Assembly: GCA_030272815.1 (NCBI GenBank)
Contig: JAJSZT010000007.1
Coordinates: forward strand, 31,319-95,318
Direction: 5' to 3'
DNA from: Deltaproteobacteria bacterium
Lineage (GTDB): Bacteria > Desulfobacterota > Desulfobacteria > Desulfobacterales > ETH-SRB1
Length of the DNA: 64,000 nt
Part shown: positions 1 to 64,000 of the stretch, in pieces
How the letters are laid out: each line of letters starts with the position of its first letter
Numbering within the stretch: the stretch's first letter is position 1
Made by a program: the position numbers and the translations under genes
The notes under the pieces: model-generated
What the model was told of the DNA's origin: nothing
The model's input: only the letters and a program-made list of their open reading frames with translations
Database searches by the model: none

Positions 1-1098
1 AAACCAAAGAGCGTTAATTTTAAGGGACGTGTGCAGGCAAGGTACACCTACATAGAGAATGGCGACCTCAGTAATGTGACTTACCAAAAGGCATTTGATC
101 GAGAGGAGTTTGATGGCTTCTCCATCAGGCGTGTACGTCTGCGATGGTATGGCGAAGTTATCGACAAATGGAAATACCATGTCCAGGTCAGTGTTGACGG
201 TGACAGTAATGCCGACAGTATAGATTCTTCCTTGCCGGATTATGCGCTAAGGAAAGACGATGTCGGACTAAAGCTGCAGGATGCCTATATTACCTATGCT
301 TATCATCCTTACTTCAATATAACGGTTGGTCAGTTCAAGTCACGCTTTTCACCTTCATACCTTGTTGCAGGGCCTACCCTCCCTCTGTGTGAGCGTCCGC
401 TTGTTATTGATAAACTCTCCAGAAAGCGTGAAATTGGTATAAGCTTTGAAGCAGCCAAGAACGGTGCCTTTGACGGCAGGGGCCACGGAGGCAAACTGCA
501 TGACAAACCTTTCTACTACGCAGTAGGTTTATATAATGGCAACAGTTTCAATAAAATGCAAAATGACAATGATAACCTTATGGCAACCGCCATGGTTGTT
601 TACAGGCCGTCAAAATATATAAATTTCGGCATCAGCTATGCTTACGACCAGACCGGATATGATTACGAAACAACTGTTCTTGGAAGCGCTTTTGAATCTG
701 AAGATTATGGCGCTTATGTTTTTGACGTAAAGGACGGAGTAGTAGGCAAGCGCCTGAACATATGGGATTTCAACTCAGCGTTAGATATTGGACTATTTCA
801 TGCCCAGATCGAATTTGTACAGCAACACGGTCACGGATTCAAACGCGCTTACGGCTATGGAATACAGGGACAGTATGACCTGACCGACAACTTTCAGCTT
901 ACCGCCCGGTATGACGAATTTGATCCAAATGTAGATGTTGATGACAGTTTTGACAGCCGCTGGTACACTGTCGGATGGAACTGGTTTATTCACAAGCAGG
1001 ATATTAAATGGCAGGTCAATTATACAGTAAGAAATGAAATGCATGGATATCATGAAGACAATGATATTCTGGTAACTCATTTTCAGATACTTTTCTAA
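1..1098 (+). CDS. Outer-membrane porin (phosphate-selective porin O/P-like), 5' end outside the window
   Basis: The frame is open from nt 1 (KPKSVNFKGRVQARY...). The sequence has a beta-barrel-like alternating pattern and ends ...HFQILF with a C-terminal Phe. A hairpin terminator follows. Confidence 0.5.
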   Translation, partial: KPKSVNFKGRVQARYTYIENGDLSNVTYQKAFDREEFDGFSIRRVRLRWYGEVIDKWKYHVQVSVDGDSNADSIDSSLPDYALRKDDVGLKLQDAYITYAYHPYFNITVGQFKSRFSPSYLVAGPTLPLCERPLVIDKLSRKREIGISFEAAKNGAFDGRGHGGKLHDKPFYYAVGLYNGNSFNKMQNDNDNLMATAMVVYRPSKYINFGISYAYDQTGYDYETTVLGSAFESEDYGAYVFDVKDGVVGKRLNIWDFNSALDIGLFHAQIEFVQQHGHGFKRAYGYGIQGQYDLTDNFQLTARYDEFDPNVDVDDSFDSRWYTVGWNWFIHKQDIKWQVNYTVRNEMHGYHEDNDILVTHFQILF

Positions 1099-1107
1099 GC
1101 AAAAAAC

Positions 1108-1143
1108 AAAAAAACCCGGGTCGATTTGGCCCGGGTTTTTTTA
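1108..1143. terminator. Bidirectional rho-independent terminator between convergent porin genes
   Basis: aaaaaaaCCCGGG-tcgatttgg-CCCGGGttttttt: a GC stem flanked by an A-run and a T-run. Confidence 0.7.
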
Positions 1144-1172
1144 TTCTAAGAATATTTTTTTAACACAAAGCC

Positions 1173-2270
1173 TTAGAAGGCAATCTGCCATTTTGCGCCA
1201 AAATAAGTCTCATCGCCTTGATCTGCACCAGTTCTATCGTCCTTATAATCATAACGACCGATTTCAGGAACAACGGTTACGCCTTGTGCCAGTGTAATTG
1301 GTGCCTGCAGATAAATAGCCAGGACTTCATCAGCTTCAGCATTGTCGACATCATCTTCAAAGGATATATAGCCAACTCCGGCCTCGACACCAACCACATC
1401 GTTAAATTTAGCGCCTATAGATGCTATACCGCCGTAACCGTCATTGTCTTTAATTTTATCTTCGTCTATATCGAACTTAGGTGCAGCATCTGCCTCAGGA
1501 TTAGTGGTAAGTTCGTAACTGTCTACGTTTTGGCCGCCCCAGATCATAGCCTTTAATGTTACAGGGCCCGTATTAAGTACCCCAGAAACACCATAGATAT
1601 AGCTGGTAATATCGTAATCATTATCCAAATCATCGACAGCATCAAATTGATTGTAACCGCCAAAAACTCTTAAGCTGACGTTATCCAGAGCAAGAGTGTA
1701 GCTTGCTTCAATCTTGGGGAGTGTAGTATCAAGATCTGCTGCCCTTTCAGTGCCACCCGTTGTAGTTTGGATAGTACGTGCTGAACCGGGTGTTACAAGC
1801 GCCAGTTTAAAGCCATCAATTTTAACCTGAATCATGGGTCGAAATGTAAAGAATCCACCAAAGCCTCTCAAACCATAGTCATTATCATAAACCTGATTTG
1901 TAACAAAATGAAGGGGTGTAAATTCTTTTCCTATAAGCAATTCACCTGGACCAAAATTCCAGGTTCCGTAGAGTCTTCTTAACGTTACATCAGAAGTATT
2001 ATCATTATGGCCATATTCAAAACGACCGCCTATATCGCCGCTATGTACTGTTGCACCAATACGTGAAACAGTATTGAGTGCCCATCTTGTATCTCTGTCG
2101 TCAAAACCATTTCCATCATATTCTTCAGGAACATTTTCATCCTGGTACACACTGAAAGTCTGCATGCGCACGCTTCCATAAAAATCCCAGTCTGTTATTG
2201 CTCCGGCAGGTACCGCAAATACAATTGCAAGCATTATTGCTGATAAAATAACAAATAATTTCTTCATCAT
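1173..2270 (-). CDS. Outer-membrane beta-barrel porin-like protein
   Basis: Signal peptide MMKKLFVILSAIMLAIVFAVPAGA. The protein is rich in G/Y/D/T and ends ...KWQIAF, a terminal aromatic typical of OMPs. Confidence 0.5.
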   Translation of the reverse strand: MMKKLFVILSAIMLAIVFAVPAGAITDWDFYGSVRMQTFSVYQDENVPEEYDGNGFDDRDTRWALNTVSRIGATVHSGDIGGRFEYGHNDNTSDVTLRRLYGTWNFGPGELLIGKEFTPLHFVTNQVYDNDYGLRGFGGFFTFRPMIQVKIDGFKLALVTPGSARTIQTTTGGTERAADLDTTLPKIEASYTLALDNVSLRVFGGYNQFDAVDDLDNDYDITSYIYGVSGVLNTGPVTLKAMIWGGQNVDSYELTTNPEADAAPKFDIDEDKIKDNDGYGGIASIGAKFNDVVGVEAGVGYISFEDDVDNAEADEVLAIYLQAPITLAQGVTVVPEIGRYDYKDDRTGADQGDETYFGAKWQIAF

Positions 2271-2687
2271 AAATTTCTCCTTAAAACGCCAAAATTTACA
2301 TTATATCCGTTTTATCCTCCGAGATAGTCCACCCAAATTTTCCCCACTTCACCCCCCCTTCCAAAGCGAAATAAAGACAAAACTTATTATATAGTACTTA
2401 ACATCTTATTATTACATAATTATTAAAAAATTAGTTTTGCTTAATAAATTTTTTATTTCTACTATTCTGTAGGATAAATGTCAAGTTTTTTGTAATTTAC
2501 ATTTTTTTGTAATTTACAGTAAATGTAAAATGTTATATGCTGTTGTTTTAGTTATCAATTTTCGCATATTATAGAAACCAGAAATTGATTCGATTGTAAC
2601 ACGTTAGCTTTATGAAACAGAAACCGGCCGTACATGAGCTTCAGGGATCAGTAGACAAAAGAAATCCCCTGATCCCTGATTCCTGTA

Positions 2688-4397
2688 TCATACAATTCTT
2701 TTAAAGGATTTTTCTATAGATTCTAAAGTCCAGCTTATCCAGGTGGGTCGTCCGTGAGGGCAATGTGACGGGTTTTCGCATTCATCGAGCTGTGCAAGCA
2801 GTGCCCTTATCTGTTTATCCAAAAGCCGCTGATTCGCTCTAATTGCTCCATGGCAGGCAATAAGCATCAGGCATTGATCAATTGTTTTCTCCAGACCTTG
2901 CGTTAAACCGGATTCCAGCATTTTCTCCGCAATTTCCAAAACAATCGGCTTAATCTCCCTGTCTGCAAGAATAGCAGGAACAGACTTAACCACAAAAGTT
3001 GTTCCGCCAAAGGGCTCAATTTCAAGTCCGAGTTTTTTCAGATCCGGAATAAGTTTCTCAAGCATGTGCGCTTCTCTATATCCGAGATCAATAGTTTCAG
3101 GCATTAAAAGTTTCTGAATTTCTATTTTTGAATTCATAGAAAGTTTTTTCAGATGCTCAAAAAGAACCAGTTCATGAGCTGCATGCTGATCAATAAGCAC
3201 CAGTTCTTCATCAGATTCGCATAGTATATATGTATCATGAAACTGGCCAACTACCCTTAAATCACTAAAACGCTTTTCTTCCCAGAGACTTTTTTGTATA
3301 GCAGGAAAATCAGGAATATCTTTGATGGATTTGTTGTACTGGGCAACAGGCTCTGAAACAAAAAAAGATTTTTGTCTGGAAAAATTTTCTGCACTCCATT
3401 TTGGCCGGTCAGCTATATGCAATACTTCTGATACAGCCCCTGTCAATGCTTTATGAACCTGCTTCTGCTGTGCTAAACGAACCTCGTGTTTTGTTGGGTG
3501 AACATTTACGTCCACCTGGTCATAGGGCACCTTTATAAAAATAACTGCAACAGGAAACTGACCTTTTATCAATTTCCCGGCATATCCTTCAAAAAGAGCT
3601 CGCTGTATTCCTCTATCCCGTACAAACCTGCCGTTTATATATATATAGATTCCCCTGGAAGTTTTTCGTGAAACCCGGTGAGATGAAATCCATCCTTCAC
3701 CAGAAACAAACTTGTCTTCAACCTTGATTCTTAAAAGATCATTTCTCATATCATTTCCGACAACATCCAGGACTCTGTTAAACGGATCAGGCGATGAGTA
3801 CCAGTTTTTAACTGTTTTTTCATTGTGATATAGTTTAAATTGGACATCAGGCCATCCCAATGCAATATTTGCAACGGTTTCTACGATGTGCCCCATTTCT
3901 GTTTTTACTGTCTTTAAGAATTTCCGTCTGGCAGGAGTGTTGAAGAAAAGATGCCTGGCAGTTATCATTGTGCCCATTGGAGCACCAATTTCAGCGACCT
4001 TTTTTATTGTCCCTCCCTCTACAAAGACCTCTGTGCCAGCTTCAGATATTTCATCTCTCGTGATAAGAGAAAATTTGGAAACAGAGGCAATGCTGGGAAG
4101 CGCTTCACCTCTAAAACCAAGTGTATTTATAGAAAACAAATCTCTGTCCTTATAGATTTTACTGGTTGCGTAACGTTCCAGGGAAAGAAGAGCATCATCA
4201 TGGTTCATTCCAATGCCATTGTCAGAAATCCGCATCAGAGACAAGCCACCGTTTTCAATCTCAATTATAACTTTTGTGCTCCCTGCATCCAGTGAATTTT
4301 CTACGAGTTCTTTGACAACTGAACAAGGCCGTTCTACGACTTCGCCAGCAGCTATTTTGTTGGAAAGAATTTCAGGAAGTATTTTTATTTTGGACAC
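2688..4397 (-). CDS. mutL: DNA mismatch repair protein MutL
   Basis: N-terminal GHKL ATPase motifs (IAAGEVVERPCSVVKELVENSLDAG, DNGIGM, LGFRGEAL) and a C-terminal dimerisation region ending CPHGRP. Confidence 0.95.
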   Translation of the reverse strand: MSKIKILPEILSNKIAAGEVVERPCSVVKELVENSLDAGSTKVIIEIENGGLSLMRISDNGIGMNHDDALLSLERYATSKIYKDRDLFSINTLGFRGEALPSIASVSKFSLITRDEISEAGTEVFVEGGTIKKVAEIGAPMGTMITARHLFFNTPARRKFLKTVKTEMGHIVETVANIALGWPDVQFKLYHNEKTVKNWYSSPDPFNRVLDVVGNDMRNDLLRIKVEDKFVSGEGWISSHRVSRKTSRGIYIYINGRFVRDRGIQRALFEGYAGKLIKGQFPVAVIFIKVPYDQVDVNVHPTKHEVRLAQQKQVHKALTGAVSEVLHIADRPKWSAENFSRQKSFFVSEPVAQYNKSIKDIPDFPAIQKSLWEEKRFSDLRVVGQFHDTYILCESDEELVLIDQHAAHELVLFEHLKKLSMNSKIEIQKLLMPETIDLGYREAHMLEKLIPDLKKLGLEIEPFGGTTFVVKSVPAILADREIKPIVLEIAEKMLESGLTQGLEKTIDQCLMLIACHGAIRANQRLLDKQIRALLAQLDECENPSHCPHGRPTWISWTLESIEKSFKRIV

Positions 4398-4415
4398 GGT
4401 TGGATACCTGAGCTG

Positions 4416-4595
4416 TTAATCCTTTTCATCAAGAACAAAACGTCGTAAAAATTCTGCTTCCTTTGGAGAAAGGTCAAATTTAATGCAGGCTTTTTCAATA
4501 ATTTTATTCAAGTCTTTTTCCGGCTCAAACTTCCTCTGCTCAGAAACCCACTTAACCGCCTTTCTTATTTCTTCACCGTCTGGTTGAATACTCAT
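4416..4595 (-). CDS. Small hypothetical protein (59 aa) immediately upstream of mutL
   Basis: Manual translation gives MSIQPDGEEIRKAVKWVSEQRKFEPEKDLNKIIEKACIKFDLSPKEAEFLRRFVLDEKD. It is below the ORF-track cutoff. A weak AAGGA lies upstream, and the stop is 18 nt before the mutL start. Confidence 0.35.
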   Translation of the reverse strand: MSIQPDGEEIRKAVKWVSEQRKFEPEKDLNKIIEKACIKFDLSPKEAEFLRRFVLDEKD

Positions 4596-4614
4596 GTTTT
4601 TTATCCTTTTAATG

Positions 4615-4722
4615 TATAGAGACTTTCAGATAAATAATTTCACTGCGTTATCAGTCGTCGACGTATAACTAATACGCCTTCCTCCTTCTGGCCTTGTGAA
4701 ATTAATTATCTGAAAGTCTATA
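4615..4722. repeat. ~107-bp MITE-like palindromic repeat, family A (copy 1)
   Basis: Termini are TATAGACTTTCAGATAAATAATTTCAC ... GTGAAATTAATTATCTGAAAGTCTATA. A reverse-complement copy lies at 34938-35043. Confidence 0.8.
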
Positions 4723-6178
4723 ACTTAGGCTTTTTATTGTGAAAATCTGTTGCCTGCTCGAAATTGTATGCCACCTTAATCATCTTTTCCTCATTAAAAT
4801 GGTTTCCCATTATCTGCAGGCCTATTGGAAGCCCTTGTGTTGAAAATCCGCATGGAACCGACATCCCGGGTATCCCTGCAAGATTTGCCGAAAGAGTAAA
4901 TATGTCGGATAGATACATCTTTAGGGGATCTTCTGCTCTTTCCCCTGTTTTAAAGGCTGGCGTCGGCGCTACAGGAGATAACAACACATCACAGGATTTA
5001 AATGCTCTTTTAAAATCTTCTATAATCAATGTGCGTACCTGAGAAGCCTTCCTGTAATATGCATCGTAATAACCGGCTGAAAGGCAGTAAGTCCCTATTA
5101 TTATACGGCGTTTGACCTCAGAACCGAACCCCATTGATCTTGTGCTTCTGTACATCTCTATAAGATCATTTTTGCCTTTATCTCTTAAACCATACTTTAC
5201 ACCATCATATCTGGCAAGATTTGAACTGGCCTCTGAAGGAGCAATAACATAATAGGCCGCAACCGCATATTCAGTATGTGGAAGAGAGACTTCCACGCAT
5301 TCAGCGCCAAGGCCCTCAATGGTCTTTACTGCATTTTTCACGGCTTCTGAAACTTCAGCATCCAGCCCGGGCAAAGCATTATATTCCTTTGGAATGCCAA
5401 TTTTAACGCCTTTTAATCCTTCTTTAAGAAATGTTGTATAATCAGGCACATCCATAGGCACTGATGTGGAGTCTCCAGCGTCATAACCGGAAATAGCATT
5501 CATCAATACAGCGCAATCCGTAACATCCTTTGTCAGAGGGCCAATCTGGTCAAGCGAAGAAGCAAAGGCTACAAGGCCAAAACGGGAAACTCTTCCGTAT
5601 GTCGGTTTCATACCAACCACTCCGCAGTGAGACGCGGGCTGCCTTATTGATCCACCTGTATCTGAACCCAGAGACCCTATACACATATCAGCAGCAACTG
5701 CCGCTGCGGACCCTCCGCTTGAACCGCCGGGAATATATGCTAAATCCCATGGATTATTTGTCAGTTTAATGCCCGAGTGCTCTGTAGATGAACCCATAGC
5801 AAATTCATCCATGTTTACCTTTCCGACAATCACCGCACCCGCTTTTTTCAGCTTTTTTATTACAAATGCATCATAAGGGGGTACAAAATTTTCAAGAATC
5901 TTTGATGCACAGGTAGTACGAAGATCTTTTGTGCAAATAAGATCCTTTATTGCCAAAGGTATGCCTGTAAGGTGTGTAATATTGCCCCCTGCAATAGCTT
6001 TGTCGGCAAGTTCCGCCTGAGCCATTGCTGTTTCACCGGCAACAGTGATATATGCTCCCACGCGCGGTTCAACAGACTCAACTCGATCAAGAACGCTTTT
6101 TGTCAGCTCCTGAGAAGATATTTCTCTGCTTTTTAATAGATTGTGGGCTTCATGTATAGTAAGTTCATAGAGATTCAT
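4718..6178 (-). CDS. gatA: Glutamyl-tRNA(Gln) amidotransferase subunit A
   Basis: Amidase signature [12 protein letters not shown] and full-length GatA-like sequence. gatC lies directly upstream. Confidence 0.95.
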
Positions 6179-6195
6179 TTGTATTTTTGCTCCTT

Positions 6196-6483
6196 TTACC
6201 CTATAACTTTCGGAACCACAAAATTCCCATCCTCTTTTTCAGGAGCATTTGCAAGAGCTTTATTTCTGTCAAGATGCTCTTTTACTTTGTCTTCACGAAA
6301 AGCATTGGTCAGAAAAATCGCATGTGAAGTTGGGGCCACACCTTCGGTCTCAACGCGATTGAGTATATCAATGTATTCCAGTATATTATCTATTTGTTCA
6401 GCAAACTTGCCGATGGACTCTTCATCCAGATCGAGCCGGGCAAGATTCGCAACATGAACTACTTCCTTTTTAGTAATTTTCAT
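6196..6483 (-). CDS. gatC: Glutamyl-tRNA(Gln) amidotransferase subunit C
   Basis: [22 protein letters not shown]... is a typical GatC N-terminus. I chose the start at the internal ATG (6483) rather than the ORF-track 6513. Confidence 0.85.
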
Positions 6484-6523
6484 TTCCTCTATCCCCTGAT
6501 CCCCGGCACCCAATCCCCGACCC

Positions 6524-7195
6524 CTATCGATTCACAAGAATCGGACCATATTTTTCCTTTTTTAACTTATTAAGAGTGCTGCCGGCCTCTGCCTTATCTT
6601 TGAAATAACCTATCCTTACTCTGTGCCAGATACCTTTCTCAGGAATATTGCTTGAAATCCTGTAAGCAGGATACCCTTTTTCCCTAAGCTTTGCCACCAT
6701 TTCATCAGCATCTTTTGAATCCTTTAAAGATGCAACCTGGATTGTAAGTTTTTTATCAGTTTCTGTTAAGTTCTTTTGCTTGTCTTTATTTATTATTTTA
6801 GATTTGTCGGAAATTACCCTTTTCTTAACTTTTACAGTCTTATTTTTAGACAGATGTTTTGTTTCTTGTTTTTTAGATATACCAGCTCCATTATTCTTAT
6901 CTTTTTTGGTCTCCTTCAGCGCCTCGTAAAAGCCAAAATCTGTTTTATTTCTAACCCCATCTGAATCAATTTTAAAAAGTTTTTGCTTTTTCTTGATAAC
7001 CGCTTCTTTTAAAGCAACCAATTCTTTCTGAAGTTTCTCAATATCAAATTTTACAGGAGCCGTATCCCTCCCCACAAGAACACCTAAAACAAACATCCAT
7101 GCGGAAACAAAAATAATCAAAAAAATCCAGATTGAAGGCTCTTTAGGAACAAACTGAAGAGAAGGCTTTTTTTTATCTTTTTTATTCTTCATCAC
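6524..7195 (-). CDS. SPOR domain-containing membrane protein
   Basis: One N-terminal TM segment, a Lys-rich linker and a C-terminal SPOR-like segment ([30 protein letters not shown]...WHRVRIGYF). Confidence 0.7.
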
Positions 7196-8856
7196 ATTTT
7201 TTCAGGTGCAGACACGCCGAGCAGTGATAAACCGTTTCGGATTATCTTTTTAATCGCAAGTACAAGATAAAGTCTTCCAAGAGTCAATTCAGCCTCATCT
7301 GTAAGCACTCTGTGTTTATTATAATAGGCATGAAAAGCTGATGCAAGATTCATTAGATAATACGTGATCCGGTGAGGTTCCATGTTCTCCGCACTGCACC
7401 TTACTATCTCGGGATAACGCGCCATAGTCTTAATTAATTGTATTTCCTCAGGTTCAGTAAGTCTGGATATTGCCGCATCATTCCAGACTATATCACTTAT
7501 TCCCCTTTCCTGCGCCTTCCGGGCAATGCTTGATATCCTGGCATGCACATATTGAACATAATACACAGGGTTATCGTTTGTCTTCTTTTTGGCGAGTTCA
7601 AGATCAAAATCAAGTGCGCTCTCATAATGACGCGTTAAAAAAATAAATCTTGCCGCATCACTGCCAACTTCACTGATTACGTCTCTGAGGGTAACAAACT
7701 CACCGGATCTGGTTGACATTGAAACAGGCTCTCCATCGCGCAGCAAATTGACAAGTTGAATCAGAATAACATTAAATTTGTCTCTGGTGTGACCTGAAGC
7801 CTCAATTGCGGCTGATACTCTGGGAATATATCCGTGGTGATCAGCTCCCCATACATCAATAACTCTTTCAAAACCCCTGTCAAACTTATCTTGATGATAT
7901 GCTATATCAGAAGCAAAATACGTTGTCAGGCCGTTACTGCGAACAACAACACGATTTTTTTCATCTCCAAAATCTTTGGTTCTAAACCATAGCGCCCCAT
8001 CATCCTCAAATATAATATTTTGTTTGCGGAAATCATTTATTATTTTATCAACTTTTCCGGAATCATAGAGTTTCTGTTCGCTGTGCCAGTTGTCAAATAC
8101 TACCCCGAAAGACTCTAAGTCTTCCTTTATCTCAGAAAGAATATTTTCCGCTGCAAAACGCGCGCAATAAGAGATAGCTTCCTCTTCGCTCATTGATAAA
8201 AGTTTATCCCCATTATCGTCCCTTGCTTTTCCCGCTAAATCACGAACATAGTCGCCATGGTAACAGTCTTCAGGGAATTGAACATCTGCCTCAAAGAGTT
8301 CTTTATATCGCAGGAAAACAGAACGACCAAGTGTACTTATCTGCCTCCCAGAGTCATTAATATAGTATTCTTTTTCAACATTATAACCGCAGAACAAAAG
8401 GATGTTTGCCACGCTATCTCCAACAGCAGCCCCTCTTCCATGCCCGACATGCAGCGGACCTGTGGGATTTGCGCTTACGAATTCCACCTGGATTTTCTTC
8501 CCTTTACCAATATCTGAAGCGCCGTAAAGTGCATCCTGTTCATGAATCTTTCGTAAAACAGGATGCCAGGAATATTTGTTTAAGAAAAAATTAATAAAGC
8601 CAGGCCCTGCAATTTCAGTTTTATCGAGTATTCCATCAGGGTCGTTTATATTCTTTATTATGGCTTCTGCAATTTTGCGGGGCGGCATCTTCTGGATTGA
8701 TGCCATAACCATTGAAATGTTTGTTGAAAAATCACCGTGAGACCCAGCATTAGGCTCTTCAACTTCGATCTCCGGAAAATCTGACGATGGCAAATCACCC
8801 TTATCATATGCATCCTTAGACGCATTATAAATCATGTTTTTTATTTTCTGTTTCAT
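7192..8856 (-). CDS. argS: Arginine--tRNA ligase
   Basis: Class I synthetase HIGH-type motif ([11 protein letters not shown]), a full-length ArgS-like sequence and a DALR-type C-terminus. Confidence 0.95.
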
Positions 8857-9462
8857 TTTTTAAGGCTTCGCGTACTTCTACAGATAAAATATTTCGGCTT
8901 CGCAAATACGAAGCCGTCAATTAAATTTATACCTATTTCACAATGGGTTCAATTCATAAAGACTTTTTATGCCTAAGTCAAGAATCTTGGTTTAACCCGA
9001 AGGGTGAACAAATCATAAAGAAATTTGTTATAAATTCCATTAACAAAGTGTTAAACAGCCTGCAAGGCAAAGATAGTAATAACTTTCAATAATACAATTA
9101 TGTTCCCGCATTATTTTATGAGTTGTTCATGAGAAATGCGGGCTAAACAAGAGATGATACACCTTGTCATGTCAAGGCGGGCAGGAAGCCTATAAATCTG
9201 ACCCTTACCTCGCTTCTCATTTGTGAAAATGATCGCGGATTTGCATTTCGGACCTAAAGATATCAGAAACCTATCAAAATATTCTTGCAGTCAGTAGAAT
9301 CAGAGATATATAGCAGTTATGTTGTTATTTTTATTATGTTGTTAGTAATCTGGATCTACTTCCCAGTTTTTTTTAAAAAACTGTATTTTCTTTGGCTTTA
9401 ATTCTTATTCTTTTTTAAGAATCTGAGTTGGTTTTTTTAATTAATTATTCTAGCCTTCTCTT

Positions 9463-9870
9463 TTACATTCCTTCCTTCATTCGACGAGCCTCAGATAGAA
9501 ACCATTTTACTATTTGCTTATCAAATCCCGGCATTGACTTAGCGAAATTAGCAGCTTTTCGATAGTAGTCAGCCACCTTGCTTTTTTCTCCTCGAGCCTC
9601 ATATACCATCGCTAACCGGTTAAGGCCATCAACCTGATCGGGATAGTCAGTCAACAATTTGCGCGACACGGTTTCAGCTTCATCCAATCGGTTTTGTTTG
9701 ATAAGATCAACGACGCTATTGGACAATTGATCAAGTTGTGTGTAGACTGGGATAAACTTTGTGCTTGGGGCATGTTTTTGCCCTTTGCCATCTTTTAGCA
9801 AGAGGCAACATTTTTTGTATTTCTTTCCGCTGCCGCAAGGGCACAAAGCATTGCGACCAATTTTTGCCAT
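9463..9870 (-). CDS. SEC-C motif / TPR-like protein
   Basis: N-terminal [17 protein letters not shown] metal-binding motif, followed by a TPR-like helical region. Confidence 0.6.
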   Translation of the reverse strand: MAKIGRNALCPCGSGKKYKKCCLLLKDGKGQKHAPSTKFIPVYTQLDQLSNSVVDLIKQNRLDEAETVSRKLLTDYPDQVDGLNRLAMVYEARGEKSKVADYYRKAANFAKSMPGFDKQIVKWFLSEARRMKEGM

Positions 9871-9906
9871 GGCGGTATCTTTTCAAATTTTTAGCTCTTT
9901 TGCAAC

Positions 9907-10527
9907 TTGATAGTGATGCAGATACGATATGCCACGGATTTAACAGCCGAGCAATACGTTCGGCAGCAGGCCTGGCAAGAGGCAACGCTCAACCAGTGTC
10001 CGCTTCATCCGCAAGGCGGGTGTCGGTTTGGCAAGAACGGCACCTATGCGCGCAAGTTTCCTGATGGAGCCAAGATAGCCAGATGGTACTGTGCCGATGG
10101 GCACATGAGCTTTAGTTTGCTGCCGGATTGTCTGGCCTCACGTTTGTCCGGGACATTAATTGAAATCGAAGATGTTATTACCGAAGTAGAAAATTCGCAT
10201 AGTCAGGAAGTTGCTGCAGATAAAATTCGCATAGATATCTTTCTTCCAGGTGCTTTGCGTTGGATTAGGCGACGGATATTTCTGATCAAAGTCGCATTGC
10301 GCATGCTGATCGAATTGCTGCCCGACCCCTTAGCCGATTGTAATCCCAGCATTTTGTCCTTCCGATCTGTTCTCGATGTTGACTATGTCCTGCCTGAGCT
10401 GCGGATACTTGCCGATCCCTATCTGCACATTTTACCCCCGCCGGTCGGTTTTGGCCCCCGTCCCGGAGCAAAAAAGTTAAGAAAAACTCATTTCCAACAC
10501 AAAACGGGGACTGACCCGCCATCATAG
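9907..10527 (+). CDS. Hypothetical Cys/His-rich protein, first gene of the RIT operon
   Basis: Has CPLHPQGGC...YCADGH, a possible zinc-binding motif. An ATG at 9916 is an alternative start. Confidence 0.4.
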   Translation: MIVMQIRYATDLTAEQYVRQQAWQEATLNQCPLHPQGGCRFGKNGTYARKFPDGAKIARWYCADGHMSFSLLPDCLASRLSGTLIEIEDVITEVENSHSQEVAADKIRIDIFLPGALRWIRRRIFLIKVALRMLIELLPDPLADCNPSILSFRSVLDVDYVLPELRILADPYLHILPPPVGFGPRPGAKKLRKTHFQHKTGTDPPS

Positions 10528-10571
10528 AGGTGGTAAATTGCCTCCAAAAACTTCGCAGGAGAGCAATTTCC

Positions 10572-11120
10572 ATGAAAAAACAACAAGACGATCTTAAAAG
10601 GCAGCTTAGCCAACCAGCCCCAGCAGCTGACCCCCATAGGCATGCGCATGCCAACTGCGGTAACCAACCGACAATGCCCCACCGTAATACGAAAGTCAAG
10701 GCTCAGCGCATCGAAAAAAAACCACTATCACCCGATCGCATCCGAAAAATCACCTCAAGTTTTGCCTTTATCGAACATCGCTTTTTGCGTCAGGGTTTCT
10801 GGAGCAGCCTCAGCCACCATGAGCTTTTACTGTATCTGTTTCTAGTGCTGGTCTCCGATCGTAACGGACTATCCTACTACTGTTACGATAAAATCTGTTC
10901 GCTTTTGCAAATCACGGTCGACGAGTATATCCTCGCCAGAGATCTGCTGATTGAAAAAGATCTGATTGCTTTTAATGGCAGTCTTTTCCAGGTATTAGCG
11001 CTGCCTCAAAAACCTCGATCCTCGTCTCCCGGAGCACTGAAAACCGCCAAGGACATGCAAACACATGACCCGGCCACCGTCCATCAACTCATCGCACATT
11101 CATTTGGGAAAAAAACATGA
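10572..11120 (+). CDS. Hypothetical protein with a possible winged-helix C-terminus, second gene of the RIT operon
   Basis: Starts at MKKQQDD. The C-terminus (LSHHELLLYLFLVLVSDRNGLSYYCYDKICSLLQITVDEYILARDLLIEKDLI) resembles replication/DnaD-like wHTH segments. Its stop overlaps the next start (ATGA). Confidence 0.35.
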   Translation: MKKQQDDLKRQLSQPAPAADPHRHAHANCGNQPTMPHRNTKVKAQRIEKKPLSPDRIRKITSSFAFIEHRFLRQGFWSSLSHHELLLYLFLVLVSDRNGLSYYCYDKICSLLQITVDEYILARDLLIEKDLIAFNGSLFQVLALPQKPRSSSPGALKTAKDMQTHDPATVHQLIAHSFGKKT

Positions 11121-12343
11121 CTGACACCACAGATCAAAAAGGGCCATCTGAAAAATTAAGCCCCAATTACGATGATGCTGTCTACAAGCATCTAAAGCAG
11201 GCCATTGGAGATTATCTGCAATGGATGAAATCGGTCGGATATGCTCGTAAAACCCGTCAAAGTTATCAAGCGCAGTTAAACCAATTTCTTTGCTTTATCA
11301 AAAGCAACAAAATTAGCCGACAACAATTTTTTACTTCAAACAGCCTTGAAGGCTTTAAAAAAATCACTGGGCAAAGCAGGCTGCCGGCCATCAATGGACT
11401 CTCACGCTATTTATTTTCCCAAGGCCAAATACCACAGCCTTTAGACCAAAGCACACAGCGCATTGATTTGCCGAAAATCTACGAAGACTATCTGGCGTAT
11501 CAGCAAACCCACCGGCAGGCAACCGCACGCCTCATATCAAGTATCAAAAGAGTACTGGCGGCTTTTGATTATTACCTGCAAACGCATAAAATTGATCTTG
11601 GCGCATTAAAAATAGAACAAGTAGATGCTTTTCTGGCAGAATTTTTGGCACCCTTTGCAGCGGCCTCATGCAGAATCTACCGCTGCAGGCTACGCGGTTT
11701 TTTAACGTATTTATACCATGAGCGCAACGTCATAAAAACAGATCTTGCCCCTCTTGTGGTCGGCCGATGTGAATATGCTCAGGCCAAACCACCTAATTTC
11801 TTACGGCCTGAAGAAATTGAAAAGCTGTTTGCCGGCTTAACCCTTCGCAGTGCATCCGATATCCGCACCTACGCCCTGGTGCACCTGGCCTACACGATGG
11901 GACTGCGCCCCAAAGAGATTAGCCGAATCAGCCTCGACGAAATAACTTTTAGCACACAGCAGTTAAGGCTTACTGATCGAAAAGGCAATAACCCTTTTGA
12001 GCTTCCCATGCCCGAACATACCGCCAAAGCCGTTGCCGCATACGTGATCGGTGTCAGACCCAAAAGCGAGCACCGCACCGTTTTTTTAACCATCCCGCCC
12101 CCCTTCCGACCCATGAGTTCCAATGCGGTGGGATACCATATCACCAAAGCAATGCGAAAGGTCGGCCTGAGCTCGACGGCCTATTGGTTGCGTCATACCT
12201 ATGCGCAAAACCTGCTGGAGTCCGGTGCCTCAATCTTTGAGATCAAAGAGATGCTCGGACATGACAAGATCGAGTCCACCAAACTCTACCTGCATGTACA
12301 CCTCAAACTGATGCGAAAGGTACTTTTCGATGAAACATTTTGA
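11117..12343 (+). CDS. Tyrosine recombinase, RitA-like (408 aa)
   Basis: Has an N-terminal SAM-like core-binding region. The catalytic region is MGLRPKEI...WLRHTYAQNLL...LGHDKIESTKLYLHV. Confidence 0.85.
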   Translation: MTDTTDQKGPSEKLSPNYDDAVYKHLKQAIGDYLQWMKSVGYARKTRQSYQAQLNQFLCFIKSNKISRQQFFTSNSLEGFKKITGQSRLPAINGLSRYLFSQGQIPQPLDQSTQRIDLPKIYEDYLAYQQTHRQATARLISSIKRVLAAFDYYLQTHKIDLGALKIEQVDAFLAEFLAPFAAASCRIYRCRLRGFLTYLYHERNVIKTDLAPLVVGRCEYAQAKPPNFLRPEEIEKLFAGLTLRSASDIRTYALVHLAYTMGLRPKEISRISLDEITFSTQQLRLTDRKGNNPFELPMPEHTAKAVAAYVIGVRPKSEHRTVFLTIPPPFRPMSSNAVGYHITKAMRKVGLSSTAYWLRHTYAQNLLESGASIFEIKEMLGHDKIESTKLYLHVHLKLMRKVLFDETF

Positions 12344-13304
12344 AAGCTTTATGGCCTCGCAACTGCAAGAATATGCCTCCTACCGCAGGGCACTGGGCTA
12401 TGCCCAAAAAGGCATCAAACCCTCGTTGTTGGCTTTTGATAGATACCTGATACAAGAAAATGCCACTCGGGATCAGCTTCAGCCGGCTTTTTTTCTACAG
12501 TTAAGAGCCAAGATCAGTGACCACCCCAATACGGTCAACAGGATCCTGTCGGCGCTTCGCAGCTTCTTTCAATTTTTAGTGCGCCGGCGCATCTGTGAGG
12601 ATAACCCGCTCAAAGATATCCCGCCGTTGCCCGAGCGTTACTTTGTCCCTTTTGTTTTTTCCCTCGAGCAAACCGATCTGCTGCTTGAGGCGGTGTGTAA
12701 TAATATCAGAAAATCTGAAAAGCATTTGCTATTTGACATGGCCATTTATCTGGCCATCGTGATGCTGGCGCGATGCGGCATGCGAATCAATGAGCCTTTA
12801 CGGCTTCACTGTCATCACTACCGTGCCGATGAGGGCAGTGTTTATATCCAAAGAACCAAATTTAGAAAAAACCGCCTGATTCCACTGCCCATAGCCGTGC
12901 TGGCTGAAGTCGAAAACTACCGGGCCGCCCGCCAGGTTTTGTGCCCTGGAGATCAAAACCCCTACCTGCTGGCCGGTAGAAGACTGGGGCCCATTAAAGA
13001 CTATCATATCCGCGCCGTCTTTCATCAGGCGGTCAAAGATATTGGACTCAGCCGCCCGAAACAAACCATCGGCAACATCACTTTCGGTAAGCCGATCCCT
13101 CACAGCTTAAGGCATGGATTTGCCATTAACACCTTGAATCAGATCAAAGCCCGGGGCAAATCCCCTCAGCAGGCCCTGCCGGTTTTGGCCACTTACATGG
13201 GTCATCGTAAATACCAGTACACCGGCGCATACCTCAAAGTCAAAGATGCCAAAGATATTCCAGGATTAATCGCCTTTACCAAATCGCAGTTGGATGTCAT
13301 ATGA
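12330..13304 (+). CDS. Tyrosine recombinase, RitB-like (324 aa)
   Basis: Catalytic region CGMRINEPL...HSLRHGFAINTL...MGHRKYQYTGAYLKV. The gene overlaps both neighbours. Confidence 0.85.
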   Translation: MKHFESFMASQLQEYASYRRALGYAQKGIKPSLLAFDRYLIQENATRDQLQPAFFLQLRAKISDHPNTVNRILSALRSFFQFLVRRRICEDNPLKDIPPLPERYFVPFVFSLEQTDLLLEAVCNNIRKSEKHLLFDMAIYLAIVMLARCGMRINEPLRLHCHHYRADEGSVYIQRTKFRKNRLIPLPIAVLAEVENYRAARQVLCPGDQNPYLLAGRRLGPIKDYHIRAVFHQAVKDIGLSRPKQTIGNITFGKPIPHSLRHGFAINTLNQIKARGKSPQQALPVLATYMGHRKYQYTGAYLKVKDAKDIPGLIAFTKSQLDVI

Positions 13305-14320
13305 GACTTTCTACCTGTATCCACCAGTTTTTTGAAAAATATTTGCCCCGCATCAAAGGGGTCAGCACCCATACCATCAAAGCCTATCGGGATACCTTTA
13401 AACTGTTTTTGCCTTTTGCCGCCAATTACCACGGTATCAAAGTCGCATCGCTGTCCCTGGATCACCTTACCCCGCAACTAATCCTGGCTTTTTTGGATTA
13501 TCTTGAGTCAGAACGCAAAAATACGCCTAAAACCCGAAACCATCGCTTGGCTGCCATCAAATCGCTGGCCAAAATGATCCGCTTTATGTATCCCAAAAAA
13601 TCAGCGCTCATGGAAAAAATTATGGGCATTCCCCAAAAACGCACCCAAAGACCGCTGATTGGCTTTTTGTACCCCGAAGAATTCGATCAAGTCTTAAATA
13701 CCGTCGACCTGAACAAATCCGAAGGCTTTCGCGACTACACGATCTTACATCTGCTCTTTGACTCCGGAGCCCGCGCCAGTGAAATCGCAGCACTCAAACT
13801 TGACTACTTTAATCCCCAACAAAAAACCCTGGCCATCTTAGGAAAAGGCAACCGCTTCCGACAAATCGAGTTATCTGCCACAACTGTAAGGTTGATTAAA
13901 ACCTATATTGTCCGATACCGCCGAGCACCAAAGCCGGCATACCAGGAGCGACTGTTTATCAGTCAACACGGCAAACAGTTGACTCGCCATGGCATCTACC
14001 GCCTGTGCCGAAAGTATCTACGCCAAGCCTTACCCGCCAAAAGGCTCACAGTCCTCAATCCGGTACATAGCTTTCGGCACGCTTGTGCGATGAATATGCT
14101 CGCCAAAGGCTATTTATTATCGGAAATTAGAAATCACTTGGGTCATGAAGACATCCAATCCACATCGGTGTATCTTCAGCTGGACGTACCTCGTAGAAGA
14201 AAAATCCAGAAGAAGTTTACCCAGGACACCCACTCGTTATTGCTCCGCAATGCCGAGATAGAAGAACTGATCGATCAAAAAGATAAAGATAGTATAATGG
14301 AGTGGCTTGACAGTCTTTAA
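13301..14320 (+). CDS. Tyrosine recombinase, RitC-like (339 aa)
   Basis: Catalytic region SGARASEIAAL...HSFRHACAMNML...LGHEDIQSTSVYLQL. Confidence 0.85.
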   Translation: MRLSTCIHQFFEKYLPRIKGVSTHTIKAYRDTFKLFLPFAANYHGIKVASLSLDHLTPQLILAFLDYLESERKNTPKTRNHRLAAIKSLAKMIRFMYPKKSALMEKIMGIPQKRTQRPLIGFLYPEEFDQVLNTVDLNKSEGFRDYTILHLLFDSGARASEIAALKLDYFNPQQKTLAILGKGNRFRQIELSATTVRLIKTYIVRYRRAPKPAYQERLFISQHGKQLTRHGIYRLCRKYLRQALPAKRLTVLNPVHSFRHACAMNMLAKGYLLSEIRNHLGHEDIQSTSVYLQLDVPRRRKIQKKFTQDTHSLLLRNAEIEELIDQKDKDSIMEWLDSL

Positions 14321-14728
14321 GGCCGTAATGAAGCTGTTTGCCGGACGAAGAAACATATAATGAGCCGCTGTTAATTATGTTGTCAGTTCGATTAGAAATC
14401 TTAAAAAATAAGGCTGTATCTTTTTGATATTATAACAAATTATTGTATTTGCAAGGCGCTTGATAAATATCTAAATATTTTCAATGAGTTAGGTGACTTG
14501 GCAACATAATAGCAGAGATCAAAAGGCGTGATAATGTATGCCCAGCTTCACCTACGGGCGTAGCCCGTCAGAGTGCAAGTTGTTTAGGCACAATACCTTG
14601 AAATTGATTTAAATCCGGTTTTGTCAAGACCGCAGTCCAAACCCCAGTGTCTTTTTTTGCTCGCTTAAGAGGAGTAGGCTTTCATCTCGGAGCGACGGTT
14701 TTTCCAAGTTTAGTGTTGCAGCAACTTC

Positions 14729-15169
14729 TTATTTTCCACAACAATGCTTATACTTCTTACCACTTCCGCAAGGACAAGGCTCATTTCTACCAACTTTTCT
14801 TTTATTTACAACAGTAAATCTTCTGTGTGAAACATTATCGAATGTGTTTTCTTCCTTTTCAACATATTCATCATCATCATCATCATCATCATCGTAAGCA
14901 TATTGCATTTTATCATATTCTCGTCTGTCAAATATCTGCTTAGCAATTGTCACAGCAGAGATGATAAAGGCGAATACAAAAGTAGCACCGATACAAAGAA
15001 CAGAAGACTGAGATACTGTTACAGGAAGTATCAAAGAAAGTAGATATCCAGCCGCAACAAATGCTGCCGTAGAAATTGCTATTAAAAGTACAATGCAAGC
15101 AAGGAAGACTAAAATTGAAATTATTGTCTTGATGATAGAGCCCCCAGTCAGGATTTGTTTACTATGCAA
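14729..15169 (-). CDS. Membrane protein with a poly-Asp tract and a C-terminal SEC-C motif
   Basis: Three predicted TM helices, then [11 protein letters not shown] encoded by (GAT)8, and a C-terminal [13 protein letters not shown]. Confidence 0.55.
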
Positions 15170-15231
15170 AGACGACAGATATTCATAAACATCTTCTTTT
15201 GCTTTTACAGTGAGATCACTACCATTGGTCT

Positions 15232-15357
15232 AGGATGAGGAGCGCGCTGTTTGCGTCTGTCTCAATCCGTTTGATGTCATAGCGGTCGCGCTTGCACGGC
15301 ATTTATTTATTGGCGCTCCTCATCCTGGGCGATGTCCCCGAGGTACGAGGGAACATC
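15232..15357. repeat. ~126-bp structured repeat, family B (copy 1)
   Basis: Near-identical to 18323-18451 in the same orientation. It has a long-range stem AGGATGAGGAGCGC / GCGCTCCTCATCCT plus a second hairpin GATGTCCCC...GGG(A/G)ACATC. Confidence 0.8.
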
Positions 15358-15507
15358 GGCAAGGATAACCTGATGAAAAAACAAACAAAATATGGCTAAA
15401 AAGCGAAAAAAGATCAATAAACAACAAAATTTGTAGAAACCAAAAAACGGCCAGGCTTTTTCAGTCAGAGTTCATCCTTTTGTTCGGCGGCATCTGGCAA
15501 CTGATGT

Positions 15508-15711
15508 TCAACTCGACACGGAGTGCCTTGCTTCTTCGCTCCCTTCAAAGACAGCCAATTCCTCGTGTAGGCGCGCAATCATTTTACGAATGCCAGCCTT
15601 CGTGAATCCTTTCGAACCGATGGGGTGGGTCTGTTGCAACCGCTCCAATCGTTCTTCAAGGATACGCATTTCTTCTTGCGCTTTTTCGTATTCTGTCAGA
15701 TTAAAAATCAT
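15508..15711 (-). CDS. Small helical protein (67 aa), possible antitoxin-like partner
   Basis: Overlaps the stop of the upstream gene by 4 nt. The sequence is charged and coiled-coil-like. I recognise no family with confidence. Confidence 0.3.
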   Translation of the reverse strand: MIFNLTEYEKAQEEMRILEERLERLQQTHPIGSKGFTKAGIRKMIARLHEELAVFEGSEEARHSVSS

Positions 15712-16157
15712 AGTTTGACCTCCACAAGTCCTTTGCGCCGGCCATCGGCTTCACGTGTGCGACTGAAAAACTCAATCCACTCATTCCAGTCGGTTTCGTC
15801 TTCCGCAGCAAAGATTTCTTCAGGGCGACGGGTCAGAATCATTTCTTCCAGTTCTAATGCCGCCTCAATTTCTTGCTCAATTTGGTGTTGGAAATCCGGA
15901 GGAAGCAGAATAACCGCGTCAATGTCGTCCGGTTCAGCCTTCGCTGTGACGAAACTTCCATCAATCAGCAGACGTAGACCACCAATCAGTCGAGCCAACT
16001 CTATCCAACGCCTAATTCGAATAACCAGCCGTCTACGCCGCCGAGACGATGAACCAAATCGAAACATGACTTCAGTTTTCGAAGCCAGGTACAGCCCTTC
16101 TTCAGGCAGGTAACCATCGGCGCAAAATTTAGGTATTATCGAATCCTGCGGCTCCAT
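15708..16157 (-). CDS. Nucleotidyltransferase-fold-like protein (DUF6932-like)
   Basis: The segment LLIDGSFVTAKAEPDDIDAVILLP resembles a minimal NTase / DUF6932 signature. I chose the start at MEPQDS (16157). Confidence 0.4.
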   Translation of the reverse strand: MEPQDSIIPKFCADGYLPEEGLYLASKTEVMFRFGSSSRRRRRLVIRIRRWIELARLIGGLRLLIDGSFVTAKAEPDDIDAVILLPPDFQHQIEQEIEAALELEEMILTRRPEEIFAAEDETDWNEWIEFFSRTREADGRRKGLVEVKL

Positions 16158-16355
16158 ATGAACTCCTTGATGTCCGATAAACATATTATAGCAGAAAAGA
16201 CGGTAGATGCAACCCAAGCAAGTCCGTCGGTCGTACATAACTTGTAGCCGCCGAACGCCTCCGCATCACCTACAAGCAGGGAAACGGGTATTTGTAAATG
16301 CTACGTTTTGCTCAAACTTGGCAAATGTTACAGCCGTCCGACCCTGCTTGTAAGA

Positions 16356-17685
16356 GTTCCGGGTAAAGGCACCGGTTACCCGGCGCCCTCCCCACAGACC
16401 CGTACTTGAAGGATTCCACTCATACGGTTCCTCGGTATGCTAACGCACTCAGGATTCCCTAATCAGCGAAAACATGACCAAACAGTCTGGATAGAAATAC
16501 GGCGCGCGCAACCCTCGACTGCCGGATTCACTATTGACTTTCTTTCATTAACGCCTCGCTGCACGCAGCTACTACGTGTCGGTCGTGTTATCCCGCAGTG
16601 TAAGATTCACGTTTCCGTAAGCCCCCGTTTTCATCCCGGACGGTCGGATTTCCCGAGTCCGGTTGGTGACCATAGCTTTCCCCATGAGCCTTCCCTGATG
16701 ACGCCGAAACTTAAGTGCTGACTCACATACGCCCCTTGCATTATCGGTTTACTCATAGCTCGACATTTAATGGCGGTCACCAGCTTATTCGGTTCTGAGT
16801 CCGAGGCTGTGCCACTTCGATGCCCGCCAAGCGCCAAGAGCCCCTTTGCCCGCTCAAGGTGTTACCCCTTACGGCGAGACGTCTGGCGTCCCGTCAGAGG
16901 GAGTTACCCCTCCTTCATCACTCATACTGGCTCATGCGCCAGACCAAAACCCTCTCCCCGGCTTCGCTCGTCACTGTTCCGGTTAGTCTTCGCAGGTTGC
17001 TGTCAGCCCCTGCTGGGAGATGGCCCTTCCCAACGTTATCTCCGTAATCTTTGTAAAGGTGCTTGTACCCATACCCCGCGGTGTTTCCCTGGTGCACTCA
17101 ACCGTTTCTTCCCATCGGACAACGGCCTCACGTCAAGCCTGACACGTTCGGCACACGCAAACAACCCCAGTAATGCAATTTCAACTGGGAGCACTTTTTC
17201 GAGGCTGCAGTAATTCCTTAATGTTCAGGCTCCCTTACTCACTTGGCCCCCCGATTGCACCCACCGCTATACCCACTTTATGTGAACATAGGGCGGCCGG
17301 GCCGTTTACACCACGCAATGGACGTGAGGTTACCCTTCACGAACTGTGGTATCACTACATACCCGAATCGAGCAATTGGTATGACGGGACTTTCACCCGC
17401 TAGATTAAGGCCTTGTCGGCCGCTACCTCAGACCCCGGTGGTGTCCTGAATACTCGCCATAGCGCACCCAGGGCTGCTGCCTTCCAGTGCATACAAACTG
17501 TCGGCGTTTCCTCGCAATTTTTCGATCATGAGTTTATCCTGCTGTCCACAACTATACATTTTTCGGGGCTCAATCACACAGCCTGCATTCTTGTTCCGCC
17601 CGGCTTCGGACTCTCCTTACGGAGCTTACCCTCGGACGTCACTATTGACCTGCTGGCTAAGCTTTTGTCAAGTGGGACTTCGCAC
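16356..17685 (-). ncRNA. ORF-less group II intron-like structured RNA (3' end well defined, 5' end uncertain)
   Basis: On the minus strand, a domain V-like 34-mer at 16430-16397 reads GAACCGUAUGAGUGGAAUCCUUCAAGUACGGGUC. A domain VI-like helix follows, with a GUAA tetraloop and a single bulged A (complement of 16364) 8 nt before the ...GAAC end at 16356. Candidate 5' GUGCG/GUGUG sites are at 17685, 17467 and 17156. The sense strand is purine-rich and GC-rich, with no maturase ORF. Confidence 0.45.
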
Positions 17686-17820
17686 TATGCGATCACCCAC
17701 TGGGTAACAACATCGAATTTCATCCCGCCTTGCGGGAATCCCAACGATTCGGATTTATCTGGACACGAGAATGCACTGGTTAGCGGTCGAAGTATCAGTT
17801 TCTTGTGGGGAATAACCGCC

Positions 17821-18234
17821 TTATCGTTGTGCATGTAGGCGGCGTAATTCATCCTCCATATGCTCTCTTTCCATTGTAAGTCTTTCAAGCCATCGCTCCT
17901 GATCTTCGATTGTCCTCCACGCATCTGGATCAGTCTCAAGCATAGTTCTTAACTGTTCAATTCCGCGGCGAGCTTTTTCTTGGTCGTTTTCATTATTCGC
18001 CAAATGTTGCTGCAATTCTTCAATTCTTCCTGTAATTTCATCGAGCGGAACCTTCTGTGTCGTTGTAGAATTTCTCCCGTCGGTTTGTACTTCTCCAAAC
18101 TCTAAAACAAAAATGCCAGGTATCCCAATTTTCCTGACTGTAAGTCCCGAATACAAGTTAAATGCTACAAGAACGATTAGAAGCAGAGTACTCACAATCC
18201 ATAATAATCCCTTGTATTTATTCTCATTACTCAT
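17821..18234 (-). CDS. Hypothetical membrane-anchored coiled-coil protein
   Basis: N-terminal TM segment (LLWIVSTLLLIVLVAFNLY) followed by a charged helical region. Confidence 0.4.
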   Translation of the reverse strand: MSNENKYKGLLWIVSTLLLIVLVAFNLYSGLTVRKIGIPGIFVLEFGEVQTDGRNSTTTQKVPLDEITGRIEELQQHLANNENDQEKARRGIEQLRTMLETDPDAWRTIEDQERWLERLTMEREHMEDELRRLHAQR

Positions 18235-18322
18235 AAGCTCTCCTCTTCCTATTTGATTACAGCTCTATTGTACCTAATTGGGCATCAATTATCTAAACAT
18301 GGGGTATTTTCCGCTAACGCCC

Positions 18323-18451
18323 AGGATGAGGAGCGCGCTGTTTGCGTCTGTCTCAATCCGTTTGATGTCATAGAGGTCGCGCTTGTACGGCATTTATTTA
18401 TTGGCGCGTTCCTTCATCCTGGGCGATGTCCCCGAGGTACGAGGGGACATC
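18323..18451. repeat. ~126-bp structured repeat, family B (copy 2)
   Basis: Direct repeat of 15232-15357, with a few substitutions and a 3-nt indel in the 3' arm of the long stem. Confidence 0.8.
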
Positions 18452-18534
18452 CAGTTATTATATAGTTTCTGACTATTCCCACAGATTCCATGATTGTTGA
18501 CCAAAAATTAGCAAAAAAACAGTTTTTCTAACTG
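18451..18534. repeat. 84-bp repeat, family C (copy 1), inverted partner at 45559-45642
   Basis: CCAGTTATTATATAGTTTCTGACTATTCCCACAGATTCCATGATTGTTGACCAAAAATTAGCAAAAAAACAGTTTTTCTAACTG. Manual alignment shows 5 substitutions against the reverse complement of 45559-45642. Confidence 0.85.
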
Positions 18535-18573
18535 TATATTTCAACAATTTGGATATTAAACAGAAAAGATGCG

Positions 18574-20853
18574 CTAACTTGATTTATCACAATACTCCAA
18601 AATTACGTCTAAAAACCCTTGTCCGTATTTTTCCATTTTTGCTGGCCCGATTCCGTGTACCTGGAGAAGTTCCGCCATGCTTTTTGGTACTGACGCTGCC
18701 ATCTCTTTCAGTGTCCGGTTTGAGGTTACCAGAAACAAGGGAATTCCTGCTGCTGTCCCGAACTCTTCTCTTTTTTGACGTAATAGCTCATAAAGCTCCG
18801 GAGAAAAATCAGTGGCTACCTCTGCAGTAGTCTTGGCCGTTATTTTGATTTCCGGCAGATTTAGAAACGCCCCCTCCTCTTTTTTCATCACCGCAATCCC
18901 TTTTTTACTGAGGGTTATAGTCGGGTAAAGATGATCTCCCTGGCGAACAAAACATCCCTGCCGATCTAACTGGTTAATAAGATCAAGGACATCTTCCTGG
19001 ATAAAATTGGACAGCAAGCCATATGTGGAAAGTCGATTCATTCCCTGTGAGGCTATCCATTTTCTTGAAGCGCCGGTAAGTACCTGGGCAACACGTGCCC
19101 GGCCAAACCGGCCCTGCATGCGCGCCACACAGCTCAATATTTTAAGGATTGTTGTTTCCTCTTCTTTTTTGTTTGTATCTGTCCTTTTTAGTTTTCTTTG
19201 AATGCACATGTCGCAGGACCCGCACCGGTCTGTTGCACTGTCGTCCCCGAAATAAGAAAGGAGAAAATCCCATCTGCACCCTCCAAAATACCCGTAAGCT
19301 ACCACTTCTTTGAGTTTTTCCAGATCATTCTCTTTTCTTTTCTCAAGGAGCTCAAAGTCTATTTCCAACTCCTTAAAGGTTGTCTGGGGCCGTACTATTT
19401 TGATGTCGCGACCGGCGGTCGGGGGTATGTATGTAATCAATCCGTCTGCTGAAAGCAGTCTGAGACCTCTAAGAAGCGCTGGTTTTTCGAGACCCGCGGT
19501 CTTTGCCAGGATATCAATTGAAACTTTTTTTCCTTTAGATCCTGCAATTCTTGACACAGCGTCAAATATCTTTTTTCGGACAGGCCCTCTTGGTTTTCCT
19601 GTGCCGGCCGCAACAAAACAAAGCCGCCTCCCCGAATACAGCCTTTCCAGAAAACCGGCCTGTTCCAGCATTTTTATGATGATCCCTGCCTGTCCGTCGC
19701 TCTGGACGGAGCTGGTCATTTCAGAAATTTCATTATTTCCAACGCTCAGATAATCCCTCCCATCACTCTTTAAGAACTCAAAGACATCATGGACTGCTTC
19801 CTGCGAAGGGTAGTTCATGTCAATAAAGAATTCCTGAATATAGTTATCCCCCATAGAAAAAAGGAGCGTGCATATTGACTTTTTTCCATCTCTTCCCGCT
19901 CTTCCTATCTCCTGATAATACGATTCTATAGAACCGGGAAACTGGTAATGGATGACCTGACGTATGTCTAATTTATCAATTCCCATCCCAAAGGCATTGG
20001 TTGCCACAATTATTTCAGTGCGTCCTGTCATGAATCGTTCCTGCACACGATTTCGTGCTTCATCGTTCATACCGGCATGGTATCCTGATGCAGGATGCCC
20101 TCGATCTTTCAACAGAGTTGCCACTTCATCCACACCTCTTCTCGTGGCGCAATATACAATTGCAGGAAGCTTCACTGAAGCAAGGGCAGACGCAAGGGCG
20201 TCTTCCTTCTCCTTTTTATTTGTACAGTGAAGCACTCTCAACAGCAGGTTTTTTCGATAAAATCCTGTTACAAACTGTCGGCAATTTTTAAGATGAAGGC
20301 TGGAGATAATATCGGATATGACGGATTCAGTGGCAGTGGCGGTAGCGCCGAGGATCTGATATGGTCCTATACGTTCCAGGATTCTTCCAAGCCGCAGGTA
20401 ATCGGGACGAAAGTCGTGTCCCCACTGGGAAATACAATGAGCTTCATCTATCGCCACAAAACTGATCCTGGAGCGGGAAAGGGTATGTAGAAACTCTTTC
20501 TGGCGAAACCGTTCCGGAGCGACATACAAAAGCTTTAACTCTCCTGCCTCAAGTCTTTTAAGCACCTGTCTTTGTTCCACCAGGGAAAGGGTGGAATTGA
20601 TGAATGATGCGGCAATCCCTCTTTTTTGAAGGACATCCACCTGATCCTTCATCAAAGCGATAAGGGGAGAAACCACAAGGGCCGTTCCATCACGGATTAA
20701 GGCAGGGAGCTGATAGCACAGCGATTTTCCTCCTCCGGTTGGCATGACCACCAGGGCATCTCTCCCCTCCAGCACTACTCTAAGCACTTCTTCCTGGCCG
20801 GAGCGGAATGAGGAGAGATCAAAATATCTTTTAAGTTCGCTTAATAGTTCCAT
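18574..20853 (-). CDS. recQ: ATP-dependent DNA helicase RecQ (long form with HRDC-type C-terminus)
   Basis: Motifs PTGGGKSLCYQLPA, DEAHCISQWGHDFRPDY and the zinc-binding CRW...C..CD.C. A C-terminal HRDC-like region follows. Confidence 0.9.
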   Translation of the reverse strand: MELLSELKRYFDLSSFRSGQEEVLRVVLEGRDALVVMPTGGGKSLCYQLPALIRDGTALVVSPLIALMKDQVDVLQKRGIAASFINSTLSLVEQRQVLKRLEAGELKLLYVAPERFRQKEFLHTLSRSRISFVAIDEAHCISQWGHDFRPDYLRLGRILERIGPYQILGATATATESVISDIISSLHLKNCRQFVTGFYRKNLLLRVLHCTNKKEKEDALASALASVKLPAIVYCATRRGVDEVATLLKDRGHPASGYHAGMNDEARNRVQERFMTGRTEIIVATNAFGMGIDKLDIRQVIHYQFPGSIESYYQEIGRAGRDGKKSICTLLFSMGDNYIQEFFIDMNYPSQEAVHDVFEFLKSDGRDYLSVGNNEISEMTSSVQSDGQAGIIIKMLEQAGFLERLYSGRRLCFVAAGTGKPRGPVRKKIFDAVSRIAGSKGKKVSIDILAKTAGLEKPALLRGLRLLSADGLITYIPPTAGRDIKIVRPQTTFKELEIDFELLEKRKENDLEKLKEVVAYGYFGGCRWDFLLSYFGDDSATDRCGSCDMCIQRKLKRTDTNKKEEETTILKILSCVARMQGRFGRARVAQVLTGASRKWIASQGMNRLSTYGLLSNFIQEDVLDLINQLDRQGCFVRQGDHLYPTITLSKKGIAVMKKEEGAFLNLPEIKITAKTTAEVATDFSPELYELLRQKREEFGTAAGIPLFLVTSNRTLKEMAASVPKSMAELLQVHGIGPAKMEKYGQGFLDVILEYCDKSS

Positions 20854-20918
20854 GGGAGGGTAAAGACAAAAAACAGCCGCTTTGTTTCATAACAAAGTTT
20901 TTATGATATACCCCGGAA

Positions 20919-21055
20919 GGTTGCAAATTGCGTTTTTTTCGGTGAGCAATGAGCATCAAGAGCAAGGCACGAAGACGCGTAATAGCAGGCTATTGCAAGC
21001 CTGAGCAACGCAGCTATTGGTGTTCATGGCCAGCGAAAAACCATAATTTGTGGCC
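20919..21055. repeat. ~137-bp palindromic MITE-like element
   Basis: Termini GGTTGCAAATTGCGTTTTTTTCG and CGAAAAACCATAATTTGTGGCC are imperfect inverted repeats. Confidence 0.55.
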
Positions 21056-21139
21056 TTTCGAGGTATATATGGTTGACGGAAATAAAATCTGCATATAGCT
21101 TGATTTGATAAAGATTACAAGATTAAAGGCATACTCCAA

Positions 21140-22984
21140 ATGATTAACGTAGAAAATATCACAAAAAGCTTCGGCAACCGAGTTCTCTTTGAAGGAGTCA
21201 GTTTTAAGATCAATCCTCGGGAGAGGGTTGGGCTTGTAGGAAGGAATGGGCACGGAAAGACAACTCTATTCAGGCTCATAGCCGGTGAAGAATCAATGGA
21301 CAATGGGGCTATTGTCATACCCCGGAATTACAGAATTAGTTATGTTCGCCAGCAGATAGAATTTACAGAAAAAACCGTGCACAAAGAAGGAATGAGGGGC
21401 CTTCCGGAATCAGAACGGGATCACCACTGGAAAGTTGAGAAGATCCTTACGGGTCTTGGCTTCTCTCAAGCCGACATGGAACGAAACCCGCTGGAGTTTT
21501 CAGGCGGATACCAGGTTCGCCTGAATCTTGCAAAAGTGCTTGTATCTGAGCCGGATCTGCTTCTACTCGACGAGCCTACCAATTATCTTGACATTACATC
21601 CATACGCTGGGTTGAGCGTTTTCTGCTTAACTGGCCGCGTGAAGTAATGCTCATTACCCATAATAGAAGCTTTATGGACAATATCATCACCCATACGGCC
21701 GGCATCCACCGCAGGAAGGTGCGCAAGATCGCAGGAAATACAGCAAAGTATTATGCCCAGCTCGCCCAGGATGAGGAGATATACGAAAAGACCCGCTCAA
21801 ACGACGAGCGGCGCAGGAAAGAGGTTGAGCAGTTCATAACAAAGTTCAGGGCCAAGGCGAGACTTGCGAACATGGTTCAGTCCAGGATTAAAACCCTTAA
21901 GAAAACAGAAAAGCGGGAAAGACTTGAAAAAATCAAGTCTCTTGATTTTTCCTTTAAAAGCAGCCCGTTTTCGGGAAAACATGTGATGACGGCCAGAGAT
22001 CTGTCCTTTTCATACCAGCCTGATAAGCCGCTTATAAGGAATTTTAACATTTCCATCGGATCTGGTGAGCGGATCTGTATTGTGGGTAAAAACGGGAAAG
22101 GCAAAACAACTCTGCTTAAACTTCTTGCGGGAGCCATTACCCCTCAACAGGGTGAGGTTACATACAACCCCCAGATCACAAAAGGGGTTTTTGAGCAGAC
22201 CAACATCAAAAGCCTGATTGACACAAGAACCATAGAAGAGGAGATGCTGAGTTCACATTCTGATGTTGACAGGCAGTCGGCCCGCAATATCTGCGGCGCC
22301 ATGATGTTTGAAGGCGATGATGCTTTAAAGAAAATCAGTGTCCTTTCAGGGGGTGAAAAAAGCAGGGTGATGCTGGGCAAGCTTCTTGTAACACCGGTAA
22401 ACCTTCTGCTTCTTGATGAACCGACCAACCACCTGGATATGGAATCATGCGATGCGCTGCTGGCTGCAATCGACAGCTTTGACGGTGTTGTGATCATGGT
22501 TACCCACAACGAGATGTTTCTGCATGCCCTTGCCCAGCGCCTGATTGTTTTCCGGAATGACCGGATTGAGGTATTTGCCGGGAGTTATGGAGATTTTCTT
22601 GAAAAAGTCGGATGGGAACATGAAAGTCCTGTGCAGAATCCCGAAGGAGAAAAAGCTGTTTTAAAATTGACAAAAAAGGAACTCAGGCGAAGACGCTCGG
22701 AAATAATCACAGAAAGGGGAAAAGCTCTCAATCCGCTCGAGCAGGGCATAGCAAAGGCGGAAAATGATATAGAAAGATTTGAAGATGAGCTTTCAGAGCT
22801 TAACCAGGCTATGCAGGAAGCATCTCAGAACCAGGACGGTAAAAAAATTGTCGAGTTTTCCCGGTCCATTCACAAGCGCCAGTCTGAAATAGACCGCATT
22901 TTTGACGAGATGGAAAAGCTTACAGGCTTTCTGGAAGAAAAGCGGGCTAAGTTCGAAAAAAAGCTGGAAGAGCTTGAAAAGTGA
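21140..22984 (+). CDS. ABC-F family ATPase (two ABC domains plus a coiled-coil C-terminus)
   Basis: Walker A motifs GRNGHGKTT and GKNGKGKTT, signature motifs FSGGYQVR and LSGGEKSR, and no TM domain. Confidence 0.9.
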   Translation: MINVENITKSFGNRVLFEGVSFKINPRERVGLVGRNGHGKTTLFRLIAGEESMDNGAIVIPRNYRISYVRQQIEFTEKTVHKEGMRGLPESERDHHWKVEKILTGLGFSQADMERNPLEFSGGYQVRLNLAKVLVSEPDLLLLDEPTNYLDITSIRWVERFLLNWPREVMLITHNRSFMDNIITHTAGIHRRKVRKIAGNTAKYYAQLAQDEEIYEKTRSNDERRRKEVEQFITKFRAKARLANMVQSRIKTLKKTEKRERLEKIKSLDFSFKSSPFSGKHVMTARDLSFSYQPDKPLIRNFNISIGSGERICIVGKNGKGKTTLLKLLAGAITPQQGEVTYNPQITKGVFEQTNIKSLIDTRTIEEEMLSSHSDVDRQSARNICGAMMFEGDDALKKISVLSGGEKSRVMLGKLLVTPVNLLLLDEPTNHLDMESCDALLAAIDSFDGVVIMVTHNEMFLHALAQRLIVFRNDRIEVFAGSYGDFLEKVGWEHESPVQNPEGEKAVLKLTKKELRRRRSEIITERGKALNPLEQGIAKAENDIERFEDELSELNQAMQEASQNQDGKKIVEFSRSIHKRQSEIDRIFDEMEKLTGFLEEKRAKFEKKLEELEK

Positions 22985-22995
22985 AAAATCACCTA

Positions 22996-23018
22996 CCACC
23001 CGTGGAACGGGTGGTTTG
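22996..23018 (+). terminator. Hairpin terminator after the ABC-F gene
   Basis: CCACCCG-tggaa-CGGGTGG followed by TTTGA. Confidence 0.5.
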
Positions 23019-23109
23019 ATGAAGACCCCTCGAAGGGGTCTAAAAGCATCACGATTTCTGCAGATTACAATCCAATATCAAGGACGTAGCCGTCAAGCTA
23101 AAAGGCTAT

Positions 23110-23213
23110 GAACGTCGAACATCGAACATCCAACATCGAATTTTGAATAAGGTATTCTGCCAATTTATAAACTGGCGGAGCGAAGCGATTTCATCGTTCA
23201 ATGTTCGATGTTC
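23110..23213. repeat. Palindromic intergenic repeat (GAACATCGAACAT-type arms)
   Basis: gaacgtcgaacatcgaacatccaacatcgaa ... ttcatcgttcaatgttcgatgttc form inverted arms. Confidence 0.6.
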
Positions 23214-23307
23214 AAAAAACGCTTTACTCTGCCGTTCAATATTCTCGCCGGAACGGTAAAACCTTTTAAAATCGCTCGGGCATAGCCCGAGGTTTAATTA
23301 AAAGCAA

Positions 23308-25149
23308 TTAGACCAGAATTTCCCCTATCTTCTTAAATAACTCCTTTATAGTACAGGGTTTCTGCATAAAACCGTCGCAGCCTCGTGCCAATATCTCCTT
23401 CGCTTCTCCGTCAAGACTGTAGCCACTTGAAAGCAAGACTTTTACACGTGGATTGATTTCCTTCATCCGGTCATAGGCCTCGCCACCACCCATATTCGGC
23501 ATAACCATATCCATAAGGACTAAGTCAATCTTGTCCCATTTTTTCTTATAAACCTCGACAGCTTCTTTTCCATCTTTGGCTGTAAGCACCTTGTAGCCTA
23601 ATGTCTCTAACAACTCTTTTCCTACCTCCAGAATCATGTCTTCATCGTCTACCAGAAGGACTGTTCCGGTTGTCCTGGTGATTTTATCTGCAGTTCTGAG
23701 AACTTTCCGGACTTTTTTCCCCGATGCAGGGAGATAAATACTGAAGGTGCTCCCATGCCCCTTCCTGGATTCCACGTCAATATATCCGCCATGGCCGGTT
23801 ATGATACCGTAAGCAGAAGCCAGGCCAAGACCAGTGCCCATGCCCATGTGCTTAGTTGTAAAAAAGGGATCAAAGATGAACTCCATAGTGCTTTTATCCA
23901 TGCCAACACCCGTGTCGGTAATTGTCAGCAAAACATAGTTTCCCGGCTTTGGATCGTATTCCTTACCCTTTATGTCTTCATGGGTCACGTTTGTGGTCTT
24001 CAAGATGAGATCCCCGCTATCCATCATCGCCTCGGCAGCATTCAGATACAGATCAAATAGGATCTGTTTAAGCTGGGCCTCGTCCGCCTCTATGGCAAAT
24101 AACCCCTCAGCAAGCTCTTTATGAATCGTAATCCCCATTTTGGTTCTACCCAAAATCTCTGAGGTTTCTTTCACCACCTGGTTAAGGTCAAGGCGCTTGA
24201 CCTCATACCTTCCCTTCCTGGCATAACCAAGAAGCTGAGCGGTGAGTTTCGAGGCGCTTCGAACCTGCTCCTCAATGCTCCTTAGCTTTTCATAATGTGA
24301 ATGCGAGGGAAGGGTATTCAAAAGCATCAAAGAGGTATTTCCCTGAATTGCCATAAGGAGGTTGTTAAAGCTATGAGCGATTCCGCCTGCAAGTTGTCCG
24401 AGAGCTTCCATCTTCCGAGCCTGCTGCAATCGTTTTTCAAGCTTTGCTTTCTGTTGTTCAAATATTCTGCGTTCAGTGATATCCCTTATGATTCCGACTG
24501 TACCCTCATACTTTTTGCCATGGCTATCTACATCAATACCATCTGGGCCAGACGAAGATATTTCTCCGCAGCTTATCTCGCCATCATTAACAGGCGCCGT
24601 GTCATAGACGTATTTCTGCTTTTCTATGTCTCGGATGGCGCCCACAGTTCCAAGAAAAGCCTTATCCTTTCTGCTGACCGCTTTATCGTATTGTCCGCTC
24701 GCCATCAGTTCTACATACACTGTTTTTGAATTTTCTACATTCTTCGAATCTTCTTCTCGTTCCCAGCCCTTTTGTATTAATCTAACAATAAAGTGTTTTG
24801 TTCCTCTTTTTTCGGTCCTTCTCTCATCAAATAGTTTTGGTGCGTTCTTATCTCCGGTTATTGATCCCTTATATCTTTTCAAAACAGTGGAACGGCTCAA
24901 AGATGCAATATCATCAGGATGAATTATCTTGCTAAAATGTTTCCCTATCAATTCTTCAGGCGAATAGCCCAGAAACTTGATAGTGTCGTTTATATAAACA
25001 AAATGCCCATCACTATCTACTTTGTAAACAATATCGGGTATTACGTCGAGCATATCAGCGTATTGCTTCAGTTGTCGTCTAACTTTCACAAAATCATCAA
25101 TAAGCTCTTTTTTTGTCTTGTCTTCATCTTTCATTTTAAGTGTTCCCAT
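23308..25149 (-). CDS. Hybrid sensor histidine kinase (PAS, HisKA, HATPase, receiver)
   Basis: Two PAS-like segments, H-box GGIAHSFNNLL, G-boxes DTGVGM/GTGLGL and a C-terminal receiver (LLVDDEDMILE...DLVLMDMVMP...K). Confidence 0.85.
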   Translation of the reverse strand: MGTLKMKDEDKTKKELIDDFVKVRRQLKQYADMLDVIPDIVYKVDSDGHFVYINDTIKFLGYSPEELIGKHFSKIIHPDDIASLSRSTVLKRYKGSITGDKNAPKLFDERRTEKRGTKHFIVRLIQKGWEREEDSKNVENSKTVYVELMASGQYDKAVSRKDKAFLGTVGAIRDIEKQKYVYDTAPVNDGEISCGEISSSGPDGIDVDSHGKKYEGTVGIIRDITERRIFEQQKAKLEKRLQQARKMEALGQLAGGIAHSFNNLLMAIQGNTSLMLLNTLPSHSHYEKLRSIEEQVRSASKLTAQLLGYARKGRYEVKRLDLNQVVKETSEILGRTKMGITIHKELAEGLFAIEADEAQLKQILFDLYLNAAEAMMDSGDLILKTTNVTHEDIKGKEYDPKPGNYVLLTITDTGVGMDKSTMEFIFDPFFTTKHMGMGTGLGLASAYGIITGHGGYIDVESRKGHGSTFSIYLPASGKKVRKVLRTADKITRTTGTVLLVDDEDMILEVGKELLETLGYKVLTAKDGKEAVEVYKKKWDKIDLVLMDMVMPNMGGGEAYDRMKEINPRVKVLLSSGYSLDGEAKEILARGCDGFMQKPCTIKELFKKIGEILV

Positions 25150-25167
25150 TACGTGTTCTAAAAAAGG

Positions 25168-25227
25168 TTCGCAGAAACTGCATCAAAATCTTGGCACATT
25201 TCTTCGCAAAAAATCGCTCAACTTAGG
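25168..25227. repeat. Partial (about 60 bp) inverted copy of the 159-bp family D repeat
   Basis: ...ctgcatcaaaatcttggcacatttcttcgcaaaaaatcgctcaacttagg is the reverse complement of the left arm of the copy at 26187. Confidence 0.75.
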
Positions 25228-25412
25228 TTAAATTAGTGTTGGGGAATCCAGATAAACCCATTTTTTGAATTAATCACAATCTGATAAATCATAAGTGGTT
25301 AAAAATCAAGAAAATTTATGAAACTCGACCTGTCAAACTGCTGGATCGTGTGCGGCATAAAATTCGATTAGGGAAGGAGTGAGCGGCAAATTTGGGTGCC
25401 CAAATGACCAAC

Positions 25413-25748
25413 TTATTTTTTTCCGAACCCTATGCAAAAACACGGCTCCTGAATCTGTTGACGACGACAGATTGGGCATTTACCGGGTTTAGACAGTCGT
25501 TCCCTCTTTTTGAACTTAAATCCGCAGCTTTTACATTCAGCAGGGATTATCACCAGGCGTTCTCCGCTTTTCTGAACTGCTATCCGAACATGCTCGAGAT
25601 GGGAAACAACCTCTTTTTCAGAAATCCCTATCTCTGCGGATATCTCCCGCGCTGACAGGGTTCGCTCTGTAAGAACAGAAATTATTTCATGACGTATCGT
25701 GTCATGCTTTTCCAACGGAACGTAAGGCTTTTTAGGTTTTATTTTCAT
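25413..25748 (-). CDS. Small transcriptional regulator, HTH fused to a zinc ribbon
   Basis: HTH-like LSAREISAEIGISEKEVVSHLEH, followed by CKSCGF...CPICR. Confidence 0.5.
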   Translation of the reverse strand: MKIKPKKPYVPLEKHDTIRHEIISVLTERTLSAREISAEIGISEKEVVSHLEHVRIAVQKSGERLVIIPAECKSCGFKFKKRERLSKPGKCPICRRQQIQEPCFCIGFGKK

Positions 25749-25755
25749 TAATCAG

Positions 25756-26133
25756 CTATTTTTTATCCTTCAGCAAAGCATCGAGACCAGCGAACGGCCT
25801 GTGGGTAGAAGGTGGCTCTTGCTCGCCACCCGGCGTCACCTCGCCATACCATTCCGCTACCTGGTCACGCGAGTGCTCATTGTCGTGACAGTATAGGCAC
25901 AGCAACTCCCAGTTGCTGCCGTCAGGCGGATTATTATCGTGGTTGTGATCTTTGTGATGGACTGTGAGCTCTCGAACTCTCTTGCCTGTGAATTCGCGCC
26001 CGCATCGCGCACAGATCCACGGGAAAAGCTTTAGCGCTCGCTCCCGATAGGTTTTCTCCCGAAGCTCCCGGTCATGCCGAGCCTCGGCAATGATCTGATC
26101 CGGCCTGTCGGTCTTCTTCTGTGACATGTGCAT
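25756..26133 (-). CDS. yajD: YajD-like HNH endonuclease
   Basis: The segment YRERALKLFPWICARCGREF...LTVHHKDHNHDNNPPDGSNWELLCLYCHDNEHS closely resembles my recollection of E. coli YajD. The gene is visibly GC-richer than its surroundings. Confidence 0.75.
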   Translation of the reverse strand: MHMSQKKTDRPDQIIAEARHDRELREKTYRERALKLFPWICARCGREFTGKRVRELTVHHKDHNHDNNPPDGSNWELLCLYCHDNEHSRDQVAEWYGEVTPGGEQEPPSTHRPFAGLDALLKDKK

Positions 26134-26186
26134 ACCCTCCGGTCTTACCCTCTGAGTTAATCAACAGGCACTTTCAGTCTTTAGAA

Positions 26187-26345
26187 CCTAAGTTGAGCGA
26201 TTTTTTGCGAAGAAATGTGCCGAGATCTTGATGCAGCAAGGTTTGTGAAAAGCGCAAGCATACCAATGGATATGTTGAGACTTTTCGCAAGTCCTTGATG
26301 CGCAAGAAATTGGTGCAGATCGAGTAAAAAATCGCTCAATTTAGG
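26187..26345. repeat. 159-bp MITE-like repeat, family D (full copy)
   Basis: Termini are CCTAAGTTGAGCGATTTTTT ... AAAAAATCGCTCAATTTAGG, with an internal hairpin TTTGTGAAAAGCG...CTTTTCGCAAG. Other full copies are at 37423-37581 (inverted) and 61733-61891. Confidence 0.85.
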
Positions 26346-26982
26346 TATAAATATGAATACAAAGAAGCAATCCCTTTTTTAGATATACTGTTGCAGTATC
26401 ATCTATCAATACGTTGCTGATTCCCCTTGTAGCGCCGAATCGTAATACATCATCTTCCAGAGGATATTTCAAACCCCGCAGGGTAACGCCGTAAGCATCC
26501 TGACCAAGAGGAACTATCGAAAGCATGTCTCCCTTTTTCCCGTTAAAGATAAGTTCGCCCTTCCCCCTTAACAAAAGAATTTCCTGATGCCCATCAATCA
26601 AACGAATTGTAACTTTGGAAAACTCTGATGCTGCTGGAAGTAATAAATTGGCTATTGTCATATCCCATCGTGCACCCAGCGCTCCCAGCACAAGAATTTC
26701 ATCATAGCCAAGGTCAAGAGCTTTGTGTAAAGCCAGCTCAAGGTCGGTCTGATCTTTGTTGATTGGATAGCTTATGATTTCTGTTCCCGATGTTTGCAGA
26801 GACTTTAAATAATCAGGATCCAAAGAGTCCAAATCTCCTATAACTATAGAAGGTTTTATGCCCAGCGCCCGGCAGTAAGTCATACCGCCATCAGCGGCAA
26901 TTATCAAATCATCAGGAAGTATGATATCGTGAACATCCTGGAGATTATTCAAAACTCCATTTGCAAATATTACAGCCCGCAA
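26341..26982 (-). CDS. thiN: Thiamine pyrophosphokinase
   Basis: Motifs ADGG...GDLDS...KDQTDLELAL are typical of TPK. The stop codon lies inside the terminus of the family D repeat. Confidence 0.75.
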   Translation of the reverse strand: MRAVIFANGVLNNLQDVHDIILPDDLIIAADGGMTYCRALGIKPSIVIGDLDSLDPDYLKSLQTSGTEIISYPINKDQTDLELALHKALDLGYDEILVLGALGARWDMTIANLLLPAASEFSKVTIRLIDGHQEILLLRGKGELIFNGKKGDMLSIVPLGQDAYGVTLRGLKYPLEDDVLRFGATRGISNVLIDDTATVYLKKGLLLCIHIYT

Positions 26983-26996
26983 AATAATTCCTCAGT

Positions 26997-27257
26997 CTAA
27001 TCCTTTAAAAATATTCGATGATATTCTTCTTCTTTAAGGTGTTTTTTCAAAATTCCAAGAATATAATTCAGTATTCCGCTGATATCATCATCGCTCAGCC
27101 TTTTAACCAGAATCCGCATCATCTCATCATCTGTGAACTTCTGAAGATATGCGATCAACGACTTCTCATCAGTGTCACGGTCCAGCCCAAATACTATATT
27201 TTCTTCATCATAATTATTTACAAAATTATGTGTGTGTTTCGACATAAACGACCCCAT
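26997..27257 (-). CDS. Small acidic hypothetical protein
   Basis: An 86-aa ORF in the pepA-thiN interval with no recognisable motif. Confidence 0.3.
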   Translation of the reverse strand: MGSFMSKHTHNFVNNYDEENIVFGLDRDTDEKSLIAYLQKFTDDEMMRILVKRLSDDDISGILNYILGILKKHLKEEEYHRIFLKD

Positions 27258-27397
27258 TCATCAGAAATTTACAAACTCAAAAAGCAAGTTGTGAACAACA
27301 TGAGGTGGCTGGCACTTAAATTTAAAACGGCTGACTGTTTGAGCCCGCTGCCCGCTTCTTCAGGTTAATTTTATGATGACTTTGTAAATTTCTGATA

Positions 27398-28867
27398 TCA
27401 CAATTTTTCAAGCAGATCACAAAACAGCCGAACCCCAAAGCCGGTACCCCCAACCCCGCAGTATGCATTTCCCTTTTTCATATAAGAAGGGCCTGCTATA
27501 TCAATATGTGCCCATCTTGTATCTCCAACAAACTCCGACAGGAATAAAGCTGCTGTTATTGAACCGCCCCATCGTGAACCGGCAATGTTTTTAAGATCAG
27601 CAAAATCACTTTTAAGATCTTCTTTATAATCATCTGGCAAAGGCATATGCCAGCATCGCTCATAGGTCTTTTCACCTGAGCTAATAATAGATTGAGCTAA
27701 TTCATCGTCAGATGAAAATACTCCCGCTATCTTCTCTCCAAGTGCAACCACACATGCCCCTGTCAGCGTTGCAATATCTATGAGAGTCTCGGGTTTATAT
27801 TTCTTAACCACATAAGAAATAGCATCAATCAATATAAGTCTGCCTTCAGCGTCTGTATTTAATATCTCCACGGTTTTGCCTGAATAACTTTTTACTATGT
27901 CTCCCGGACGTGAAGCATTACCTGAAGGCATATTTTCAACAACAGGAATAATTCCAATTACTTTAGTTTTAGGCTTGAGTTTAGCCAAGGCAATAAGGGT
28001 TGCCGCAACCGCAGCAGCCCCTGACATATCGCTCTTCATTTCCTCAAGACTTCCTGTTGGTTTTAAATTTATACCCCCGGAATCAAACGTTACACCTTTA
28101 CCGACAAGAGCAACCGTCTTTTTTGCGTCCTTTGGATTATATTCAAGAACAATCATTCTCGGCTTGCTCTCACTGCCTGCAGCAACCGCCAGCATTGCTC
28201 CGAACTTCTTCCTTTTCAGTTCTTTTTCATCAAATATTTTTACTTTCAAATTTTCTTTTTTAGCGGTGTCAGCAATTATTTTTGTAAATTGTTCGGGTTT
28301 TTTATCGTTAGAAGGCGTATTAATCAGATCCCTGGCGAAGATAGTACCTTCGCAAATAGTGGTGATGCTCTTCAATAGTTTGCCGGAACTTTCAGCCACA
28401 TCACGTTTCACCAGAAAAGAAATCTTCTTAAGCGAACTATGTTTTTTCTCATCCTTATATTTATCAAAGAGATGATTCCCAAGGCAAGCTCCTTCAATTA
28501 TAGCCTCAAGAGGTAACGGCATCTCCATTTTGATCTTCTTTGCCGAAGGGGAAGCTATCAACACCTCCGGAAGGTCCATATTAATACATTTTTTTACTGC
28601 CTTGCCGGCAACAGTTCGTAAAGATTCTGCATTTAATTCTTTCAGCTTGCCAAGCCCCATAAAAATCACTCTGTCCGCTTTAACCTCTGGCGGAGTGTAA
28701 AAAATGACTTCCTCACCCTTATCCCCCTTGAACTCCTTGAGCTTTTTCGCTCTGGTTATCAGGGAGGATATCATCCTGTCATCATGTATATCTCTGTCCT
28801 CACAGACAGGTATAATTAGAGTTTCAGTTTTTACTTTTTTCAGGTCAATTGATTTTAATTCCAGCAC
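27398..28867 (-). CDS. pepA: Leucyl aminopeptidase (M17)
   Basis: NTDAEGRLILIDA signature, VGKGVTFDSGG, and full M17 length. Confidence 0.9.
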   Translation of the reverse strand: MLELKSIDLKKVKTETLIIPVCEDRDIHDDRMISSLITRAKKLKEFKGDKGEEVIFYTPPEVKADRVIFMGLGKLKELNAESLRTVAGKAVKKCINMDLPEVLIASPSAKKIKMEMPLPLEAIIEGACLGNHLFDKYKDEKKHSSLKKISFLVKRDVAESSGKLLKSITTICEGTIFARDLINTPSNDKKPEQFTKIIADTAKKENLKVKIFDEKELKRKKFGAMLAVAAGSESKPRMIVLEYNPKDAKKTVALVGKGVTFDSGGINLKPTGSLEEMKSDMSGAAAVAATLIALAKLKPKTKVIGIIPVVENMPSGNASRPGDIVKSYSGKTVEILNTDAEGRLILIDAISYVVKKYKPETLIDIATLTGACVVALGEKIAGVFSSDDELAQSIISSGEKTYERCWHMPLPDDYKEDLKSDFADLKNIAGSRWGGSITAALFLSEFVGDTRWAHIDIAGPSYMKKGNAYCGVGGTGFGVRLFCDLLEKL

Positions 28868-28895
28868 GTTTCACTTCTCCTTTTTTAAACTTATA

Positions 28896-30236
28896 CTAAT
28901 TTGATGCAAGGTTTTTCAGATACGATATTTTCTCCCACGAAAAGTCTTCAAACCAGCAGGGAAATATCGCATTATTCGTAAACACAGGGTCGGATTTAAG
29001 ATCATAACTGGAAGAAGCAACAGCCCTGTCCCATAAAGCAGTATGAGGTACCGGGGAATAATGTGCGAGCACAGGTGTTATACCATTTCTTTTTACCTTT
29101 CTTATAGACTCTTCTACCGAACTTATTGTCTGCCCCGGCAGACCTGTCAGCAGATACGCTCCCACCTGATTCTTTTGAAAACCAGCTTTATTCAGGCAGG
29201 CAACAGCTTGTTTAAATTCATTTGCAGTCACTTTGCTGTCAAGTTCTTTTCTATTTTCAAATGTGGCTGTTTCCAGACCAAGCCGAATGGTTTTGAAACC
29301 AGCCCTGAACATCAAGCCGGCTGTTTTCTCTGAAATCTCACGAATATGAACTGCATTCGGTGTATGAAAGCAGACATTAAGATTCTCTTTAATCAAACCT
29401 TCAAATAATACAACAGCATGCCTTTCCGCATCAACAAGAAGGGCATCATCATAGAATACAAAATCTTTTACACCATACTTAAAATGCCAGTACTTTATCT
29501 CCTCAATAAGAAAAAGCGGACTGCGCAGCATTCTTTTTGGATTTAAAAAATGCGAAGCGCAATACGAACAGGAAAACGGGCATCCCTTAGATGTAAGAAC
29601 AGGAATATACGAAATTTTTCTTTGCAGGTCAAATGCGGGATAAGGAAAGGTGTCAAGATCCTCCGGATCAAACTTTGGGCTCACAGAAAAACCTGTATAA
29701 TTCTCTGCAAGCTTTAAGATATATTTCTCGCCGGGACCAGTCAAAACGATGTCTGCGCCTGAATGCGATACAGCATGCTCATTGCAAAGGCCGGCATATA
29801 TACCGCCAAGAATAACGATAATATCTGAATAAGTTTCTTTTATAATTCTTATGGTTTCCTTTACGCCCGGATACCAGTAAGTCATAAAAGAAGTGACAAG
29901 AATAAGGTCTGGTTTTGGTATGCGCTCAAGTTCCTCCCTGAACCATTCCGGCTTAATGCCGTATCTGGAAAAGTTCCGGGGAACATGTTCAAGACCTTTG
30001 GGTTTTGGAATCGTTGTTTTTAAAAACGGGCCCCTTCCGTTTCTTGTATAGGGGTCGATGTGAGGCGCTTTTGGATGAAATCGATCAAGGCAGTCTATGT
30101 ATGTTATTGAAAATCCATGCTGCCTGAGTATTGATGCAAGGCTGAGAAGCCCAAGAGGTTTAGCCCAGAAATCGTATGCCGCAAAATCATGAATCCAGGG
30201 ATTTACCAAAAGAATATTTGGAGTATCGTATTTCAC
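28896..30236 (-). CDS. B12-binding-domain radical SAM protein
   Basis: CPFSCSYC CxxxCxxC cluster motif preceded by a Rossmann-like B12-binding N-terminus. Confidence 0.7.
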   Translation of the reverse strand: MKYDTPNILLVNPWIHDFAAYDFWAKPLGLLSLASILRQHGFSITYIDCLDRFHPKAPHIDPYTRNGRGPFLKTTIPKPKGLEHVPRNFSRYGIKPEWFREELERIPKPDLILVTSFMTYWYPGVKETIRIIKETYSDIIVILGGIYAGLCNEHAVSHSGADIVLTGPGEKYILKLAENYTGFSVSPKFDPEDLDTFPYPAFDLQRKISYIPVLTSKGCPFSCSYCASHFLNPKRMLRSPLFLIEEIKYWHFKYGVKDFVFYDDALLVDAERHAVVLFEGLIKENLNVCFHTPNAVHIREISEKTAGLMFRAGFKTIRLGLETATFENRKELDSKVTANEFKQAVACLNKAGFQKNQVGAYLLTGLPGQTISSVEESIRKVKRNGITPVLAHYSPVPHTALWDRAVASSSYDLKSDPVFTNNAIFPCWFEDFSWEKISYLKNLASN

Positions 30237-30262
30237 TTAGGTGAAAAATTAATCCTCAATCC

Positions 30263-30736
30263 TCAGGATGTTGGGAAGTATTTCATTGATGTTTTCTTCA
30301 ATTCCCTGCGGCTGAAAAGAAGCTTGTATGTATCCACGGAAGCTGCTTCAGACATTTTACGGGCTGTTTCACGACATGATTCTTCATCCCCGGCATGAAT
30401 CATTGTATATAAATTATAAGGCCATTCATCAGAGGAATTGCGTCTGTAACAATGTGAGACTTCTTTAAAGGAAGCCATCTTTTTGCCAACCTCATCAATG
30501 CGGTCTTCGTCAACCTTCCACGCAGTCATTGCGTTAGCTTTAAAGCCTGACTTCTGGTGCCGGATTGTTGCGCCAAAACGTCTTATTACGCCTCTTTTGC
30601 AAAGATCTTTTAAAGTATCCAGAAGGGCTTCTTCGGGAATCCCTATCTTCTCTGCGATTTCAAGATATGGGCGCTGCGTAATGGCGATATCTCCCTGTAT
30701 TAATGAAATTATCTTTTTTTCAAGTTCAGTAAGCAT
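30263..30736 (-). CDS. Lrp/AsnC-type siroheme decarboxylase subunit-like protein (AhbA/B, NirD/L family)
   Basis: LIQGDIAITQRPYLEIAEKIGIPEEALLDTLKDLCKRGVIRRFGATIRH is a typical AhbA/B N-terminal pattern. Confidence 0.6.
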   Translation of the reverse strand: MLTELEKKIISLIQGDIAITQRPYLEIAEKIGIPEEALLDTLKDLCKRGVIRRFGATIRHQKSGFKANAMTAWKVDEDRIDEVGKKMASFKEVSHCYRRNSSDEWPYNLYTMIHAGDEESCRETARKMSEAASVDTYKLLFSRRELKKTSMKYFPTS

Positions 30737-30806
30737 AAAGCGATATAAGAAATTATATAAAAAAAATCAAGGTTTTTTAGGATAAAACGTTTTGAAACGG
30801 ACTTAT

Positions 30807-31910
30807 TTATTGTATCATTTTTTCAGGGAACAACCTCTTTATATCCTGTCTTGTTGCCTTGCAAATACCTCTTTCCGTTATAAAACCGGTAACAAGTCTT
30901 GCGGGGGTTACGTCAAATGCAAAGTTAGCTGCCGGGCTGCTTGCCGGAGGAATCAGAACACGCTTCATTGAGCCATGATCTAAACCTTGCACATATCTAA
31001 CTTCATCAGGATCTCTCTCTTCAATGGGTATTCCCTTTACACCATCATCAAGTTCCCAGTCAAAAGTACTGGATGGAAGAGCGACATAAAAGGGTATGTT
31101 GTTATCTCTTGCCGCAAGTGCTTTAAGATAAGTCCCTATCTTGTTAGCGACATCGCCTGTACAGGTGGTTCTGTCTGTGCCAACAATAACCATATCCACC
31201 CTTCCATGCTGCATGAGGTGACCTCCGGCATTATCAGTTATGACAGTGTGCTTGACACCATGTTTACCCAACTCCCAGGCGGTTAGCCTGGCCCCCTGGT
31301 TGAGTGGCCTTGTTTCGTCCACCCAGACATGTATATCTATATCATTTTCATAGGCAGCATATATCGGGGCAGTTGCTGTTCCATATTCTACGCAGGCAAG
31401 CCACCCTGCATTGCAATGGGTAAGAATGTTAACTGTTTCGCCTCCTTTTTTCATCCGAATCTCGTCAATCAGCGGCAAACCGTTTTCACCAATCCTTCTG
31501 CAATTTTCTGCCTCCTCATCAGCGATATTTGCAGCTTCATCCCTTGCCCTGTCTATCCTTGCCGGTTGATTTGTCATTTTTAACAATTCATGCATAACCC
31601 TGTCCACACCCCAGGAAAGGTTAACTGCAGTTGGTCTTGCAGCTTTTAGTCTGTTGCATTCATTAATAAGAAAATCATCAAAACCTGTTTTTTCATCAAA
31701 ATTAATAACCGCAAGGTAAACACCATAAGCTCCGGCAACACCTACAAGAGGTGCGCCCCTGACAAACATTTCTTTTATGGCATTTATAACATCATCAACG
31801 CTTCTCAAATCGGAAATTACAAATTCATGGGGAAGAAGACGCTGATCGATTACCTTAACAATTCCCGTATCCTTATCCAGCCATATTGGCCTCATATTCT
31901 TGCCATCCAT
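30807..31910 (-). CDS. mtnA: S-methyl-5-thioribose-1-phosphate isomerase
   Basis: eIF-2B alpha/beta/delta family pattern (VIDQRLLPHE..., THCNAG, VGTDR...GDVANKIGTY). Confidence 0.9.
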   Translation of the reverse strand: MDGKNMRPIWLDKDTGIVKVIDQRLLPHEFVISDLRSVDDVINAIKEMFVRGAPLVGVAGAYGVYLAVINFDEKTGFDDFLINECNRLKAARPTAVNLSWGVDRVMHELLKMTNQPARIDRARDEAANIADEEAENCRRIGENGLPLIDEIRMKKGGETVNILTHCNAGWLACVEYGTATAPIYAAYENDIDIHVWVDETRPLNQGARLTAWELGKHGVKHTVITDNAGGHLMQHGRVDMVIVGTDRTTCTGDVANKIGTYLKALAARDNNIPFYVALPSSTFDWELDDGVKGIPIEERDPDEVRYVQGLDHGSMKRVLIPPASSPAANFAFDVTPARLVTGFITERGICKATRQDIKRLFPEKMIQ

Positions 31911-31920
31911 TTCCTACCAA

Positions 31921-32262
31921 TCAGCATGTTAAATGAAAACATGCTCCAACATTTTTTTTTGATGACAGGTCATTATAAATTTTCACCGCTTTTCTGCTTA
32001 GCACTGAAATAAACTCTATGCCCCTTTGCTGAAGTAATTTTTCAAGCTCTTTTTCAGGTTTCATGAGACCGCTTGAGCCTGTGCCGGCAATAATGACCTC
32101 CGGCTTTGAATTTATAAGTTTATGGATATCATCACTTGCAAGTCTATGGCCGGCCTTTCGCCACCAGAAAGCATCTATATGTCCATCGGGGTAGATAATT
32201 AAATCAGATGTGAACTTTCTTCCATCAACTACAATGGAACCAAATGAATAGGACTCAATCAT
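31921..32262 (-). CDS. Mth938-like domain protein
   Basis: FGSIVVDGRKFTSDLIIYPDG...PEVIIAGTGSSGLMKP pattern. The gene overlaps the stop of the upstream deaminase. Confidence 0.6.
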   Translation of the reverse strand: MIESYSFGSIVVDGRKFTSDLIIYPDGHIDAFWWRKAGHRLASDDIHKLINSKPEVIIAGTGSSGLMKPEKELEKLLQQRGIEFISVLSRKAVKIYNDLSSKKNVGACFHLTC

Positions 32263-33584
32263 GACACTATTTCCTCCTTAATTGTCTCACCTATTAGCGA
32301 GGCTCTTTCAAGCACATCTTCAAGATCAAAACTAAGGAGCTTCTGATCCCTGACTATGACCTTTCCGGCAATAATAACGTCCTGAACATCCGAACCACGT
32401 GCGGAATACACAATATGTGACACCGGGTTGTACATTGGGACAAGGTGAGGTTTGTTGACATTGATAATAATAATGTCTGCCTGTTTGCCGGTTTCCAGAG
32501 AGCCTGTTTCATTATCAAGACCAAGTGCCCCGGCCCCATCAATTGTCGCCAGTTTAAAGACTGTCTTTGCATCCATGACTGTCGGATCAAGGATATTAAC
32601 CTTGTGGAGTTTCGCAGTAGAGTCCATCTCCTGAAATAGATCAAGGTCGTTATTGCTCGCACTCCCGTCCGTACCAAGTCCGACTTTTATTCCTGCCTCT
32701 AAAAATTTAATAACCGGAGCAATGCCGGAAGCCAGCTTCATTTCACTTTCTGTGCAAACCGAAACTTTGGCACCGCTATTTGCAATTATATCAATATCAT
32801 CATCATCTACCCATATTGAATGAACAAGCAAAGTGTTATTATCCAGTATCCCAATACTATCGAGGTACTTGATTGGAGAAGAATTTTTCTCAGACAGAAT
32901 CCGATCTCTCTCGTCTTTTGTTTCTGCTACGTGAATCTGAAAGAGCAGATTTTTTGACAATGCAGCATGTTTTGCTTTTTTTAAAGTTTCTTCAGAACAG
33001 GTATATGGTGAATGGCAAAATATTGAGGGGGTTATCATCAATGATTTATTATACCATTTATCAGTAAATCTGACTGCTTTATTAACATTATCTGACGGTT
33101 CCGGCACTCCCGGGGCAGGAAAGTCTATAACACCCTGCCCGAGTATCGCTCTAATGCCGGAATCAAAAACCGCCTTTGCCACTTCATCTTCGAAAAAATA
33201 CCCGTCACAGCACGTGGTTGTGCCGGACAGTATCATCTCCGCACATGATAAAAAAGACCCGAGCCTGACAGTTTCGGCGTTAATATGCTTCGCCTCGGCA
33301 GGAAAAATATGTTCATTCAGCCAGGTCATTAAGGGCAGATCATCAGCAAGTCCCTTGAATATAGACATCGGAAGATGGGTATGTGTATTTACAAGGCCGG
33401 GCATTATAATTCCGCCTTTAGCATCTATTATCTCCACGGCCTCTGGAATCAGTAAGCCGGCGCTCCTGGGTTCAATCCGTTCCAGCCGCCCATTTTTTAT
33501 ACATACAATGCCATCTTCAATAATATCAAAATCAGGGTTTACTGTAAGTATTGTACCGTTGTGTATTATTATATCAAAACTCAT
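32259..33584 (-). CDS. mtaD: MTA/SAH (5'-deoxyadenosine) deaminase-type amidohydrolase, paralog 1
   Basis: PGLVNTHTHLPMSIFKGLADDLPLMTWLNEHIFPAE and downstream metal ligands (HVAE, GTDGSASNN). Confidence 0.8.
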   Translation of the reverse strand: MSFDIIIHNGTILTVNPDFDIIEDGIVCIKNGRLERIEPRSAGLLIPEAVEIIDAKGGIIMPGLVNTHTHLPMSIFKGLADDLPLMTWLNEHIFPAEAKHINAETVRLGSFLSCAEMILSGTTTCCDGYFFEDEVAKAVFDSGIRAILGQGVIDFPAPGVPEPSDNVNKAVRFTDKWYNKSLMITPSIFCHSPYTCSEETLKKAKHAALSKNLLFQIHVAETKDERDRILSEKNSSPIKYLDSIGILDNNTLLVHSIWVDDDDIDIIANSGAKVSVCTESEMKLASGIAPVIKFLEAGIKVGLGTDGSASNNDLDLFQEMDSTAKLHKVNILDPTVMDAKTVFKLATIDGAGALGLDNETGSLETGKQADIIIINVNKPHLVPMYNPVSHIVYSARGSDVQDVIIAGKVIVRDQKLLSFDLEDVLERASLIGETIKEEIVS

Positions 33585-34903
33585 AACTCAGGTTTCAGGC
33601 CTCTTATTTCATCTGCAATAATCTTAACATCCTCAATTATATCCTCAACATTCAATGTTAAAAGCCTGCCGTCTTCCATGACTATTTTCCCGTTTATAAT
33701 AGAGGTTGTAACATCGCTCCCTTTAACTGCATAGACAAGATGAGAAATCGGGTTATACATTGGCGTGAGATGGGGCTTATGTGTATCAATAATTATAATA
33801 TCCGCCCTTTTCCCGGGCTCAAGAGAGCCGATTATATCATCAAGCCCAAGTGCCCTTGCCCCTTCAATAGTGCACATTTTCAGCACAGTATTTGCATCCA
33901 TAACAGTCGGGTCAAAAGTATTTACCTTGTGCAGCTTGGCGGCAGTATCCATCTCCAGGAACATATCCAGATCATTATTGCTTGCGCACCCATCTGTTCC
34001 AAGCCCGACACAAACTCCCGCTTTTAAAAGCTCTGGTATCGGAGCAATACCTGATGTAAGTTTCATACTGCTTTCAGGATTATGGGAAACTTTAACATCA
34101 AAACGCTGTAAAAGAGAAATATCTTCATCTGTCAGCACAACACAATGACAGGCAAGAAGATTCCGCGACAACACATTAAGATCCGCAAGGAATCCAACGG
34201 GTGTAACGCCATGCTTTTCTTTGCTTTTTTGAACTTCGCTTTCGGTCTCCGAGACATGAATAACAAGTGGAATATTATTCTTTTCCGCAAGAAAAGAAGC
34301 TCTCTTAAGAAGATCCGGCGAACAAAGGTAAGGAGAGTGAGGTTCAACAGCAATAGTTATCAGAGAATCATTTTTCCACTTTTCAATAAGCATCTCCGTA
34401 TATGCAAAGCCATTCTCAATTGGGCCATAATTGGGTGAAGGGAAGTCGTATAGTACTTCGCCCACCACCGCCCGCATCCCGGCACGTTTTGCCGCACAGG
34501 CTACAGCATCTTCAAAAAGATACATATCACAAAAACAGGTTGTCCCGGAACTTATCATCTCAGCACAGGCAAGAAGAGTTCCACAATAAACTTTTTTATA
34601 ATCAAGCTTTGCCTCTGCAGGAAATATATAATCATTCAGCCAGGTCATCAATGGAAGATCATCTGCAAAGCCCCTGAAACACGTCATTGCCGCATGATTA
34701 TGAGCATTAACAAGCCCCGGCATAATTATACCTCCACGGGCATCTATAATACGTGATGCATTCCATGATGAAAAATCATCAGCAGGCCCTAAAGCAACAA
34801 TTTTTTCACCCTCTATGGCAACAGCACCTTTTTTGAACTGTGTGCCCCTTGAATCCATAGTCAGCAATGTTCCATTTGAAATCAGTATATCAGATGAATT
34901 CAT
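33581..34903 (-). CDS. mtaD: MTA/SAH (5'-deoxyadenosine) deaminase-type amidohydrolase, paralog 2
   Basis: PGLVNAHNHAAMTCFRGFADDLPLMTWLNDYIFPAE. This is a tandem paralog overlapping paralog 1 by 4 nt. Confidence 0.8.
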   Translation of the reverse strand: MNSSDILISNGTLLTMDSRGTQFKKGAVAIEGEKIVALGPADDFSSWNASRIIDARGGIIMPGLVNAHNHAAMTCFRGFADDLPLMTWLNDYIFPAEAKLDYKKVYCGTLLACAEMISSGTTCFCDMYLFEDAVACAAKRAGMRAVVGEVLYDFPSPNYGPIENGFAYTEMLIEKWKNDSLITIAVEPHSPYLCSPDLLKRASFLAEKNNIPLVIHVSETESEVQKSKEKHGVTPVGFLADLNVLSRNLLACHCVVLTDEDISLLQRFDVKVSHNPESSMKLTSGIAPIPELLKAGVCVGLGTDGCASNNDLDMFLEMDTAAKLHKVNTFDPTVMDANTVLKMCTIEGARALGLDDIIGSLEPGKRADIIIIDTHKPHLTPMYNPISHLVYAVKGSDVTTSIINGKIVMEDGRLLTLNVEDIIEDVKIIADEIRGLKPEL

Positions 34904-34937
34904 AGCAAATTAACGCCTTTCCAAAATTATATCCAGC

Positions 34938-35043
34938 TATAGACTTTCAGATAATTAATTTCACAAGGCCAGAAGGAGGAAGGCGTATTAGTTATACGTC
35001 GACGACTGATAACACAGTGAAATTATTTATCTGAAAGTCTATA
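34938..35043. repeat. ~107-bp MITE-like repeat, family A (copy 2, inverted)
   Basis: Reverse complement of 4615-4722. Its terminus contains the stop codon of the adjacent phosphorylase gene. Confidence 0.8.
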
Positions 35044-35851
35044 CAACATCATTAATTATCGTTTCAAGCCTGGGAGCAGCTTTCTCCGCCACACTGATAA
35101 TTTCTTCAATCGTTGCAGGAACAGGCTCGTCAGGATCATTAATGTTGGTAATCGTCGACAGGCATAGCACCCTTATTCCTCCATGCACAGCCGAAATGAC
35201 TTCTTGAACTGTTGAGAAACCAACAGCTTCCGCGCCTATGGTCTTTAAAAAACGCACTTCTGCCGGAGTTTCAAGAGACGGTCCCTTTAAGCCTGCATAT
35301 ACACCTTTCTGCATTCTTATACCTGCTTTGGCCCCGGCATCTTCCGCAAGCAAAGCAAGCTTTTCATCATATGCTCTGCTCATGTCGGGAAATCTAATAC
35401 CCCAACTGTCTTCATTGGGCCCAATAAGAGGATTTGAGCCAGTAAGATTAATATGATCTTTGATAATCATTATGTCCCCGACTTTAAAGTCAGGATTGAG
35501 TCCTCCGGCTGCATTGGAAAGAATTAAGATCTTAACACCAAGCTCCTGCATGACTCTTACTGGAAAAGTAACATCTGCCGGAGAGTAGCCCTCATAAAGA
35601 TGAAACCGGCCCTGCATGGCAATAACAGGTTTTCCATTCAAGCCGCCAAAAAGAAGCTTCCCTAAATGTGCCTGAACTGTCGAAACAGGAAAATTAGGGA
35701 TATCCTTGTAATTGAATGATACATCAACATCTATTGAGCCTGCACTATTGCCAAGGCCTGTCCCTGTGAGAATGCATATTTCAGGGGACTTGTCAATGTG
35801 AGCTTTTAAGTATTCTGCCGTCTCAACTGCCCTGAGCTTATAACTTTTCAT
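35039..35851 (-). CDS. Purine nucleoside phosphorylase family protein (possible methylthioinosine/MTA phosphorylase)
   Basis: Trimeric PNP motifs (GRFHLYEGY, SNAAGG). I chose the start at MKSYKL. The gene sits next to the deaminases and mtnA. Confidence 0.8.
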   Translation of the reverse strand: MKSYKLRAVETAEYLKAHIDKSPEICILTGTGLGNSAGSIDVDVSFNYKDIPNFPVSTVQAHLGKLLFGGLNGKPVIAMQGRFHLYEGYSPADVTFPVRVMQELGVKILILSNAAGGLNPDFKVGDIMIIKDHINLTGSNPLIGPNEDSWGIRFPDMSRAYDEKLALLAEDAGAKAGIRMQKGVYAGLKGPSLETPAEVRFLKTIGAEAVGFSTVQEVISAVHGGIRVLCLSTITNINDPDEPVPATIEEIISVAEKAAPRLETIINDVV

Positions 35852-35969
35852 GCCAATTCTCCCAACCCGAATCTCCATTTGTTTTGAACCGCAGAATTTC
35901 AAAGAATAATGTTCCCTGCCCTATATAATCCAACGTTGTTTTTCAGTCAAGCATCCAAAATCGTATAAC

Positions 35970-36126
35970 TAGTGCCTGAACAAAAACCCATAGTTACGAG
36001 CAGTCATTGCGAGGAGTGAGGAACGAACGACGAAGCAATCCCCTTATTCCCAAGAGATTGCTTCGTCGCTACGCTCCTCGCAATGACAGGAAGACAGTAA
36101 TTCAGGGGGTTTTCGTTCGAGCACTA
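35970..36126. repeat. ~157-bp nested palindromic element (CATTGCGAGGAG... arms)
   Basis: Outer arms are TAGTGCCTGAACAAAAACCC / GGGGGTTTTCGTTCGAGCACTA. Inner arms are CATTGCGAGGAGTGAGGAACGAACGACGAAGCAATC / GATTGCTTCGTCGCTACGCTCCTCGCAATG. Confidence 0.7.
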
Positions 36127-36287
36127 ACTAAGTTGCAACTACTCAGGTGGAAGGTTGGCAGGAAGCTTCGGACTTCAGCCTATCCACCTGAGTATATATC
36201 TGCCTGACATGTCGTTGACATTGTGCGACTATTATGAAATATAATTCATACACATTACTAATGGAATTTATTTAACTTTTTTTGGTT

Positions 36288-36469
36288 AGGGCTCGGTAAA
36301 AAATAACTTGGTAGAATTTGCGCCCAAATTTGCCGTAGATTTAATTGATCTGATTGAGCAAAACCGCAGGAATAGCGAGCTATTTCGAGGACTTTTGCGA
36401 ATGAAGATCAATTAAAGATATGGTTGAAGTTGGGATGCAAAAATGCCAAGTTATTTTTTACCGAGCCCT
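36288..36469. repeat. ~182-bp MITE-like element
   Basis: Perfect 24-bp termini AGGGCTCGGTAAAAAATAACTTGG ... CCAAGTTATTTTTTACCGAGCCCT. Confidence 0.75.
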
Positions 36470-36502
36470 TACTACAATAATTTAGAAGTTGGCAATATTT
36501 AT

Positions 36503-36856
36503 ATGAAAATATCTGAAATTAGAGATATATTAAAGGCGACTGTGCTTGTTGGAGATGATCAGCTCGATAAAACAATAGTAGCGGCCGGGGGATCGGATCT
36601 GATGGATGATATTTTGTCCTCACTGGCGGAAGGCTCGGTTTTGCTTACCGGCATAACCACAGAGCAGGTTATACAGACAGCTAAAGTTGCCGGAATTGTT
36701 GCAGTTGTTTTTGTAAGAGGAAAGAAACCAAATGAAAATATTATAGAGCTTGCAAGTTCCTATGACATGCCCATTTTACTCACAAGTTACTCTATGTTTG
36801 AAGCAAGCGGGCGTCTTTATATGAACGGATTAAGGGGCCTTGACGGATTCTGGTAA
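36503..36856 (+). CDS. DRTGG domain protein
   Basis: The pattern ...AAGGSDLMDDILS...LLTGITTEQVIQTAKVAGIVAVVFVRGKKP resembles a DRTGG domain. I chose the start at MKISEIRD, outside the repeat. Confidence 0.5.
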   Translation: MKISEIRDILKATVLVGDDQLDKTIVAAGGSDLMDDILSSLAEGSVLLTGITTEQVIQTAKVAGIVAVVFVRGKKPNENIIELASSYDMPILLTSYSMFEASGRLYMNGLRGLDGFW

Positions 36857-36858
36857 TT

Positions 36859-37419
36859 ATGAAGACAAGATGTGAGTAGGCAGGAAGTGATCCCCTTTAT
36901 ATAAAGTACCATGATAATGAATGGGGAATTCCTTTGCATGATGATAGAAAGTTGTTTGAGTTACTTATACTGGAAGGAGCGCAGGCAGGTTTAAGCTGGC
37001 TGACCATTTTAAAAAAACGCTACAACTACAGAAAAGCTTTTAATAATTTTGAGCCGGAAATTGTTGCAAAATTCGACTCAGCTATAATAGAAAAGCTTTT
37101 ATCCAACAAAGAAATTATCCGAAATAGACTTAAGATAGAAGCCACCATTCAAAACGCTGGAGCATTCCTTAACATTCAAAGGAAATTCGGAAGTTTTGAT
37201 GCATATATCTGGCAGTTCGCTGGAGGCAAACCAATAAAGAATGCATGGAAAAATCAAAACGAAATTCCTTCAAAAACAAAAGAATCAATAGCTATGAGCA
37301 TTGATTTAAAAAAAAGGGGATTTAAATTCGCAGGCCCGGTAATATGTTATGCTTTTATGCAGGCAACAGGAATGGTAAATGATCATACTGTAGATTGTTT
37401 TCGATATCAGGAGATATAA
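36859..37419 (+). pseudogene. tag: DNA-3-methyladenine glycosylase I with an in-frame amber codon at codon 7
   Basis: ATG at 36859 gives MKTRCE-TAG-AGSDPLYIKYHDNEWGIPLHDDRKLFE... The TAG (36877-36879) sits where Tag proteins have Trp (C-x-W). The rest of the gene is intact. Confidence 0.6.
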
Positions 37420-37422
37420 TTA

Positions 37423-37581
37423 CCTTAATTGAGCGATTTTTTACTCGACCTGCACCAATCTCTTGCGCATCAAGGACTTGCGAAAAGTCTTAACATATCC
37501 ATTGGTATGCCTACGCTTTTCGCAAACCTTGCTGCATCAAGATATCAGCACATTTCTTCGCAAAAAATCGCTCAACTTAGG
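37423..37581. repeat. 159-bp MITE-like repeat, family D (inverted copy)
   Basis: Reverse complement of the 26187/61733 copies. It creates a spurious N-terminal extension on ORF 37463. Confidence 0.85.
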
Positions 37582-37588
37582 AGTTGAC

Positions 37589-38914
37589 ATGAATATAGAA
37601 GATGATGAAATTAAAATTGAAAAAGAAAATTCTTGCCGTTTATTCACTCCTCACAAACCGCGACATGTTGGATTTATTGCAACACGTCTTGCCGGGACAG
37701 ACGGCGTTTCCCTTGAAACATCAAAATGGGCTCACTTTTTTGAAAAAGAAGGATTTACATGTTTTTATTTTGCCGGTAAGTGCGATTGTGCACCAGAGCA
37801 TTCATACATAGTTCCTGAAGCTCACTTTAAGCATCCCAACATACGGGAAATCCATCAAAACTGCTTTGGAGTGCTAAAACGAGGCGACTGTGTATCACAG
37901 AAAATCCATGAACTCAGACTGAGATTAAAAAACCATCTTTACAAATTCATCCGGCAGTTCAAAATTGATCTTCTGGTAACTGAAAATTCTCTGACAATAC
38001 CGCTTAATATTCCTCTTGGCGTGGCCATTGCAGAGTTAATATCTGAAACCGGCATCCCAACAATTGCCCATCATCACGATTTCTTCTGGGAACGACAGGC
38101 TTTTATGAGGAACGCTGTATGGGAATACCTTAATATGGCCTTTCCTCCTCATCTGCCGCAAATTCAGCACGTGGTAATCAACTCTTCTGCTAATAACCAG
38201 TTAAGTCTTAGAACTGGTATTTCTCCAACCGTCATCCCTAATGTCATGGACTTTGATAATCCGCCTGAACCAGTTGATGATTATGCATCTGACGTGAGAA
38301 CGGCTCTTGGAGTCGAAGACGATCAGTTATTAATTCTCCAGCCCACCAGAGTTGTTAAGCGCAAAAAAATTGAGCTCACAATAGAGCTTATCAACAGATT
38401 GGGGAAGAAAGCCAAACTCGTTATTTCACATGCTTCAGGTGATGAAGGCTATGATTACGAATGCAGAGTAAAAGAATATGCTTGTCTGATGGGCGTTGAT
38501 ACAATTTTTGTTTCAGACATAATTAATGAAAAAAGAGGGTTCACAGAATCAGGTAAGAAAATATATACCCTGAATGACATTTACCCTCATGCAGATCTTG
38601 TTACCTATCCTTCAGACTTTGAGGGCTTTGGCAATGCTTTTCTTGAAGCAATATATTTCCGAAAACCAATAGTAGTTAATGCTTATTCGATTTACGCAAT
38701 GGATATTAAACCAAAAGGATTTTCTGTAATTGAAATTAATGGATATATAACAGATAAGTCGATAAGACAGGTTGAAAAAATTCTTGGGGACGAAAAGCTT
38801 CGGAAAAAAATGGTTGATCACAACTATGAAATAGCCAAAACTTGCTATTCATACTCAGTTCTTCATAAGAAGCTTAAAAACCTTCTTACGGAATGCACAG
38901 TATGCGATTTTTAA
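37589..38914 (+). CDS. Glycosyltransferase (GT4/GT1-type fold)
   Basis: The C-terminal pattern DLVTYPSDFEGFGNAFLEAIYFRKPIVVN is a typical E-x7-E type GT-B motif. The start is set at MNIEDDE, downstream of the repeat. Confidence 0.65.
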   Translation: MNIEDDEIKIEKENSCRLFTPHKPRHVGFIATRLAGTDGVSLETSKWAHFFEKEGFTCFYFAGKCDCAPEHSYIVPEAHFKHPNIREIHQNCFGVLKRGDCVSQKIHELRLRLKNHLYKFIRQFKIDLLVTENSLTIPLNIPLGVAIAELISETGIPTIAHHHDFFWERQAFMRNAVWEYLNMAFPPHLPQIQHVVINSSANNQLSLRTGISPTVIPNVMDFDNPPEPVDDYASDVRTALGVEDDQLLILQPTRVVKRKKIELTIELINRLGKKAKLVISHASGDEGYDYECRVKEYACLMGVDTIFVSDIINEKRGFTESGKKIYTLNDIYPHADLVTYPSDFEGFGNAFLEAIYFRKPIVVNAYSIYAMDIKPKGFSVIEINGYITDKSIRQVEKILGDEKLRKKMVDHNYEIAKTCYSYSVLHKKLKNLLTECTVCDF

Positions 38915-38977
38915 AATGCACAAAATGATAAGTTTAATTTTTTGAGATAACACTTATTTTTCAAGGGAGAATTGGTC

Positions 38978-39196
38978 ATGGAAGAAAAAGTATTGATTTT
39001 TGGAAAGAATACCTGACCTTTTACCACAGCGGCTCGTGAGGCCTATATAAAAAACGGTAACGATGTGGAATATATTGATGTGCTGTCTGATGCTGATAAG
39101 CTTGATACTATGTTGAAATATTCCGATGGGAGACGCAAAGTTCCGATTATTGTGGACAGAGGTGAAGTTACGATTGGATTTAATGGTGAGGCGTGA
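38978..39196 (+). CDS. Glutaredoxin-like selenoprotein (in-frame UGA at 39014-39016)
   Basis: RBS AGGGAGA, then MEEKVLIFGKNT-U-PFTTAAREAYIKNGNDVEYIDVLSD...RRKVPIIVDRGEVTIGFNGEA. The UGA sits at the redox-active Cys position of a Grx/NrdH-type fold (T-C-P-x-C), and a hairpin lies just downstream. This gene is not in the ORF track. Confidence 0.6.
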
Positions 39197-39288
39197 GGGG
39201 TCTAAGTATCGGCTGGATGCTGATAAAAATAAATCGTTCACAGTTCACGGCTTGAAACTTGAAATTGGAAAGTAGAAATTGGGAAGAG

Positions 39289-39405
39289 ATGAAACGAGTT
39301 TACGAGTTGGATGTCTACAAACTGGCAGAAGAGTTATCAGATATGGTCTGGCACGACTTTGATAAAAAGCATGAAGGCCAAATTTCTAATTTCAATGTTC
39401 CGTGA
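39289..39405 (+). pseudogene. N-terminal fragment of a four-helix-bundle (23S rRNA IVS-type) protein
   Basis: MKRVYELDVYKLAEELSDMVWHDFDKK... then stops after 38 aa. It is bracketed by GTTCACGG / CCGTGAAC inverted repeats. Confidence 0.35.
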
Positions 39406-39443
39406 ACGCTTACCAATAAACCTTAAAAAACATCGTAATATTA

Positions 39444-40094
39444 ATGGAAAAACAATTTATAATTGACGATTTTAAAATAGGCGAAGCATGGCGTCTGTTT
39501 AAAATTATGGGAGAATTCGTTGAAGGTATTGAGAGGCTTCACGATATTGGTCCTGCAGTGACTATTTTCGGTTCAGCCAGGATTAAAGAAGATGATCCAA
39601 TCTATAAGAAAACCGAAGAAATAGCGGCTCTTTTTGTCAAAAGCAATTTTGCTGTAATAACTGGCGGAGGGGGAGGCGTCATGGAAGCGGGGAATAAAGG
39701 GGCTCTAAGAGCAGGAGGCACCTCTGTTGGAATGAACATTGTCCTTCCGTTTGAGCAAAAACCAAATCAATATTCAAACGTTAAGCTGGAATTCAAATAT
39801 TTCTTCATCCGCAAGGTTATGTTTGTGAAATATGCCACTGCATATATTATTATGCCCGGAGGCTTAGGTACCTTAGACGAACTCTTTGAAGCTGTTACAC
39901 TCATTCAAACACACCGCATTAAACCCTTCCCTGTTATACTGGTGGGATCTGATTACTGGTCAGGACTGTTAGAATGGATCAAGGCTACCTTGCTTGAACA
40001 TCATAAGATATCTCATAATGATCTTGATATCCTGCAACTCATGGATGATCCTGAAGAAATCGTCAGGGCAGTAAAAAAAGTGGTAATTATTTAA
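39444..40094 (+). CDS. LOG family (TIGR00730) nucleotide phosphoribohydrolase
   Basis: Motifs GGGGGVMEAGNKGA and PGGLGTLDELFE. Confidence 0.85.
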   Translation: MEKQFIIDDFKIGEAWRLFKIMGEFVEGIERLHDIGPAVTIFGSARIKEDDPIYKKTEEIAALFVKSNFAVITGGGGGVMEAGNKGALRAGGTSVGMNIVLPFEQKPNQYSNVKLEFKYFFIRKVMFVKYATAYIIMPGGLGTLDELFEAVTLIQTHRIKPFPVILVGSDYWSGLLEWIKATLLEHHKISHNDLDILQLMDDPEEIVRAVKKVVII

Positions 40095-40096
40095 TA

Positions 40097-40690
40097 ATGT
40101 TCATCAGTTACATTAAATATTTCTTTATAACAATATTCTGCACAACACTTTTTATATTTACAGGTGTATTATGCGGCCATGCTGACATATACACATATAT
40201 TGACAGCGATGGAGTACTTCATTTTACCAATGTGCCGACATCATCAAATTATAAATTCTATCTAAGTGAAAACCCTTCAAAGGTCTCAAACAAATATTCA
40301 ACAAGCAAGTATGACCATTTCATATCTGAAGCATCAATAAAATACGGCGTTTCTTTCCCTCTGCTGAAAGCTCTCATAAAAGTTGAGTCAAATTTTAATC
40401 CTAAAGCTGTTTCAAAAGCCGGAGCAATGGGACTTATGCAGATCATGCCCGAAAATTTTGAGGCTCTCAAAATCACCAATCCATTTAATCCACGGGAGAA
40501 TATTCTGGGAGGCACACTTTATTTAAAACAATTAATGACCCGTTTTGAAGGTAAGCTGCCTCTTGCACTGGCTGCTTATAATGCAGGCCCCAATAGAGTT
40601 ACGCGCTACAAAAAAATCCCTCCTATAAAAGAAACAGAGAATTATGTGAAGAAAATTATGGAATCATATTATCTCTATAAAAACCACTAA
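40097..40690 (+). CDS. Lytic transglycosylase (SLT domain) with a DUF4124-like N-terminus
   Basis: IYTYIDSDGVLHFTNVP, then the catalytic region ALIKVESNFNPKAVSKAGAMGLMQIMP...AYNAG. Confidence 0.8.
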   Translation: MFISYIKYFFITIFCTTLFIFTGVLCGHADIYTYIDSDGVLHFTNVPTSSNYKFYLSENPSKVSNKYSTSKYDHFISEASIKYGVSFPLLKALIKVESNFNPKAVSKAGAMGLMQIMPENFEALKITNPFNPRENILGGTLYLKQLMTRFEGKLPLALAAYNAGPNRVTRYKKIPPIKETENYVKKIMESYYLYKNH

Positions 40691-40713
40691 AAGCCCGCCC
40701 TGGCGCTGTTTAC

Positions 40714-41385
40714 TCAATCAGGAAAGACCCCCGTGAGCGCAAGTTGAGCAACCGTAAACTCTTCCAGTTTGCCGTTAAGATAGATTGTTAATGTTGCCTG
40801 ATCATTTTCAAGACGCTTCAGCAACATTCTTGTGGTTTTACAATCAAAGAGTCCGGCAGTCCATGCGGCAAGCCCGCGGAGATTCGCATCTTCAGATTCC
40901 ATGTATGGGAGAAGAAAAAGCGCAGAATCCTCAACAAGTTGCGGCCTTGCATGGGCAAGTCTTCCAACACCCCATAAAACACCCCTTTGCAGAATTTCAT
41001 GTTCAAGATAATTTCCCTCAGGCATGATGTAGGATATAAGTATTTTATGGTATTCTCCTGCAAGCCTTCCGTGCCTGGCCATGATTTCGCCCATTGCCTC
41101 GGGCGAACCCCAGCCTATTCCGCCGGATTCATCATTGAGATTCCAGATTAGACGGCGCATTATAACCCGCGCCGATTCCATATCATGATCAGCAAGGTTT
41201 GAAACAACTGCGCCCATTGCGGCAACAGCCCACCATTTTACAAGTTCATCTCTATTATAAAAAAAAGAAAAAAGCGGGTTTACTGCCTGCCTGGCTGGTA
41301 GTTGACGGATCTTCCCCAGGCTCTTTTCAAAATCTTTATGACTTAAGAGTTCAAGTATTTCCTTTTTAAGTTGCCTGCCACCCAT
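40714..41385 (-). CDS. HEAT-repeat-like protein of unknown function
   Basis: An all-helical repeat pattern. The gene is translationally coupled to the upstream ferredoxin gene. Confidence 0.35.
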   Translation of the reverse strand: MGGRQLKKEILELLSHKDFEKSLGKIRQLPARQAVNPLFSFFYNRDELVKWWAVAAMGAVVSNLADHDMESARVIMRRLIWNLNDESGGIGWGSPEAMGEIMARHGRLAGEYHKILISYIMPEGNYLEHEILQRGVLWGVGRLAHARPQLVEDSALFLLPYMESEDANLRGLAAWTAGLFDCKTTRMLLKRLENDQATLTIYLNGKLEEFTVAQLALTGVFPD

Positions 41386-41585
41386 TATTCAACGCTAACC
41401 CCTTCCCAGGATATACAATCCTCAGGACAATATTTTATAGCTTCTTCAACACAGGGTTCAGGATAATCCGAAAGTTCGGCGATTTCTATGAAACCTGTTT
41501 CATTCAGTCTGAAAACCAAAGAGCATACTTCGACACATCCTTCACACAGACTGCATTGACCGATATCAACAACCGGCCTTTTCAT
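41385..41585 (-). CDS. Small 4Fe-4S ferredoxin
   Basis: CSLCEGCVEVC ... CPEDC cluster ligands. Confidence 0.7.
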   Translation of the reverse strand: MKRPVVDIGQCSLCEGCVEVCSLVFRLNETGFIEIAELSDYPEPCVEEAIKYCPEDCISWEGVSVE

Positions 41586-41600
41586 AACAGCCTTTTCCTT

Positions 41601-41762
41601 TTATTCTTCCTTTTCAAACTCATCCTTTGAAGCTCCGCACACCGGGCACTCCCAGTCATCAGGCACATCTTCCCATTTTGTCCCCGGCTTAACATCATTG
41701 TCAGGGTCACCCTGCTCAGGATCATAAACATAACCGCACACTGTGCATACATATTTGTCCAT
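41601..41762 (-). CDS. Rubredoxin
   Basis: [22 protein letters not shown]...[13 protein letters not shown] with two CxxC pairs. The start is set at the internal ATG. Confidence 0.9.
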
Positions 41763-42094
41763 TTTGTCCTCCTTTTTTATCCCCGTTCCACAGTCCATGC
41801 ATGTTGCTGTATACCCGCTCTGAGATTTCGCCGGCTTCCATGCTAAATAACGCGCTTCGGGCGCCTGTCCTGGGTCAAGGAACTGTCTATATGCTCGGCC
41901 ATCTCAAATATTTCATCTGCATTAAAATCGTAACCCATTTTATGCTATCCTTTTTTTGTTTTTAATGTCATAACACAAAATCATTAATTCAGGAAGATTT
42001 TTAAAATAGCAACTCAAGTTTCGCACCCTTAATTTCTATCAATATCAAAGCGGTAAAGGGTCGAACTCATGAAATATTCGGGTTAGGAGGCTAT

Positions 42095-42832
42095 ATGAAC
42101 GAAGTAAAGGTAGATGACAATGCCGAGGTGAAATTTAAACCTTTTCTCGACGTTGTATTAAACAATTACAAGGATAAAATCCATTCAATTCATATTATCG
42201 GCAGCGCTTTGACCGAAGATTTCAATCCTAAAATTTCGGATATCAATTCCATCCTTGTTCTCAAAAGGTTTGATTTGAAATTCCTTGAAGATTTTGCGCC
42301 TCTTGGCAAGAAATTCGGTAAAAAACAGATTTCATCTCCCCTTATTATGACCTCTGAGTATGTTTTAAGTTCCCTTGATGTCTTCCCGATTGAATTTCTG
42401 ACCATAAAGATCCTCCATAAAACCATTTTGGGGGAGGATATTTTCAAAGATCTTGAAATCAAAAAATCCGACCTCAGGCATCAGTGTGAAAGGGAACTGA
42501 AAGTTAAATTAATCGGTATAAGGCAGGGTTACCTTTCTTCTTCAGGAAGCAAAAAACTGATAGCAGACGGATTTATAAGTTCCTTTTCGGGCTATATCCC
42601 CCTTTTCAGAGGTTTAATTCTTCTTTTTGAGAAAGAGCCTCCAATGCAAAATAAAGAAGTCCTGACAATCTTGCAGGATGTGTCCGGCGTCAACACCGAT
42701 GTATTCAAAATAATATTGAAAGCAAAGAAGGAAAGAACAAAACTGTCTATCGAAACTCTCAACACAATATTTGAAGACTACTATCAAGCCATTGAAAAAC
42801 TGGGGTATATTACAGATGCAATTGAAGATTAA
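42095..42832 (+). CDS. Hypothetical protein, possible nucleotidyltransferase-like N-terminus
   Basis: IIGSALTEDFNPKISDINSILVL resembles a minimal NTase G-S...D-x-D/N motif. Confidence 0.3.
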   Translation: MNEVKVDDNAEVKFKPFLDVVLNNYKDKIHSIHIIGSALTEDFNPKISDINSILVLKRFDLKFLEDFAPLGKKFGKKQISSPLIMTSEYVLSSLDVFPIEFLTIKILHKTILGEDIFKDLEIKKSDLRHQCERELKVKLIGIRQGYLSSSGSKKLIADGFISSFSGYIPLFRGLILLFEKEPPMQNKEVLTILQDVSGVNTDVFKIILKAKKERTKLSIETLNTIFEDYYQAIEKLGYITDAIED

Positions 42833-43595
42833 ACCGGCGTTGATCATACTCATCCTGTGTTTGTTATTTTTGCTGCAACCCTTTTCACATGCCGACATCA
42901 TTCCGGAAAAGCCGGGGAACTATGTGGTGGACCTTGCAGATATAATTGATAACAGTTCCGAGTATAAACTTAATCAGTATCTTCAGGAACTTGAACAAAA
43001 AACAACGGCTCAGCTCGTTGTTCTGACCATTAAAAGCCTCGAAGGCGGATCTATCGAGGATTTTTCAATAACAATAGCTCACGATCGATGGGAACTCGGG
43101 CAAAAGGGAAAAGACAACGGTGTTTTGCTTCTTATATCCCTTAAAGATAAAAAGTACAGGATTGAAGTCGGATACGGCCTTGAAGGCGTCATACCCGACA
43201 GCCTGGCAGGAACCATAGGCCGCAATTATCTCGTGCCCTTTTTCAGCAGGGGAGAATATTCAAAAGGTATATATGCCACAGCTCTTGCATTGGCCAATGA
43301 AATAGCAGCGGATTCGGGCGTAAAGATAACCGGCATGCCGAAAATAAAAGACTCAGTCCAACGCACCGGCAAAGATCAACCTGTCAGCCTCATGGGCAAA
43401 ATAATATCGCTGGTGTTTTTTGTGATTATGTTTATTCTTTTTATAAAGAACCCAAGGCTTTTTCTTATGTTTTTCCTTTTATCTTCTATGGGTGGAAGAC
43501 GTGGCGCCTGGGGTGGTGGTGGCGGATTCGGAGGTGGCAGTTTCGGTGGCGGTGGCGGCGGTTTCGGTGGCGGCGGCGCCTCAGGTGGCTGGTAG
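42816..43595 (+). CDS. TPM-domain (YgcG-like) membrane protein with a Gly-rich tail
   Basis: Signal peptide, a TPM-like core (VVDLADII...QLVVLTI...YRIEVGYGLEG), a TM segment and a GGGGFGGG tail. lemA lies downstream. Confidence 0.75.
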   Translation: MQLKIKPALIILILCLLFLLQPFSHADIIPEKPGNYVVDLADIIDNSSEYKLNQYLQELEQKTTAQLVVLTIKSLEGGSIEDFSITIAHDRWELGQKGKDNGVLLLISLKDKKYRIEVGYGLEGVIPDSLAGTIGRNYLVPFFSRGEYSKGIYATALALANEIAADSGVKITGMPKIKDSVQRTGKDQPVSLMGKIISLVFFVIMFILFIKNPRLFLMFFLLSSMGGRRGAWGGGGGFGGGSFGGGGGGFGGGGASGGW

Positions 43596-43616
43596 TTTAA
43601 TATTTTTACCTAAAAT

Positions 43617-43722
43617 GAGCGATTAGCCATTAGCTTTTAGCTATTAGTGTTTTTTAGCAGTTAGCTTTTAGCAATTAGCCTTTAGCTAAGAGCCAACGGC
43701 TAATTGCTAACAGCTAATCGCT
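43617..43722. repeat. Heptamer (nnTTAGC) tandem run folding back on GCTAAnn units
   Basis: gagcgATTAGCcaTTAGCttTTAGCtaTTAG...TTAGCagTTAGCttTTAGCaaTTAGCctTTAGC...GGCTAATTGCTAACAGCTAATcgct. The terminal 10 nt are perfect inverted repeats. Confidence 0.7.
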
Positions 43723-43735
43723 TAACGTAGGTTTT

Positions 43736-44323
43736 ATGGAGGGCTTTATGTCAAAATCGTTAAAAACCATTCTCATAATTTCAGGACTTGTTTTACTGTT
43801 TACCATTCTTGCAGTCGGAAGGATTATCGGAGGTTACAATACAGTCATTGCCATGGATGAAAATGTCAAGGGCAAGTGGGCACAAGTTGAAAACCAGCTC
43901 AAGCGGCGATATGACCTCATCCCGAATCTGGTTGAAACGGTTAAGGGTTATGCAAAACACGAGAAAGAACTATTTGAAAATATCGCAGAGGCCAGGACAA
44001 AATACTTCCAGGCAAAAACCGTAAAAGATAAAGTCGAAAGCGCAAACCGTCTTGAAGGTGTGCTATCGAGACTTCTTTTTCTTCAGGAGAGATACCCGGT
44101 ACTTAAAGCGAACCAGTCATTTCTGAAGCTTCAGGACAGTCTCGAAGGCACCGAAAATAGAATTTCAGTTGAACGAAAGAGATATAACGATGCGGTTCAG
44201 GGTTTAAACACATATATACGAACTTTTTTGGGAAGATTCTTTGCAACATTGGCCAGTGTCTCAAAAGCCGAGTACTATGAAATCCCGGAATTGGAAAAAG
44301 CTGTGCCCAAAGTAACATTTTAG
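43736..44323 (+). CDS. lemA: LemA family protein
   Basis: N-terminal TM, then KWAQVENQLKRRYDLIPNLVETVKGYAKHEKELF..., a typical LemA pattern. Confidence 0.85.
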   Translation: MEGFMSKSLKTILIISGLVLLFTILAVGRIIGGYNTVIAMDENVKGKWAQVENQLKRRYDLIPNLVETVKGYAKHEKELFENIAEARTKYFQAKTVKDKVESANRLEGVLSRLLFLQERYPVLKANQSFLKLQDSLEGTENRISVERKRYNDAVQGLNTYIRTFLGRFFATLASVSKAEYYEIPELEKAVPKVTF

Positions 44324-44365
44324 CCTGACACGAAAAATCGTAACACTTTAGCCCGTTGAAAAAAA

Positions 44366-44603
44366 ATCCTGACAGGATAACAGGATAAACAAGAAAAATA
44401 TATATCTCACCGCCGAGACGCAAAGCACGCAGAGATTAAAGGTTTTTTTGTTTTAAAAAATAAACTTCTTTGCGTTCTCTGCGGCTCTGCGGTGAATAAA
44501 AAAACGGAAAGTTGAAATCAAACGTAAGGTAAAGGATTTTGATGAAGATTTGCAGGATGAGTTTTGATGTTTTAATCCTGAACATCCTGTTAATCCTGTC
44601 AAA
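44366..44603. repeat. ~240-bp nested palindromic element
   Basis: Outer arms are CCTGACAGGATAACAGGAT / ATCCTGTTAATCCTGTCA. Inner arms are TCACCGCCGAGACGCAAAGCACGCAGAG / CTCTGCGGCTCTGCGGTGA. Confidence 0.6.
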
Positions 44604-44623
44604 AAAGTTTCTTTGAAATTAAA

Positions 44624-45439
44624 TTGTTACGAAAAATCAATATGCGCCTTGAAAGGCTTAAGCAAAAATTAGACATCCTTTACAATCAATATAACAGGCG
44701 CAGGTATGTTCATCCTGACCCCCTTGAATTTCTGTATTCATACAAAGAGATCAGAGACCGGGAGATAGCAGGCCTTATCGCATCTTCACTTGCATACGGC
44801 AGGGTTGCACAAATTTTAAAGAGCGTTGCATTTGTACTCGATAAGATGAATCCGTCTCCTTACCTGTTTTTAAAAAATTCAACTTATACATCGATTAACA
44901 GGGCATTTACAGGTTTTACACACAGGTTTGCCTCCCAGGATCATCTTGCCGCTTTCCTTGTCGGGATTAAAAATGTGATCGCAGGATTTGGCTCCCTTTA
45001 TGAATGTTTTTTAACCGGTTTTTCAGCAGATAATGAGAATGTTATTCCTGCAATGACTTTTTTTTCAACTCAACTTACCAATGGAAGAAAAAAACCGGGG
45101 CATCTTGTTGCCCTGCCTGAAAAAGGGAGTGCATGCAAAAGAATGAATCTGTTTTTAAGGTGGATGGCAAGAAAAGACAGAGTCGATCCAGGTGGATGGA
45201 ATGGTATACCCTTATCTAAGCTCATAATCCCCCTTGATACACACATGCACAGAATAAGCCTGGCCTTGAATCTCACAAAAAGAAAACAGGCAAACATAGC
45301 GGCTGCTCTTGAAATAACATCCGGTTTTAAAAAAATAGTCCCTGATGATCCGGTAAAATACGATTTTGCGCTCACTCGCTTTGGAATCAGGGATGATATG
45401 GATAATGAGTTATTTGACTTTCAAATAACTAAATTATAA
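44624..45439 (+). CDS. TIGR02757/DUF2400-like protein
   Basis: The pattern HPDPLEFLYSY...REIAGLIASSLAYGRVAQIL...PLDTHM resembles that family (from memory). Confidence 0.45.
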   Translation: MLRKINMRLERLKQKLDILYNQYNRRRYVHPDPLEFLYSYKEIRDREIAGLIASSLAYGRVAQILKSVAFVLDKMNPSPYLFLKNSTYTSINRAFTGFTHRFASQDHLAAFLVGIKNVIAGFGSLYECFLTGFSADNENVIPAMTFFSTQLTNGRKKPGHLVALPEKGSACKRMNLFLRWMARKDRVDPGGWNGIPLSKLIIPLDTHMHRISLALNLTKRKQANIAAALEITSGFKKIVPDDPVKYDFALTRFGIRDDMDNELFDFQITKL

Positions 45440-45558
45440 CAGGTGTAATTCATGACCGTTGGTAACCACTGAAAACCCCCAGCATTGTCATTGCGAGCAA
45501 AGCGAAGCCCCGCCTGCAATGACCAAAATTGAGCAAAATGGGGGTTGTGCAAAGCTCT

Positions 45559-45642
45559 CAGCTAAAAAAACTGCTTTTTTGCTAATTTTTGGTCAACAAT
45601 CATGAAATCTGTGGGAATAGTCAAAAACTATATAATAACTGG
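45559..45642. repeat. 84-bp repeat, family C (copy 2, inverted relative to 18451-18534)
   Basis: Its reverse complement differs from copy 1 at 5 positions (manual alignment). Confidence 0.85.
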
Positions 45643-45864
45643 TTCGGCTGAAATGAATAAAATGACTACAAAATAGGAATCAGATGGTTAATGAATCAGT
45701 GTCGCAAACAAATTAACTCCAATTAATGTTGCTTTAAACTATCTTTAAAAGCTTTTAAGGTGCTTTAAAGAAACCTTTTTTTATAATTTTCTTGACTGAG
45801 TCACGAATTAAAGATATGTTCATTTAAATAAACATAAAAGGTTTATAGGGTGTTTTAAATCAAC

Positions 45865-46206
45865 ATGCCACGTGTCAGCAAAATCTCAAAATCTCCGCCG
45901 GCCGCTGTAGAAGACATACTCAACCGGTTGGGCCGCAATATCCGTACAGCCCGTCTGCGGCGCAAGCTTTCCATGGAAGAGCTCGCCGAACGCGTCGGCA
46001 TCTCCCGATATGTTCTGGCCGATATCGAGAAGGGCAAGCCAACCACAGCAATAGCCGCTTATTTGGGTACACTGTGGGCACTCGGACTCCTCTGGAATAT
46101 GCGAGAGGTGGCCGATCCGGATCGCGATCAGGAAGGCAAGATTCTGGAGCGGGCTAGAAGCCCGAAGACGGCGCCAAAGCGAAAGACGATAAACGATGAC
46201 TTCTGA
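45865..46206 (+). CDS. hipB: XRE-family HTH antitoxin (HipB-like)
   Basis: HTH segment LSMEELAERVGISRYVLADIEKGKP. The gene overlaps the hipA start. Confidence 0.75.
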   Translation: MPRVSKISKSPPAAVEDILNRLGRNIRTARLRRKLSMEELAERVGISRYVLADIEKGKPTTAIAAYLGTLWALGLLWNMREVADPDRDQEGKILERARSPKTAPKRKTINDDF

Positions 46207-47464
46207 GCGCGAGTGCTATGTTTACATTGTGCCGCCTGACTCGACGGAATTCGTTACAGCAGGGCGATTCAATGTGTTCCTGACTCCTGATGGTGAGCCG
46301 GTAGGACAGTTCCTTTACGGGCGGCGCTATCTTGAACGTAATGATGCGGTCGAGCTCGATCCCGTAGAGTTACGCCTTCGCAGGGGGCCATACGAAACAG
46401 CGCGGATGGAAGGCTTTTTCGGCGCGATCCGTGATTCCATGCCTGATTTCTGGGGAAGGCGTGTCATTGAACGAAACACCGGCCACACGCAGCTCGAAGA
46501 GTTCGATTACCTGATGTACGGCCCGGATGACCGGGCGGGTGCGCTGGGGTTCGGCTTGAATGTACAACCACCGGCCACACAGAGCCGGTTTAACCGCACT
46601 CTTGATCTGGAATTTATACAGGCCGCAGCCGACGCCATCATCAATGATGATATGAACCTTGAGGGCTCGGCCGCCAGACAGGTCGAGGAACTCATGTTGA
46701 TCGGCACCTCACTTGGAGGTGCCCGGCCCAAAGCTGTGGTGGAGCACAGGCAGGGCTTGTGGATTGCCAAGTTTGGCCGGCATGACGACCGCTGGAACCA
46801 TCCCCGTGTAGAGCACGGAATGTTGAATCTTGCCGAAGCCTGTGGGCTTACCGTGGCTGACAGCGATATCACAAAGGTTGGCGGACGAGACGTTCTGTTA
46901 GTGCGCCGTTTCGACCGCGATCGAACGGAAGATAGTTACCGGCGCCACCGCATGGTCAGCGCGCTGACCATGTTGCAAAGCGATGACAACTCGGCAGCCC
47001 GGCGGGACTGGTCCTACATTTTGCTTGCAGATGAAATCCGGCGTGTGAGTATGAAACCGGAAGCCGATCTTCGCGAGCTGTTCGCCAGAATGTGCTTTAA
47101 CGCGGCAGTATCCAACCTGGACGATCATCCACGCAATCATGCCATTCTGGCAAAAGGCCGGAACTGGCGACTAAGCCCTGCATTTGACCTGACCCCCACG
47201 CCCATGATCGCCGTGGAAAGGCGCAATCTTGCTATGGCGTGTGGCAGCGTCGGGTGCTATGCCAACCGCAAGAATCTTCTGAGCCAACATGGCCGCTTCC
47301 TGTTATCCGAAGAAGACGCGACAGCCTTTCTCGATCACATCGTTGAGACTGTGCGAAACGCATGGCGGCCTACCATGCGACGGGCGGGCGTCAGCCGTGC
47401 CGACTGCGAAGCCATCTCTACTGCCTTCCTTTACGAAGGATTTTTTTACGAAGAAGCGGTATAG
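46196..47464 (+). CDS. hipA: HipA-family serine/threonine kinase toxin
   Basis: HipA N-terminal coupling region, GGARPKA, and catalytic SNLDDHPRNHA. The gene is GC-rich relative to its flanks. Confidence 0.85.
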   Translation: MTSERECYVYIVPPDSTEFVTAGRFNVFLTPDGEPVGQFLYGRRYLERNDAVELDPVELRLRRGPYETARMEGFFGAIRDSMPDFWGRRVIERNTGHTQLEEFDYLMYGPDDRAGALGFGLNVQPPATQSRFNRTLDLEFIQAAADAIINDDMNLEGSAARQVEELMLIGTSLGGARPKAVVEHRQGLWIAKFGRHDDRWNHPRVEHGMLNLAEACGLTVADSDITKVGGRDVLLVRRFDRDRTEDSYRRHRMVSALTMLQSDDNSAARRDWSYILLADEIRRVSMKPEADLRELFARMCFNAAVSNLDDHPRNHAILAKGRNWRLSPAFDLTPTPMIAVERRNLAMACGSVGCYANRKNLLSQHGRFLLSEEDATAFLDHIVETVRNAWRPTMRRAGVSRADCEAISTAFLYEGFFYEEAV

Positions 47465-47481
47465 ATGGTCGTTTCCCCAAA

Positions 47482-47973
47482 CCATGCCTTCCAGCCTATC
47501 GGCCGAATGTGAAGGTCAGAGAACAAACGCATCCAAAATTTTACTGGTTTGACTCTGGCGTTGCAAGAGCAGCCGCTGGTCTTCTTTTCGAGCCCGTTGA
47601 CAGGCTTTGGAAAGGTACGGCGCTGGAAAACATGATTTACCACGAATTAAGAGTCTATAATCTTACCCAAAACAAGAACCGACAGATATCTTTCTATCGT
47701 ACAGGCAGCGGGGTGGAAATCGATTTTGTGATTGAAATCCGGAAACGGCAAGCATCCTCTAATGCTCACATTGTTTGCCTGGAAGTAAAACTGGCGGAAA
47801 AATGGGATAGGAAATGGGAACGCCCTATGCGTTCGCTGAGCAACTCTGACCGTATCCATGTAGACAGGATGATTGGTATTTACATGGGCAAAAGAGCATA
47901 TCATTTTGACGGCTTAGACGTTCTGTCCCCGGAGGATTTCCTGAAACGGTTGCACCAGGGGGATGTTTTTTAG
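47482..47973 (+). pseudogene. 5'-truncated AAA ATPase (C-terminal DUF4143-type fragment)
   Basis: LPAYRPNVKVREQTHPKFYWFDSGVARAAAG...FYRTGSGVEIDFVI matches the C-terminal half of DUF4143 ATPases. The Walker region is absent. The ORF-track N-terminus overlaps hipA and is not credible. Confidence 0.6.
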
Positions 47974-48240
47974 TGTCCTGTCATCTATATAATGTCGCAA
48001 AAATGACCGTCATTCCTGCGGAAGCGGGAATCCACGGGATAAACTCCAGCGAGAATCAAGAAGCGCCGAAGCAGCCGGAAACAAGAGGATATAGGATGTC
48101 TCTTAAGCCCAAACTGCTTGCGTCCCCCAATGCTCCTCAATTATTATTTCTTACGATGATAATATTTTATTGAGACCTTGCTGACTTGTGGTTGCATAAA
48201 ATCCTTGACACAATGTATATGTTTCGGATATACACACTTC

Positions 48241-48543
48241 ATGGATGAGATCAATATTCTTGGTGAATGTTCAGGTTTTGAATGGGATGAAGGCAATTTT
48301 CTCAAGAACTGGGAAAAACATAGTGTAACTGCCTCAGAATGTGAACAAATCTTTTTCAATCATCCTCTTGTGAGCGGGAAGGATTTAAAACACTCCAAAC
48401 AAGAGTATCGGTATTACGCTTTAGGCCATACTGATGGTGGAAGGCATTTGTTTGTGGTGTTTACGATTCGAAACAGGCTCATCCGAGTAATCTCTGCCAG
48501 AGATATGAATCGAAAAGAAAGAAAGGTTTATGAAAGCTTATGA
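48241..48543 (+). CDS. brnT: BrnT-family (DUF497) toxin
   Basis: FEWDEGNFLKNWEKHSV...LFVVFTIRNRLIRVISARDMNRKERKVY. Confidence 0.8.
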   Translation: MDEINILGECSGFEWDEGNFLKNWEKHSVTASECEQIFFNHPLVSGKDLKHSKQEYRYYALGHTDGGRHLFVVFTIRNRLIRVISARDMNRKERKVYESL

Positions 48544-48815
48544 AAAAAATAATTCCAAAATTCAAATCTGAGGATAAAGAACGTAATTTTTGGGCAACTG
48601 CCGATTCAACCGAATATATTGATTGGGAAGAAGCCAGGAGAACTGTTCTTCCCAACCTGAAACCTTCCCTCAAAAAAATCTCCTTGCGCTTACCTGAATT
48701 GATGCTTGAAGAACTCAAGGCGTTAGCCAATAAACGTGACATCCCATATCAATCGCTAATGAAAATGTTTTTGGCTGAGCGCATCGAACATGAGTTGAAA
48801 TCGGCAAGCCGTTGA
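48540..48815 (+). CDS. brnA: BrnA-family antitoxin (RHH)
   Basis: 4-nt overlap with brnT. KKISLRLPELMLEELKALANKRDIPYQSLMKMFLAERI. Confidence 0.8.
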   Translation: MKKIIPKFKSEDKERNFWATADSTEYIDWEEARRTVLPNLKPSLKKISLRLPELMLEELKALANKRDIPYQSLMKMFLAERIEHELKSASR

Positions 48816-48908
48816 CAAGGTATATCAAACGCATCAACACGGACTGAATCAGATAACAGGTTTGCGGTTCATTTTTGATAATATGTCCGAAGAAAAGAAT
48901 TTAATAAA

Positions 48909-48990
48909 CCAGAAAAAAATATATGTCTGCGATCTCCGTAAAAGACCAAAAATAAAATGAGAAACGCGTAAAATCATGGGCGCCCCGCTG
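48909..48990. repeat. ~83-bp inverted repeat, family E (left copy), bounding the R-M/defence block
   Basis: Its reverse complement CAGCGGGGCGCCCATGATTTTACGCGTTTCTCATTTTATTTTTGG...ACGGAGATCGCAGACATATATTTTTTTCTGG matches 60316-60398, with 3 substitutions and two T-run indels. Confidence 0.85.
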
Positions 48991-49101
48991 TACGCTAATA
49001 TCGAATTCCAAAGATTCATGTCTTATCCCAATGATTCGAATTTATCTTGGCACGAGGAACGATTTGTTAGCCCTTTTCCTCATTTCTTAACCCCTCCCAA
49101 T

Positions 49102-51951
49102 TTACGCCGTAGCCACGGATGGCGAAGGCGTATTCTTTATGCATTGCTTAACTTTACTCTCAATATCCGATGGTTCAAAAGAAACATCCCAATGCCATTT
49201 GCCAAAGCCGCCTTGTTCATTAACTGCCTTTATCCATTCATTTAGATATTCTCGTTTTGTTTGGTTTTGCTGACTATCTTTACCTTTTGTTTCAATGACC
49301 ATGTATTCGCCGTTTGCCAGCCTGATAATAAAGTCGGGATAATATTTTCTTATGACTCCTTTGTGATTATATAGAATTGTAAATCCTAAATGATCATTTT
49401 TTACAAAGGATGTGACTAAATCTGATTTTTCAAGGAAATATGCTTCCGCAGCTTCCCATCCGCTGTCATATACGCAATGGCTGATATGTGATTTTTCAAT
49501 CCATTCGCAAGGTTTACTCGTAAACCAGGTTCTTACACCGGATGTTGACCTGATTGGATTTTCCTTGTCAAAAACAGGAGTTAATTTTTCAGTATTTTCA
49601 ACTCGTATTTCTGACCAGATGTGCTGAATGATTTTATTCATGTTGAGAATCATCAATATCTTCTTTTTTGAATCATCCTGATGAAATAACTCATGTTTGA
49701 TTGTGATTTTATTCGACTGAATAAACTCTTCAACAATTCTTACAACCTGTGCAAGAAATATTTCCTTGCTTCCTTTCCAATCCGGTCGTTTTTCTGAATT
49801 ATATATTGTAGAAGCAATCCTGAAAACTATTGTCTGTACTCTTGTGTCTTCTGCTATTTTTTCCAGACCAATTGCAGCTTTAACTGCCTTGTTTGGTTTT
49901 CCGGAAATAATCGCAGCCAAATCTGCCTCTGTAATAGACTCGTAAGGGTCTATCTCTAAAATCTTAACCTTGTCCCAATCCATTTTTAGCACTGGTCGAT
50001 ATACATGATCTATTCTGAGAATGTTCGGCCATGTAATTTCATGTTTTGATTTTTCTTTTACAGGCTCTATTTTTGTTTTTGGCGGTGGAGGTGGAGGCGG
50101 TGGCCCGTCACCTCCTTCATGTGGCAGGAATGTAAATGGAACACCGAATATATTAACATATTCCGGTTGAAATAAACCATCATCGCCTGCATCATAACTC
50201 ACTCTTCGGAGTCCACGCCCAACGACCTGCTCGCATAATAGCTGACTGGAAAAAGCTCTTAGTCCCATGATATGAGTTACTGTCCTGACATCCCATCCCT
50301 CTGAAAGCATACCCACAGAAATTATATTTTGAATCTGTTCGCCCGGTTTGCCCTCTCTGCCAATAGTATCAACAGTTTGACGTAATAACTCAGCTTGCTG
50401 TTTTTTTGTAAGTTTTGGGAGAATTTTTTCATTTTCTTCCCCGGCAACCACATTTATTTCAACAGTCTCTGTTTCTGATTCAGCTTCATTCAGTATCTTA
50501 CTGTCTATTTGCAGAGTTTTATCTGCATCACACAGTTCGGGGATTAATATCTGGTTATGGTCAAAAGCATATTTTATTCGTGCCGAAGTTTCAGTTCTAT
50601 TTGCAACAGTAATCATCACAGGCGGCACTTTATGACCAACATCCACCCATTCATTTCTGGTTTCCTGCCAGTCTTTTCCTAAAAGATAGTATGCGTTTAT
50701 CAATAAATCCGGAAGAGGTTCTGTTTCATCTGCTTTATGATTAATATTATCTTTTACTTCATCATCGGCATAAATATGATAAAGTCGTGATTTGAGTTCT
50801 TTGGTCACGATACTATCATCACGAACGACAACTCGAGGTGTTTTTACCAGCCCCGATTCAATGGCATCATTCAATCCAAAATCAGAGACAATCCATGTAA
50901 ACAAGGCTTCTTCTGCTGATTTTTTACCGGATGGTGTAAACGGAGTGGCAGAAAGGTCAAAGCAGCGCAGAATCCCTCTTTGTTCATGTATTCTGTCTAA
51001 GCCTCCGACCCAGATTGTAGCTTCTTCCGCACTGTCTTTTTCTGAACCGGTTCGCTTATATTTTCCGATTGCTTCCGGGTTCATACGCCATGCGTGGTGT
51101 GCTTCATCGTTAATCACAAGAATGTTCCGTGAATTAGCCATATCGCCCAAAACCTGCCGGACATAAGCCACGCCGCTTATTTCTGTCCGCTTTCTTTTGT
51201 CCACAGACCGCAAATGACCTTTTTTGATTTTTACATCAAGTTTTTCTTGGGTATCCCATGCCAGCGTATGCCAGTTTTGTATCAGCACTTTGCCTTGTCG
51301 GAGTTTGTCCATCAAAGATGCCGGTACGATATTAAACTCTTTATAGTAGTTTTCAGAGTGAGTTGGCTGTAATACCTGCAACCTGCTTTTTACTGTCAAA
51401 CCAGGAGCTACAACAAGAGCATTTTTACTGAACCGCGCATCGGTCGGGCTGGTTACTTTATTCAAAAAATTCCAGGCAATAATCATGGACATAATAATTG
51501 TCTTTCCCGAACCCGTGGCCATTTTACTGCACCAGCGTTCAAAAGCGCCGCCATCTCCATGAATATTTATGCCGACTTTTTCAGCAGCAGGAGCTTCAAT
51601 CAGCCAGATAAGCGTTTCAATCGCCTCCAACTGGCAAAAGAAAAATCTGCGGTCTTTGCGTTCCTCCGGGTTTTGCCAATGGTCTAATAATCTTTTGGTG
51701 ATACCGGTTACTCCGGGATAACCGGCTTCCCGCCATTTTTTAACTCTTGGTCGGATTTTATTGACCAATTCAATTTCTACAGGAATTCCCGGATCGTCAA
51801 ATGCTTGCGCGTTTGGTGTGGCCATGACATAACCCGCAGGTCTTCTGCCTTCTTTAATATTAAAATCTCCGTTTTTCCTGTCGTAAGACCAATGCTGTTT
51901 TGGCTCTTTGTAAGGGCTGTTTATAATCAGCTTGTCAATATTTTTTGCCAT
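49102..51951 (-). CDS. res: Type III restriction enzyme Res subunit (SF2 helicase plus C-terminal PD-(D/E)xK nuclease)
   Basis: Walker A MATGSGKT, DEAH box VINDEAHHAW, helicase C motifs (SEGWD, QVVGRGLRR) and the C-terminal YYPDFII...MVIETKGKD. It also has a P8 linker. Confidence 0.85.
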   Translation of the reverse strand: MAKNIDKLIINSPYKEPKQHWSYDRKNGDFNIKEGRRPAGYVMATPNAQAFDDPGIPVEIELVNKIRPRVKKWREAGYPGVTGITKRLLDHWQNPEERKDRRFFFCQLEAIETLIWLIEAPAAEKVGINIHGDGGAFERWCSKMATGSGKTIIMSMIIAWNFLNKVTSPTDARFSKNALVVAPGLTVKSRLQVLQPTHSENYYKEFNIVPASLMDKLRQGKVLIQNWHTLAWDTQEKLDVKIKKGHLRSVDKRKRTEISGVAYVRQVLGDMANSRNILVINDEAHHAWRMNPEAIGKYKRTGSEKDSAEEATIWVGGLDRIHEQRGILRCFDLSATPFTPSGKKSAEEALFTWIVSDFGLNDAIESGLVKTPRVVVRDDSIVTKELKSRLYHIYADDEVKDNINHKADETEPLPDLLINAYYLLGKDWQETRNEWVDVGHKVPPVMITVANRTETSARIKYAFDHNQILIPELCDADKTLQIDSKILNEAESETETVEINVVAGEENEKILPKLTKKQQAELLRQTVDTIGREGKPGEQIQNIISVGMLSEGWDVRTVTHIMGLRAFSSQLLCEQVVGRGLRRVSYDAGDDGLFQPEYVNIFGVPFTFLPHEGGDGPPPPPPPPKTKIEPVKEKSKHEITWPNILRIDHVYRPVLKMDWDKVKILEIDPYESITEADLAAIISGKPNKAVKAAIGLEKIAEDTRVQTIVFRIASTIYNSEKRPDWKGSKEIFLAQVVRIVEEFIQSNKITIKHELFHQDDSKKKILMILNMNKIIQHIWSEIRVENTEKLTPVFDKENPIRSTSGVRTWFTSKPCEWIEKSHISHCVYDSGWEAAEAYFLEKSDLVTSFVKNDHLGFTILYNHKGVIRKYYPDFIIRLANGEYMVIETKGKDSQQNQTKREYLNEWIKAVNEQGGFGKWHWDVSFEPSDIESKVKQCIKNTPSPSVATA

Positions 51952-51954
51952 CTG

Positions 51955-52467
51955 TTATATCCTTATACCAAGACGATCCAGCATTGTTACAAATTTGATC
52001 CACTCAACGCCTTGTTCATTACAAATCAGAGGAATCTTGTAATCTTTTTTCTTTTTCGGCTTTTGAGTTTGCTCTTCTTCATAAGTTACAACAATTTTCT
52101 TTTTTACTTTTGCGTAAGCAATTAAGGTAATATCATTTTGATTAGCGCCTTTTGGATTATTATTTGTTTCATATTCTTTCTCTAAATCCAAAGAAACAGC
52201 ATTTATTTCATCAGTAATCAGCTTTGCGTCAAGATGATTATCTATCATCCAGACACGCAGTGGATATTTTTCTCTTTTTTTGTTCTTTGGCAGTTTTTTA
52301 TCTGCCGTTGAAATGGGGTCAATCTCATCAAAGACAGGTTTGATCAAAACAAGATCATTTCGGTATTGTGCAAGGTGTTCCCATAAAGATGGAAACACCT
52401 TCATGGGATAGCTGCTGTTCCAGGCAGTGATAAAAATATTGGCATCAAGGCAATATTGACCACTCAT
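51955..52467 (-). CDS. DUF4411-like (PIN-like) protein
   Basis: The N-terminus YCLDANIFITAWNSSYPMKVFPSLWEHL is typical of DUF4411. The gene has a 4-nt overlap with the upstream ImmA/IrrE gene. Confidence 0.6.
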   Translation of the reverse strand: MSGQYCLDANIFITAWNSSYPMKVFPSLWEHLAQYRNDLVLIKPVFDEIDPISTADKKLPKNKKREKYPLRVWMIDNHLDAKLITDEINAVSLDLEKEYETNNNPKGANQNDITLIAYAKVKKKIVVTYEEEQTQKPKKKKDYKIPLICNEQGVEWIKFVTMLDRLGIRI

Positions 52468-53606
52468 AATTGCCTGCCTATCTCTAAAACATAAGGAACG
52501 CGCTTTAAATCAAATGCTTGACAAAGTTTATGTAACCCAAATTCCTTGTTGTGATATGCCTGAAAAAGGGCATTCGCGTAAATATGTCCGTATTGATTAA
52601 GCACTTCCTGTGGACGGTTTCTGGAAGGTCCGCCAGCACTTTCTTTAAGTTTCTTTTGCAACTTTCTATATTCAGCCTTTAATTGTGCTTCAAAATGTAG
52701 ATAATCGTCCTGATCAATTAGCCGCAATTGTCGGAGTCGCACCAGGCAGGCATAAGCACTGACCTGAAAATTACCGGCGATACTTTTTATCTCATCCAGA
52801 TCATCTATATTTATGTTGTGAATAGCGGTTTGAAACTGAGCAGCAGGCATTAATACATTGCCGGATAACTCGTCACACCATCTTTCAACCTGCTGGTGAT
52901 ACGCGGCGTCCCAGTCATCAATCGCACTTTCCTTTCTAAGCAGGTGTCCTAACTCATGAAACAGGGTGAATGATTGGGCCTTTTTTGCATCTGAATCATT
53001 GATAATGATGATCGGTAATTTCTGATGGTAAATGGCCAGCCCGCGAAACAGCGCTTTATCCACATGAGACCACCCCTTATACTTGCTGGTCATAAAAACA
53101 AAAATGTTTTTTTCTTCCAGCATTTCTTTCCATTTAGAAAACTTAAAACTCTCTTCTGTTATGTCTAACCAGTCACGCACCTGTTGCGCTGCAAAATCCG
53201 ACGCAGCATTTCTTTTCAACACCGGCGGATGAAAGGCAGTCACCGGTTCGCCCATATCTTCGCGCAGTTCTAAAATCAGCTCACGGAAACGGTCAACCCG
53301 AGCGATCAGGCTGCGAACATTATGTTCACTGAAAACATCTGCATTGCTGTCGGCAAACTGACGGAAGGCGGGTATTGCCTTATCAAGCTGATATTTTTCA
53401 GGAAGATGATCTGAAATAAATACCCAGCGAGGTACTTTATAAAGCTCCGCAAGAGTATCTAATTGTTTAAAGGTAGGTTTTTGATCTCCCTGCTCTATGA
53501 CAGCAATCTTTGCCACTTTTTTTGCAACGGCAGGAAGACTTAAACCAATCTGCTCACGGCATTGACGTAATATATCCTTATTTATATTTTCAACTCTTCC
53601 TGCCAT
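52464..53606 (-). CDS. XRE HTH + ImmA/IrrE (M78) zinc metallopeptidase fusion
   Basis: N-terminal HTH (LRQCREQIGLSLPAVAKKV) and the HEXXH motif FHELGHLL. Its start overlaps the mod stop (TAATG). Confidence 0.7.
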   Translation of the reverse strand: MAGRVENINKDILRQCREQIGLSLPAVAKKVAKIAVIEQGDQKPTFKQLDTLAELYKVPRWVFISDHLPEKYQLDKAIPAFRQFADSNADVFSEHNVRSLIARVDRFRELILELREDMGEPVTAFHPPVLKRNAASDFAAQQVRDWLDITEESFKFSKWKEMLEEKNIFVFMTSKYKGWSHVDKALFRGLAIYHQKLPIIIINDSDAKKAQSFTLFHELGHLLRKESAIDDWDAAYHQQVERWCDELSGNVLMPAAQFQTAIHNINIDDLDEIKSIAGNFQVSAYACLVRLRQLRLIDQDDYLHFEAQLKAEYRKLQKKLKESAGGPSRNRPQEVLNQYGHIYANALFQAYHNKEFGLHKLCQAFDLKRVPYVLEIGRQL

Positions 53607-55930
53607 TACTCCACCTTTATTACCCGCAGGGATTCAATCCCGCGATCATCAATGATTTTTACTGCAATTGTTTTGCCCGGCTCAAACTCAAGCGAGGTTG
53701 TGCCTTTAAAAGCTTCAATTTTTTCTTCGTCTATTTCAGCTTTTAAGTTCTTGGCCAGTTTTGTCCATCCGTCCTTTGCTCCTGCCATTGGGAAGAATAC
53801 CTGTGATGGAAAAAGCGACCGGTTGTCATAATCAGTATCCAGCATCCACATAGCGATATTCTTTTTTCCTCCGCTTTCCACATTGCCGGTTTTTGGATTG
53901 TAATAGTCAAAACCCATCACTTCCACCTGCACTTTGCCGTCTTTTTGTTTACGAACCTTTACATCAGGCTGACCGACCAGCCAGAAGCTTTCATTGCTTG
54001 ATCGTTTTTTACGCAGATCATCGGTAAACATATCCGCATTCATATGGGCTTTTAAGAGCTGCATGCCGGTAATTTCAGGAGTAAGTTCATCAATATCTTT
54101 GGCCGCTTCATCGTCAAACTGAAAAGCACAGAACAAAAGCATATCGGGATTTAAAGCACGGGCTTCCTGCCAGGCGTCTTCTACCTGTCTTTGTTCCAGC
54201 GGCGCATGTTCGGGGCCAAAGACAACTAATACTTTTTTGGGAACATCCTCTTTAGTTTCCGCTTCTGCTTGAATGAATTTTGTGCCTGAAAGCGGTTCAA
54301 CACGGGTGAACTGGATTATCTTTCCGCCTTTGGCTCTGACTCCGGTTCGTAATAATTCATCCCGCCATTCGCTTTGGCGGTGAGTTTCACCGGTGCGGGC
54401 AATGGAGGTGTCTGAACCGCTATCATCTTTTTCCAGTTCATCAAAACTTTTGGCATAAGGAGCAGGGACAGCTTCTACTGTAAATGGGCCGGTGATGCGG
54501 GTTTTCTTTTTATCAATAAAAGGCTGGTCGTAAAGTGTTTCCGTTGCCGGAGGTTCATTATTGGCAATGCTTTTGAGCGTAATATGCGGCACGGATTTGT
54601 ACTCAAAACCACTTCCGACACCTTCATCTGGATGAGCCAGTTTGTAGTAGGTAAAATTAGCTGTCATCAACCGTTGTTTGGCAAGTGTGAGAGCTACTCT
54701 TGAAGTGTCGCAGGTTATCCAGCGTCTGCCCCATTGCTCGGCAACATTAGCTGTTGTGCCGCTGCCGCAGGTTATATCTAAAACAAGGTCGCCAGGGTCA
54801 GTGGACATTAGGAGGCAACGTTTGACGACTAACAGTGAAGTTTGAACTACATAATCAAGTCTTGCAACTCCCATAGTGTCGTCCCATAAACTTCTCAATC
54901 CATTAACAGGAAAGTCATCAAAAAACCTAATATATTCTATCGTTTTCCCTGATTTTAATATTCTGCTATTACTGTTCAGATTTTTTAAACCGTCTATTGA
55001 TGTTTTCCAGTGGGCATTTTCATTTGGCTTATATTCCTTTCCATCAAACTCAAACAACTGTTCAGTATTAGATTTTCCTGATGATTGTAAACTCTGTTTC
55101 CTAAAAATTCTTGAATTTTTGGGTAAAATGTTTGGATTTATTATTTCCTGCTCTGTTAATTTCCTTATTGTTCCATCTGCAAGAAGCACATTTCTATACA
55201 TGCTGTCTTCTGCGACACTTTTCGAAACATACAAAGGATTATATTTTATATTTGATTTACTTTTTGAATACCAAATAAGGTAATCTGCAACATTAGCAAG
55301 AGTAAGTGTTGAGAATCCCCCTGTTTTTTTAAATGAAATCAAACTCACAAAATTCTCAACCCCAAACACCTCATCCATAATCTCCCGAACATGATGAACA
55401 TTCTCATCACTAATCTGCACAAACACACTACCGCTTTCATGTAGCATTTCACGAGCAAGCAGCATGCGATTCCGCAGATAAGTCAGATACGAATGAATGC
55501 CCAGCTCCCAAGTATCCCGAAAGGCTTTAATCATTTCCGGCTCGGCAGACAGGTCTTCGTCCTTACCGTCTGTTACATCCCGCTTATTCACAAATGGCTG
55601 AAAGTTACTGCCATATTTAATCCCATAAGGCGGGTCAAAATAAACCATTTGCACCTTGCCGGCCATGCCCTCTTTTTCCAGCAGAGAGTTCATCACCAGC
55701 AGGCTGTCCCCGGCAATCAGGCGGTTACTCCAGCCCTCTTTATGCTTGTAAAAATCAATGGCTTCCCGCAGGGGTTTTTGTTCAGTTTCAAAAAGCGACA
55801 TCTGCGCCGGCCCGGTCTTTTCTTTCGTTACCGTGTCAATAATGGTTTTCGGGTCTATTCGCTCATGAACATGCAGACTGACTGTCGGCACTTCAAAACT
55901 GGTGTGTTCCGCCTTGCCTGCCCACTGCAA
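53606..55930 (-). CDS. mod: Type III R-M Mod DNA methyltransferase (main reading frame, N-terminus disrupted)
   Basis: MVYFDPPYG motif IV and the SAM-binding DITCGSGTTA. The ORF-track start is a TTG inside the conserved ...DPHLDPQLQWAGK segment. Confidence 0.85.
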   Translation of the reverse strand: MQWAGKAEHTSFEVPTVSLHVHERIDPKTIIDTVTKEKTGPAQMSLFETEQKPLREAIDFYKHKEGWSNRLIAGDSLLVMNSLLEKEGMAGKVQMVYFDPPYGIKYGSNFQPFVNKRDVTDGKDEDLSAEPEMIKAFRDTWELGIHSYLTYLRNRMLLAREMLHESGSVFVQISDENVHHVREIMDEVFGVENFVSLISFKKTGGFSTLTLANVADYLIWYSKSKSNIKYNPLYVSKSVAEDSMYRNVLLADGTIRKLTEQEIINPNILPKNSRIFRKQSLQSSGKSNTEQLFEFDGKEYKPNENAHWKTSIDGLKNLNSNSRILKSGKTIEYIRFFDDFPVNGLRSLWDDTMGVARLDYVVQTSLLVVKRCLLMSTDPGDLVLDITCGSGTTANVAEQWGRRWITCDTSRVALTLAKQRLMTANFTYYKLAHPDEGVGSGFEYKSVPHITLKSIANNEPPATETLYDQPFIDKKKTRITGPFTVEAVPAPYAKSFDELEKDDSGSDTSIARTGETHRQSEWRDELLRTGVRAKGGKIIQFTRVEPLSGTKFIQAEAETKEDVPKKVLVVFGPEHAPLEQRQVEDAWQEARALNPDMLLFCAFQFDDEAAKDIDELTPEITGMQLLKAHMNADMFTDDLRKKRSSNESFWLVGQPDVKVRKQKDGKVQVEVMGFDYYNPKTGNVESGGKKNIAMWMLDTDYDNRSLFPSQVFFPMAGAKDGWTKLAKNLKAEIDEEKIEAFKGTTSLEFEPGKTIAVKIIDDRGIESLRVIKVE

Positions 55931-55955
55931 TTGCGGATCAAGGTGGGGGTCATAT

Positions 55956-56090
55956 TCATAGGTTTTCTTTTCCCCCTGTATCCGGGTCGCTCTTCGGCGT
56001 CACCAAACCCACCGGCGGGTTATTCGCCCGCTTTTTATTCGAGTGTTCGTACTGTTCAATCTGTTTTTCGGTTTTCTTTCTTTTTGCCAT
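55956..56090 (-). other. mod: Detached N-terminal 44-codon fragment of mod, in a different frame
   Basis: MAKRKKTEKQIEQYEHSNKKRANNPPVGLVTPKSDPDTGGKENL-stop. Deleting 1 nt in the G5/A4 run (55963-55976) would fuse it to ...KKTYEYDPHLDPQLQWAGK in the main frame. Confidence 0.7.
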
Positions 56091-56205
56091 TGTTTTCTCT
56101 TTATTCGTTCATTTCCCGTTTTTTTGATTGCCACGGGTGTCGATTGTAATTGGGCGATGTGTTTTTTGGGGCTAACGCTTTAATTTGTCAATGTTAATTT
56201 TTTTG

Positions 56206-57078
56206 TTAAACACCCCTTATCCCCCAACTTTCAACTAATTTTTTAGCTCGCTCGGGCACACCCCATGAGCCTTCAATCTGTCCATTATTTTCAGCAGCCT
56301 TTGTAATTCTTTTAGAATAGATAGGACTCCAAGCGTCTAGTTCCTCCAGTAGTCTCATGTTGTCCTTTGCATTTTGAAAGCTATCTGACGATTCAAATCG
56401 AGCGACAAGAACCTCCGCCATTCTTCTTTGAGTTTGTTTATGTTGGCGAAGCACATCGAATATTTCCTTTGCTATATTTTCAACTGTTTTTCCATTTCCG
56501 TTGAATGCTTGAAAACGGCCAATAAAGCCATACGGGTCTTGATCAAATCTGATCGAAAATACAGGCAAACCACGACCCATTGCGAAACCAACTTCTTGAT
56601 CGGTCCAATTGCTTTCCTTAAAACCGTCATGCATTAGTGCTATCAGCACTTCGCAGGTAGATAATGCCGTTTCAATTTCATTTTGCCATTCAGTAGTAGG
56701 CTCAATGTCGTTATGAGCAACAAACGCTGTCAAACAATAACGCTTCATCGCTTCTTGTAATTCTGCTGCAAATTCACGATGGACAGCGAGATGGGCAAGA
56801 AAGACACGAACATAGCCATCTTTCCAAAATGGCGGGTCTATTCCTGGTTCAGGAGTGCTGACTTCGAAACCGATATGATGAGCTAACGCTATTAGAGCAT
56901 CATCAGACGCTTTTGTAGCCATCTCGATAACATATGCGTCCTTTTCACCCGACCAAGTATCGGTTGTCGGCAGGCCGAACTGGCTCAAAGTAAGGTCTAT
57001 TAATGGCCATTCTTCGCCGGACAGTCTACGACCGGCTTCCGCTATAATCTTGATTCTTTCAGATGGATTTAACGACAT
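56206..57078 (-). CDS. TIR-like domain protein
   Basis: The central region VFLAHLAVHREFAAELQEAM...AFVAHNDIEPTTEW...LIALMHDGFKESNWTDQEVGFAMG matches the bacterial TIR/TIR_2 pattern, including a candidate catalytic Glu. Confidence 0.65.
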   Translation of the reverse strand: MSLNPSERIKIIAEAGRRLSGEEWPLIDLTLSQFGLPTTDTWSGEKDAYVIEMATKASDDALIALAHHIGFEVSTPEPGIDPPFWKDGYVRVFLAHLAVHREFAAELQEAMKRYCLTAFVAHNDIEPTTEWQNEIETALSTCEVLIALMHDGFKESNWTDQEVGFAMGRGLPVFSIRFDQDPYGFIGRFQAFNGNGKTVENIAKEIFDVLRQHKQTQRRMAEVLVARFESSDSFQNAKDNMRLLEELDAWSPIYSKRITKAAENNGQIEGSWGVPERAKKLVESWGIRGV

Positions 57079-57105
57079 AGTATTTTAGGGTGTGCATGTT
57101 AGGTT

Positions 57106-57990
57106 TTATGATCTCTTTCTGATAGTATCAATGCCTAAGTATTTTGGAACTGAACTTTCTACCGACTTTGTAGAGGAAGATTTTTCGCTGTTGCACTCAG
57201 GGCATGTAAGTTGAAGGTTCATTAAGTCGTTTGTGCCACCTTGCGCCAAGGAAACTATATGATCAATGTTTTGCTGCCCTGATTCCAAAATAATACTTTT
57301 CTCACAAATTGCACAATTCCCACGGTCTCTTGCCTGAATGGCTCGCTCTACCCATTTTGGCCATTTTTCGCGTTTAATCCACTGCGCCGGTTTTTCATCT
57401 GTATGATTAGTGCCATACGTTCCCCAACCATATCTAGAAAATTGCAATTGCCTTGATATATATTCACACATTTCTCTATCATGAAAAACGCGTTCAGCGA
57501 ATCTACTAGCGTATTCATACTTTAAATCAGCCAAACTAGATGAATTCTTTTCCAATAAGTACATCCACGCCTTTTTAAGATTACCGTTATATTCTATAGT
57601 TCCTATTTTGGTGTTACCGGTCCGGTCGTACTCCTCCAGCAACTCTTCAATATACCTATCAAGTCGAATTCCGAGATTTTTTGTTTCTAATTCGTGGTAA
57701 CTCAAAAAATCAATTAACTCGACCAAACCACTATATAAATATAAATAAAGTTCATCGCTTCTTTCCGCCCCATAACCAATAACATTGTGAGGTCTAAGGT
57801 ATTCATTATAAACTTCTGTTCCTAAATAGTACAAAAAACCCTCTCTAATGGTCTTATGAAAGACCGATTTATTTGATTTTGCTGCTTCCTCCGCAATAAA
57901 ATAAAAATGTCCTTCCATCCAGCTTTCATCAAGCAAGTTACTTATACCATTAGCACTAATTCTAAGTATAGCTGGGGTAAATAACCTCAT
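57106..57990 (-). CDS. HNH endonuclease domain protein with an N-terminal domain of unknown function
   Basis: C-terminal RDRGNCAICEKS...IDHIVSLAQGGTNDLMNLQLTCPECNSEK. The stop is 27 nt upstream of the TIR gene start. Confidence 0.7.
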   Translation of the reverse strand: MRLFTPAILRISANGISNLLDESWMEGHFYFIAEEAAKSNKSVFHKTIREGFLYYLGTEVYNEYLRPHNVIGYGAERSDELYLYLYSGLVELIDFLSYHELETKNLGIRLDRYIEELLEEYDRTGNTKIGTIEYNGNLKKAWMYLLEKNSSSLADLKYEYASRFAERVFHDREMCEYISRQLQFSRYGWGTYGTNHTDEKPAQWIKREKWPKWVERAIQARDRGNCAICEKSIILESGQQNIDHIVSLAQGGTNDLMNLQLTCPECNSEKSSSTKSVESSVPKYLGIDTIRKRS

Positions 57991-58162
57991 CTAAATCCAA
58001 TCCTATTAGGAATATTGATCGTTGCTATACCACCTAAAGCTCACCAGCACCAGAAGCCAATGAGGACTTGGCAAAGCTAAAGTTTTACTCTGAAACAGCA
58101 AAAGTGAAAAACGCCCCGGCTTCTGGTGCCAGGTGCAGTGAGTGGTTTGGTTATGCACCGAG

Positions 58163-58966
58163 TCAAAACGGTATATCATTTAAGTTCCAAGCTTCAGTTT
58201 CTATTTTTTTAGTTTTCTTTTCTAATTCTTGGATAAATCGTATAGAACTCGTTATGTGATCAAAAATAAGCAACGCTTCGGAATATTTAAGAATTTTGTT
58301 GTCATGAGCAAAGCTATGCTTATTCCTTACATGATTAAAGGCTTTCATATTAGAAATACTTGACTTTAATATTCTTTCAGTCATTTCTGATTCTATTAGC
58401 CCTTTATCTCTAACTTTTTTTATATATTCGCCTACAAGACCATGAAGTGGTTTCCTTTGATCTATGCAAATTTCGTGTTTTTCACACAACACTCGGAAAT
58501 ACTTAACTATAAAGGTATGCAACCTATCTAAACCAACTTCTGGCTCATTTCTATCAATGGAATCACGGACTGCTTTTGCAAGTGTCTCAAAATCTTTATC
58601 GTCAGAGTTTGGAACTACTGCATCAATGTTAGGAACTGGAGCACTTAACATTAATCGCTGGACAATCTTAATATATTCATCTGGCGGTGATTCTGGATCG
58701 CCATGATCTTTGAATTCATCCCATTCATCAGCAATATCAGATAGTAGCTTACCTACTGTATGGTTTGATTCCAAATCCCAAAATGCTCTCATACGATTAG
58801 CTTTGGAACCACTATTCCAGTCATATTTATCATCGTAAATTTCCTTGCCGCTACTTTCCAAAACTGTTTCTTCAAATGTTCTATTGGAATAACCTAATAC
58901 ATACCCACTACCCATTCCCAAGACTTGTTCCAGTATTCTTTTTTCTTTTTTTGTCAGATTAGACAA
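58163..58966 (-). CDS. Abi_C (abortive infection C-terminus, AbiJ-like) domain protein
   Basis: The C-terminal ...MKAFNHVRNKHSFAHDNKILKYSEALLIFDHITSSIRFI matches the Abi_C RN..xxAH motif. Confidence 0.6.
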   Translation of the reverse strand: MSNLTKKEKRILEQVLGMGSGYVLGYSNRTFEETVLESSGKEIYDDKYDWNSGSKANRMRAFWDLESNHTVGKLLSDIADEWDEFKDHGDPESPPDEYIKIVQRLMLSAPVPNIDAVVPNSDDKDFETLAKAVRDSIDRNEPEVGLDRLHTFIVKYFRVLCEKHEICIDQRKPLHGLVGEYIKKVRDKGLIESEMTERILKSSISNMKAFNHVRNKHSFAHDNKILKYSEALLIFDHITSSIRFIQELEKKTKKIETEAWNLNDIPF

Positions 58967-59062
58967 TTAATTCTCCAAATTTAGGTTTATAATACAAAGT
59001 TAGGACGCGGGAAACGCGTCAGCGATTTCCCGTCGATACTCAAACGATTCGTTAGAGCATTA

Positions 59063-60073
59063 TTATAAATACATTTTATGATACTCTTCTGCTTTCTTTG
59101 AATTGGTCCTAAATGTAAGTGGGCCGGACGAAGAACCCCGGCCTGAGAAAGCGGAAATGTATCCAGTTAAGTCGAGGTTAAAAAAGTCAAAGCGAGGGAA
59201 ACTAAACATTTTTCTATATCTTTTTTCGACTGACCCATCAGGATCTAAGCAAATCACGTCAATTTTTTGTAAATTCTTTGATTCAACAAGTGCGGTACTC
59301 AATAAATGCTTTATATAAATATCTATCTGTGGAAATGAATAACCTAAAATCCTTATCTCGTTTGCCTCACTTAGCCAAAGGGCAGATTTCCTCCAAGCAT
59401 TATTTATTCCTGAATTTATGCTTTTGTTCCATGTTGGCGGAACTATTGAACCGTCAACACTACCATGTAATTTTGCTAATGGGATGGAAAAAGAAGATCC
59501 AAAATGTTTGTTTATGAATGCTAATGAATTTTCAATTATGTTGTCATAATTCAAGGTGACTATCTTGTACTCAGTATCTGTGGGTTGTTCCTTTTCAGCC
59601 ACAAAATCACTATACTGATAAGTCTCTTTATTCTCATCTTTTTTTCCAACAAATACCAAATTAAGTAGCGAAGCAATGAAGCTAACATACTGCCTCGTAA
59701 CCTGATTTGAGCCCAATAAAATTTCGAATGAGTTCCGAGATGTGTAAAAGCCAGCATCGTGTGGTAAAAATTCTGGTGAATAGAATAAAATTACATCTTT
59801 TATGAATTGCTGAAGGTCCTTTCTTAAACCTTTGCCCAGTAATTCATGGGTATCGGCTATGCTGAATACCTCTTCAACATTAAACAAATCGACATTTATA
59901 AAGTTTTTTGCTTTAGATAGGCTGTCTATATATTCAAAAACTACTTCGAAATATGAATACTTGTGAGGATCTGAAAAATATTGATCTCTGGATAGGAAAA
60001 GAAAATTTGATATCACGGGTAATCCGGCAGGCACTGAAAATCCTGCTCCAATAAAATAGACAACATTTTTCAT
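59063..60073 (-). CDS. SIR2-like (SIR2_2) domain protein
   Basis: VVYFIGAGFSVPAGLPV, TLNYDNIIE and KLHGSVDG are the hallmark motifs of defence-type SIR2 domains. At 336 aa there is no evident C-terminal sensor domain. Confidence 0.65.
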   Translation of the reverse strand: MKNVVYFIGAGFSVPAGLPVISNFLFLSRDQYFSDPHKYSYFEVVFEYIDSLSKAKNFINVDLFNVEEVFSIADTHELLGKGLRKDLQQFIKDVILFYSPEFLPHDAGFYTSRNSFEILLGSNQVTRQYVSFIASLLNLVFVGKKDENKETYQYSDFVAEKEQPTDTEYKIVTLNYDNIIENSLAFINKHFGSSFSIPLAKLHGSVDGSIVPPTWNKSINSGINNAWRKSALWLSEANEIRILGYSFPQIDIYIKHLLSTALVESKNLQKIDVICLDPDGSVEKRYRKMFSFPRFDFFNLDLTGYISAFSGRGSSSGPLTFRTNSKKAEEYHKMYL

Positions 60074-60315
60074 GATTCTTCCTTCAATTTACTTAAATGT
60101 TAAGCGAAATTCAATATGATCTGCGTAGAAGATTGTAAAACGTACATTCACAAGGATTATATGGGTTAAAAACCGCTCAATTAAGGGATTGCTAAAAGCT
60201 CAATGCTATTATGTTGTAATATCAGAATATTAAAGCTATTAAGGCACATTGATTTTTTAATGATTTTGCTAAAATGCAATATTTGGCAAACCATTGACCA
60301 ATAATGATTTATATC

Positions 60316-60398
60316 CAGCGGGACGCCCATGATTTTATGCGTTTCTCATTTTATTTTTGGTTTTTTTTACGGAGATCGCAGACATATATTTTTTCTGG
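60316..60398. repeat. ~83-bp inverted repeat, family E (right copy)
   Basis: See 48909-48990. The outer end reads ...TTCTGG. Confidence 0.85.
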
Positions 60399-60539
60399 GG
60401 ATTCCGGGGGACGCTGGCAGTTTGGTTAGTTTACAAACTTACCTCTTAAATTCCTATTCTTGTTATACCAGTGAAACAGATAGGCGAACCTGTCGTTTGT
60501 TCCGCAATGAATCTGCATCATCTAAGAAATGTCTTCTGA

Positions 60540-60704
60540 TCATGTCAACAAAAGTGGTTTCACCCAGGTATCATCTGCCGGAGATATAGGGCAGGCTACT
60601 GAAACAAACAGAGCTGCGAATTGATCAAGGATAGAAAAAGGCAGCTCGTTTTTTGACAAATAAATAAGTATGTTGCTGTCCAATAACGCACTATTTCCAT
60701 TCAT
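60540..60704 (-). pseudogene. vapC: Truncated PIN-domain toxin (VapC N-terminal ~45 aa only)
   Basis: MNGNSALLDSNILIYLSKNELPFSILDQFAALFVSV, then an unrelated sequence and a stop. The ATG overlaps the stop region of the upstream antitoxin. Confidence 0.6.
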
Positions 60705-60921
60705 CGCGTAATTCCTGCTGCCATTTTTTGGGATCTTTAATCTCCACAAAAGGTTTTATGCCTGGATATTTTTTAAACAGGCTTTCAAGCTTTATGCTTA
60801 TCTTGCCCGTATCTTTTAAAGGTCGGATTTTTATTTCAAGATCTTTATATAAAAAATCCTCTGGAATTTTTATACAGTGGTGGATACTTGACCCTTTTTT
60901 TATGACTGTATATTCTTGCAT
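60691..60921 (-). CDS. vapB: Small antitoxin-like protein (VapB-type partner)
   Basis: A 76-aa ORF directly upstream of, and overlapping, the PIN fragment. Confidence 0.45.
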   Translation of the reverse strand: MQEYTVIKKGSSIHHCIKIPEDFLYKDLEIKIRPLKDTGKISIKLESLFKKYPGIKPFVEIKDPKKWQQELRDEWK

Positions 60922-61242
60922 TATTCACTCCCATGCTATTTTTTGTAAGGAATTGAAATATAATAAACAGCTTTCAGCACTGAAAGCAAGAAATACAATG
61001 GAAAAATAGTGAAAGGAATGACAATGGCACCAAGGAGAACCTTAGGACGTATTCAACTTTAAAATCTGTTGGCCTTAGAATCAGCTTCACTGCTCGGTTT
61101 TGTTTGACCAGATCAACTATCCCGTATCGTTTGATTCCTTTTTTAGGGAAGAGGGTCAAAACATATTTGCCAAAGGGCTCTGGCGGAACAGGAAAAAGAA
61201 CAACCCATTTCATCAAAAATAAAAGTTAATTTTATTCTTGAC

Positions 61243-61257
61243 TTAGAATTATTCTAA
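61243..61257. promoter_or_regulatory. Perfect 7-1-7 Fur-family (PerR-type) box overlapping a putative perR promoter
   Basis: TTAGAAT-T-ATTCTAA lies between TTGACT (-35-like) and TAGATT (-10-like), 19 nt upstream of the perR ATG. Confidence 0.6.
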
Positions 61258-61275
61258 TGTTAGATTAAATATATT

Positions 61276-61695
61276 ATGAACTTAAAAGAAAAATTAGCCG
61301 GACTTAATGAAAAAGGATGTACATTAACAATACAACGCCATGCGGTTCTGGAATACCTGTATTTGAATCGCACCCATCCAACGGTGGAGAAAATCTACCA
61401 TAGTTTAAAGAAAAAATTTTCTACAATTTCAAAGGCTACGGTTTATAACACTTTAGAACTTTTAAAGAATTATGGTCTTATTCAAGAAATAACGATTGAA
61501 AAGGGAAAGTTACATTTTGACTACGAGGTCAAGCCTCATCATCACTTCTTCTGTCGCAGATGCAATCACGTCTATGATGTTGATGTGGTGGGATGTCCGC
61601 TTGCAGGAAAGAAAATGATAGATGGGCACAGAATTGAGGAGCTAAGACCGTATATCATTGGCACCTGCTCGAAGTGTTTGAAAAAAAGGGGATAA
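61276..61695 (+). CDS. perR: Fur-family transcriptional regulator (PerR-like)
   Basis: Winged helix (ISKATVYNTLELLKNYGLI), HHHFFCRRC...GTCSKC structural zinc site, and oxidative-stress neighbours. Confidence 0.75.
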   Translation: MNLKEKLAGLNEKGCTLTIQRHAVLEYLYLNRTHPTVEKIYHSLKKKFSTISKATVYNTLELLKNYGLIQEITIEKGKLHFDYEVKPHHHFFCRRCNHVYDVDVVGCPLAGKKMIDGHRIEELRPYIIGTCSKCLKKRG

Positions 61696-61732
61696 TGTCC
61701 TGATGATCAGGTATGTCCCATCTATGGTGTGA

Positions 61733-61891
61733 CCTAAGTTGAGCGATTTTTTGCGAAGAAATGTGCCAAGATCTTGATGCAGCAAGATTTGCGAAAAGCG
61801 TAGGCATACCAATGGATATGTCGAGACTTTTCGCAAGTCCTTGATGCGCAAGAGATTGGTGCAGATCGAGTAAAAAATCGCTCAATTTAGG
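61733..61891. repeat. 159-bp MITE-like repeat, family D (copy between perR and the cytochrome gene)
   Basis: Same orientation and near-identical sequence to 26187-26345. Confidence 0.85.
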
Positions 61892-61944
61892 TGCAAGTAA
61901 GGATGATTTTGAAATAATGGATTGATAAGAAAAGGAGGTCATGT

Positions 61945-63210
61945 ATGAAGAAATTCTTTGTCTTTTTTTTCGCTTCCCTGATGACGCTGCTATTTATGGC
62001 AGGCATTGCTTCGGCAGAAGATGGAAAAGTCTGTATTGGGTGCCACAAGGCAGTAACACCACTGCTGGTTAAGGATTGGCAGAGTAGTAAACATAGTGAT
62101 AATGACGTTGCCTGTAATATCTGTCATGGATCCGAGCACAAGAGTAGAAAAACATCCCACTTAGCCAGGATGCCTGACGAAAACACCTGTGCGGAGTGTC
62201 ATGAGGAACAGTTTAATCAATTCACTAAAGGAAAACACAATCATGGCTGGACTTCTTTAAATGCCCTGCCGATTACACACATGGAGCCTGATGAACTGAT
62301 GGAAGGCGGTAAAGGCTGCGGCGGATGCCATAATATGGGGGTAAAGTCCGAGACCCAGAAAAAGGAATTGGGTGAAAAAGGCTATACCTACCGGACAAAT
62401 TCCTGCGATGAATGTCATACGCGGCATACATTCTCTAAAAAAGAGGCGCAGGATCCCAAAGCATGCCGGACATGCCATATGGGGTTTGACCATCCTCAGT
62501 GGGAGATGTATGAAAGCTCCAAACACGGAGTCAGATACCAACTAAAGGAAATGGGAAGACTACCCAAAGACGCGGCCGCCCCTACCTGCCAGTTCTGTCA
62601 TTTACCTGACGGAACCCATACCAACAAAGTGACCTGGGGTTTTTTGGGGGTAAGGCTTCCCCTGCCAAACGATAAACAATGGGCAAAAGACCAGACCACA
62701 ATTCTTAAAGCGCTTGGGGTATTAGATCCGGAGGGAAAACCCACTGCCCGGCTGGATATCGTTAAAGCCGCTGATCTGGCGCGGCTGACCGAAGAGGACT
62801 GGCAGGCAGAGCGGAACAAGATGATAAAGACCTGCAAAAAGTGCCATTCTGAAAAATATGCCAGGGGAGAGCTTGAAAAAGGCGATCAGATGATCAAAAA
62901 AGCGGATCGCTTAATAGCAAAAGCCATAAACATTGTAGCTGACCTATACAAAGACGGCATTTTGAAGAAACCAGCACATTACACTTACGCCTATCCCGAC
63001 TTTTTACACTTTTACCAAACCGGGGGTTCCTACATCGAACAGGTACTATTCAAGATGTACATGAAACACAGAATGAGGACATATCAGGGGGTTTTTCATG
63101 CTAATCCTGATTATACCTACTGGTATGGATGGGCGCCCATGACCAAAGATCTGGATGAAGTCAGGAAAATTGCCGAAAACTTGAGATTTAAGACCAGGGT
63201 CAAACAATAA
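61945..63210 (+). CDS. Octaheme c-type cytochrome (HAO/multiheme family-like)
   Basis: Signal peptide plus eight CxxCH motifs (CIGCH, CNICH, CAECH, CGGCH, CDECH, CRTCH, CQFCH, CKKCH). Confidence 0.8.
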
Positions 63211-63325
63211 AGGAGGCAACGTTATGGGTGAAGAGATAGACGTGGGATGCGCAAGACCCATTGGGGGCCCTGTGGAATCTTCTTTAGATGAAAACAAGCA
63301 AACAAAAGAAAAGGAGGTAATAAAA

Positions 63326-63928
63326 ATGAGCGTACAAGTGGGAAAAAAGGCGCCGGATTTTCAAGCCCCAGCGTTTCACGAGGGAAAAATTAAACAGATC
63401 AAACTTTCCGACTATTTGGGTAAATGGGTATTGCTCTGTTTCTACCCCGGGGATTTTACCTTTGTTTGACCTACAGAGTTGACGGCAGTTGCCGCCAATT
63501 ATGAAGAACTTAAAAAATTAGGAGTTGAAGTCTTCTCAATGAGCGTGGACAGTGTTTTCAGTCATAAAATCTGGCAGGAAGAAGAGCTATCCAAAATGAT
63601 AGAGGGTGGTGTTCCCTACCCGATGCTTTCCGACGCAGGGGGCAAGGTGGGAAAACTCTATGGAGTTTATGACGAGGATGCAGGAGTAAATATTAGAGGC
63701 CGTTTCATTATCGATCCCGATGGGATTATCCAGGCCATGGAGGTTCTATCTCCTCCGGTGGGAAGGAATGTTGCGGAACTAATACGTCAAATTCAGGCGT
63801 ATCAGCATGTTCGTGAAACAGGAGAGGTTATGCCATCCGGATGGCAGCCAGGAAAGCCGACTCTTAAACCTGGGCCGGATCTGGCGGGCAAGGTATGGAA
63901 GGTATGGAAATCTGAAAAGATCTCTTGA
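63326..63928 (+). CDS. Selenocysteine-containing peroxiredoxin (AhpC/Prx1 type, in-frame UGA at 63467-63469)
   Basis: RBS AAGGAGG. ORFs 63224-63469 and 63479-63928 share one frame and read ...[17 protein letters not shown]..., so the UGA replaces the peroxidatic Cys of FTFVCPTE. The resolving Cys motif EVCP reads EVMP. Confidence 0.8.
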
Positions 63929-63955
63929 TAAACCTCTATAAAAAAGGTGTTTGAA

Positions 63956-64000
63956 ATGGGCATTCTAAAACAATTAAAACCGAATATCCATTCGGTTGGA
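63956..64000 (+). CDS. Start of the next gene (possibly flavodiiron-type), truncated by the window end
   Basis: MGILKQLKPNIHSVG... Only 15 codons are visible, so the family guess is weak. Confidence 0.25.
   Translation, partial: MGILKQLKPNIHSVG

Follow-up and report, generated by a model that had tools for sequence, protein, structure and literature searches.

The GC-rich stretch between two genes on the minus strand of the window (the whole 64-kb stretch of DNA that was analysed) is best explained as a whole, with a probability of about 0.85, as a degenerate twintron. It is a recombination-scarred composite in which an intact ORF-less group II intron of 943 nt, here called B, lies inside a gutted second group II intron. 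B has its own ends, recognizable parts of the outer (host) intron lie on both sides of it, with host D1 sequence 5′ of B and the host linker, D5 and D6 3′ of B, and copies of the outer intron without this interruption exist, since uninterrupted host D1 was found in loci L021 and L122 and in read contigs. The features of the locus are collected in Table 1.

Table 1. Features of the nested introns and their flanks, in window coordinates; alignment columns are those of alignment A1
Feature	Position	Strand	Basis or remark
Conserved element directly 5′ of the host intron	17686..17772 (87 nt)	-	relatives' identity
Host intron, whole	17685..17428 + 16484..16356	-	decayed group II intron
Host 5′ segment A (GUGCG 17685..17681 and proximal D1)	17428..17685	-	RF02005
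Intron B, 943 nt	17427..16485	-	recurrent BLAST boundaries, alignment A1
B D1	17417..17032	-	consensus structure; columns 16-495
EBS1 of B (UCAGGC, D1 hairpin loop)	17137..17142	-	pairs with GUCUGA 17433..17428
EBS3 of B (U)	17071	-	covaries with first 3′-flank base
B D2	17031..16936	-	columns 496-593
B D3	16933..16838	-	columns 596-697
B D4	16836..16667	-	columns 699-895
B D5, CAACCGGACUCGGGAAAUCCGACCGUCCGGGAUG	16665..16632	-	columns 897-931
B D6	16627..16489	-	columns 944-1163
B 3′ tail, UUUCUAUCCAGAC	16485..16497	-	
Host linker C	16484..16431	-	
Host D5, AAC triad	16430..16397	-	RF00029
Host D6, GUAA loop, ends GGAAC	~16393..16356	-	
Repeat directly 3′ of the host intron, long hairpin CUUACAAGCAGGG...CCCUGCUUGUAGG	16208..16355	-	read depth

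As the first-pass annotation had described, the stretch is richer in GC than its surroundings (0.51–0.59 over 16200–17700 versus 0.37–0.47 in the flanks) and lacks a minus-strand ORF, with 28, 26 and 25 stops in the three minus frames over ~526 codons, and the plus-strand ORFs are short, overlapping and rich in P, R and S. A Pfam scan of the three-frame minus translations gave zero matches at E ≤ 10, on which a decayed RT ORF in the middle of the stretch was rejected. The stretch holds neither an RT nor a remnant of one, as had been stated; no RT gene was found in the whole 64-kb window, and no sibling copy of the element was found within it. The Rfam matches on the minus strand follow one another in the expected order, RF02005 (96 bits), RF02003 (43.9 bits) and RF00029 (37.2 bits), and the covariance-model check that had been proposed thereby returned a significant group II match. 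At E ≤ 10 over 15800–18300 Rfam gave only group II sub-models, on which the idea that B is a piece of rRNA, or some other large RNA already known, was rejected. The 11-mer GTCAATAGTGA has two exact copies in all (17649..17639 and 16538..16528), against an expectation of 0.05. The earlier reading of the stretch as group II intron RNA was right, and its hint at a composite was on target. The choice that it offered between a decayed intron and a trans-dependent ORF-less intron divides between the two elements: decay describes the outer element, and an ORF-less intron dependent on help in trans describes B.

The 5′ segment of the host intron, A, matches the full length of RF02005 (group-II-D1D4-6) over 17423–17681 with 96.1 bits (E = 8e-26), and the GUGCG suggested as a possible 5′ end at 17685 lies directly 5′ of this match. 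The two other suggested 5′ ends are internal positions, 17467 within host D1 and 17156 within D1 of B. Where exactly the host 5′ splice site lies is uncertain, as L021 is without GUGCG here and some read copies are without these 5 nt. Segment A shares 95% identity with L008 and 75% with L021 and L122, and its last six bases, GUCUGA, are the IBS1 for B. The insertion point of B in host D1 reads ...GGGGUCUGA^; at this point L021, L122 and many read contigs, all B-less here, continue ...GGGGUCUUAGACCAGG....

On the other side of B, the 34-nt hairpin GAACCGUAUGAGUGGAAUCCUUCAAGUACGGGUC has the D5 layout that had been recognized in it, and together with the following helix it matches RF00029 over 16357–16432 with 37.2 bits (E = 4e-5; gathering score 40). 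Its triad reads AAC for AGC with the A opposite G, as the first reading gave it, and there is one further mismatch in the upper helix. The D6 with its GUAA loop and the end of the sequence in ...GGAAC at 16356 were likewise found as described. The host 3′ segment shares 88% identity with L152 and L122, its D5 part (16436..16390) shares 91% with L021, and a D5 of the form GAACCGUAU...GUACGGG is common to L021, L122 and L152.

The host intron of the window is a dead shell, in which the 5′ 258 nt and D5/D6 are kept and distal D1 to D4 and the RT are gone. Of a complete D1–D6 ribozyme, only proximal D1 and D5/D6 remain. Judged against L122 and L021, at least ~450 nt of distal D1 to D4 have been lost; the window lacks ~500 nt that L122 retains, and 250 nt plus an RT ORF that L021 retains. 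The L021 relative encodes an RT ORF of 498 aa (RVT_1, 6e-33) and carries the same AAC D5. The L122 host copy is ~810 nt long after leaving out its B insert, and no RT ORF was found in it. The altered triad had been read as a possible sign of decay, but it recurs in 4/4 host-family copies, including the one with the intact 498-aa RT ORF. The AAC triad of both D5s is, judging from its conservation within each family (4/4 host copies and every B copy), a lineage trait and not decay.

The boundaries of B found by BLAST, 17424–17430 and 16485, recur in dozens of loci, and the ends are identical across many loci with unrelated flanks; the window copy starts with GGUAGCGGCC. In the RNAalifold consensus of alignment A1, which comprises 41 full copies of B, the six domains D1–D6 follow in standard order. 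Compensatory changes among the homologues are seen in 133 of the 197 consensus pairs. Paired cells make up 96.0% in A1, compared with 81.7% when shuffled and 35–43% when slid, and the covariation score is 0.479 versus 0.200 for shuffled alignments (reached in 0/500 shuffles) and 0.075–0.092 with the partners slid. The window copy forms 187/197 of the consensus pairs and is off consensus at only 6/366 conserved columns, 4 of these being compensatory. By this consensus model, the window copy of B is a structurally intact, ORF-less and non-autonomous group II intron. Its D4, of ~170 nt, holds no ORF and hence no intron-encoded RT/maturase, from which the non-autonomous state follows, and no RT ORFs were found inside the B copies. 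RF02003 (group-II-D1D4-4) matches B over its initial ~180 nt; the window copy scores 43.9 bits, below the gathering score of 49, and relatives score above it (61.6 in L021, 52.8 in L145 and L151, and 50.8 in L070 and L086).

The D5 of B consists of a lower helix, a 2-nt CC bulge, a 4-bp upper helix and a GAAAU loop, and has the shape expected of a D5. The canonical triad is absent from it: in all copies the triad reads AAC for AGC, with the middle A opposite G-A. This D5 is invariant in nearly all of ~100 loci and in A1 (helix 34), and its invariance across phyla while other helices covary points to purifying selection on the RNA. RF00029 leaves the D5/D6 of B unreported even at E ≤ 10, so that standard D5-based or RT-based surveys would miss the family. 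The hairpin, better conserved than the one at 16430, and the separate 943-nt unit with its own ends had both been overlooked in the first-pass annotation.

Most copies of B begin with GGAGCRGCC, and those in the clade of the window copy begin with GGUAGC or GGGAGC; the 5′ end is not of the GUGYG type, and this boundary was set by the comparison with empty sites and by the EBS1 register. At the 3′ end, UCUAUCC is invariant in the tail of the A1 copies, the intron ends in ...CUAUCCNNAC, and AC or AU is found in 39/41 copies. The basal D6 helix covaries (helix 35). The predicted branch point is A16492, 7 nt before the last base, which can bulge in a GGGGG/CU[A]UCC helix whose columns are invariant. 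In model introns, a G-to-A change in the catalytic triad strongly impairs the reaction in vitro. B departs from two hallmarks of group II introns, having neither an AGC triad nor a 5′ end of the GUGYG type, and this counts against the twintron explanation.

The pairing of B with its flanks can be followed across the family. The EBS1 loop (A1 columns 380–386) forms 211/246 pairs with the last 6–7 flank bases, whereas permuted flanks give a mean of 105.8 ± 7.8 and a maximum of 132 over 2000 permutations, and many different EBS1/IBS1 sequence pairs occur. In the window copy, the EBS1 register is shifted by one base and the pairing with IBS1 includes one G–U wobble. EBS3 (column 455) makes a Watson–Crick pair with the first 3′-flank base in 34/41 copies, with all four pair types represented. 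EBS2 (columns ~323–328), in a fixed register, pairs 6/6 in 10/41 copies and 5/6 in 9 more, a weaker signal overall. By these comparisons B recognizes its exons in IIB style via EBS1, EBS3 and, probably, EBS2, and the covariation of EBS1 and EBS3 with the flanks indicates that copies throughout the family were recently inserted by reverse splicing. In the window, IBS2 and IBS3 are both unmatched, and EBS3 faces U16484 unpaired; this mismatch suggests that the 3′ junction of B is secondary here, produced by deletion or recombination.

The B family, with a size of ~910–945 nt, is found in many bacterial phyla and some archaeal MAGs from sediments, soils and groundwater, and a 22-mer of its D5 occurs in at least 120 metagenome contigs and in 32 MAG contigs. 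Where the flanks of a copy can be read, they mostly belong to another group II intron, which B interrupts a few bases from its 5′ end, within the loop of D5 or within D6. B fills the site GAGCGCAAGCGAAC^CAUUCGAUGAGG in L019, L056 and L099, and L044, L057 and L067 have this site empty; the D5-loop site GGUGGA^AAUCUCC contains B in L145, L151 and L135 and is unbroken in L089; and the D6 site, unbroken in the window, contains B in L021. The occupied host copies L135, L145 and L151 all come from one long-read MAG, MFD03804. RT ORFs adjoin B in 17 loci, within neighbouring host introns. The closest relatives of the window copy (L062, L074 and L116; 91–92% identical) have unrelated 3′ flanks. Scars are also seen: L008 has the same A–B junction as the window, with the 3′ end of B fused to distal D6; in a sibling locus, sequence has been deleted right up to one end of B; and L152 has a fragment of another B, then B, then C-D5-D6, with 88–94% identity to the window arrangement. 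Tandem B copies occur in L037 and L078.

Several other delimitations of B were rejected. That B is only the D1–D4a portion of a bigger intron encoding an RT, and its conserved hairpin the D4a/RT binding site, is countered by the unrelated flanks that follow its 3′ end and by the downstream RT ORFs, which, where present, belong to host introns with their own D5. In a circularly permuted intron the upstream D5 would belong to B; the upstream D5 halves are instead completed after the 3′ end of B. A GUGCG lying a few bases upstream of GGAGC is excluded as the true 5′ end of B by the empty sites and the EBS1 register, and such upstream GUGCG/GAGCG motifs are the 5′ ends of other introns invaded by B.

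B-family words are present in 24 metatranscriptomes, in contig data that cannot tie the RNA to the window locus. A contig from the RNA run X27 joins ...UUUCU(16493) + U + GGGAGCGGCC, and the same junction, sought in 153 DNA loci, was absent from them. This one assembled contig from one RNA run looks like a lariat-branch read at A16492, with DNA contamination or a rare rearrangement as possible sources. The sequence around the introns is itself repetitive. Upstream, the element 17772..17686 is 99% identical in L008 and recognizable in L021 and L122, and further upstream the sequences differ; the twintron model leaves these conserved 87 nt unaccounted for. In cold-seep runs, very high summed k-mer depths extend as far as ~17824, beyond which the depth is zero. 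The downstream repeat reaches a depth of 3,700–8,600 in runs X3 and X4 and was searched for in L008 and L021, where it is absent. Contigs that join this repeat to 17686 without the intron were found in DNA runs X3 and X4 and in RNA run X30, omitting ~1327–1329 nt between the flanks.

We propose that B would be transcribed with its surroundings, would fold into a six-domain ribozyme and would splice by branching at A16492. The lariat, together with an RT/maturase supplied in trans, could then reverse-splice into DNA sites chosen by base pairing, and the likely suppliers of the RT would be the RT-encoding introns that B parasitizes. Recombination between B copies may delete host sequence, and from such recombination the A-B-C-D5-D6 order of the window and its non-cognate 3′ junction would follow.

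Three other explanations were weighed against the twintron. One, built on the first-pass annotation, is a single ORF-less intron of ~1330 nt (17685..16356), with a large D4 or D2-D3 and the slightly degenerate hairpin at 16430 as its sole D5. The stretch is indeed bracketed by GUGCG at one end and a D5/D6 with AAC at the other, and the contigs that skip ~1327–1329 nt between the flanks count in its favour. However, the 943 nt in the middle are a complete intron in their own right, lodged in the host D1 region, with separate ends, a separate D5/D6, EBS/IBS covariation and more than 150 unrelated contexts, and B-less copies of the host family hold ~500 nt of different sequence at its position. 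These results contradict the single intron and make it the least probable of the three. Nearly as hard to sustain is the idea that the whole nest is inert debris, with both introns catalytically dead and the copies spread passively by recombination, repeat duplication or other mobile elements. The AAC triad and the non-GUGYG 5′ end would be understandable in that case, as would the scrambled loci L008 and L152, the tandem copies in L037 and L078, flanking sequence that is itself a high-copy repeat and a window without an RT gene. Yet dozens of EBS1 sequences are each complementary to their own 5′ flank (211/246 pairs against ~106 by chance), which rules out passive spread as the source of their diversity, and EBS3 covaries as well; the invariant D5 across phyla, with covarying helices elsewhere, indicates purifying selection, and host introns with the same AAC D5 retain an intact RT ORF.

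Somewhat less remote, and still improbable, is domestication, in which B would no longer be mobile here and would be retained as a structured RNA or ribozyme with a cellular function, such as a regulatory RNA or a hydrolytic endonuclease of the HYER type, with the downstream D5/D6 perhaps acting as an alternative 3′ module, as in C.te.I1. The very good preservation of the window copy inside a dead host intron would fit, and so would the recurrence of the B-C-D5-D6 arrangement in L152 at 88–94% identity, the non-canonical triad and the high RNA levels in metatranscriptomes, especially over D5. Against this, the covariation of EBS1 and EBS3 with the flanks speaks for recent reverse-splicing insertion across the family, the contexts are mostly other mobile introns rather than conserved host genes, the nearest relatives (L062, L074 and L116) sit in unrelated 3′ flanks, and the predicted branch-site geometry, which is intact, favours branching over purely hydrolytic chemistry. 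A wider reading, to which we give slightly less than even odds, is that the host-type and B lineages are related and both catalytically active with AAC and a purine–purine pair, and that B, without GUGYG, is a globally abundant obligate hyperparasite of introns (in their D5 loop, D6 and 5′ ends) that borrows the host RT and has been missed by surveys based on RT genes or on the canonical D5.

The catalytic triad of D5 is AGC, or CGC in IIC introns, and its G takes part in a G–U wobble. The AGC triad is homologous to the AGC of U6 snRNA and is treated as almost invariant. HYER ribozymes, presented in 2024 by Liu and colleagues, are reportedly ORF-less multicopy hydrolytic endonucleases derived from IIC introns. 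Like them, B is ORF-less, group II-derived and multicopy, without a resident RT; unlike these smaller, IIC-derived and hydrolytic RNAs, it has EBS1, EBS2 and EBS3, a complete D6 in which a bulged A is predicted, and covariation with its flanks of the retrohoming type. The Rfam families RF02003, RF02005 and RF00029 show likeness to B and the host, but these models cover fragments only. The D5 immediately 5′ of B D1 in several loci gives a superficial resemblance to the D5-D6-D1 order of circularly permuted group II ribozymes (Roth et al., 2021; PMC8637638); unlike in those ribozymes, the upstream D5 is that of the interrupted host intron, and the order within B is the standard D1 to D6.

In Methanosarcina acetivorans, group II introns home into other introns, balanced by recombinational deletion, and the nests consist of ORF-less and RT-encoding introns (Dai & Zimmerly, 2003, as summarized by Zimmerly & Semper, 2015; PMC4424553). 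As far as that summary goes, the nests described here are similar in their site-specific homing into introns, their several layers, their location in non-coding DNA, their ORF-less members presumably dependent on an RT in trans and their recombination scars (L008, L152 and the window). By the description given there, B is set apart by its AAC D5 with A opposite G-A, its GGAGC end and its length of ~910–945 nt, by its occurrence over many bacterial phyla and some archaeal MAGs, and by the targets seen, which are structural hot spots of the host (5′ end, D5 loop and D6). ORF-less introns of Thermosynechococcus elongatus are mobilized and spliced by RTs that related introns encode (Mohr et al., 2010; PMC2882425), and a group II twintron occurs in Trichodesmium (PMC4649490). 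The resemblance to these systems lies in non-autonomous ORF-less introns that proliferate via a trans-acting intron-encoded protein and in a twintron that requires sequential splicing. The introns of these systems have a canonical AGC D5 and GUGYG ends and do not extend beyond one lineage. The B family differs in being pan-phylum, and its own trans-mobilization is inferred. We found no description of the B family or of the AAC triad in the published literature, an absence that proves little.

In conclusion, B represents a family found in more than 150 contigs, in many phyla and environments and in many metatranscriptomes, and strict co-occurrence of B with RT-encoding introns of the AAC type or the GAGCCGGAU type would support its trans-mobilization. 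An intron of introns that sits in the catalytic hairpin of its host is a clear case of retroelement hyperparasitism, testable via EBS/IBS covariation. Such nests break short-read assemblies, and they may often underlie the kilobase-long, GC-rich regions free of ORFs in MAGs from sediment. A large and evidently mobile family with an AAC triad would offer a natural test of how far the catalytic core of group II introns can vary.

The stretch 16250–17830, which the first-pass annotation had read as an ORF-less group II intron-like RNA, perhaps composite, does hold group II RNA but not a single element, its middle 943 nt behaving in sequence comparisons as a separate unit (B) within a second intron, the host. 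As had been described, the stretch is GC-rich (0.51–0.59 inside versus 0.37–0.47 in the flanks), each of the three minus-strand frames contains 25–28 stops with no Pfam match even at E ≤ 10, and the plus-strand ORFs are short and overlapping. The covariance scan with Rfam models that had been proposed as a check matched group II models on the minus strand: a full-length group-II-D1D4-6 match (96.1 bits, E = 8e-26) is directly preceded by a GUGCG put forward as a possible 5′ end, and in a lenient scan D1D4-4 (43.9 bits, gathering score 49) and RF00029 (D5/D6; 37.2 bits, gathering score 40) were also matched. The D5-like 34-mer does read GAACCGUAU...GUACGGGUC, with an AAC triad and A opposite G. 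The 11-mer GTCAATAGTGA, said to occur twice, was indeed found in two copies (0.05 matches are expected in the whole window), one in D1 of the host and one in a clade-specific insert in D6 of B, each with CGAGGGT 6–13 nt later.

Positions of the introns, their parts and neighbouring features (window positions unless a related locus is named)
Feature	Sequence	Positions	Strand
Inner intron B	window	17427..16485	-
D5 of B	window	16665..16632	-
22-mer query AATCCGACCGTCCGGGATGAAA	window	16655..16634	
Host intron, part before B	window	17685..17428	-
Host intron, part after B	window	16484..16356	-
Host linker	window	16484..16431	-
Host GUGCG	window	17685..17681	-
Host D5-like 34-mer	window	16430..16397	-
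Rfam group-II-D1D4-6 match	window	17681..17423	-
Rfam D1D4-4 match	window	17402..17219	-
Rfam RF00029 match	window	16432..16357	-
GTCAATAGTGA, copy in host D1	window	17639..17649	-
GTCAATAGTGA, copy in D6 of B	window	16528..16538	-
87-nt element	window	17686..17772	-
87-nt element	L008	1395-1481	
87-nt element	L021	1079-1165	
87-nt element	L122	566-639	
High-copy repeat	window	16208..16355	-
Tandem B copy, followed by the next	L037	~221-1156	-
Tandem B copy, followed by the next	L078	293-1340	
DUF6932 gene, then overlapping 67-aa gene	window	15508..16184	-
Small SEC-C protein gene	window	14729..15169	-
Three tyrosine-recombinase genes	window	~11114..14320	+

Sampled 31-mers of the stretch were present in many cold-seep and marine-sediment sequencing runs, and more than 1000 short contigs per run were placed on the window with a summed k-mer depth of up to ~33,000, which indicates that the sequence is a member of a multi-copy family. 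The 22-mer taken from the deepest bin as the query for the metagenome scan was found in at least 120 metagenome contigs from sediments, soils, freshwater and groundwater, and a genome scan with it yielded 32 contigs, every one from a MAG, including Desulfobulbaceae, Desulfobacteraceae, Syntrophaceae, Nitrospirota, Chlamydiae, Planctomycetota, Myxococcota, Spirochaetaceae and Holosporales as well as contigs labelled Methanophagaceae and Sifarchaeum. One of these loci, L152 (QENJ01000213.1, labelled Candidatus Methanophagaceae), is a contig of 2 kb from the bin of an ANME-1 archaeon, and its B copy is 94.5% identical to that of the bacterial-looking window; the explanation is either that B was recently transferred between domains or that a repeat was assigned to the wrong bin. 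In BLAST comparisons with the loci, homology to the window recurrently begins at 17424–17430, extends to ~16605 and, after a variable region, picks up again and stops at 16485, the sequences beyond being unrelated between loci; on these comparisons, B is to be regarded as a discrete unit. Its boundaries are placed to the base by empty and occupied sites: the D5 loop GGUGGA^AAUCUCC is uninterrupted in L089 and occupied in L145, L151 and L135, GAGCGCAAGCGAAC^CAUUCGAUG is uninterrupted in L044, L057 and L067 and occupied in L019, L056 and L099, and the host D6 is uninterrupted in the window and occupied in L021.

For 41 full-length copies of B, with a mean identity of 59% in the alignment, RNAalifold gave 197 pairs in six domains, and compensatory changes, which the annotation had named as a test, are present at 133 of them. 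In this structure 96.0% of the cells are paired, versus 81.7% in shuffled alignments (none of 500 attains the value of the real one) and 35–43% with the partners slid, and the covariation score is 0.479 versus 0.200 and ~0.08, respectively. D5, invariant among the copies, is canonical in shape and bears a 2-nt bulge, D4 (~170 nt) is without an ORF, and none of the B copies was found to contain an RT ORF. D3 includes the motif GGGGUAAC...GCAAAGGGGCUCU, which seems to resemble D3 of Ll.LtrB. The 3′ tail UUUCUAUCCAGAC, with invariant columns at this point, allows A16492, 7 nt before the last base, to bulge as the predicted branch point. EBS1, a D1 hairpin loop (alignment columns 380–386), is complementary to the final 6–7 bases of the copy's own 5′ flank, 211 of 246 positions being paired versus 105.8 ± 7.8 (maximum 132) with permuted flanks, and the sequences are diverse (GAUCUCU with GGAGAUC, GUUCGCU with AGCGAAC, CUCCCCU with GGGGGAG). 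EBS3 is one column of D1 (455), which in 34 of 41 copies forms a pair with the base that opens the 3′ flank, all four Watson–Crick types being represented; for EBS2, a second loop (columns ~323–328), pairing with flank positions −10 to −15 is seen in many copies. IIB-like group II introns recognise their targets through these elements, whose covariation with the flanks provides direct evidence for insertion by reverse splicing. Its six domains, D5 shape and EBS/IBS pairing, together with a 3′ end of AC or AU in 39 of 41 copies, mark B as a complete group II intron that is mobile and has no ORF. The copy in the window forms 187 of the 197 consensus pairs and deviates at six of 366 conserved columns, four of these deviations being compensatory; judged from this model, it looks intact as a ribozyme.

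Many B copies lie within other group II introns: 5–14 bases past the 5′ end of another intron (GUGCG^, GAGCG^, GUGCGAAUU^, GAGCGCAAGCGAAC^), within RT-encoding introns at the D5 loop (L003, L016, L065, L135, L145, L151), directly after D5 or in D6 (L021, L052, L134) or within another B (L152), and group II-type RT ORFs adjoin B in 17 loci. One long-read MAG has three host copies with B in D5 of each, the host 3′ flanks differing in two (L135, L151). In L020, L023 and L103 B is surrounded by AT-rich sequence that shows no clear sign of another intron, and the copies in L025, L072 and L075 are 5′-truncated. Head-to-tail tandem copies are present in the DNA of L037 and L078; their junction, ...UUUCUAUCCAGAG followed by GGUAGCGGCC..., keeps the full tail and mismatches EBS1 of the downstream copy, so that ordinary retrohoming is not their origin, and they may derive from intron circles or from recombination.

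B-family words were found in 24 metatranscriptomes, with RNA contig depth reaching its maxima over D5 and D2–D3. In the RNA run X27, a 261-nt contig with a depth of 102, near that of neighbouring B contigs, aligns with window positions 16493–16662 and 17338–17424 and joins ...UUUCU (to 16493) to U and GGGAGCGGCC... (from 17424), with the 7-nt tail missing. This truncated junction was found in none of 153 DNA loci and not among the joints listed from DNA runs; it is suggestive, but only suggestive, of reverse transcription across a lariat branch, with A16492 misread as U, in a close relative of the window's B.

The host has 258 nt before B and 129 nt after it. In L021, a window-type 5′ segment is followed by 250 nt of RNA, a 498-aa RT ORF (RVT_1, 6e-33), D5 and D6, with a B copy within D6. 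L122, from a Desulfobulbaceae MAG, carries a host copy that measures ~810 nt when the B insert is not counted, with B at another D1 site and with no RT ORF found in it. Host D1 without B reads ...GGGGUCUUAGACCAGGUCAUG... at the start point of the window's B (L021, L122 and many read contigs), and these comparisons indicate that the host in the window, having no distal D1, D2, D3 or D4, cannot function as a ribozyme. The sequence GAACCGUAU...GUACGGG is shared by the four D5s of the host family that were seen (window, L021, L122 and L152), so that AAC is a trait of the lineage rather than a product of decay; relative to L021, the host D5 in the window does carry one extra base and a U–C mismatch in the upper helix. 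Among the D5s of RT-encoding host introns, the base opposite the middle triad base varies, with G–U in L052 and L107, G opposite A in L145, L151, L089 and L134 and A opposite G in the window, L021, L122 and L152, and a purine–purine pair at this position seems common in these sediment lineages.

EBS1 of the window's B (UCAGGC) pairs with the 5′ flank GUCUGA, which fits a real insertion of B into host D1, whereas EBS3 (U) faces U16484 and EBS2 is unmatched, so that the 3′ junction probably arose secondarily. This view agrees with two further loci: L008, 94–99% identical and with the same 5′ junction, has the 3′ end of B joined to distal D6, and in L152 B is followed by a window-type linker, D5 and D6, while part of another B precedes it. 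Recombination between several B copies within one host, with loss of the sequence between them, would be expected to leave footprints like those in L008, L152 and the window. The locus is a twintron in which a decayed host intron contains a non-autonomous group II intron without an ORF; nests of this kind with recombinational deletions are already known, and the dynamic has been described in Methanosarcina acetivorans, which has nested introns (PMC4424553).

Ahead of the host GUGCG, an element of ~87 nt is conserved with the intron in four loci while the farther flanks differ, and one helix in it covaries (AAUCG/CGAUU in the window versus AACCA/UGGUU in L021); the element may serve as a preferred target, or it may be a structured 5′ part. 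The host 5′ splice site is only putative, since GUGCG is absent at the aligned position in L021 and the five bases are also missing from some read copies. Downstream of the host lies a high-copy repeat of cold-seep metagenomes (depth 3,700–8,600), with a 13-bp long-range hairpin, which is absent in L008 and L021. Contigs linking the outer flanks (to 17686) without the host intron occur in DNA and RNA runs, with 2–3 extra bases at the joint, and thus unoccupied copies of the outer repeat exist, constituting a third, outer repeated layer. Nearby, the DUF6932 gene (Pfam 6e-26) is followed by the overlapping 67-aa gene with its own ribosome-binding site (AAGGAG), and a TATAAT-like box lies at ~16190; this sequence is present as DNA and RNA in cold-seep runs at depths below those of the introns, and could be a small two-gene module of the toxin–antitoxin type. 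A small protein is also encoded, in which two stretches are predicted to be hydrophobic, nine Asp in a row lead into Glu, and the C terminus carries a SEC-C motif. At ~1.4 kb from the DUF6932 operon, three tyrosine-recombinase (Phage_integrase) genes that overlap and follow one another directly look like a 'recombinase in trio' element.

B departs from textbook group II introns in two classical hallmarks of sequence: its 5′ end reads GGAGCRGCC, or GGUAGC in the clade of the window, instead of GUGYG, and its D5 triad is AAC in all copies instead of AGC, the middle A facing G–A. Its D5 was not reported by the Rfam D5/D6 model even at E ≤ 10. Zimmerly & Semper stated that overlooked ORF-less bacterial introns would need atypical D5s (PMC4424553), a description that the B family, widespread and transcribed, fits; no account of the family was found in the literature searched, the coverage of which was incomplete and without a specialised intron database. 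The main interest of the family lies in its conserved AAC catalytic hairpin and in its habit of living within other introns.

Follow-up and report, generated by a model that had tools for sequence, protein, structure and literature searches.

Four neighbouring genes on one strand of the DNA analysed here (the window, 64,000 nucleotides long) encode a SIR2-like, an Abi_C, an HNH and a TIR protein, and this arrangement raises the question of whether they constitute one defence system or several. Type I Thoeris combines a TIR protein (ThsB) with a SIR2 protein (ThsA) that bears a SLOG signal-binding domain; Thoeris of any type keeps the TIR gene next to its effector gene in a co-conserved operon. 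The original prediction for the locus offered two answers: three stacked small systems, one of which would be an HNH-TIR pair, or an undescribed multi-effector NAD-signalling or NAD-depletion system.

The gene string itself is as predicted. Four co-directional open reading frames occupy positions 56206-60073, all on the minus strand (Table 1), and the catalytic motifs expected of them are intact in all four proteins. The string also occurs in two further assemblies of the source organism (L168 and L169), which excludes an assembly artefact. The SIR2, Abi_C and HNH genes have a GC content of 34-37%, compared with 42% for the window. Spacers of 96 nt (SIR2 to Abi_C), 172 nt (Abi_C to HNH) and 27 nt (HNH to TIR) separate the genes, the last of these confirming the gap initially reported. 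A hairpin had been proposed to follow the SIR2 gene, and its fold energy of -24.9 kcal/mol (z = -3.0), which none of 200 shuffled sequences equalled, substantiates it; this hairpin lacks a clean T-run. The clearer terminator-like hairpin is the one 3′ of the Abi_C gene, where a T-run is present and a 13-bp inverted repeat (58046-58058 and 58118-58130) encloses the structure.

Table 1. Features of the four-gene string and of the adjoining restriction-modification genes, in order of transcription.
Feature	Position in window	Strand	Remarks
SIR2-like gene	59063-60073	-	336 aa; called SIR2-336
SIR2 to Abi_C spacer, two hairpins	58967-59062	-	RNA fold
Abi_C/HEPN gene	58163-58966	-	267 aa (Abi_C-267); TTG start
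Terminator-like hairpin with T-run, just past the Abi_C stop codon	58115-58133	-	
HNH gene	57106-57990	-	294 aa; called HNH-294
TIR gene	56206-57078	-	290 aa; called TIR-290
Type III restriction-modification Mod	53606-55930, frameshifted 5′ end up to 56089	-	Pfam/PADLOC scans
M78/HTH RmrA-like gene	52464-53606	-	Pfam/PADLOC scans
DUF4411/PIN-like gene	51955-52467	-	Pfam/PADLOC scans
Res	49102-51951	-	Pfam/PADLOC scans

The region is best explained as the upstream part of a defence island of about 11 kb. The rest of this island (49102-56089, minus strand) comprises a type III restriction-modification system and a nested RosmerTA-like pair. One relative (L052) has TIR-Mod-Res in common with this locus.

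SIR2-336 scores 16.8 bits with Pfam SIR2_2, which is under the cut-off of 24.5, and matches the PADLOC Aga_SIR2 model weakly (1.7e-8). The SIR2 assignment nevertheless stands, because many of its 479 homologues (about 335-360 aa) carry PF13289, because Foldseek matches its AlphaFold2 model (pLDDT 90, pTM 0.90; a single compact SIR2 fold) to the SIR2 of SIR2-HerA, to KomC and to sirtuins with a probability of 1.0, and because the motifs GAGFS, N175-Y-D177 and H203-G-S are invariant in 37 homologues, with G9, G11, S13, N175, D177 and H203 as the invariant residues that represent the GAGxS Rossmann motif, the N/D pair and the catalytic His. The Foldseek alignments, to SIR2-only chains, span the whole protein. 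Pfam scanning, the AlphaFold2 model and Foldseek reveal no SLOG, Macro or other sensor domain, in agreement with the earlier description of the protein as lacking a SLOG/Macro extension. SIR2-336 is a stand-alone SIR2-family protein and a predicted NAD+-consuming effector.

Structurally, SIR2-336 is matched best by the SIR2 proteins of the SIR2-HerA (Nezha) and Kongming systems, the latter being KomC; Foldseek E values lie between about 5e-7 and 2e-6, and both proteins are likewise SIR2-only and of similar size. However, their sequence identity to SIR2-336 is just 12-15%, with a TM-score of roughly 0.4-0.5, and no HerA, KomA or KomB lies near the SIR2 gene in the window or in the eight homologue contexts. 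SIR2-HerA, Kongming and DSR1-2 have either a partner gene or a large fused sensor (about 1,000 aa); unlike DSR1-2, SIR2-336 comprises just 336 aa and has no large fused sensor. The eight contexts have no common neighbour, such that the SIR2 gene alone is shared, and three of them place the SIR2 homologue within or next to prophage genes or on a viral contig.

Abi_C-267 was described at the outset as an AbiJ-like Abi_C protein, and its Abi_C domain (37.9 bits versus a cut-off of 24; E 1.9e-9; residues 177-246) and HEPN motif bear this out. An uncharacterised N-terminal domain precedes a predicted C-terminal HEPN RNase domain with an R-N-x5-H motif (R214-N215-KHSFA-H221), in which N215 never varies and R214 and H221 are kept in at least 90% of 35 sequences. 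The family is large, with 1,773 matching cluster representatives that are mostly full length, and ‘abortive infection family protein’ is the annotation given to its plasmid homologues. Both plasmid loci inspected, from among 56 plasmid records, adjoin restriction-modification genes; a conserved hypothetical gene upstream of the plasmid homologues is unrelated to the SIR2 family.

Judged by its sequence, the Abi_C gene can be assigned to the validated group of stand-alone Abi_C/AbiJ/SadR genes. Defence by a stand-alone Abi_C RNase has been validated for SadR (PMC13590631), and the likeness extends to a length of about 270 aa, a non-catalytic N-domain followed by a C-terminal Abi_C domain with R-N-x5-H, and a single-gene organization that is often found near restriction-modification systems and also on plasmids. 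The N-domain differs in falling outside the Pfam AbiJ_NTD families: no Pfam N-terminal family, AbiJ-NTD3, -NTD4 and -NTD5 included, was found in 35 family members, and the PADLOC AbiJ model fails to match Abi_C-267, matching one of the 35 members (2e-4). This pattern agrees with the report that in most Abi_C proteins no N-terminal domain is recognised, and that none of the proteins is called by PADLOC (PMC13590631). The N-terminal domains of AbiJ-type proteins have been proposed to act as sensor or inhibitor (PMC3710099).

The predicted architecture of HNH-294, a C-terminal HNH nuclease joined to an unfamiliar N-domain, is upheld by a clear Pfam HNH match (44.1 bits versus a cut-off of 21.4; E 2.3e-11; residues 226-272) and by the lack of any Pfam match for the N-domain in 24 members. 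The N-terminal 200 or so residues constitute a family-specific domain with the motif AERVFHDRxLCxYIS. The C-terminus is a beta-beta-alpha-Me HNH with a CxxC...CxxC zinc site and D243-H244, and the catalytic residues are invariant in the family alignment. The protein resembles McrA (type IV) in its size of about 290 aa and its zinc-bound C-terminal HNH. Yet the match to the McrA 6ghc profile is limited to the HNH part (residues 219-272, E 8.7e-4), and no similarity of the N-domain to McrA, to SRA or to any Pfam family could be detected. Septu pairs the HNH protein PtuB with the ATPase PtuA. PADLOC PtuB models match the HNH core of HNH-294 alone (E of about 3e-6), whereas no PtuA ATPase neighbours the gene here or in 25 HNH loci.

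TIR-290 was predicted to be a TIR-like protein with extensions at both ends, and its Pfam TIR_2 score (46.1 bits versus a cut-off of 28; E 8.5e-12; residues 92-193), its fold and its flanking helical domains all support that description. A four-helix N-domain (residues 1-70), the TIR domain (88-195) and a helical C-domain (199-288) make up the protein, and the catalytic residue E162 (WTDQE) is invariant in 20 sequences. Foldseek matches the TIR core only of the AlphaFold2 model (pLDDT 83), to BtpA, SARM1 and AbTir with a probability of 1.0, and finds no structural relative of the N- and C-terminal helical domains in the PDB. Clustering at 90% identity gives at least 1,723 groups of homologues, with 168 matches in species-representative genomes from many phyla, and the best 120 of the 1,723 are at least 54% identical over their full length.

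The nearest counterparts of TIR-290 are stand-alone TIR NADases and the PADLOC candidates (PDC) PDC-S34 and PDC-S66, which it resembles as a single gene whose product has a TIR core with a catalytic Glu and whose neighbourhood varies. PDC-S34 matches 18 of 20 family members, in the C-terminal helical region, and PDC-S66 matches 16 of 20, in each case weakly and partially (E of about 1e-5). TIR-290 differs from stand-alone TIR NADases in a cross-phylum conservation that is far above the usual. PADLOC ThsB also gives a weak match (7e-6). Indeed, PADLOC matches across the string are weak and confined to generic domains, with Abi_C-267 unmatched; none of the four genes would be called as a known system. 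Only the Abi_C gene corresponds to an already defined single-gene system, and the SIR2, HNH and TIR proteins are uncharacterised stand-alone families.

Co-occurrence was assessed within about 5-6 kb of each homologue, in 79 loci for TIR, 25 for HNH, 8 for SIR2 and 2 plasmid types for Abi_C. None of the approximately 115 related loci outside the source organism carries two or more of the four families. The 79 species-level TIR-290 loci have no HNH, Abi_C or SIR2 homologue within 6 kb, and clustering of their neighbours yields no common family; plasmid copies of the TIR family stand alone. Some of the genes that directly flank TIR-290 homologues match models for restriction-modification (types I, III and IV) and PDC models. 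The 25 HNH loci show neither a conserved neighbour nor TIR-290. At the nucleotide level, homology is gene-sized: TIR homology to two other loci (L171 and L170; 89% and 83%) is confined to 57093-56203, which is the reading frame plus 15 nt, and SIR2 homology to locus L165 (97%) is confined to 60091-59063, the reading frame plus 18 nt.

Because each gene is found alone in other genomes, the string looks like a set of separate cassettes rather than a Thoeris-like machine, and because the HNH-TIR pair is not conserved elsewhere, the modules number four rather than three. Most likely, these are four independently acquired or mobile single-gene effector cassettes that share one strand, front the type III restriction-modification system and act separately. 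The original idea of stacked, independent small systems therefore holds with a revised count. The undescribed multi-effector NAD system is not supported, in view of the lack of co-occurrence in about 115 loci, a SIR2 protein devoid of a signal-binding domain and homology that ends at gene borders.

The conservation of TIR-290 bears on whether the genes are immune at all. Family members are 55-60% identical across many phyla over their whole length, which is unusual for fast-evolving defence genes, and this high conservation (mean column identity of 70%) could point to a non-defence role. TIR-290 also resembles MilB and DNPH1 structurally and matches Nuc_deoxyrib_tr (4.8e-5), several SIR2 homologues lie amid housekeeping genes, and the HNH domain of HNH-294 has its nearest relatives among IscB/Cas9-type and phage HNH domains. 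On such grounds, part or all of the gene set might be non-immune, with TIR-290 as a nucleotide N-glycosidase or housekeeping-type enzyme, SIR2-336 as a deacylase or ADP-ribosyltransferase and HNH-294 as a selfish homing-type nuclease. We regard this as unlikely, however: TIR_2 is well above threshold for TIR-290 and Nuc_deoxyrib_tr is under its cut-off, no full-length HNH-294 homologues were found in phage genomes, the genes show a patchy distribution, unconserved neighbours and gene-sized mobile blocks, and restriction-modification, toxin-antitoxin and other defence genes adjoin them both at this locus and at some of the related ones.

The short HNH/TIR spacer contains no hairpin or terminator, and the two genes are therefore probably co-transcribed here; terminator-like structures precede the HNH gene, and DNases are among the predicted effectors of TIR signals in a TIR survey (10.64898/2025.12.03.692087). 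These features would suit a lineage-specific pair in which one protein serves as sensor or signal producer and the other as effector, an arrangement that we consider very unlikely. The 79 TIR loci and 25 HNH loci never combine the two families, and HNH is absent beside even the TIR orthologues of 91% and 86% identity, which lie in unrelated gene contexts. Moreover, in other genomes 15 nt of the 27-nt spacer accompany the TIR cassette before homology ends, the HNH family, with 27 matches against 1,723 for the TIR family, is rarer by a factor of about 60, and HNH-294 has no recognisable signal-binding domain.

Finally, a non-canonical Thoeris-like circuit, in which an ADPR-derived signal made by the TIR protein activates SIR2 and perhaps the HEPN and HNH proteins too, is extremely improbable despite the shared domains and a different TIR gene, of the CAP12-PCTIR type, immediately 5′ of the SIR2 copy in L165 (95% identical), given that just two of eight SIR2 contexts have some TIR gene nearby and the other six have none, the two TIRs near SIR2 copies have no detectable similarity (hhalign probability 0.2%), SIR2-336 lacks a SLOG domain, its gene is parted from the TIR gene by two unrelated genes and two terminator-like hairpins and is not co-conserved with it in related loci, and TIR-290, which has conserved N- and C-terminal domains of its own and is always found alone, reaches 37.4 bits against a cut-off of 220 with the NCBIfam ThcB4 model (NF058526; residues 101-178 only).

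If the four are separate cassettes, as we favour, each protein would combine a standard toxic effector domain with its own uncharacterised domain or insert, which may keep the enzyme off until infection is sensed, AbiJ/SadR and other single-protein systems providing the analogy. We infer an anti-phage function for all four, with the following candidate substrates. SIR2-336 would deplete NAD+, and Abi_C-267 would cleave RNA with its HEPN site (R-N-x5-H). HNH-294, whose size and layout (recognition domain first, HNH at the C-terminus) resemble McrA-type enzymes, would cut DNA. TIR-290 would hydrolyse NAD+ through E162 following self-association. The proteins would then provide parallel, separate layers with no signal passing between them.

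A more tentative proposal, to which we give somewhat less than an even chance, is that TIR-290 represents an unrecognised, widespread and unusually conserved single-gene TIR immune protein, whose helical domains sense infection directly to switch on the TIR NADase, and that the rare HNH-294, with its new N-domain of about 200 aa, is a second new single-gene nuclease defence.

The occurrence of Thoeris-type domains together in one gene string is not evidence of a Thoeris-like system. The value of comparative data on these four mobile genes is mainly negative, in that they argue against a multi-gene reconstruction and for single-gene tests. TIR-290, SIR2-336 and HNH-294 are stand-alone effector families that current defence-finding models leave uncalled. 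Among them, TIR-290 stands out for its commonness and conservation, and stand-alone TIRs were deliberately excluded from the latest systematic TIR survey, which set them aside along with TIRs that are likely NAD+-depleting effectors (10.64898/2025.12.03.692087).

Four co-directional genes, encoding SIR2-336, Abi_C-267, HNH-294 and TIR-290 (named by protein length), are present exactly as described in the original prediction, which read them either as stacked small systems or as an undescribed Thoeris-like multi-effector NAD system. In this order, the genes are separated by spacers of 96, 172 and 27 nt. An identical four-gene string is also carried by two more assemblies of this organism. The GC content of the SIR2, Abi_C and HNH genes is 34–37%, compared with 42% for the window. 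Three of the four predicted domains (Abi_C, HNH and TIR_2) score above their Pfam thresholds, and SIR2_2 scores below. All four proteins retain their catalytic residues. Sequence comparison supports the stacked-systems alternative in a stronger form, in which the string consists of four separate single-gene cassettes.

Coordinates of the four genes in the window and the evidence for each
Feature	Position	Strand	Evidence
SIR2-like (336 aa)	59063-60073	-	ORF
Abi_C (267 aa)	58163-58966	-	ORF, Pfam Abi_C 37.9 bits, above threshold
HNH (294 aa)	57106-57990	-	ORF, Pfam HNH 44.1 bits, above threshold
TIR (290 aa)	56206-57078	-	ORF, Pfam TIR_2 46.1 bits, above threshold

The clearest single result is that nucleotide homology ends at the ORF borders for the SIR2 and TIR genes. 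For a SIR2 copy in the related locus L165 (97% identical), the nucleotide alignment spans window positions 60091-59063, beginning 18 nt before the start codon and ending at the stop codon. For TIR copies at 89% and 83%, the alignment spans 57093-56203, covering the ORF together with 15 nt on its 5′ side and 3 nt past the stop codon. Thus, the TIR cassette includes more than half of the 27-nt HNH–TIR spacer and excludes the HNH gene.

Gene neighbourhoods were compared within about 5–6 kb of each gene, with small context samples for SIR2 and Abi_C. Among all loci compared, two or more of the families were found together only in two assemblies of the same organism. Neighbour clustering of 79 TIR, 25 HNH and 8 SIR2 loci likewise revealed no conserved partners. 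The TIR loci, obtained with flanks of roughly 6 kb by scanning one genome per species, derive from Acidobacteriota, Pseudomonadota, Planctomycetota, Verrucomicrobiota and others. Homologues of the window HNH, Abi_C or SIR2 gene were found in none of these 79 loci, and clustering the four genes on each side of TIR yielded no neighbour family in more than three of them. The 91% identical TIR-290 orthologue neighbours DUF4365 genes, and the 86% identical one neighbours glutaredoxin and DUF2238 genes; plasmid copies stand alone. The HNH loci, all with full or nearly full copies, have no common neighbour and no TIR-290; their neighbours include FRG, DUF2971, SLFN/AlbA_2, an integrase and a methylase. 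Nothing except the SIR2 gene is common to the small sample of eight SIR2 contexts, which include PCTIR-TIR with GmrSD, a phage portal gene, a terminase gene, glutamate synthase, AdoHcyase with MTHFR, and a Phd/PIN toxin–antitoxin pair.

The defining features of Thoeris fail at this locus. SIR2-336 consists, as predicted, of SIR2 alone and lacks a SLOG, Macro or other sensor domain. Moreover, the TIR gene of the string is not adjacent to the SIR2 gene, and the two are not conserved together. A Thoeris-like multi-effector system is not supported. The NCBIfam model for Thoeris type III reaches 37 bits, with a cut-off of 220. A point favouring a Thoeris link is that, in L165, the gene immediately upstream of the near-identical SIR2 encodes another TIR, of the CAP12-PCTIR type. 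Six of the eight SIR2 contexts are without any TIR, and we read the L165 arrangement as ordinary clustering of defence genes. At L165 412-3831, a 95% identical SIR2 has this TIR protein (260 aa) on one side and a GmrSD-type enzyme on the other; the L165 TIR was rejected as a relative of TIR-290 (hhalign probability 0.2%). A LOG/‘lysine decarboxylase’-family protein with a SLOG cluster4 match (window 39444-40094, plus strand) resides 19 kb away among cell-envelope genes; it is of housekeeping type and no candidate for a ThsA-like sensor at the locus.

The SIR2 identity is upheld despite a Pfam SIR2_2 score of 16.8 bits against a threshold of 24.5, because PF13289 is carried by many of 479 SIR2-336 homologues, Foldseek aligns the AlphaFold2 model (pLDDT 90, pTM 0.90) at a probability of 1.0 to SIR2-HerA (SIR2 subunit), KomC and classical sirtuins, and GAGFS, N175-Y-D177 and H203 are invariant across 37 homologues. 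NAD+ depletion would be the default expectation for this protein. A sequence search of solved structures gave no match, and a scan of viral contigs gave one distant match.

Abi_C-267 carries a HEPN motif (R214-N215-x5-H221) and appears to belong to the Abi_C/AbiJ kind, as does SadR, a stand-alone RNase that blocks phage and plasmids (PMC13590631). Clustered at 50%, its family has 1,773 representatives, most of which are full length. Most Abi_C proteins lack a recognised N-terminal domain, and PADLOC calls none of them (PMC13590631); Abi_C-267 and its family agree on both points, and a Pfam scan of family members matched the N-terminal domain to no family. This domain has been proposed to be a sensor or inhibitor (PMC3710099). 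Searches with Abi_C-267 found no match among solved-structure sequences and none in viral contigs. Homologues on Pseudomonas, Aeromonas and Klebsiella plasmids are labelled ‘abortive infection family protein’ and adjoin type II restriction–modification genes; a conserved 274-aa gene upstream of them was rejected as a hidden SIR2 relative (hhalign probability 0.4%). An alignment of 35 family sequences (A5) reveals that in many members, including the window protein (58163-58180), a variable linker leads into a conserved C-terminal tail, D-[IL]-P-F, which may be a docking or regulatory motif.

HNH-294 represents a rare family (27 matches) with invariant residues C226/C229/C263/C266, D243-H244, N258 and N267. 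Its size and layout are McrA-like, but its N-terminal region of about 200 aa was matched to nothing in a Pfam scan of family members, and a sequence search of solved structures recovered only the generic HNH core. In one locus (L004 3516-11885), an HNH homologue is flanked by a 1,347-aa SLFN/AlbA_2 protein on one side and by a type II Thoeris pair (a TIR-like protein and a ThsA_Macro protein) on the other. The homologue is followed by an overlapping 317-aa gene of unknown function, and the contig also holds a phage tail tape-measure gene. In L001 (7696-8579), L002 and L003, the homologue is split, apparently by a frameshift, into 55-aa and 192-aa ORFs adjoining an integrase and a DUF6429 gene.

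RNA folding confirms the predicted hairpin 3′ of the SIR2 gene (59010-59040; −24.9 kcal/mol, z = −3.0), and a better terminator-like hairpin with a T-run lies directly 3′ of the Abi_C gene (58115-58133). The Abi_C–HNH spacer contains a 13-bp inverted repeat, GGCACCAGAAGCC (58046-58130), with arms about 60 nt apart and one mismatch (fold −50 kcal/mol, z = −2.4). It was rejected as a repeated element because it does not recur in the window beyond one 1-mismatch, chance-level match. An Rfam scan of 45–62 kb gave no match.

The string is followed on the same strand by genes for a type III restriction–modification Mod, an M78/HTH protein that matches the PADLOC RmrA and capP models, a DUF4411/PIN-like protein and the type III Res. 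The two genes between mod and res (51955-53606, minus strand) look like a RosmerTA-like toxin–antitoxin or regulator pair nested in the restriction–modification operon. The closest public genome, the Desulfobacteraceae metagenome-assembled genome Eth-SRB2, has TIR-Mod-Res in common with the window; its contig ends inside the TIR gene, and its mod–res slot (L052) holds a different 270-aa ORF. The 5′ end of mod is frameshifted (55930-56089, minus strand): the ATG at 56089 opens 44 codons (MAKRKK...DPDTGGKENL*), and the conserved continuation KKTYEYDPHLDPQLQWAGK follows the run GGGGGAAAAG in another frame. A pseudogene, phase variation or a sequencing error could each explain this; two other assemblies have the same gene call. 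Beyond Res, a HipA kinase gene (46196-47973) of 57% GC (GC3 62%), versus 42% for the window, is followed by a DUF4143 fragment and looks like foreign DNA at one island edge. On the upstream side of the string comes first a small toxin–antitoxin remnant and, farther out, core genes (PerR, multihaem cytochrome). At 60540-60921 (minus strand), a 76-aa ORF and a short overlapping ORF, which starts like a PIN/VapC toxin (LLDSNILIYL) but is truncated at ~55-69 aa, are probably a decayed toxin–antitoxin pair at the other edge.

The TIR-290 core, with an invariant E162 in a WTDQE motif, lies between an N-domain of four helices and a helical C-domain, for neither of which Foldseek of the AlphaFold2 model found a PDB relative. 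A sequence search of solved structures recovered only the generic TIR core, and Foldseek against viral structures only generic TIR or deoxyribosyltransferase cores. Family members weakly match the PADLOC single-gene candidates PDC-S34 and PDC-S66. A systematic TIR survey set stand-alone TIRs aside, alongside likely NAD+-depleting effector TIRs (10.64898/2025.12.03.692087). The family has 1,723 matches of about 290 aa, the top 120 being at least 54% identical over the full length. What is new at the locus is confined to uncharacterised representatives of known kinds; its abundance and strong conservation make the TIR-290 family the most interesting lead.
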